Below are positions 1-28,809 of a stretch of DNA of 28,809 nucleotides, piece after piece. Below the pieces are notes generated by a model. It did not search any database and had not been told where the DNA came from. It worked only from the letters and a program-made list of their open reading frames with translations. The first letter of the stretch is position 1, and every line of letters starts with the position of its first letter. Location of the stretch: NCBI GenBank assembly GCA_042217695.1, contig JBDGSE010000009.1:1-28809 (forward strand), written 5' to 3'. The translations under genes were made by a program, and so were the position numbers. Source of the DNA: Candidatus Nanohaloarchaea archaeon. GTDB taxonomy: Archaea; Nanohalarchaeota; Nanosalinia; Nanosalinales; Nanosalinaceae.

Positions 1-38
1 ACGGTTGGAGTTTGGACTCTCGAGATTTAACAGTTGAT

Positions 39-56
39 GGAAAAAGGAGGGAGGGC
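39..56 (-). terminator. Putative pyrimidine/oligo-U terminator downstream of ftsZ
   Basis: Minus strand reads GCCCTCCCTCCTTTTTCC just after the ftsZ stop; archaeal intrinsic terminators are U-rich tracts. Confidence 0.45.
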
Positions 57-64
57 GAAATATC

Positions 65-1177
65 CTATATGAACTCTACTCCGAGCTCCTGCTCGATCTC
101 TTCTTCGTACTCGTCGCTGTGGGTCTTTTCTGGCCCGTATATCTGCGGAGACTCCACGCCTGTTACGATTATCATGGCCTGGAGACTTCCCTCCATGTCT
201 TCATGGACCTGTGCTCCCCAGATGATCTTTGCCTCGTCAGAGAGCTTTCCGCTTACAGTGTTGACGACTTCCTGGGCCTCGTTCAGCGACAGCGAGGTAC
301 CGCCCGTTACGTTCACCAGCGCGCCTTCTCCGCCCTGAATATCCACGTCAAGCAGCGGGTTGGAGAGCGCCTTCTGTACTGCTTCCGTAGCTCTTGAATC
401 GGTGTCGCTCTGACCCATTCCTATCATGGCGATTCCTCCTTCCCCCATCACCGCGCGGATATCCGCGAAGTCAAGGTTGACGAGTCCTGGCTTGGTGACG
501 AGTTCGGTCACACCTTTGACGGCGTTTACGAGTATCTCGTCGGCGATCTTGAACGCGGTGTTCAGCGAGACATCGGGAACGATCTCGAGAAGCTTGTCGT
601 TCGGTATAACGATCAGTGTGTCGACTGTTTCCTCCAGTCTTTCAAGGCCGTATTCTGCGTTGTTCTGTCTGGCCTGGCCCTCCATCTCGAAGGGAAGTGT
701 TACGATCCCGACTGTGAGGGCGCCCTCTTTTTTGGCCTGTTCTGCGATGACCGGCGCGGCCCCTGTACCTGTTCCGCCTCCGAGGCCGCAGGTCACGAAT
801 ACCATGTCGGCGCCGTCGACTGATTCCTTGACTTTCTGCTGGGATTCCTTGGCGGATTCCTCTCCGACCTTGGGGTCGGCTCCTGCGCCGAGTCCGCCTG
901 TGAGTTCTTTTCCGATTAAAACTTTCTTGTCTGCGTTGGCGTAGAGAAGGTCCTGTGCATCGGTGTTCATCGCGATAGTCTCGCATCCCTCGATGCCGAC
1001 TTCCACAAGTCTAGAAATAGTGTTGTTTCCTGCTCCTCCGGCGCCTATTACCTTGATCTCTGCCTTCCGTTGCTCTATGAGATCTTCCAGTTCGTCGTCG
1101 ATGTCATGAGTTTTCTGTTTTGTCTGTGGGACGCTCCCGCTGTCGTTCCGCCTAGCTTCTTCGATTTGATCTTCCAT
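65..1177 (-). CDS. ftsZ: Cell division protein FtsZ (archaeal FtsZ1-like)
   Basis: [23 protein letters not shown], the GGGTGTG tubulin signature and the NLDFAD T7 loop are all present. Confidence 0.98.
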
Positions 1178-1199
1178 CGTTCGACCACTCGCTGTGTTA

Positions 1200-1230
1200 T
1201 GTATAAGAAGTAATCACCAACGTATATAAA
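1200..1230 (-). promoter_or_regulatory. Putative tandem TATA boxes for ftsZ
   Basis: Minus-strand TTTATATA (1230-1223) and CTTATACA (1207-1200, 22 nt before the ATG). Confidence 0.5.
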
Positions 1231-1318
1231 ATTGGCTGAAGAGCCGGCTTTGGGCTTTAAAAAGCGAGTACTGGGCGGATTCAGCCCCGCCAGCAAGCTG
1301 TTCGTTGACGTCAAACAC

Positions 1319-1972
1319 TCAGTCTTCGTCCCACTCGACTTCCTCGAAGCCGGTGTTCTCCAGGATCTCGTCTCGGACCGCGTCCTTGACCTCCTGGGGC
1401 AGCTGGTGCTCATGTCCCTCGTCGTGGTGGTGCCCGATAACGACTTTGTCTCCTTCAAACTCTATTTCGCCGTGGCCCAGCCGGTACTCGAATATCTTCT
1501 CCGCCTTTTCTTCATCGTCTTCAACCTTTTCTCTTACATGGACCCAGTAGTCAAGGTCTTTTCCTGCGAGAGGGTGGTTAAAGTCTATCTTTACGCGGCC
1601 GGAACCTTTCGAGACCACCTTTCCTCTGCGGCGGCCTATCATCACCTGTTCTCCGACCCTCACGTTCACATCCTGTCTCTGGAACTCTTTCTCGGGATAG
1701 GTCTCCACCATGTCTGAGTCTCTTTCGCCGTACCCCTTCTCCGCGGGAACCGTGAATTCTCGTTCCTCGTCGACTTCCATATCCTCGATTTCTTCCTCGA
1801 ATCCAGGAATCACGTATTCGTATCCCACGAGTACAGGTATGGGCCGGTACTCCTGGTCCTCGGAGTAAACGCCCTCTTCCTTTGCTTTTTCTTCGTCGGA
1901 CAGGTCAAAGATCTCGCCGTCCGTTCTACCAACGTAATCTACAAGTACAAGGTCTCCTTTTTCCATCGTCAC
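1319..1972 (-). CDS. slyD: FKBP-type peptidyl-prolyl cis-trans isomerase (long archaeal SlyD-like); start may be ATG at 1966
   Basis: GDLVLVDYVG, GEIFD, VIPGFEE, PAEKGYGERD and DFNHPLAGKDL motifs, plus an IF domain and a C-terminal extension. Confidence 0.93.
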   Translation of the reverse strand: MTMEKGDLVLVDYVGRTDGEIFDLSDEEKAKEEGVYSEDQEYRPIPVLVGYEYVIPGFEEEIEDMEVDEEREFTVPAEKGYGERDSDMVETYPEKEFQRQDVNVRVGEQVMIGRRRGKVVSKGSGRVKIDFNHPLAGKDLDYWVHVREKVEDDEEKAEKIFEYRLGHGEIEFEGDKVVIGHHHDEGHEHQLPQEVKDAVRDEILENTGFEEVEWDED

Positions 1973-2045
1973 ACCGAGGTCTTCGAGACAAACCGTTAAA
2001 AGTCAGGGTGATGAGGTTAAAAGATTTAGAACCTTAAACAGGGTT

Positions 2046-2309
2046 ATGACCTGGATAAACGAGCTGCCTTCCCGTCTGCGTTCATCTCTGAATTCGCTGC
2101 TGGGAAGGGTGGAACAGCACGAAACTGTGTACGAGAAGGCGGAGAACCCCTCTCTTGGCCAGGTCTGGGTTGCACTGGCCCATGTAAACGAGCGGATGGA
2201 CCGTATAGAAGACATGGTGAAGGCCCAGCGCCGGGCTCTCAAGGAGTCTGGTCTCGAGGTGGACAGGCACATGGATCGGGACCTTGAAGAAAGTCTTAAA
2301 CGCTACTAG
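2046..2309 (+). CDS. Hypothetical protein (87 aa, helical/coiled-coil)
   Basis: ATG 22 nt after TATA-like GTTAAAAG (2016-2023); fills the gap between neighbours; 4-bp convergent overlap with the next gene. Confidence 0.8.
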   Translation: MTWINELPSRLRSSLNSLLGRVEQHETVYEKAENPSLGQVWVALAHVNERMDRIEDMVKAQRRALKESGLEVDRHMDRDLEESLKRY

Positions 2310-2707
2310 TTTCTCCTCCAGGTACTTTCTATGTCCTCGAGCTCTTTCTCTGTGGGGCGTTCCCCGGTATCCCAATCAAGTTCGCCAGGATAGTCGATAA
2401 AATCGGGGCGGTATTCCCGCGCTATCCGGTCGTAGTCATGTCCGTAATCAGATTCAAGTATCTCTGCCATCCGGGTTGCATCGTCAGCCGCCTCCGGTTT
2501 TAGCACCGCGAAAACTTCGCCTTCTGCACTCAGGATTTTTACGGCGTCCCGGTCCCTGAGATAGAGAAGTTCGTAGCCCACGTCGTGGCCTATCGATGTT
2601 TCAAGCTCGGTCTTCGAGGCCTCGCTGAAAGGTTGTTCCTCTGAATAGTTCTCGCCGAGGTACGCCAGTACCGCGGCCATCACTCCGGGTTCGGTCATCT
2701 CGTCCAT
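2306..2707 (-). CDS. Hypothetical acidic protein, possible winged-helix-like fold
   Basis: ATG 1 nt after the leuS stop; acidic composition like neighbouring genes; helix-helix-beta-hairpin pattern judged by eye only. Confidence 0.75.
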   Translation of the reverse strand: MDEMTEPGVMAAVLAYLGENYSEEQPFSEASKTELETSIGHDVGYELLYLRDRDAVKILSAEGEVFAVLKPEAADDATRMAEILESDYGHDYDRIAREYRPDFIDYPGELDWDTGERPTEKELEDIESTWRRN

Positions 2708-2708
2708 C

Positions 2709-5558
2709 CTAGTCCATCACTATCGCTGGCCGTCCAGGTTCTGCGCGTGAGGCTTTTTCCTCATCGCTTTCCGATTCTGACTCGATCTTCACCCAGGCGT
2801 TGAACTCTTCCTCAAGGAAGTTGTGGTTCTCCTTCAGCATCTCTTCTTCCTCATCTCCCTCGAGAACTTCGGGGAGTTCTCCCGGGTCCTCCAGGTACTT
2901 CTGGAGGAGGTCCTTTATCATCTCGGCATGTTCCTCCCGGCCTTCCACGAGTCTGTCCATGGCTTCCCCGAATTCAGGTCTTTCCTCGACCACTTCTGAT
3001 AGTTCCTGGAAGAGTTCTCGTTTCCAGTCATCCGCGAGGATGATCTTTATCTCCTCGTAGTCGCCGACGATATCCTCGAGTTCCCGTATATCGTCTATGG
3101 TGTTGTCTACCACGCTGTAGGCGCGCTCTATCTCTTCGTCCCGGAGTTCTCCGTCTGCCTCAGGCCATTCGGCCTCCGCAACGAATCCTTCTCCCCCGAG
3201 CTTGTCCCAGAGTTCTTCGCAGACGTGCGGGGTAAAGGGCGCCATCATCTTCACCTGTGTCTCCACGAGCGCGTTCACCACGTCGGAGTTTAACTTCTCT
3301 GAACGCCGCCGGTACTTGTTTATCAGCGAGTTCAGCTCGAAGAACGCGTTCAGTCCTGCCTTGCGGGTCTGGAACTCTTCAAGGCCTTCGGTAGTCTCCG
3401 TTATGATCTTCTGTAAACGGGAGAGGGTGTACCGGTCGAAGGTGTTCGGCTCGCGTTTTTCTCCTCTGTCGTGGAGTTCAAGTGAACGCTCGTAGAACCT
3501 CTTTATCTTTTCCCGGTACTGCTTCACCTGGTCGCCGCGCCAGTCCCAGTCCTGCCATGGTTCCCTGGACGCGAATATGAAGAACCGGGTGGTGTCGGCG
3601 CCGTACTCCTTGATGGCCTCATCCGGGAGCTTGACGTGCCCCTTTGATGAGGACATCTTCTTTCCTTCAAGGAGCCCCATACCCCATGTGGCTATCCCCT
3701 GGGGCCATTTCGATTCATCGAACAGCGCGGTGTGGTGGAACACCATGAATGTAAGGTGGTTCTGTATCAGGTCGAACGCGGAGGTTCTCCAGTCAAGCGG
3801 GTACCAGTACTCGAAGCTTTCACGGGCCTCTTCGACTGTTTCCAGGGAGATCCCTGTGGATTCGGCGACTTCTTCAGCGCTCCCTTTACCGTTGAATACG
3901 TGGTCGAAGAACACTGGCTCGAGTTTCTCCGGGTCGACGTCCTCTATTATGTGGCGGATGGTGTAGAACGCCATGTAGATAGTGGAGTCCGAAAGCGGCT
4001 CCACGATGAACTCGTCGTCGAACGGCATCTCTGTTCCGAGCCCGAAGTTCCTTATAGCGGGCCAGGACTCCAGCCAGTCGACGGTATGGTTGTAGTCCTC
4101 TCTTTTCTCCGGCGGTATGATGTCCATCCTGTCAAGGTTTTTCTGGGCTCTGTCCTTCCATCCGGGGTCGCCGTACTCGAGGAACCAGGAGTCCTGCATC
4201 GAGACGATGACCTTTCCGCCGCATCGACAGACGACCTCTTCTGAAAAGTCGTACATCGAGCTGAAAACGCCCTCTTCCTCGAAGCTCTCTATCAGCGAGT
4301 CCTTGATGGCGTTGACCTTCTGGCCGGCGAACTCTCCGCAGGACGCGTTCATGGTTCCAGTGTGGAACTCTTTCTCGTAGATATCTTCCGTGGCTTTCTC
4401 GAGCGCTTCCTCGTCTTCCTGTGAATCCACGCCGTACTCTTCGCAGGCCTCTTTCGCGGGAACGCTACCGTAACCTTCGACGTTGATTATGGTTTTCGGT
4501 TCGATGTTCTTCACTTCCCGAGGCTTTATTCCGTACTCCTGGAGCATCTCCTCGTCCTCCTGGATGTCTTTCAGCGAGATCCAGTCGTAGGGTGCGTGAG
4601 CGGGGACCGACATCACCACTCCTGAACCAGAGTCCGGGTCGACGAAATCGGCGGGCAGTATTATGATGTGTTCTCCAGTGACAGGGTTTCTAACTTTCTG
4701 GCCTATGAACTCTTCTCCCGTGGCCTCTCCAACTACCCGGACGTCTTTGCCCTGGTGCTCAAGTTTCTCGGCGGCTTCATCGCTCACCACCCATCTCTCG
4801 TCCTCGATCTCCGCGATGACGTATTCTGCTTCCGGATTGATCAGCATATGCGTTACCCCGAACACGGTCTCTGGCCTCAACGTGGCGGTCGGGAAAACGT
4901 ACTCCTCACCTTCAAATTTTACCAGGGAGTAATCCTGTTTCTCTGCGTCCTCGCCTTCAAGCAGGTCGTGGGTGGTAACCGGGTTCTCGTCGTTGAGGCA
5001 GTATTTTGTCGGATGCTTACCCTTCTTAACGAGACCCTTGTCCCGGAGCCGCTTGTACTGCCACTCTATGAAACGGTTGTACTGCGAATCGTTCGTCGTG
5101 AACTCGCGCCTCCAGTCCACTGAGAATCCCAGCTTCTTCATGTTCGGCTTGTAGCTGTTCTCGATAAAGTACTCTGCGAAATCCATAGGTTCCTCCCAGG
5201 AGTCCATCGTCTCCTCGGGAACGTTGTAGACATCTCTCAAGACCTGTATCTGGTCCTCGTCTCCTTCCTTTACGCGGTTCAATGCGCCGATTATCGGGGT
5301 TCCGGTGACGTGCCAGGCCATCGGGAACAGGACGTTGTAACCCTGCATCCTCTTGAAACGTGCGAAAACATCCGGTAGCGTGTATGTTCCGACGTGTCCC
5401 AGGTGCATACCCCCGCTGGGATACGGGTAGGCAACGGTGATGTAGAACTTGTTTTCATCGTTCGGGTCCACCTGGAAGAGTTCTTCCTCCTCCCACCGGG
5501 ACTGCCATTTTTGTTCGATATCGTTCATCCTGGAGACAAAGTCTTCGTCTTCAGCCAT
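2709..5558 (-). CDS. leuS: Leucine--tRNA ligase (archaeal type)
   Basis: [12 protein letters not shown] (HIGH), ATLRPET and [15 protein letters not shown] (CP1 editing domain), KMSSS (KMSKS variant), C-terminal AEPGRPAI. Start placed at ATG 5558 behind SD GAGGTG (5570-5565). Confidence 0.97.
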
Positions 5559-5605
5559 GGAAAACACCTCTGGAAGTTAATTTAATACGGTTAACTCTCG
5601 TAGAA

Positions 5606-5653
5606 CTAGAGCGACAGGTGCAGAACAGATCCACCCTTGATTCCTTCGGTCAT
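5606..5653 (-). CDS. Putative leader peptide (uORF) MTEGIKGGSVLHLSL upstream of leuS
   Basis: ATG ACC GAA GGA ATC AAG GGT GGA TCT GTT CTG CAC CTG TCG CTC TAG; 3 of the last 5 sense codons are Leu; BRE/TATA-like GCAAACTTAAAAG ends 19 nt upstream; stop lies 47 nt before the leuS ATG. Confidence 0.5.
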   Translation of the reverse strand: MTEGIKGGSVLHLSL

Positions 5654-5672
5654 ATAGTTTAATTGGTTCCTA

Positions 5673-5680
5673 CTTTTAAG
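5673..5680. promoter_or_regulatory. TATA-like element between divergent leuS leader and trmY
   Basis: CTTTTAAG is 21 nt before the trmY ATG; its reverse complement CTTAAAAG is 19 nt before the uORF ATG. Confidence 0.55.
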
Positions 5681-5701
5681 TTTGCACAGGTAGACTGAGG
5701 T

Positions 5702-6256
5702 ATGAAGACGTTCATCGTCCTGGGGCACGACGCGCCGGTGACACCTTTCTCGCTCGACAACCTGGCCGGCGAAGGCCGAATGGATCTGCTTTCAAGGTGT
5801 GTGAACGCCGCTTTCCTGAAATCGCACGGTATAAGGAAGGACACACGGCTTTTCCTGGTGCTCGACGATTATATCACGCTGAGGTTTGAGGGTTCCGAGC
5901 TCGGTGGTATTAACCCGGACGAGCGTTCGATAGCCGCTCTTATCTCAAAGGCGTTGAACCAGCATTACGAATCCGAGCAAAAGATATCCAACGGTTTCTA
6001 CTCCTCAATAAAAAGTTTTGGAGAGCTGCTCGATGGTTTTGACCGTGTGATAACGCTCCACGAGGATGGTGAAGACATCCAGGGTGCCGAAATCCCTGAC
6101 GAACCTGTCTTCGTTCTGTCCGACAACAGGGACTTTACCGCCGCGGAGAAGGAACTGCTTGAAGACTCGAGGAGTGTTTCGCTGGGGCCCGAAGTATTGC
6201 ACACCGATCACTCGATAACGGTGGCTCAGAACTTTCTTGACCGCGGTATGAAGTAA
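5702..6256 (+). CDS. trmY: tRNA (pseudouridine54-N1)-methyltransferase (SPOUT)
   Basis: GRMDLLSRCVNAAFLKSHGIRKD, PDERS, LHEDGEDI, FVLSD and SLGPEVLH motifs. Confidence 0.93.
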   Translation: MKTFIVLGHDAPVTPFSLDNLAGEGRMDLLSRCVNAAFLKSHGIRKDTRLFLVLDDYITLRFEGSELGGINPDERSIAALISKALNQHYESEQKISNGFYSSIKSFGELLDGFDRVITLHEDGEDIQGAEIPDEPVFVLSDNRDFTAAEKELLEDSRSVSLGPEVLHTDHSITVAQNFLDRGMK

Positions 6257-6287
6257 TTTAAAAGTCTGATATCAATCATAGTATACG

Positions 6288-7055
6288 ATGACCCGGCTAA
6301 TCTGTGTAAGTAGTGGAAAGGGAGGGGTCGGAAAAACCACCGTGACCGCAAACCTTGGAGCGGCTTTAACCCAGTTCGGTGCTGACACCGTTGTTCTCGA
6401 TGCAAACCTTACTAACCCGAACCTGGGATTCCATATCGGTATACCGCTCTACCCAAAGACCCTGCATGATGTGCTGAAGGGCGAGGCCCACATCACGGAA
6501 GCGATGTACATACACGACTCGGGGCTTCGCGTGGTACCGGCCGGGCTCTCGGTCGAGGACCTGAAGGATACCTCGCCGGAAAACCTCTCCGATGTTTTAC
6601 TCGACGCAGTGGGGGAACCCGACTTCGTTCTGGTCGACTCCGCCGCCGGACTTGGAAAAGAATCCGTCAACGCCATAGAGGCCTCGGACGAGGTTCTCGT
6701 GGTAACGAACCCGAACCTTCCTGCTGTAACTGATGCACTGAAGACTGTGAATATCGCCGAGGACGCAGGGACCGATGTCGCTGGCGTCGTGCTGAACATG
6801 GTGAAGGGCCATGACGCAGAACTGGACACGGACGAGGTCGAATCTATGATCGGCCATCCTGTGCTGATGGAGGTCCCCCACCACGAGAAAGTTGAGGAGG
6901 CTCTATCCGTCAAGAAACCGGTGGTTCACCATGCGCCCGACCACCACGTCTCTGAAAGGTTCAAGGCGGTCGCGGGAGAACTGGCGGGAGTCGACTACGA
7001 GCCGGATTTGAGCCAGCAAAACTTTATCTCGCGGATTCTCGACCGGTTCAGATAG
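6288..7055 (+). CDS. minD: MinD-family ATPase (paralog 1)
   Basis: Deviant Walker A GKGGVGKTT, TLHDVL, LVDSAAG, LVVTNP, GVVLN; C-terminal amphipathic FISRILDRFR; TATA TTTAAAAG at 6257-6264. Confidence 0.9.
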   Translation: MTRLICVSSGKGGVGKTTVTANLGAALTQFGADTVVLDANLTNPNLGFHIGIPLYPKTLHDVLKGEAHITEAMYIHDSGLRVVPAGLSVEDLKDTSPENLSDVLLDAVGEPDFVLVDSAAGLGKESVNAIEASDEVLVVTNPNLPAVTDALKTVNIAEDAGTDVAGVVLNMVKGHDAELDTDEVESMIGHPVLMEVPHHEKVEEALSVKKPVVHHAPDHHVSERFKAVAGELAGVDYEPDLSQQNFISRILDRFR

Positions 7056-7091
7056 ACAGGTTTTTAATTAAAGGTCCACAATTTTCAGGTG

Positions 7092-7853
7092 ATGACCCGA
7101 GTCATATCTGTCATTTCCGGCAAGGGAGGCGTCGGCAAGACCACTATAACAGCGAATATCGCCGTTTCGCTGGCCCGACAGGACCAGGACGTTCTCATAA
7201 TCGATGGAAACTTCTCTGGAGCCAACCTGGCCCAGCATTTCGGTATAGGGTTCTCCGACGTAACGCTTAACGATGTCCTTGACGGGGACGCCTACATAAC
7301 CCAGGCCGTTGCCAAGCACCCGGAAGGCGTGTCGGTTATTCCCGCCTCCGTGCTGGAGTTCTCCGCCAACGCCCAGAACCTGAAGCATTCGATAGTTGAC
7401 TTCCTTGGAGACAAGGACTTCGTGTTTATCGATGCTGCCGCGGGTATAGGAGACGAGGTAGAGGCCGCTATCGAGGCCTCCGACGAGGTTTTACTGGTCT
7501 CGGAGCCTGAACTACCGTCGCTGACAAACTGTCTGGGCGCCAAGAAACTCGCGGACCAGTTGAACCGCGACGTTCTAGGGCTGGTGGTCAACGGCGTGAG
7601 AGGAGAGCGTTCAGAGGTCTCGATGGACGATATCGAAGACCTCGTGGAGACAGACATCCTCGGGACCGTCCCGGACCATAAACATGTCAGAGAGTCCATC
7701 GCCCTTAGAGAACCGGTGGTTTCTTACAAGCCCGACTCCCGGGCGTCGATCGCTATAGAGGATATAGCGCACCGTTTGAGAGGAGAGGAACCACCCGAGC
7801 GCGGATTCGCGCAGAGACTGAAGACCGGGTTCCAGGAACTGAACCCTTTCTGA
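7092..7853 (+). CDS. minD: MinD-family ATPase (paralog 2)
   Basis: GKGGVGKTT, TLNDVL, FIDAAAG, GLVVN; C-terminal GFAQRLKTGF; clear paralog of the upstream gene. ATG 7092 (GTG 7089 is an alternative). Confidence 0.88.
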   Translation: MTRVISVISGKGGVGKTTITANIAVSLARQDQDVLIIDGNFSGANLAQHFGIGFSDVTLNDVLDGDAYITQAVAKHPEGVSVIPASVLEFSANAQNLKHSIVDFLGDKDFVFIDAAAGIGDEVEAAIEASDEVLLVSEPELPSLTNCLGAKKLADQLNRDVLGLVVNGVRGERSEVSMDDIEDLVETDILGTVPDHKHVRESIALREPVVSYKPDSRASIAIEDIAHRLRGEEPPERGFAQRLKTGFQELNPF

Positions 7854-7892
7854 AGCAGTAGTTATTAAACCCTGCGAGAGGATTTTCAATAC

Positions 7893-8411
7893 ATGACAGA
7901 CCTGAAGCCGTACGAGCTGTACCTCTGGAGCCCTAAACGCAAGGAGTACGAGAACACTGAGATACCGGATGACATCGACTGCATCTTCTGTGCGCAGGCC
8001 GAGGGCGATGACCGGGTAACCAAGATAACTGTTTTCGAGGACGACTTTCTGATGGTTGAACTGAACATCTTCCCGTACAATACAGGCCACCTGATGGTAG
8101 TTCCCAAGAAACACATCAACTCGATGACAGAACTGGAGGACGAGGAGCGCGACCGGCTTTTCAAGATGGTGTCCCGTGTGGAAAAATTACAGCGGGAGGT
8201 CCGTGAACCCGCGGGGATCGACGTCGGTATAAATCTCGGGAAAGCCGCCGGTGAATCCATAGACCATCTGCACGTCCAGCTTGTTCCGATATACGAGAAG
8301 GACCGCGGCTTCATGGAGACATCTCTCGATACAAAGGTCATGAAGGAATCGCTGGAAGATGTTCAGGAAGGCTATAAAGAACGTTCAGACATACTTGAAG
8401 GATACTGGTGA
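7893..8411 (+). CDS. HIT-superfamily nucleotide hydrolase/transferase with HxHxQ motif
   Basis: CIFC, LNIFPYNTGHLMVVP, GINLGKAAG, HLHVQLVP; TATA TTATTAAA at 7862-7869. Confidence 0.9.
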   Translation: MTDLKPYELYLWSPKRKEYENTEIPDDIDCIFCAQAEGDDRVTKITVFEDDFLMVELNIFPYNTGHLMVVPKKHINSMTELEDEERDRLFKMVSRVEKLQREVREPAGIDVGINLGKAAGESIDHLHVQLVPIYEKDRGFMETSLDTKVMKESLEDVQEGYKERSDILEGYW

Positions 8412-8415
8412 TTTC

Positions 8416-9753
8416 ATGGCGTCCTTCTTCCACTCATACGACTTGAGAGGAGTTTACCCGGAAGAGATAGGTGAGAGAGAGGCTGAGCGAGTAGGTAAAG
8501 CCTATGGAACCTTTACTGACGCTGAAGAGGTCCTTGTTGGGCGGGATGGCAGGAGTCATTCCGATGAAGTCGCCTCCGCATTTATCAACGGTGTCAGGTC
8601 GACAGGAACAGATGTTATAGATGCAGGACAGGTTCCGACTCCGGTTATATACTTCGGCATGGTCGACAGATCTATAGAGTCCTCCGCGATCGTTACAGCG
8701 TCTCATAACCCTCCAGAGTATACAGGTTTCAAGTTCACGAAGGAAGGAGCGCTTGCAATGTCTCGTGACGGAGGTATGGCGGATATAGAGAGGCTGTACG
8801 AGGAGAAAGAGTTTGAAACCGGTTCAGGAGGTTACAGAGAGGTCGAACTGGAGGAAGACTATGTTGATTTCGTCTCGGAAAAAATAAAGCTGCAAGACGG
8901 GCTTGAGGTCGCCGTCAACTTTGGTAACGGTGTCACAGCAGATATCGGCGTAGAGTTCCTGGAATCGCTGGGTTGTTCCGTGACCCCGGTGAACGATGAG
9001 GTGGACGGCTCCTTCCCCAACCATCTGCCTGCGCCTGGAGAGGAGAGGGCTCAGGAACAGCTGCGGGAGGCGATGGATGATGAAGACCTCGGCATAATAT
9101 TCGATGGAGACGGTGACCGTGCAGGTTTCATGCTGGCCTCAGGAGAGTATGTAGCAGAGGATAAGGTGATAGCCGTCTTCGCGGAGGAAGTACTGGGCAG
9201 CAGGGATGGCAAGGTGCTGCACGATCTCCGGGCCTCGAAACTGGTGCCGGAAAGGGTTCGGGAGAACGGCGGCGAACCTGTTGAGACAAGGGTCGGCCAC
9301 ACGTTTATCTCCGAGGAGATACACGACGATCCGGGCATAGTTTTCGCCGGCGAACTCTCGGGGCATTACTACTTCCCCGCCTTCGAGGTTCCGTGGGACG
9401 ATGGCCTCTTCGCCGCCGCACTGATGTGTGAGATCGCCTCCAGTCAGGATTTAACGGAAAAGATAGAGTCGATGCCGGAATACCCGGTCTCCCCGGAGTT
9501 GAGGATTGACTGTCCCGAGGAGGCGAAACAGCAGGTGGTGGAGGGTATAGAGCAGAGGTACTCGGATCACCCGACCACTGACAGGGACGGCGTGAAAGTG
9601 GAGTTCGATGATGGATGGGCTCTCGTCCGGCCCTCTTCGACGGAGCCAAAGATGAGTGTCCGCTGCGAGGCTGATTCCGAAGAAGCGCTGGACAGGATAC
9701 TTGAAGAAGTGAGGGAGGACGTGGAGGAGCTTATAGAACAGTTCAGTCCTTGA
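8416..9753 (+). CDS. Phosphoglucomutase/phosphomannomutase
   Basis: YDLRG, TASHNP (phosphoserine), DGDGDR (metal loop), GELSGH, RPSSTEP. Start moved to ATG 8416 behind GGTGA. Confidence 0.96.
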   Translation: MASFFHSYDLRGVYPEEIGEREAERVGKAYGTFTDAEEVLVGRDGRSHSDEVASAFINGVRSTGTDVIDAGQVPTPVIYFGMVDRSIESSAIVTASHNPPEYTGFKFTKEGALAMSRDGGMADIERLYEEKEFETGSGGYREVELEEDYVDFVSEKIKLQDGLEVAVNFGNGVTADIGVEFLESLGCSVTPVNDEVDGSFPNHLPAPGEERAQEQLREAMDDEDLGIIFDGDGDRAGFMLASGEYVAEDKVIAVFAEEVLGSRDGKVLHDLRASKLVPERVRENGGEPVETRVGHTFISEEIHDDPGIVFAGELSGHYYFPAFEVPWDDGLFAAALMCEIASSQDLTEKIESMPEYPVSPELRIDCPEEAKQQVVEGIEQRYSDHPTTDRDGVKVEFDDGWALVRPSSTEPKMSVRCEADSEEALDRILEEVREDVEELIEQFSP

Positions 9754-11008
9754 CCTCGTTCATGAAGGTTCCTGAAGATATCACGTCTCCCATGCCGACG
9801 AGGCGTTCCGGTTCTTCATGTATTACCGGTGGAATGGCCACCACGTTGTAGCCCTCTATCTCCGCTATTCCCTCGCGGCCGAAGCCGTCCAGGTCGAAGA
9901 AGTCGCCGAAGTGCTCCAGCTCATCCAGTTTCCTCAGGTGCTTGTCCTCCATGTCGAGTCCCTGCAGGTCTTCGCGGGAGGGTATCTCGCCCTTCTCCGC
10001 CAGTTTTATCGCGGAAAGTTCTCCGAACAGCATGCTCTCCCTGAGTTTTTCCGGGCCCACCGGGTAGTCCTCCCGGGTTACCAGGAGATGGAAGTCGTAG
10101 GTGTGGATGTGAACTCTTGAAAGCTCAAACCTCTCGATCAACTCTTTCGAGGTCTGGTAGGCCTCTCCCAGTGCACCCTCCTCTGATTTCGATTCCAGGT
10201 CGAGCTTTTCCTCCAGCTGTCTCATCTCGTAATCGTCGAAACCAAGGCTGTCTACGTGAGGGAACACGCGTTCCGCCACGAGATCCAGAAGTTTCTGCTC
10301 CATATCCACGTACTCCACGTGTATCGGGGTCTCTATCTGTTCCAGCTGTTTCTCCGATTTTTTCAGCTTGGCGTTCATGTTGCCCTCTATGTTCTGGAAA
10401 CCGGAGAAAAGTACGCGTTCAAGGTTTTCGTCCATCGTCTCCAGGTTTTCCTCCACCCCTTTCCGGAAGTACGGCCCGAAGCCTTTCATCTTCTCCGAGA
10501 CTATCAATCTACCGGTCCGGTCACCCTCGTACTCGAATATATGGTTCTTCTTGGTGCGGTCCGTGTTGGCGGCGTCTCTAACGTTTTTCAGAAGGAATTC
10601 CTCATCGTAAACAGGATAGAGGACCTTGTTTTCTATCTTTTCCGCGAGTTCCTCCGAGAGGAAGGGGGTGTAAAATATCACGGAGTTACGGAACTGCGAG
10701 AGATAGTTGGACATTATCCCGGCCTGTCCGCCTATCTCTTCTACTCCTTCGCCCTCGAATTCAAAGCCGTCCGACTCTATCTCCATGCTGGTCTCGTTCT
10801 TGACGCAGTAGAGCAGAGCCTCCTTGAGTTCCTCCTCGTTTGATATGGTTTCAGGCTTCTTTATCTCGGCGTCCGTGAAATCGAGTTCAAGTTCGTCCAC
10901 GTCGTATTTCACGTCTATGTTCGCGTTGAAACCCACGAGTACGTCCGCAGAGTCGCGTCTATCCAGTTCTGTTATCTCCCTGTAACGTTTCAGCCATTCT
11001 TCTTTCAT
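9743..11008 (-). CDS. ADP-dependent glucokinase/phosphofructokinase
   Basis: GFNANID, GGQAGIMSN, NHIFEY, IHVEY, VHIHT and VGMGDVISSG motifs of the ADP-PFK/GK family. Confidence 0.92.
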   Translation of the reverse strand: MKEEWLKRYREITELDRRDSADVLVGFNANIDVKYDVDELELDFTDAEIKKPETISNEEELKEALLYCVKNETSMEIESDGFEFEGEGVEEIGGQAGIMSNYLSQFRNSVIFYTPFLSEELAEKIENKVLYPVYDEEFLLKNVRDAANTDRTKKNHIFEYEGDRTGRLIVSEKMKGFGPYFRKGVEENLETMDENLERVLFSGFQNIEGNMNAKLKKSEKQLEQIETPIHVEYVDMEQKLLDLVAERVFPHVDSLGFDDYEMRQLEEKLDLESKSEEGALGEAYQTSKELIERFELSRVHIHTYDFHLLVTREDYPVGPEKLRESMLFGELSAIKLAEKGEIPSREDLQGLDMEDKHLRKLDELEHFGDFFDLDGFGREGIAEIEGYNVVAIPPVIHEEPERLVGMGDVISSGTFMNEVKD

Positions 11009-11655
11009 AGGCCCTCCATCAACTCCTTTGTCTCCCTGTAGGGGTCATCCGATTTTACCACTCCAGAGGCCACGAGAACCCCCTCGCAGCCCAGCTCGAT
11101 GCTCTTCTCCACGTCTTCTGTGTTCTTTATCCCGGCGCCTGTAAGCGTTGGGACTGGTTTGCTGGCCTCTACCGCCTTTTCGATCATCTCGGGTTCTGCC
11201 TCAGAGACCGATACATCCCCGCCTATCAGTTCCGGTGGCTCGTAGGCTATGTAGTCGGGTTCGAACTCCCTGATTTCGGCGCATTCCTCGGGGCTCTGCG
11301 CGCATACCACTGTAGTGAGACCGGCTTCTTTGGCCCTTTCCACCGTTTTCCGGATCTCCTCTTTCTCCAGCCTCCGCTCCGAGTGGTTTATCAGGGTGCC
11401 CTCGGCACCTGCTTCTTTCACCGCCTCTGGCAGTATGTGCCCGGTATGGCTTCCAGGTTCCACGGGGTCGATGTGTTCCGCGAAGCCGGTGACGTAGCGG
11501 TCATCCATCCGGTGGATGTCGGAGGGCTGGGCTGCTATAACCAGCTCGTGTTCGAACTCGTTCGCCGCCTCTATACTGAGGTCTGCCAGAGAGCCAAAGT
11601 TTTCCCCGGTTCCCTCCCGGTAGGCCTTCATGTTAAGTATCAGTTTTTTCACCAT
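11005..11655 (-). CDS. tpiA: Triosephosphate isomerase (archaeal type)
   Basis: LNMKAY, GSHTG, LINHSE, AYEPPELIG, GAGI, GVLVASG. Confidence 0.97.
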   Translation of the reverse strand: MVKKLILNMKAYREGTGENFGSLADLSIEAANEFEHELVIAAQPSDIHRMDDRYVTGFAEHIDPVEPGSHTGHILPEAVKEAGAEGTLINHSERRLEKEEIRKTVERAKEAGLTTVVCAQSPEECAEIREFEPDYIAYEPPELIGGDVSVSEAEPEMIEKAVEASKPVPTLTGAGIKNTEDVEKSIELGCEGVLVASGVVKSDDPYRETKELMEGL

Positions 11656-13424
11656 ATTATCAGCTCCGCGTCAGGATCGTTCAGCACCTCTACCTCGCCG
11701 TCCTCGAATTTCAGGTCGATGGTTTCGTCTCCGATACGTTTGCCCAGTCTCTTTCCGGTGATATCCGCGACCGGATCGACCTCGACGTGTTCCTCTGTGA
11801 CCTTGATACCCAGCAGGTAACGGTCGATGACGTGCAGGAACATGCCGGCGCTCCAGGCCTGCTCCCCGCAGCCGATGAGGTCCCCTGTCTCGGCGTCAAG
11901 CACTTCCGGAAAGGCACACACCTGGTCTTCGTGGCTCCAGTCTGACATCTTCTCCAGGAAGTTTATCCCCTGCTTGTTCTTGCCGTACCGGAGGTTCGCG
12001 GCCGCCGCCCAGCCCGTGGTTAGCCCCCACACGCTGCCGGTGTGGTAGCCCGATGACTCGTATCCCGGGTCGGTCACTGCTCTGGTCCGGGCGCCGTGGC
12101 GGGATGAGAACTCCGCGTTCAGTTCCTCCAGGTAGTTATGGGCGCGCTGGTCGCTGAACTGTCCGAACATCAGTGGGACCGCGGGATTTATCGTCCTGGG
12201 GCTATCGCTGTCCAGGAAGTCTCTGACCCGGTCTTTCGTCTCGAAGTCCCTCAAACCTGAACGGAGTTCGCTCTCCGCCTCGTGGTCTGTGATCTCCGCG
12301 GCCCTGAGCCATAGAGCCTGTATGTCTATGGCCGGATCCCGTTCCAGGGTGTCCATCCAGGTGCCTGACGGGTCGTGCTGTACTACCCCGTTTTCCGTTT
12401 CGAGCTGTTCCATGGCATCCTCCTGCTTCTGTTTTATACTTTCCGAGGTCTTCCAGTGCCTCTCCAGCTTGTCTGCAGCTATAACGTAGAGTGGTGCAGC
12501 ATCCGCCGAAGCCGGGGGTTCCCTGTCCTCCAGCGGGATCATTCCTGGGAACCCGTCGGTCTCTGCAAAGTTCTCGAGTATCTCGTGTGCTGCCTCGAAG
12601 TAGCCCGCGTCTATCATGCCTAGAAGAGTCCAGTAAGTGTCGCGTGACCAGTAGTTCTGGAACCAGGGGTGTCCTGCGATGAGTCCGAGCCCGTCACGGT
12701 CGTAGACCATGTTCAGCATGCTGGTCTCTGCGCAGCCAAATCCTTGGCCGAGGTCAGGGTTTTCGAAATCCTGCTCCCTTCGCTCGATCGAGCTGAAGCT
12801 TGCCTCCGAGGTGGTGAAATCGATGGTTATACTCTTCGAGCCTCCGGCATCCACCTCCTCACGGAACACCATCTCGCCGGGGATCATGCATACCTGTCTG
12901 TCGCCCGGAAAATGCTCTTTCTCGTAGCTGTCTCCCTTCAGTTCGATCTCGTTTTCTGAGGATATCATCAGTTTTTTGCCGTCACGCGATAGGGTCAGAC
13001 GGTTGGAGCGTACCTCGATATCGTATTCCTCTTCCAGAACGTCCTTCGACTTCGGCCGGATGTCAACCGCGGCTTCCAGTGCGGTCTTCGCAGCTTTTTT
13101 GCTTTCCGCCGTGTTCGTTATCTCGATCTCCAGTCGGAAGCCGGGCACCGACTCCGGGGTTGAGACATGTTCCTTGACACGGAGGCCGCCGGCGTTGAAG
13201 TGGTAGGTGATGCCGTCGCCGTATTCGACGCCTTCAAGGTGGTCGCCGTCCAGCCAGATACCGTTCACTTTGATGGCGTAGTAGTCCAGGAACTTGTACG
13301 GCGGGGACCAGTAACCGCTCCATTTCGACTTGAATCCTGTGTCGAAGTGCCTCAGAAGGAAACCGTGCAGGTTTGAGGTCACGCCGTACCGTTCCTCGAG
13401 GTTATGGTTTAACTGGTGCTTCAT
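11649..13424 (-). CDS. Amylo-alpha-1,6-glucosidase / glycogen debranching enzyme-like protein
   Basis: AGHPWFQNYWSRD, SADAAPL, TWMD, YHTGSVW, FPEVLD and GCGEQAWS motifs of the GDE_C six-hairpin domain. Confidence 0.88.
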   Translation of the reverse strand: MKHQLNHNLEERYGVTSNLHGFLLRHFDTGFKSKWSGYWSPPYKFLDYYAIKVNGIWLDGDHLEGVEYGDGITYHFNAGGLRVKEHVSTPESVPGFRLEIEITNTAESKKAAKTALEAAVDIRPKSKDVLEEEYDIEVRSNRLTLSRDGKKLMISSENEIELKGDSYEKEHFPGDRQVCMIPGEMVFREEVDAGGSKSITIDFTTSEASFSSIERREQDFENPDLGQGFGCAETSMLNMVYDRDGLGLIAGHPWFQNYWSRDTYWTLLGMIDAGYFEAAHEILENFAETDGFPGMIPLEDREPPASADAAPLYVIAADKLERHWKTSESIKQKQEDAMEQLETENGVVQHDPSGTWMDTLERDPAIDIQALWLRAAEITDHEAESELRSGLRDFETKDRVRDFLDSDSPRTINPAVPLMFGQFSDQRAHNYLEELNAEFSSRHGARTRAVTDPGYESSGYHTGSVWGLTTGWAAAANLRYGKNKQGINFLEKMSDWSHEDQVCAFPEVLDAETGDLIGCGEQAWSAGMFLHVIDRYLLGIKVTEEHVEVDPVADITGKRLGKRIGDETIDLKFEDGEVEVLNDPDAELIIW

Positions 13425-13443
13425 AATCTTGAGAGCGCGAACG

Positions 13444-13505
13444 ACAGGTATAAAACCTGTATTTTGACTTTTGGGTAGTAATAGGGAGTGGGGGATGTTT
13501 TTATA
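13444..13505. promoter_or_regulatory. Divergent promoter region for the debranching operon and glycogen synthase operon
   Basis: Minus TATA TTTTATAC (13455-13448) is 23 nt before ATG 13424; plus TATA TTTTTATA (13498-13505) is 22 nt before ATG 13528; inverted repeat ACAGGT-N5-ACCTGT at 13444-13460. Confidence 0.6.
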
Positions 13506-13527
13506 GAGAGGAAACGGGTGTGTTTAC

Positions 13528-15279
13528 ATGGCGCCGGACAACTTTGTGGAGGTTTCTTTCGAGGTAGCCAACAAGGTAGGCGGGATCTACCAGGTGATAA
13601 AATCGAAGACTTCCACCATGAAGGAGTACTATGGAGACGACTACATAACCGTGGGTTTCTACGATGAGGAAAGCGCCCTGGACGAGTTCGCGACCCGTGA
13701 TTTCCCGGAATGGGAGGAAGCCATCGAAGAGGTGGAAGAGAGCGGTATAGACGTTCACTCTGGCGTCTGGACCATACCGGGTTCCCCGAGATGTATACTT
13801 GTGGACGCCTCAGACATGGATAAATCCGTGGACGAGATAAAGGAGGAGCTCTGGGAGGACTACGGTATCGACTCGATAGAGGCGCCTCCAGACTTCGACG
13901 AACCGGTGAAATGGAGCTACGCCGTGGGCGTGCTCCTTGACAGGCTGGAGGATGAGCTTTCCGGGGACACGGTCTTCCAGTTCCATGAATGGCTTTCAGG
14001 TCCGGCCATGTTCAATGTCTCGGCTCCGACCGTGTTCACGACCCACGCCACGGTTCTGGGGCGGACACTCTCCAACACGGACTATGACCTCGAGACAGCG
14101 ATAAAGCAGGGACAGGTGGAGGACTCCCGGGCAAGGGACTTCGGGGTCACCGCGAAACACCAGGTTGAGAAGACCGCGGCATCGGAGGCCGACGTGTTCA
14201 CAACGGTAAGCAAGACCACGGGCCGGGAGGCGGAGGCGGTTCTAGATGTAAAACCGGATGCGATACTGTCGAACGGTTTCAACGTCGAGGCCTTCCCCAG
14301 CCTGGAGGAGCTTTCATACCAGCACAAGAAAAAGAAGGAGAAGGTAAAGGAGTTTTTACGCGCTTATTTCGAACCCTACTATGATGTGGAGCTTGAGGAC
14401 GACCCCCGTATACTTTTCACCTCCGGCCGTTACGAGTTCCACAACAAGGGACTAGACCTGTTCATAGATGCTCTGTCCCACGTAAACGAGAGTGAGGGCG
14501 ACGACATATTCGTGTTCATATTCGTGCCGAGTGACGTGAAGGGGCCGAAGATGGAGGTTCTTGAAAATATATCTCTCTACGACGAACTGGAGGACTACGT
14601 GGACTCGGTTATGCCCGAGCTACGGCGTCGTATTCTCAGCCACATAACCTCGGGCAAAGACCCGAAGAAAGGTGCGGATGAACTGCTCAGCGACAGCTCC
14701 ACCATCGAATCGCTGCAGAGAAACTTTCACAAGAAGCAGGGAGAGGATGCTCCGCTCTGCGCGTTCGATCTGAACTACGAGGGAGACAGTATACTGGAGC
14801 GTCTCCGAGATAGAGGGCTGACGAACAGCAAGGACGACCGCGTGAAAGTGGTCTTCTACCCGACATATCTCTCCGTGGGAGACCGCCTCCTTTCGATGGA
14901 TTACAACGATGCAATGGTGGCGGCCAGCGCCGGGATATTCCCGAGCTACTACGAACCGTGGGGTTACACTCCTGTTGAGACCGCGGCGAATGGCGCGATG
15001 TCTATCACGACCGACAAGGCCGGTTTCGGCCAGTTCCTGATGGAGAACACTTCAGAGGACGAGAGAAAGGGTATACGCATCCTCCGAAGGGAGAACTTTA
15101 CCGACGAGGAGGCGGCCAAGAACCTCGCAGATATGGTGGACGACATCGTCTCCTACTCGAAAACCGAGATAACCGAGAGAAAGCACAACGCCCGGAGACT
15201 GGCCCAGATGACCTCGTGGGACAGACTGGGCCGGAACTACAGGGAGGCGCACGAGATGGCGCTGGAGGAGAACGAATGA
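13528..15279 (+). CDS. Glycogen synthase, GT3 (eukaryote-like) family
   Basis: EVSFEVANKVGGIY, FHEW, FTTHATVLGR, GRYEFHNKG, VKVVFYPTYL, FPSYYEPWGYTPVE. Confidence 0.94.
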   Translation: MAPDNFVEVSFEVANKVGGIYQVIKSKTSTMKEYYGDDYITVGFYDEESALDEFATRDFPEWEEAIEEVEESGIDVHSGVWTIPGSPRCILVDASDMDKSVDEIKEELWEDYGIDSIEAPPDFDEPVKWSYAVGVLLDRLEDELSGDTVFQFHEWLSGPAMFNVSAPTVFTTHATVLGRTLSNTDYDLETAIKQGQVEDSRARDFGVTAKHQVEKTAASEADVFTTVSKTTGREAEAVLDVKPDAILSNGFNVEAFPSLEELSYQHKKKKEKVKEFLRAYFEPYYDVELEDDPRILFTSGRYEFHNKGLDLFIDALSHVNESEGDDIFVFIFVPSDVKGPKMEVLENISLYDELEDYVDSVMPELRRRILSHITSGKDPKKGADELLSDSSTIESLQRNFHKKQGEDAPLCAFDLNYEGDSILERLRDRGLTNSKDDRVKVVFYPTYLSVGDRLLSMDYNDAMVAASAGIFPSYYEPWGYTPVETAANGAMSITTDKAGFGQFLMENTSEDERKGIRILRRENFTDEEAAKNLADMVDDIVSYSKTEITERKHNARRLAQMTSWDRLGRNYREAHEMALEENE

Positions 15280-16433
15280 GTCTCGAGATAGAGCTGGAAA
15301 ACTTCGGGAAAACCTCTCCAGGAAAGGACTTCGAGGAGATCGACTACCCGGAGTTCGCTGACTACGAACCAGATCTCGAGAATATAAAGAATGCCGCGGA
15401 GGAACACGACCCCGATACCCTGGTGGTCATAGGTAACGGTGGCTCGATAACATCTTTCCGTGCATACTACTACGCTTTCCGTGAGGAAGTCGATACAGAG
15501 GTGGAGATAGTGACGACTCAGGACCCCGACCTCCTGAACAGGATAGGTCGTAATACCTCCCCCGGGGATACGCTCGTTATGCCTGTAAGCAAATCAGGCT
15601 CCACCACCAGTATGCTGGAGGCCACACTCTACTTTCTCAAGAGGGGCTACCCTATCTTCGCGGTCACCTCGGACTCCGGCCCTCTCAGGCAGATAATCGA
15701 GAGGGGAGGACACGGGGCGATAGAACACCCGGATGTGGGAGGTCGTTTCTCCGGCGCCACGGAGACAGCTCTTGTACCGGCTGCATTTGCCGGTCTGGAT
15801 GTAGAGGAGTTGAGGAGAGGCGCCGAGAAGATATACGGGAAGTTCCGGGAGAGAAACGCTGCCTGGGAGATGGCGCGCGTGCTCCAGAACGCGGAGTCAG
15901 AGGGTTTCACAGAGATACTGGCGCCCTTTTACTCCACCAGGATGTTTGGTTTCTATCCGCTGCTCGTACAGCTGATGCACGAGACCGTCTGCAAGGAGGG
16001 AAGAGGCCAGACCGTCTACGGCGATCTGGGTCCAGAGATACAGCATCATACCAACCAGAGGCTGTTCGGCGGACGCGAAAACGTTGTGCCCGTCTTCTTC
16101 AGAACAGAGGCCCATGAACACGAGAAAATCAGTGTCCCGGAATCATTCAGAGACATCGGATGGAAGGACCGGTCTCTCGGAGACCTGCATGGGAAAGAGG
16201 TGAAGGATTTGCTCGAGTCGGAGTACCTCGGGGTCCGGAAAGAACTGGAGCAGGAGGACCGGCCGTTCGGAGCTGTTTCGCTGCTTCGGATGGATTACTC
16301 TGCCGCTGGAGAGCTTCTGGCTTTCCTGCAGTTCCTTGCGGTCTACTCCGCGGAACTGCGTGGTGTAAACCCGTATAACCAGCCGGAAGTTGAAAAAAGC
16401 AAGGAACTAGGTTTCGAACAGAGGTTCAAATAG
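15276..16433 (+). CDS. pgi: Glucose-6-phosphate isomerase (compact PGI/SIS type)
   Basis: IGNGGS, SKSGST, VGGRFS, VNPYNQPEVEKSK; start at ATG 15276 through an ATGA overlap with the glycogen synthase stop. Confidence 0.88.
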   Translation: MSLEIELENFGKTSPGKDFEEIDYPEFADYEPDLENIKNAAEEHDPDTLVVIGNGGSITSFRAYYYAFREEVDTEVEIVTTQDPDLLNRIGRNTSPGDTLVMPVSKSGSTTSMLEATLYFLKRGYPIFAVTSDSGPLRQIIERGGHGAIEHPDVGGRFSGATETALVPAAFAGLDVEELRRGAEKIYGKFRERNAAWEMARVLQNAESEGFTEILAPFYSTRMFGFYPLLVQLMHETVCKEGRGQTVYGDLGPEIQHHTNQRLFGGRENVVPVFFRTEAHEHEKISVPESFRDIGWKDRSLGDLHGKEVKDLLESEYLGVRKELEQEDRPFGAVSLLRMDYSAAGELLAFLQFLAVYSAELRGVNPYNQPEVEKSKELGFEQRFK

Positions 16434-17045
16434 ATGAAAGTGCTCCTGCTCTCGAAAGAGTTCCGGGACGGCGAAGGCGTATCGGAATACTGCAAGAACA
16501 TCGCGGAACACCTGGTCGAGAACGGTCATGAAGCCACGATAGTTTCCTTCGACGATGGTTCCTACTACAGTATAGATGAACGCGTGGAGGTGCACAGGGT
16601 GCCGCTCCACTTCGAGGGCGACAACATCTACAACTGGGCCATGATGCTCAACAACGAGCTGAAGGGCCAGGCCCGTGAACTTATGGAGGAAGAGGAATTC
16701 GATTTGATACACGCCAACGACTGGACCACTATCCCCGGCGGGATCGCGCTGAAAAAGCACGCCGAGAAACCTTTTGCAGTCACCATACATTCCACTGAAA
16801 ACGAGCGCGGGTTTGAGGGAGACCATGCCTCGATGATCTCCGAGCTGGAGTGGCAGGGAACCTTCGAGGCGGAGAAGGTGCTGGTGACAAAGGAAGACAC
16901 AAAGAACTCTATCCTGTTCGACCTGGATGTTCCAGGCGAAAAAGTTTCGGTTATCGACCCCTACAGCGACGGATGGAGGTCAAGAATTTTGGAGGAATAC
17001 CAAGAACTTATTAAATCAAAACAAGAGGTAGTAAATAAGGAGTGA
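16434..17045 (+). CDS. GT4 N-terminal-domain-only protein
   Basis: MKVLLLS, EVHRV, FDLIHANDW, TIHSTE, ELEW match the N-terminal half of the downstream GT4; no C-terminal nucleotide-sugar-binding domain. Confidence 0.85.
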   Translation: MKVLLLSKEFRDGEGVSEYCKNIAEHLVENGHEATIVSFDDGSYYSIDERVEVHRVPLHFEGDNIYNWAMMLNNELKGQARELMEEEEFDLIHANDWTTIPGGIALKKHAEKPFAVTIHSTENERGFEGDHASMISELEWQGTFEAEKVLVTKEDTKNSILFDLDVPGEKVSVIDPYSDGWRSRILEEYQELIKSKQEVVNKE

Positions 17046-17051
17046 TCACGT

Positions 17052-18194
17052 ATCAGACCGCTTTTCGTGACCTGGGAATACCCGCCCTATAAGGCAGGGG
17101 GAATCGCGGCGCACTGCGAGGACCTAGCCACGACTATGGCCGACCAGGGTCACGAACCTGTAGTTCTCACCTACGGAGAGGAAGAGGAGTCCGAGTACCG
17201 CGACGGCGTCGAAATACATAGAGTGCCTGCGACAGAGGCGGCGAACGACACTGTTTCCTGGGCGATGCACCTGGGACACGAGATGGAGAAGAAGGCTATC
17301 GAACTGTACAAGAAAGAGGAGTTCGACCTGGTACACGCCCACGACTGGATGGCGGTTCCAGGCGCCACAGGAATCCAGAACACGCTGGACCTCCCGATGG
17401 TTTTCACGGTCCACTCCACGCAGAAAGGCAGGGACGGGATCGACGGCGAATACCAGAGGACCATCCACAACCTTGAGTGGTACGGAACATACGAGGCAGA
17501 TCAGGTGATCACCGTTGGACGGGAATTCTCGGAGGAGGTAAAACACACATTCAATGTCCCGGAGGAAAAAGTGAACTACATACCCAACGGCGTCAACCTG
17601 GAGAAGTTCGACAACCACAGCAACGACCTGAGAAGAGACAACTACGCGCTGGACTGGGAGCAGATAATACTGTTTGTCGGGAGGATGTACCCGCAGAAAG
17701 GGCCGGGGCACCTTATCGAAGCGATGCCAAGCATACTTGACGATGCGCCCGATGCCAAGTTCGTGATGGTGGGCAGCGGCGCCACCGAGTATTACAAGAA
17801 CATCGCCAAGAAGAAGGTGGGTGAAAAAGTTCACTTCCCGGGTTACGTACCCGATGAGGAACTTGTCTCGCTGCTGAAGACCGCAGATCTGACGGTCGCG
17901 CCTTCCGTCTACGAACCGTTCGGCATCGTCCCTCTCGAGGCCGCGGCATGTGAAACCGCGACAGTCGGCTCCTACGTCGGCGGGATGAAGGACACAATCG
18001 TCCACGAGTACACCGGTCTGCACACGTATCCTGCGGATTCCGGTTCCATCGCGTACCAGGTCAACCGGGCGCTGAACGACCCGGGCTGGGCTGACTGGCT
18101 GGGAGACAACGCCCGCGACCGCGTCGAGGACAACTTCCGCTGGGAGCAGATAAGCGCGTGGACCACCGGTATATACGGAAAGGCGATGGAGTGA
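17052..18194 (+). CDS. Glycosyltransferase family 4; probable non-canonical ATC start at 17052 (GTG 17067 is the alternative)
   Basis: RPLFVTWEYPPYKAGG, HAHDW, IPNGV, LFVGR, QKG, PSVYEPFGIVPLEA; SD-like GGAGTGA at 17039-17045. Confidence 0.93.
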   Translation: MRPLFVTWEYPPYKAGGIAAHCEDLATTMADQGHEPVVLTYGEEEESEYRDGVEIHRVPATEAANDTVSWAMHLGHEMEKKAIELYKKEEFDLVHAHDWMAVPGATGIQNTLDLPMVFTVHSTQKGRDGIDGEYQRTIHNLEWYGTYEADQVITVGREFSEEVKHTFNVPEEKVNYIPNGVNLEKFDNHSNDLRRDNYALDWEQIILFVGRMYPQKGPGHLIEAMPSILDDAPDAKFVMVGSGATEYYKNIAKKKVGEKVHFPGYVPDEELVSLLKTADLTVAPSVYEPFGIVPLEAAACETATVGSYVGGMKDTIVHEYTGLHTYPADSGSIAYQVNRALNDPGWADWLGDNARDRVEDNFRWEQISAWTTGIYGKAME

Positions 18195-18225
18195 TATAGA
18201 AAAAGCTTTACACTCTAAACAGCTT

Positions 18226-18570
18226 ATGATAGAAATTCTTCTTGTAGATGACGATGAAGCATATCTCGACCTCGCCGAGAGTTTCCTGGGTGAGGAAGAT
18301 AACATATCCCTGGATACTACTGCCGACCCGGGAGGGATCGTTGACTCGGCCGGAGACTACGATGGATTAGTACTGGACCAGAGGATGGGCCGGGTAAAAG
18401 GCGCCGATATCGCCTCGCAGGTGCTGGAAATGTACGAGGACGTGGATGTCGTGGTCTACAGCGGTCTAGGGAGAGAGGATATCGACCTCCCGGACGATGC
18501 AGGGTTCCTTAAGAAAAGCGGTGGCATGGGACTGTACGACAGTATATCCGAATACTTTACTGGGGGCTGA
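18226..18570 (+). CDS. Stand-alone response regulator receiver domain
   Basis: ILLVDDD, LVLDQRM (phosphoacceptor Asp), VVVYSG, FLKK; no output domain. Confidence 0.85.
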   Translation: MIEILLVDDDEAYLDLAESFLGEEDNISLDTTADPGGIVDSAGDYDGLVLDQRMGRVKGADIASQVLEMYEDVDVVVYSGLGREDIDLPDDAGFLKKSGGMGLYDSISEYFTGG

Positions 18571-19258
18571 GCCAGTCGAACATCAGCGACAGCATCCTTT
18601 CCTTGCCTTTCTCCGTGAAGGAGTGTTCCTCGCCCTCAAGCCTGTGGAACAGGGTCTCTCCCTCAAGATTTTTCACCGTCTTCAGAGAATGCTCCGGGTG
18701 TACGGTGGTGTCGGCGCCGCCGTGGAAGATCGCCACCGGTGCATCGATTTCTCCCACCACGGCCTCGAAAGGCTGTGAGTCAAGGTCGTCGAAGAAACGC
18801 TGGTCGATGGGTTTCCCGTCGATGTATTCGAACTCGCCCTTCTCTTCGACCGCGGCCCGGAACTTGTCCATTATCCTGTTGTAGGTCACCGGCGCTTTCC
18901 CTATAACGGCTTCCGGTTCCAGTTCAGGTGCGGCATGTAGGGCCACTTTGCCGCCGAAACTGGTGCCGAACAGAACGTATCGTTCCGGGTCGAAATGTTT
19001 TATAACCGCTTTCAGGTCCTTTATCCGGGAGGACAGGTCCTGGTCGATGAACTCTCCCGAGGACTCACCGTTGCCCCGGAAATCCAGTATCACAGGGTTA
19101 AAACCGTTTTCTACAGCGGGTTCGATGTACTCCGACTGGCGGTCCTTGTTGCCGCCGAAGCCGTGGCAGACGAAGAGCCACCTGTCGCTCCCTGCGTCTT
19201 CATGCAGAACAGCTACTTTTTCCCCGTTCTCGACCTCGATAAAACTTTTCTCTGTCAT
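18557..19258 (-). CDS. Alpha/beta hydrolase (esterase/peptidase-like)
   Basis: CHGFGG, DFRGNGES, GTSFGG nucleophile elbow, HGGADTTV, GEEHSF (Ser-Asp-His triad); ATGA overlap with the GH13 stop. Confidence 0.92.
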   Translation of the reverse strand: MTEKSFIEVENGEKVAVLHEDAGSDRWLFVCHGFGGNKDRQSEYIEPAVENGFNPVILDFRGNGESSGEFIDQDLSSRIKDLKAVIKHFDPERYVLFGTSFGGKVALHAAPELEPEAVIGKAPVTYNRIMDKFRAAVEEKGEFEYIDGKPIDQRFFDDLDSQPFEAVVGEIDAPVAIFHGGADTTVHPEHSLKTVKNLEGETLFHRLEGEEHSFTEKGKERMLSLMFDWLSPQ

Positions 19259-20445
19259 GCTCCAGTTTGCGAACCCTTTTCTTTTATCAGCTTCCGGAAG
19301 AACTCCACGAGTTCTTCGTCCATGTCGTCCCAGGGCATCGGTTTCCGGGCTTGCAGGTCTCCGTGGGCATCGAACTCTTCTATGCCGTGGCTCTGACTTA
19401 GACCTGACTCTGTCCCATAATAGATGACAGCTGGCTGGTCCTGTTCGAACTGTAGGCGGGCCGCATCCTTCAGTTTCTCCCTGCGGTTACCTGTCTGATA
19501 GAGGAAGCGGTTCATGTCGTGATTATCGAGGAAAGTAGGCAGATTGTAATCCTCTGGAAACCTCAAGTAATGTAGTTTAAGCCGGGTTTCAAGGAGCTTT
19601 CGGGGCTTCCATATCGAATCTTTGGCGATGTGCTGCCTCACCAGCTCCTGGAATCGAAAATCCAGTACCCCATCCAGCACGTCTGTGTACTCCTTCAGGA
19701 TATGGGGAGAGGCAGATCCCAGCAGCCACTTAAGCCGTTTCCCGGAGACTCTAAGTGTTTCCAGTTCGCTGTACGTTATACCTTTCATCCAAGCCTCGCC
19801 TATAAGGATCGAGTCGGGATGTTCCTCTTTCATCTCATTGGAGAACTCTCTCCAGAACTCGTGTTCTATACCGATGACATGGTCGAGTCTGTAGCCATCA
19901 AGACCGAGTTCCAGCCATTTCTTCGCCGCACCTTTTATGTGCTCTCTGACAGGTTCGTGGTTCATGTTCAGCTTTGGTAGTTCATCGAAACTCAGGAAGG
20001 TGAGATAGTCATCCTCCGGGGGAGAAGCGCCGTTTTCCTCGAAGTAGAACCAGTCTCTGTATTTTGATGCCCTGCTTTTCAGGGCTTCCTGAAAGTAGGG
20101 GTGTTCGCGGGAGCAGTGGTTGGGTACGAAGTCGGCGATTACCCTTATATCCCTGTTCTTGGCCTCATCGATAAGTTTCTCCAGTTCTTCCTCAGTTCCA
20201 AAACGAGAATCCACGCTGTAGTAATCGGTTACGTGGTATCCATGGTAGGCCGAAGTCTCGTAGAAGGGGGAAAGCCAGATAACGTCTATACCTAGGTTAT
20301 CCAGGTAGTCAAGTTTTTCCCTCACCCCCTTTATGTCTCCGCCTATGAACTCGGGATTGTGCCAGCCCTCCGTTGACTCGAACCCTGCGAACCTGTCGAT
20401 GAACACCTGATAGATAACCGAGTTGTCGAACCATTCCGTCCCCAT
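19255..20445 (-). CDS. GH13 alpha-amylase family protein (neopullulanase/cyclomaltodextrinase-like catalytic core)
   Basis: YQVFIDRF, GGDIKG, YHGYH, DFVPNH, GYRLD, GEAW, FLDNHD, IYYGTE. Confidence 0.93.
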   Translation of the reverse strand: MGTEWFDNSVIYQVFIDRFAGFESTEGWHNPEFIGGDIKGVREKLDYLDNLGIDVIWLSPFYETSAYHGYHVTDYYSVDSRFGTEEELEKLIDEAKNRDIRVIADFVPNHCSREHPYFQEALKSRASKYRDWFYFEENGASPPEDDYLTFLSFDELPKLNMNHEPVREHIKGAAKKWLELGLDGYRLDHVIGIEHEFWREFSNEMKEEHPDSILIGEAWMKGITYSELETLRVSGKRLKWLLGSASPHILKEYTDVLDGVLDFRFQELVRQHIAKDSIWKPRKLLETRLKLHYLRFPEDYNLPTFLDNHDMNRFLYQTGNRREKLKDAARLQFEQDQPAVIYYGTESGLSQSHGIEEFDAHGDLQARKPMPWDDMDEELVEFFRKLIKEKGSQTGA

Positions 20446-20526
20446 AAGGAGGTTTTCGTACGTCTGTTTAGAAAACTACTGCCTCAGACCGAAGGAATAA
20501 GAGAGTGGTGTTTGTGATTAAAGAAC

Positions 20527-20889
20527 ATGAGAGAAGTAGAGAGTCGCGGCGAGTGGCTTGAATGGGCCTCTGAAAGACTTGGGGAGCTAGAGTATTACGA
20601 CCGTGAGCTCCCGAGGATGGATGTGCTCGAAGAAGAGGGGTTCCTCGCGTTCGCTTCCGGACTAGATATCAGTTCGACCCAGGAAATCCGGAAAATCTTG
20701 AAGGGTGAGGCGAGATGGGAGAACCGGGAGGAAAACGAAGCCGAGGCAGTCTTCATAGTTTACGACTTACCTATAGACTATAGTCAGGCCATGGATGAAT
20801 ACATCGAGGAAAGAGGTCGAAAGCCGGTTGTTTCAGTCCCCGCGCAAATAGTGGATGAGGAACTTGTCTCGCAGTACCGCGGTCTTTAA
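20527..20889 (+). CDS. Hypothetical acidic protein (120 aa)
   Basis: Fills the gap between two minus-strand genes; acidic composition; 4-bp convergent overlap with GH57. Confidence 0.75.
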   Translation: MREVESRGEWLEWASERLGELEYYDRELPRMDVLEEEGFLAFASGLDISSTQEIRKILKGEARWENREENEAEAVFIVYDLPIDYSQAMDEYIEERGRKPVVSVPAQIVDEELVSQYRGL

Positions 20890-22100
20890 CTCCTCAACCT
20901 TTTCTCCACCTGCTGCTGGAAGTCCATTAAATGTTCGGTTATGATGGCGAAGCCTTCGTGAGGGTGGTCGAAGTACGAGAAGTAGTTGTGGACGCTGCCG
21001 TCGTCGTAGGTCTTGGTGGCGATGTGGTGCAGGTGGTCTGAGGTCAGCATCTTCCGCCAGACATCAAGCACTTCCTCGTCGTCGAGCCGCTTCACTTTCT
21101 CTTCCAGTTCCTGTAGCTTCTCGAAAAGCATCCGCTGCATCGGGTTGCCGAGCCAGGCCGAGGCGTCCATCTCCTGGTCCGCCCACGAAACCGTGTTGTA
21201 CTCGAACGCGTCGAACTCGCCGACCGCGGGCAGATCCGCTACGTCTCGCACCCGTTCGAACCGGAGGTGTTCTCTCTCCGCGACCTGGTAGGGCAGGTCT
21301 TCGAGGAACCACAGTATGCCGGTGCCCTCCCAGTGGTGTTCTCCGAAGGTCTCGTAGTCCATGAAAAGGTTGATGACGTCGCCCTGCGCGGCTTCCAGCC
21401 AGGAGGCGTACTTGTCCGCTGTCAGCGGGTACTCGTCCCACCACTCCGCGGAGAACCTGTAACCCACGTCGTCGGTTAACTCCCGGTTTCTCAGAAATAT
21501 TTTTGTCCTCTCATCCGAGACGAAGTCGGGCTGGGTGTAGAGATGGTTCGGGGAACGCCATCCAAGTATCCTGGGCGCTCCCTCTGTGAATACTCCTTTG
21601 TAGCCTTCTTCCGCGGCCACTCTGCCGATATCGTTGTGGTATATCAGCTCGGTGTTCGTCATCACCTGCGGCTTCTTCCCGAAAGTATCTTTTATTATCT
21701 CGCGGTGCGTGTTCAGCTGCTTCCGGAACTCGGTCTTGTCGTAGAACAGTCCCGAAAGAGAATGGTAGTTGGTCTGTCCTATGAAGTCGATAGTCGAGTC
21801 CGGGAACCGGTTAAGCATGTCTATAAGCTCGGGGTGATACTGTTTCGCCTGTTCAATCCAGCTGCTCGAGATGGAAAAATTCAGCTTCAGAGGGTTGTCT
21901 GTCCCCTGTAGATCTTTTGCGGTCCTGAGAAGGCGTTCGGTCGCCGGGAAGTAACAGTTCTCGGCGACATCCCTGAAAAAATGCTCGTTCATCTCGTCGT
22001 CGAAGTACCGGTCGTAAAGCGTTTCCGCGTCCTCGTGGACGCCGTCGGTCCTGAGGCGGTGGGGCTGGTGGACTTCGAATGAAAGGGTTACCGGTGCCAT
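20886..22100 (-). CDS. GH57 alpha-amylase-type glycoside hydrolase
   Basis: FEVHQP (CSR1), CYFPA, NTELIY (nucleophile Glu), LTDDVGYRF (acid/base Asp), FMDYETFGEH, SWAD, LTSDH. Start moved to ATG 22100. Confidence 0.93.
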   Translation of the reverse strand: MAPVTLSFEVHQPHRLRTDGVHEDAETLYDRYFDDEMNEHFFRDVAENCYFPATERLLRTAKDLQGTDNPLKLNFSISSSWIEQAKQYHPELIDMLNRFPDSTIDFIGQTNYHSLSGLFYDKTEFRKQLNTHREIIKDTFGKKPQVMTNTELIYHNDIGRVAAEEGYKGVFTEGAPRILGWRSPNHLYTQPDFVSDERTKIFLRNRELTDDVGYRFSAEWWDEYPLTADKYASWLEAAQGDVINLFMDYETFGEHHWEGTGILWFLEDLPYQVAEREHLRFERVRDVADLPAVGEFDAFEYNTVSWADQEMDASAWLGNPMQRMLFEKLQELEEKVKRLDDEEVLDVWRKMLTSDHLHHIATKTYDDGSVHNYFSYFDHPHEGFAIITEHLMDFQQQVEKRLRS

Positions 22101-22169
22101 AACAGGCTTTACTCGCAGCGGTTTAAATCGCCCACGGTCGTTAAAAATCAGACCCACAAATACTCTGAT

Positions 22170-22400
22170 ATGGAAGTTGAAACCCGGGAGCGTGAAGACG
22201 GCGTAGAGATACTGGTGCGTACAGAAAACAGGGTTGCGCTGGTCGTGGACACCGGGGACGGAGAGCGGATATACCTGCCTGAGCCCGGTTCCAGTGACAA
22301 CACCTACTACGCGGAAAGCACCTCCTCGCTGGTCAAACACAGTGAGGGTTACAGGGTGCTACACCGGGGCCGTATAGAGGATTTAACTGTTCTTAACTGA
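22170..22400 (+). CDS. Small hypothetical beta-rich protein (76 aa)
   Basis: ATG 22 nt after GTTAAAAA (22140-22147); divergent from GH57; acidic; GERIYLP and NTYY segments. Confidence 0.78.
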   Translation: MEVETREREDGVEILVRTENRVALVVDTGDGERIYLPEPGSSDNTYYAESTSSLVKHSEGYRVLHRGRIEDLTVLN

Positions 22401-23433
22401 GGCTCCTGTAGATCTCCATCGTCTCCCTGGCCACGGCCTCCCAGCTCCTTGACTCGAACTCCGGGATCTCGACCTCCATCGCCTTTTCCAGCCCGGTCTT
22501 TATCGAGTCGGAGTCGGGCCGCACCTTCACGAAGCTGTCCTGCGGCAGCACCTCCTCCGCACCGTTTTCGGTCGCGACCACGGGTGTTCCGGATTCAAGC
22601 GCCTCGGTCAGCGTCAGCCCGAAAGGTTCGTCTATAGACGGCGATACAAACACGTCCGCTGCCGAGTAGTAGTCTCCCAGCTCCTCGTCGGGTATGAACC
22701 CCGGGAACTTAACCCGGTCCCCGATACCGAGTATCTCCACGAAATCCTCCAGCGCAGGGGTCATGTGGCCCTCACCGCCGATAACCAGCGTGGCGTCCCC
22801 CGCGTTCAAAAACTTGCTGAACCCGTAGAGGAGATGTTCGATCCCCTTCTGTTCTGCGTGCCGGCCAACGAAGAAAACCATCTTCCCGTCTATACCGAGC
22901 TCCTCCTTCACGTTTTTCCCGGTGGAGCTGGGCTGCGAGAAACCGTTGTGTATCACCCGGGGTTCCCGGCCGTACTCGTTGAAAACTGCGTCTCCAAGTT
23001 TCCTGCTGACTGCTATAAGTTCGTCGGAACGCTCCACCGCCGCCCGCTCCATCTGTTCTATCTCTCTGTTCGTGGAGCGGGAACGACTGGAGCTCAGAGA
23101 GTGGAGGGTGGAGACCCATCGAACACCGGAATATTTCATCGCCTTCAGGCCGGATTCCGCGCCGAACCAGTCATGCGTGTGTATTATGTCGTAGTCCTCC
23201 GCCATCGTAACTACCTCGCGGCTCATATCCCTTGCGCAGGGTATCATGCCGTCGGCATCGGTCTCTATGCCCACGACATCGGGGATGTTGGGGGCACGGT
23301 CCTCGGGCAGGGCCAGCGTTACCTCGACATCGAGTTCACGCAGTTCCTGGAACAGGTGCGCGACGTGTATGTCGAGGCCACCGTCTATATTCGGGGGGAA
23401 ACCCCAGCCCAGCATCAGTATTTTCTTCTCCAC
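22393..23433 (-). CDS. Glycosyltransferase family 4
   Basis: KILMLGWGFPPNIDGGL, HTHDW, IHNG, FVGR, QKG, PSIDEPFGLTLTEA; GTG start. Confidence 0.93.
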   Translation of the reverse strand: MEKKILMLGWGFPPNIDGGLDIHVAHLFQELRELDVEVTLALPEDRAPNIPDVVGIETDADGMIPCARDMSREVVTMAEDYDIIHTHDWFGAESGLKAMKYSGVRWVSTLHSLSSSRSRSTNREIEQMERAAVERSDELIAVSRKLGDAVFNEYGREPRVIHNGFSQPSSTGKNVKEELGIDGKMVFFVGRHAEQKGIEHLLYGFSKFLNAGDATLVIGGEGHMTPALEDFVEILGIGDRVKFPGFIPDEELGDYYSAADVFVSPSIDEPFGLTLTEALESGTPVVATENGAEEVLPQDSFVKVRPDSDSIKTGLEKAMEVEIPEFESRSWEAVARETMEIYRSLS

Positions 23434-23471
23434 AGTGTCGGTTTGTCCGGTCAGGATTAAATGTCCTTTTC

Positions 23472-23514
23472 AAGAAGGAGGGGAAAAGAGAGAAGAGAAA
23501 GGATGTGGAGGGGT
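23472..23514 (-). terminator. Pyrimidine-rich tract after gap (putative terminator)
   Basis: Minus strand reads CCCCTCCACATCCTTTCTCTTCTCTCTTTTCCCCTCCTTCTT directly after the gap stop. Confidence 0.55.
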
Positions 23515-24537
23515 CTACTCGATACCCATCGCGTCGTTGGTCTTCTCTATAGAGGTCTCCTTCGAATCCATATCGAACATGGAGCGGATGGCGTCGATGT
23601 TGTCAGGCACCACGATGGATTCCTGGTGCACCATGTGGATCCAGTAGAGGGTTCCCGAGTCGACGGTAACGGTTTCCTCCCAGACCGCGACCTCCTGCAT
23701 GTCGCTGCGTTTCCTGCCAAGGTCTCTCATCTTCTCGTGGATCTTCGCGGTGGAGTCGTAACCTTCGCCCGCGGAGACAAGTTCCACCCGGGGCTGTTCT
23801 TCGAACGCTTCAAGAACTTCCTGTTCCGAGACAGGTTCCTCCAGTTCGACGTTCACCATGTGGACGTGTCCGTAGGTCACGGGGACCTTGACCGCGAGAG
23901 TCTTGATGTCGAGCTCCGGCATAACAGCCTGGACGTCCGGTCCGTGGTGCGACGGCACTTCTGTCACTGGGATGGTGGAGTTTATCGGTCCGCGGGAGTC
24001 CTGCGGTATGTCGCCGCCTCTCCTCACCAGGTTGGCTACCGCGTTGTCGACACCGAAGTTCTCGTCGACCGCGCTCATCGTTCTTGAAAGGGACGTTGTG
24101 TTGCAGGAGACAACTTTCACGAAGTCCTCTCCAGCGGCTTCCTCGTAGTTCGCGTCAGCGTTGAACTTCACCTCGGCGATGTCGTCCGCTGCCCCGCCCT
24201 GGAAGATCGCCTTCACGTTCCCGGCGTAGAGGTTCTCCTTGTTCATCTCGTCGACTCCAGAGGGAGTGGCGTCCACCACGACATCGATCTCATCGAGAAC
24301 GTCCTCAAGCAGGCCTTCGACGTGCATCTCCTGTTCTCTTAACTTCTCCAGTCCGTCCTCGTTGGAGGCGTAGAGGTCGGTGCCGTGCAGTTCTCCGTTC
24401 TCTCCCAGCGCGGTTTTCAGACCTGGGCCGGCGGAGACATCGGAAAGACCGAATAGCTCCATGTCGTCCTGTTTTTTGACCGCTTCCGCAACTCTCTTGC
24501 CGATGGTACCGATACCGTTTACAGCTACTTTTATCAT
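23515..24537 (-). CDS. gap: Glyceraldehyde-3-phosphate dehydrogenase, archaeal class II (phosphorylating)
   Basis: NGIGTIGKRVA, DATP, FQGG, VVSCNTT (catalytic Cys), SHHGPDV, VHQESIVVPDNIDAIR. Confidence 0.97.
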   Translation of the reverse strand: MIKVAVNGIGTIGKRVAEAVKKQDDMELFGLSDVSAGPGLKTALGENGELHGTDLYASNEDGLEKLREQEMHVEGLLEDVLDEIDVVVDATPSGVDEMNKENLYAGNVKAIFQGGAADDIAEVKFNADANYEEAAGEDFVKVVSCNTTSLSRTMSAVDENFGVDNAVANLVRRGGDIPQDSRGPINSTIPVTEVPSHHGPDVQAVMPELDIKTLAVKVPVTYGHVHMVNVELEEPVSEQEVLEAFEEQPRVELVSAGEGYDSTAKIHEKMRDLGRKRSDMQEVAVWEETVTVDSGTLYWIHMVHQESIVVPDNIDAIRSMFDMDSKETSIEKTNDAMGIE

Positions 24538-24620
24538 GTTACCACATAATATGGTTCTCTCGGTGGAATAAAAGCTTTCCCGCAGTCAATTATTTAGGCC
24601 GGGAGTACACGTTTAAACCT

Positions 24621-25403
24621 GTGAAAGAACTGCTCGCAGAACTGGACAGGGGAGAGAACTCGCACAAGGGTGAGAACGGCAAAGTGGCGGTTATAGGGGG
24701 AAGCGTCGATTTCACAGGTGCGCCGGCTTTGGCCGCTGAAGCCGCGCTGAGAACAGGTTCGGATCTGACCCGGGTTTTGACCTCGGAGAAGGTCCGGGAC
24801 GTAATCGCTGGCTACTCGGAGAACTTGATAGTCGGCTCCTACACGGGCGATTACTTCGGCCACGGTGCAGTAAAAGCTGCTGTTGAACTTTCTGAATGGA
24901 GCGATACTACGGTTGTAGGACCGGGTCTTTCAGAACCTGATACTGAGGCGTTGAAACAGTTCTTTTCCAGGAGGGATTCCTCCCTGGTGGTGGATGCCGA
25001 TGCGATAGAGCCGGCTGTAGAGGCAGGTGTCTCGGATGCCGTTCTGACACCTCACCAGGGCGAGGCTGAAATAATAGAGGAACGCCGCGGTTCCGTCGAG
25101 GAGTTCGTGGAGGAAACAGGTTCCGTGGTGGTAGTGAAAGGTTCTACGGACAGGATCTACACTTCTGAAAGGGTTTATGAGAACGGTACAGGTTGTGCGG
25201 GCATGACTGTGGGCGGCACGGGTGACGTTCTCGCGGGAATCATAGCGTCGCTTGTATCCCGGGGAATGGGTCTCGAAGATGCCGCGAGAGCTGGAGCCTG
25301 GGTAAACGGGAAGGCCGGTGAACGTGCCTGCGAAAAGTACGGCAACGGCATGGTCGCCACCGATCTTCTGGGAGAGGTCGCAGGGACTGTCTCAAAGCAC
25401 TAG
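24621..25403 (+). CDS. nnrD: NAD(P)H-hydrate dehydratase (stand-alone YjeF C-terminal domain)
   Basis: SHKGENG, IGGS, GAPALA, VGPGL, VVDADA, LTPHQGE, VVKG, GGTGDVLAG; GTG start. Confidence 0.93.
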   Translation: MKELLAELDRGENSHKGENGKVAVIGGSVDFTGAPALAAEAALRTGSDLTRVLTSEKVRDVIAGYSENLIVGSYTGDYFGHGAVKAAVELSEWSDTTVVGPGLSEPDTEALKQFFSRRDSSLVVDADAIEPAVEAGVSDAVLTPHQGEAEIIEERRGSVEEFVEETGSVVVVKGSTDRIYTSERVYENGTGCAGMTVGGTGDVLAGIIASLVSRGMGLEDAARAGAWVNGKAGERACEKYGNGMVATDLLGEVAGTVSKH

Positions 25404-27574
25404 GCTCTCCGGCAGTGGTCTATCAGCGATCGGTAGGTCTCGTGCTGGAGGGTCGAGGAGTCTCCTATCACCACCAGTTTTCGTTTGGCCCGGGTCAACG
25501 CCACGTTTAGACGCCTTACGTCTTTCAGGAAGCCGATGTCGTTCTGCTCGTTGCTGCGGACCAGGGATATGATAACGGCCTCTTTCTCCCGGCCCTGGAA
25601 ACCGTCCACTGTGTCGACTTCGAGGTCCTCTCTGCCAAGTTTCCTGTCTATCAGGTCGACCTGGTCCTCGTAGGGCGATATCACCGCCACCTGTCCCTCT
25701 TCAAGGCCGCCCTCTATCAGTCTTTCTGCCAGTTCAGCGGCTTTATCGGCCTCGAACGGGTTCTCTCTGGATGTGGAGTCGGCGCGCTGTCTTTCACCGG
25801 CGTCTTCTCCCGCGGTGTCAATGAATACCACGGGCTCCTGAGGGTCCAGCGCCCCGTCGCCCTCGAACCCGAGGTCTTTCAGTGTATGGTCTGCCACGAG
25901 TTCGTCGGCCTCCAGTTTCCCGTCGTAGAAATGGCTGGAGGAGAACTCCATGATCTTCTGGTGCATGCGGTACTGCGTCTTCAGCATGTCCTTCACCCCG
26001 GGATGCCGGGAGGCCATCTTCTCGAAGAGACTGTTCTCCAGTTCGCTGGCCTCCTCGCTTTTCACTGTAGGAGGTAGCTGGCGGTGGTCTCCAGCCATCA
26101 CCAGTTTCTCGCCCCGTGTAAGAGGTATCATGCAGGATGGTTCTGTGGCCTGGGTGGCCTCGTCTATCACCACGGTATCGAATTCGCGGCCCTCCATCAG
26201 GCCGGAGCCAGATGTGGAGTTGGTGCTGCATACCACGTCGGCGCTGTCTATAACCTCTGCCACGGCCTCGTCCTCCAGCTCTTCTGCTTTCTCGAACTTC
26301 GAGTCGATCTCCTCCTGCAGTTCAAGCCACTCGGCCATCTCCTCTATCCTGTCTGCAGGGACTCCTCTCGAGCCTTTTCCTTTCTCTGCCAGCTCCTTTA
26401 TCTGTTCGTCGGACATGCCCCGCCGGTACCTGCCGGAGGGGTGGGTGAGGTCTTCCTGCTGGTCTTTCAGGTCGAAGGCCTCGTCCCGCAGTTCCTGGGA
26501 GCGCTGGTACTTCTCTCTGTCCTCGATGAGGCTGTCAAGCGTGTGGTCTCTGAGTGCAGGGGTCACTCTGGCCGGGTGTCCCACGCGGACCGCGTCCACA
26601 TCCTGCTCAAGCAGGAACTCCAGGAGGTTGTCGACTGCAGTGTTGGAGTCGGCGGTGGCAAGGACGTCCCTGCCCCGTTTCACCTCCTGTTCTATCACCT
26701 CTATCAGGGTGGTGGTCTTCCCTGTTCCGGGCGGGCCATGGATCAGGTGGAGGTCGTCTGCTCCCACCGCTTTTTCCACAGCCGCTCTCTGGGAGGGGTT
26801 CAGAGAGGTGTTGTTCCATTCCTCTATGTCCTCGGGGGAGGGTTCTCCCGGCTCTTCCAGGCCGATTATGATGTCACGGAGCTCCTGCAGTCGGCCCTCT
26901 GCTTCGGGAAGGCTCTCCAGTGCATCTATCATCCGCTGGTAAGTTATATCGTTGACGTAGAGATCCATTCTCAGGTCTTTGCTGTAGACGAAGTCGGCCG
27001 GTTTCTGGTCGAACGAGACAGTTATCGAGTAGTTTGTCCTCTCCACCACGGTGCCGGTGGGGTTGTCGTCACGCAGCGGGTCTTTCTTGGAGATCATCAC
27101 GAGGTCTCCAACGGATATCTCTGTCTCAGGTAGTTCCTCGCCTTTCCGGTTTCTCATGAACTTTACGCGGTGGCCGCCAAGTCCTTCGCCCTGGTCGCGG
27201 CCACGGAGATGCAGTATGGCTCTCCCGTTGTCCTCTCTTTCCCGGCCGGAAAGTTTCTTGATGCTTTCCTCGTGTTGACGCATCTCCTCCTCTCTTTCCA
27301 GCTCTACAAGTTCTCTGTAACGGGAGATGTAATCATGCAGTTCGTCTGCAGTATCTTCGTCTATCACAGCTGCGGATACCTCTGAATGCCCGATTCTGGA
27401 GCCATCGAGTTCTCTGGCCAGTTCGTCGGCGTTTTCCGTCTCTATGATGGCTCTACCGGAGTTGATGTCGATGTCTCCGAGGGCGTCCGGGCTTACATCC
27501 GTTTCTCCTGCTACGGCCCCGACTATGTCTCCAGGGCCTTCGTCTTTTAACCCAGATATAACGAGTCTTGACAT
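25400..27574 (-). CDS. Upf1/IGHMBP2-like SF1B helicase with N-terminal DbpA-like RNA-binding domain
   Basis: LNPSQ, GPPGTGKT, DEATQ, GDHRQLPP, QYRM, TVDGFQGREKE, NVALTRAK; N-terminal PGDIVGAVAGE...LGDIDI. Confidence 0.93.
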   Translation of the reverse strand: MSRLVISGLKDEGPGDIVGAVAGETDVSPDALGDIDINSGRAIIETENADELARELDGSRIGHSEVSAAVIDEDTADELHDYISRYRELVELEREEEMRQHEESIKKLSGREREDNGRAILHLRGRDQGEGLGGHRVKFMRNRKGEELPETEISVGDLVMISKKDPLRDDNPTGTVVERTNYSITVSFDQKPADFVYSKDLRMDLYVNDITYQRMIDALESLPEAEGRLQELRDIIIGLEEPGEPSPEDIEEWNNTSLNPSQRAAVEKAVGADDLHLIHGPPGTGKTTTLIEVIEQEVKRGRDVLATADSNTAVDNLLEFLLEQDVDAVRVGHPARVTPALRDHTLDSLIEDREKYQRSQELRDEAFDLKDQQEDLTHPSGRYRRGMSDEQIKELAEKGKGSRGVPADRIEEMAEWLELQEEIDSKFEKAEELEDEAVAEVIDSADVVCSTNSTSGSGLMEGREFDTVVIDEATQATEPSCMIPLTRGEKLVMAGDHRQLPPTVKSEEASELENSLFEKMASRHPGVKDMLKTQYRMHQKIMEFSSSHFYDGKLEADELVADHTLKDLGFEGDGALDPQEPVVFIDTAGEDAGERQRADSTSRENPFEADKAAELAERLIEGGLEEGQVAVISPYEDQVDLIDRKLGREDLEVDTVDGFQGREKEAVIISLVRSNEQNDIGFLKDVRRLNVALTRAKRKLVVIGDSSTLQHETYRSLIDHCRRA

Positions 27575-27611
27575 CAGGACTGACTAGAATGCTTAAATCT
27601 TAAAATACCTG

Positions 27612-28154
27612 TCACGACCCGTGGTAGGCGTTCTCCGGCTCCCAGCCCGGTTCGAACTCGTAGTCCTGGCCTGACTCCTTGATGGCGTCCACGTGTTCAG
27701 ACAGTGCCTCCTTCGCACATTCTGGCACCAGGTAGCGCCATTCCTCTCCGCCCCGGATCCTCCGACGTATCTCGGTCCCAGAGTACATCTCCGGCTCCTC
27801 GAGTTCCTGTTCCACAAGTTCGACCTCTTCTCGCTCTTCCACTATCTCTCTCACCAGTTCGTTCCGGGAGATTATGACCTCTGCTCCGGTCTTCTCCAGG
27901 ACTTCGTCCATCCATCTCTGGTTTCCTTCCCTGTCTTTCTCGTAGTCCTGCTGCGGCACGATGTTCGTCTCCGGGAAACACTCGTGGATGAGTTCCTTTC
28001 TCTCCTCGAAGCTCAGCGGGTTTTCCTCTGTCCTTGACTCGGAGGCGCTCCCCACCACTATCACGAGTTCGTACTCCTCCCGATACTGTTCGATGACCTG
28101 CGCATGTCCAATGTGGAAAGGTTGAAAACGGCCGATGAACGCTGCTACTGGAAT
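27612..28154 (-). CDS. Nicotinamide-nucleotide adenylyltransferase (NadM-like); probable ATT start
   Basis: In-frame extension upstream of the tracked ORF gives PVAAFIGRFQPFHIGH (HIGH motif); also VGSA, NPLSFEER, SRNELV, YSGTEIR, W..LVP. Confidence 0.9.
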   Translation of the reverse strand: MPVAAFIGRFQPFHIGHAQVIEQYREEYELVIVVGSASESRTEENPLSFEERKELIHECFPETNIVPQQDYEKDREGNQRWMDEVLEKTGAEVIISRNELVREIVEEREEVELVEQELEEPEMYSGTEIRRRIRGGEEWRYLVPECAKEALSEHVDAIKESGQDYEFEPGWEPENAYHGS

Positions 28155-28759
28155 ATTTCGTCACCTGCCTCGATGACGTCCGAGCGTTTTAATCCGGGTA
28201 ATTTTTCCAGTTCGTGTTGTTCGAGAAGTTTTTCTCCTATCGCATAGGCCAGGGAGTAGCCCAGCCATTCGTGATATTCCTTGGAACGGAAGACAGGTTC
28301 CTCTTCTATCCCGGAGGACATCTTCGGTCTGAGTTCGCTCCATCTCCCGGCGAGTTCTTCCTGGCTGAAGTAGGTTCGCCACGGAGCTTTCCCGTCGTAT
28401 ATCTGTTCGGCGAAGTGCTGGGAGTGGGCCTCGAACAGTATGTACTGCCAGTTGAAAGCTATTTCCTCCCTCGACTCGAAGAAAACCGAGTGCGCGTACT
28501 CGTGGGAGACCTGCGTCTTCAGCGCGTCACGCCAGCCATCGATCCCGGAGTTGAACTCTATCTGGATGTAATCCTCCGAGTGAGTGTAGCCGTGCACGCC
28601 GTTAAGGTTCTCCAGTACGAAAGAGTTCTCGGTCCATCCCAGGCCAAGTTTGACGTTGTTTTCCTTCGGCTTCACGGCCTCACAGGTCTTCAGTGCGTTG
28701 TCAGCTATCCGCCGGGCTTCTTCAAGTTCGTTGCTGTCGGGTCTTATAGCGTGGCTCAT
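28145..28759 (-). CDS. Putative Zn-dependent protease (HExxH, DUF2268-like)
   Basis: GVHGYT, SHEYAHS, downstream FEAHSQHF, WLGYSLAY..G; start set at ATG 28759 through an ATGA overlap with the upstream stop. Confidence 0.8.
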   Translation of the reverse strand: MSHAIRPDSNELEEARRIADNALKTCEAVKPKENNVKLGLGWTENSFVLENLNGVHGYTHSEDYIQIEFNSGIDGWRDALKTQVSHEYAHSVFFESREEIAFNWQYILFEAHSQHFAEQIYDGKAPWRTYFSQEELAGRWSELRPKMSSGIEEEPVFRSKEYHEWLGYSLAYAIGEKLLEQHELEKLPGLKRSDVIEAGDEIFQ

Positions 28760-28809
28760 TCCTTCCACTTTATGCTGCATCCCTGCGCGGGTTTTGATTC
28801 TTCCGGTGG
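28756..28809 (-). CDS. 3' end of a thioredoxin/peroxiredoxin-like family protein (partial)
   Basis: Minus strand reads PPEESKPAQGCSIKWKE*; GCSIKWK is a typical C-terminus of a group of AhpC/TSA-like thioredoxin-fold proteins. Confidence 0.75.
   Translation of the reverse strand, partial: PPEESKPAQGCSIKWKE

Follow-up and report, generated by a model that had tools for sequence, protein, structure and literature searches.

The closest described counterpart of the element reported here is the +1 frameshift of the bacterial prfB gene (RF2), in which a short zero-frame ORF carries an SD-like stimulator 5' of an NUU codon, a slow A-site codon acts as the sensor, and the +1 frame is the useful outcome (PMC5009743). 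The same review describes the leader ORF ermCL, where a frameshift carries ribosomes into the spacer and promotes downstream initiation at ermC. The trigger there is an antibiotic (a ketolide), and the effect is exerted by RNA unfolding and not through a stop codon on the next start. Frameshifting in pheL is judged incidental, and the same part of this 2016 review knows of no starvation-specific trans-frame products of hungry-codon frameshifting (PMC5009743). For archaea, the part of a 2021 review drawn on here gives a single cellular programmed frameshift, a -1 event (PMC8211752). Leader-peptide attenuators include the predicted Streptomyces leuS attenuator and the LEU element (PMC1262725). 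In Haloferax, termination-reinitiation is strict and the SD is not used for de novo initiation; overlapping gene pairs have ATGA-type overlaps and an SD before the downstream start, and their coupling is constitutive (PMC6728339). Little is settled about how archaea adjust their synthetase levels to the supply of amino acids.

We describe a 15-codon uORF ahead of leuS in a 28,809-nucleotide window of a nanohaloarchaeal genome. Judged from its sequence and from its relatives, this uORF is one copy of a recurrent cassette, and it likely senses charged tRNA-Leu by means of a +1 frameshift that would couple translation into leuS. The cassette shares with prfB the short zero-frame ORF, the SD-like stimulator and the slow sensor codon, and the prfB shift codon CUU is also used in four thrS copies of one genus (g23). 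However, the sensor is a cognate sense codon and not UGA, the spacing from the SD-like core to the shift codon is 4-5 nt as opposed to 3 nt in prfB (PMC5009743), and the +1 frame is mostly not a product: it would deliver the ribosome to a separate start, through a linker of 24 codons at leuS. Unlike prfB, the cassette is archaeal and is reused for at least 11 synthetases.

As with the attenuators leuL, pheM, and trpL, the leader would sense charged cognate tRNA and raise the expression of synthetase or biosynthetic genes. In contrast to them it has no tandem cognate run (the Leu codons at leuS are non-adjacent, and 55 of 74 copies hold one cognate codon), no terminator/antiterminator or SD-sequestering duplex was found, and the output is apparently a change of frame. 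The passage of ribosomes through a spacer resembles ermCL, and the overlaps and the SD resemble the Haloferax pairs, although the upstream frame of the cassette is reachable only through the predicted shift. A leaderless start is predicted, as in the mycobacterial polycysteine sORFs (10.1101/834739, in the part consulted).

The Rfam family RF03001 (leuA-Halobacteria) is also an archaeal cis-element named after a leucine gene. Its consensus lacks the AAGGGUGG core, its model gave nine weak matches on this genome, none over the cut-off and none at leuS (C44), and it did not match the cassette copy ahead of leuA (L126). The motif AAUCAAGGGUGGA resembles the T-box sequence and, like it, precedes synthetase genes. 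Unlike a T-box riboswitch, the cassette has no stem I or antiterminator and no Rfam match near leuS or six other copies, and its cognate codon, which an ATG opens in the same frame, follows the motif by 6 nt on the 3' side. The cassette thus belongs with neither prfB, classical attenuators, T-boxes, nor RF03001; by analogy it would combine the workings of prfB, of a leader-peptide sensor and of two coupled genes. No published description of such a system was found in the literature searched, which excluded subscription papers. PMC5737381 is silent on leuA in its main text; its supplement, where RF03001 is described, may bear on a prior archaeal leucine-leader proposal.

The leuS Upstream Region

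The genome (757 kb, 83% complete) is the sole member of its genus. The features of the locus are as follows.

2709..5558, minus strand: leuS, archaeal-type leucyl-tRNA synthetase (TIGR00395, 1061 bits), the regulated gene
5551..5625, minus strand: +1 frame, open for 24 codons; its stop TGA (5553-5551) overlaps leuS codons 2-3
5565..5570, minus strand: SD GAGGUG, at the modal position for operon-internal genes, a predicted aid to reinitiation
5574..5592, minus strand: retained leuS proximal promoter (AA at -34/-33, TATTAA at -29..-24)
5606..5653, minus strand: frame-0 uORF of 15 codons, MTEGIKGGSVLHLSL*, ending 50 nt before the leuS start
5623-5621 (CTG), 5617-5615 (CTG), 5611-5609 (CTC), minus strand: Leu codons 11, 13, and 15 of the uORF
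5621..5623, minus strand: CUG, the single leucine sensor codon, predicted to be the "hungry" A-site codon
5624..5626, minus strand: GUU, the predicted P-site shift codon, with +1 re-pairing on UUC
5631..5638, minus strand: AAGGGUGG, the conserved core resembling an SD, 4-5 nt ahead of the shift codon; the 16S anti-SD of an elongating ribosome is predicted to bind here
5673..5680, both strands: TATA-like box (by matrix scores), possibly shared by the uORF and trmY
5702..6256, plus strand: trmY (PRK02135), divergent neighbour, outside the sensor

Codons 6-11 of the uORF (AAG GGT GGA TCT GTT CTG) constitute the conserved cassette, the +1-frame TGA starts 5 nt past the A of the leuS ATG, and a tRNA-Leu(CAG) is encoded in the genome. 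The leuS copy is intact: it has an in-frame ATG, the core, GUU followed by CUG, an early frame-0 stop, the +1 overlap, and an SD. The codon TCT before the shift codon is rare (2 of 141 copies); TCT GTT occurs in another copy too, ahead of a His codon. For comparison, 61 leuS upstream regions from the class were collected, and an SD 5-mer precedes only 4 of these genes, both cassette-bearing leuS genes included. Taken alone, the open +1 frame at this locus has a shuffle probability of 0.29.

A sequence-only reading of the window had proposed a leucine-sensing leader for leuS in which ribosomes stalled on the three Leu codons would mask an anti-SD, CACCU, and free the leuS SD. A translated sensor is still the most likely account of the region, while the mechanism offered for it found no support. 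The uORF (5653-5606), the Leu codons, CACCT (5620-5616), GGGTG (5636-5632), AGGTG (5569-5565), and a 7-bp inverted repeat (5597-5574) all lie where they had been placed. The leuS/trmY gap was described as long, yet it is ordinary for this genome, where 41 of 144 divergent gaps are at least 143 nt; a short ATG ORF is present in 59 of 171 gaps of the genome and in 30 of the 61 leuS upstream regions. The cluster of three Leu codons within the last five is unique (1 of 171 gaps, 1 of 61 leuS regions) but not conserved, and a cluster of this kind for any residue is seen in 5 of the 171 gaps. The predicted sensor is the first Leu codon alone and not the cluster; in 55 of 74 copies no other cognate codon follows. 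The hairpin suggested between the uORF and the SD has a predicted probability of about 0.06 and a stability of -1.8 kcal/mol on its own, and its 3' arm belongs to the ancestral promoter motif of leuS. GGGUG, cast as an alternative partner of the anti-SD, is in fact the conserved SD-like core of the cassette. The leuS leader folds no better than its shuffles (z +1.1) and contains no terminator-like site.

Recurrence of the Cassette and the Cognate Codon

A second leuS copy was found in another genus (G016, L044/L085), where the uORF MSPGNSIKGGHVLR* stands at -96 and has AATCAAGGGTGGA..TGTTCT in common with the uORF described here. This copy has one Leu codon and no CACCU, it precedes a bacterial-type leuS, and its +1 frame ends in an ATGA overlap. 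The motif shared with a relative from another genus overturned the view that the uORF is a chance ORF in a divergent promoter gap. The trmY-leuS neighbourhood itself was found elsewhere at one locus only (43% identity, metagenome scan).

In 70 related genomes the 12-mer of the cassette gave 18 matches in 13 genomes, compared with 2 for the control, and the looser pattern AAGGGTGGNYVYKTT gave 165 matches in 51 genomes, compared with 10 for the control. An in-frame ATG lies within 60 nt in 123 of the 138 distinct matches that were fetched. At leuS the cassette is the exception: it is present at 2 of the 61 loci and absent within 500 nt of the other 59. The exact pattern ATGAAGGGTGGACGYTTT occurs at 32 loci across 185,579 genomes, of which 22 are archaeal (17 titled nanohaloarchaeal and 5 uncultured archaeon); the other 10 are scattered bacterial loci without the architecture before a recognised synthetase. 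No ATGAAGGGTGGACGYTTT locus is titled Halobacteria, a result for one exact pattern that variants could escape. Viral contigs gave 96 matches, and the 80 examined included 7 short ORFs, none of them convincing.

A scan of other synthetase genes for cognate codons, as the sequence-only reading had advised, was borne out. The codon after (T/G)TT is cognate in 74 of 74 copies located before identified synthetase or amino-acid biosynthesis genes. These 74 comprise 71 of the 138 fetched matches and three more from this genome; 66 of the 138, which stand before other or unknown genes or before none, are left out of the cognacy count. Downstream genes were named by clustering their proteins and assigning one representative per cluster with NCBIfam or Pfam. 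A CysRS copy with a Cys codon, whose ATGA overlap comes after 334 nt, was excluded because it lacked an anchor. The 65 synthetases are of 11 kinds (Val 17, Ser 14, Gly 12, Thr 11, Leu 2, Cys 2, Phe 2, Trp 2, and Pro, His, and Tyr one each), and the nine biosynthetic genes are trpB (4), ilvA (3), leuA (1), and proC (1). Copies in related genomes are orthologous and hence non-independent, but each of 15 gene families has a codon of its own. In this genome the rule holds for six of six genes (thrS-ACA, glyS-GGA, serS-TCC, tyrS-TAT, hisS-CAC, and leuS-CTG), and two Trp copies are also found ahead of a GNAT gene.

The Shift Codon and the SD-like Core

The codon before the sensor depends on the first base of the sensor. 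GTT precedes 35 of 36 C-initial sensor codons and TTT precedes 95 of 104 others (GTT+C 35, GTT+T 9, TTT+A/G/T 95, TTT+C 1, GTT+A 0; Fisher p 2e-23, with one match inside a HerA gene omitted from the test). Such a rule would follow from a need of the P-site tRNA to re-pair one base further along: in UUU-C the tRNA-Phe would gain a pair by slipping, and in GUU-A/G the tRNA-Val would lose too much. Since gainful and too costly slips are both excluded, the slips that are kept would be neutral or mildly costly and would need a long pause. At leuS the slip from GUU to UUC loses the first-position pair. The P-site codon is of the form NUU, able to re-pair in +1, with exceptions such as GAT. When the shift codon was left unconstrained, 86 of 121 MKGG matches had TTT or GTT, 6 had CCC or CCT, and 2 had GAT; the hisS copy of this genome is of this last kind, with GAU, a poor re-pairing codon, at the shift position.

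The first Gly codon of the motif is almost always GGT (165 matches against 14). Synonymous codons at this position gave those 14 matches against about 70 for the control, and 2 of the 14 are real copies. The lack of enrichment places the constraint on the RNA, and a constraint on the peptide alone was ruled out by these unenriched GGV forms. The anti-SD GAUCACCUCC is present in five of five relatives (the 16S end is missing from this assembly), and the duplex of the SD-like core with the anti-SD is worth -7.3 kcal/mol.

Reading Frames

Gene starts were set from conserved N-terminal anchors, independently of the stops. In 64 of the 74 copies, and in 62 of the 65 synthetases, the +1 stop lies between -20 and +15 nt relative to the gene start; 23 of the 74 are exact ATGA/GTGA overlaps. 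Frame 0 reaches the gene start in none of the 74. The -1 frame has a stop near the gene start in only 7 of the 74, and a -1 frameshift was rejected because that frame closes early. Stops past the ATG are supplied by coding sequence, and the informative part is therefore the open leader; dinucleotide shuffles expect 19.8 open frames among 74. Ten of the 74 +1 frames end over 20 nt ahead of the gene start. At tyrS the +1 stop starts 12 nt ahead of the ATG. The +1 frame at hisS encodes an AbrB/MazE-type domain and ends in ATGA, which falls on an in-frame ATG located 17 codons above the likeliest conserved start.

Promoters

The promoters of this genome are haloarchaeal-style. Their TATA, BRE, and WW motifs match those given for Haloferax in the part of PMC4983044 consulted, and TATA-like hexamers are commonest at -29 relative to the ATG across 259 divergent genes (our own gene calls). 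SD 5-mers precede 24 of these 259 genes as opposed to 69 of 187 operon-internal genes. Among the cassette copies, the frame-0 ATG has a TATA at the leaderless distance in 48 of 71, compared with 2 of 71 for the GTG of the motif.

The box upstream of the leuS uORF reads TTAAAA on the minus strand at -26 of the uORF ATG (matrix score 4.2, 44th percentile) and TTTTAA on the plus strand at -29 of the trmY ATG (3.3, 31st percentile). TATA distances of the uORFs peak at -29, with 7 matches at -26, and the leuS uORF box is 3 nt closer than the mode; the upstream TATA is thus off-mode for the uORF and at the modal distance for trmY. The caveat of the sequence-only reading that leuS may have a separate promoter is well founded. 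The proximal promoter scores 8.4 (97th percentile) and is identical at 10 of 13 positions, as a copy at -28, to the family motif ATTGAAATAAGTT, which recurs at 10/13 or better about 31 nt before the ATG in 40 of the 61 leuS regions as a leaderless-type promoter. Most cassette-regulated genes have no promoter of their own, unlike this leuS: their median own-promoter matrix score is 1.8 against 4.8, and a TATA-like hexamer at -33..-25 is found in 21 of 74.

Proposed Mechanism and Alternative Explanations

The anatomy and the covariation are seen in the sequence; the frameshift and the steps that follow from it are modelled on prfB and on the strict termination-reinitiation of Haloferax. The mRNA would start leaderless at the uORF ATG. 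When leucine is plentiful, the ribosome would read CUG, stop 50 nt short of leuS, and leave. When Leu-tRNA is scarce, the A site at CUG would stay unoccupied, the ribosome would be held and pushed by base-pairing between GGGUG and the 16S tail, and the peptidyl-tRNA-Val would slip from GUU to UUC. The slipped ribosome would read 23 more codons, terminate on the leuS start, and reinitiate, and more LeuRS would be made as tRNA-Leu charging falls. Because leuS keeps its own proximal promoter, the leader probably supplements a basal level of expression. Early frame-0 termination may in addition leave U-rich leader RNA open to transcription termination; U-tracts follow the frame-0 stop in 45 of the 74 leaders.

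These U-tracts would also suit an account that keeps the cassette and its sensing codon and dispenses with the frameshift, the stalled ribosome either being released and reinitiating at the GUG of the motif or, by stalling alone, blocking premature transcription termination. Almost all copies do have a GTG in the +1 frame from which the +1 ORF could begin, and certain +1 frames stop a long way from the next gene. However, forms with ATG in place of GTG gave 52 matches, below the control, with the architecture in none of the 41 examined, and complete copies exist without the GTG (L243, with GGC, before thrS and with an ATGA overlap; L248, with GGG). Neither GUG-reinitiation nor stalling explains the shift-codon rule, and stalling alone leaves the positions of the +1 stops unexplained. 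We consider this account unlikely.

Somewhat less likely still is that the leuS cassette has decayed or is idle, in which case the leaderless proximal promoter at -29 would express leuS and trmY would use the upstream TATA. The strength, modal place, and ancestry of the proximal promoter favor such a view, as do the rare TCT codon and the 59 of 61 leuS genes that manage without a cassette. Against this, every part is intact, including the GTT+C rule, the cognate codon, the overlapping +1 stop, and the SD; the arrangement recurs in a second genus, there ahead of a bacterial-type leuS and with an ATGA overlap; and TCT GTT recurs before a His codon elsewhere. The masking model of the sequence-only reading, which resembles the mycobacterial polycysteine sORFs or the LEU element, is the most improbable of all. 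The complementary 5-mers exist and their geometry has a precedent in the mycobacterial polycysteine sORFs, but that case, in the part of the report consulted, needs a stable duplex and consecutive cognate codons (10.1101/834739). Here the predicted probability of the anti-SD:SD pairing is 0.001, the second leuS copy has neither a Leu cluster nor CACCU, and only 24 of 74 leaders contain an anti-SD 5-mer.

The +1 frameshift reading extends beyond leuS. Nanohaloarchaea probably have an amino-acid regulon that operates through hungry-codon +1 frameshifting, built on a portable 18-nt cassette that is reprogrammed by a single codon and turns on synthetase and biosynthetic genes by directing starved ribosomes to their starts, with some proteins made only in the trans-frame and with the leuS version in at least two genera. 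If this is true, hungry-codon frameshifting would here be put to productive use, archaea would have a +1 shift stimulated by an SD, and host-dependent DPANN cells would sense amino acids at the level of translation; the cassette would also offer an amino-acid sensor programmable by one codon. Confirmation would in addition correct the annotation of start-less genes. Some +1 frames encode real domains (AbrB/MazE-type, GNAT, HisG, and TrpD-type) and have no start codon in their first 40 codons. Outside the 74 copies, the Trp codon before the TrpD-type gene and the His codon before the HisG gene fit the cognate codon rule.

Leader, Promoter and Neighboring Genes of leuS

The conserved promoter motif A(A/G)ATT(G/A)AAATAA(G/C)TT was identified in 40 of the 61 leuS promoters of this class, which is an unusually high degree of conservation, and the copy in the window is found at positions 5574-5592. 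The motif is pseudo-palindromic and may resemble the operators of Lrp/AsnC regulators. Of the two leuS genes with a cassette upstream, the motif is displaced by 3 nt in the window and is missing in G016, the genome of a relative. Within the leaders of the 74 cassette copies, AAAACC is located between the sensor codon and the start codon in 34, and the words (T/C)TCAAAAC, AGTTCT, and TTTCT are also frequent in this interval. Elsewhere in the window, positions 20487-20498 (plus strand) share 12 identical bases with the uORF at its 5′ end (GACCGAAGGAAT); this match precedes a 120-residue ORF at 20527 and is without the GGTGG core.

The neighboring genes in the window are as follows.

65-1177, ftsZ
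5702-6256, trmY
6288-7853, tandem pair of archaeal minD paralogues

Among the 24 other family genomes searched, trmY was found in 1 (G022), and there it is likewise divergent to leuS.

The N-terminal part of LeuRS matches that of the window by less than 58% in 23 of the 61 leuS genes (loci L043-L055 and L071-L080 of the relatives), and in these the minD neighbor, the promoter motif, and the first residues are mostly unchanged. The synthetase body looks to have been swapped in place in those loci. The single LeuRS tested, that of locus L085 from G016, scores as bacterial-type.

Proteins in the +1 Frame and Tandem Cassettes

At four loci, the +1 frame of the cassette, predicted to be entered by a slip at the sensor codon, leads straight into a protein; GNAT and TrpD-type proteins follow a Trp codon, and HisG follows a His codon. 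These loci are listed below.

L426 (contig C8 of the source genome, G000)
L193
L192
L129

No start codon was found within the first 40 codons of the +1-frame proteins in L193, L192, and L129. In five genomes, an AbrB/MazE-type DNA-binding domain follows a His sensor codon in the +1 frame (L424:191-511, L170, L177, L180, and L110), mostly with no usable start codon; this protein is a candidate histidine-controlled trans-frame regulator.

Two cassettes occur in tandem, either Ile then Leu within one uORF or Trp then Trp, at the following loci.

L091
L141
L196
L169
G000, contig C8

Such pairs possibly provide a two-input or amplifying logic. The genes downstream of them are often unknown or GNAT-like.
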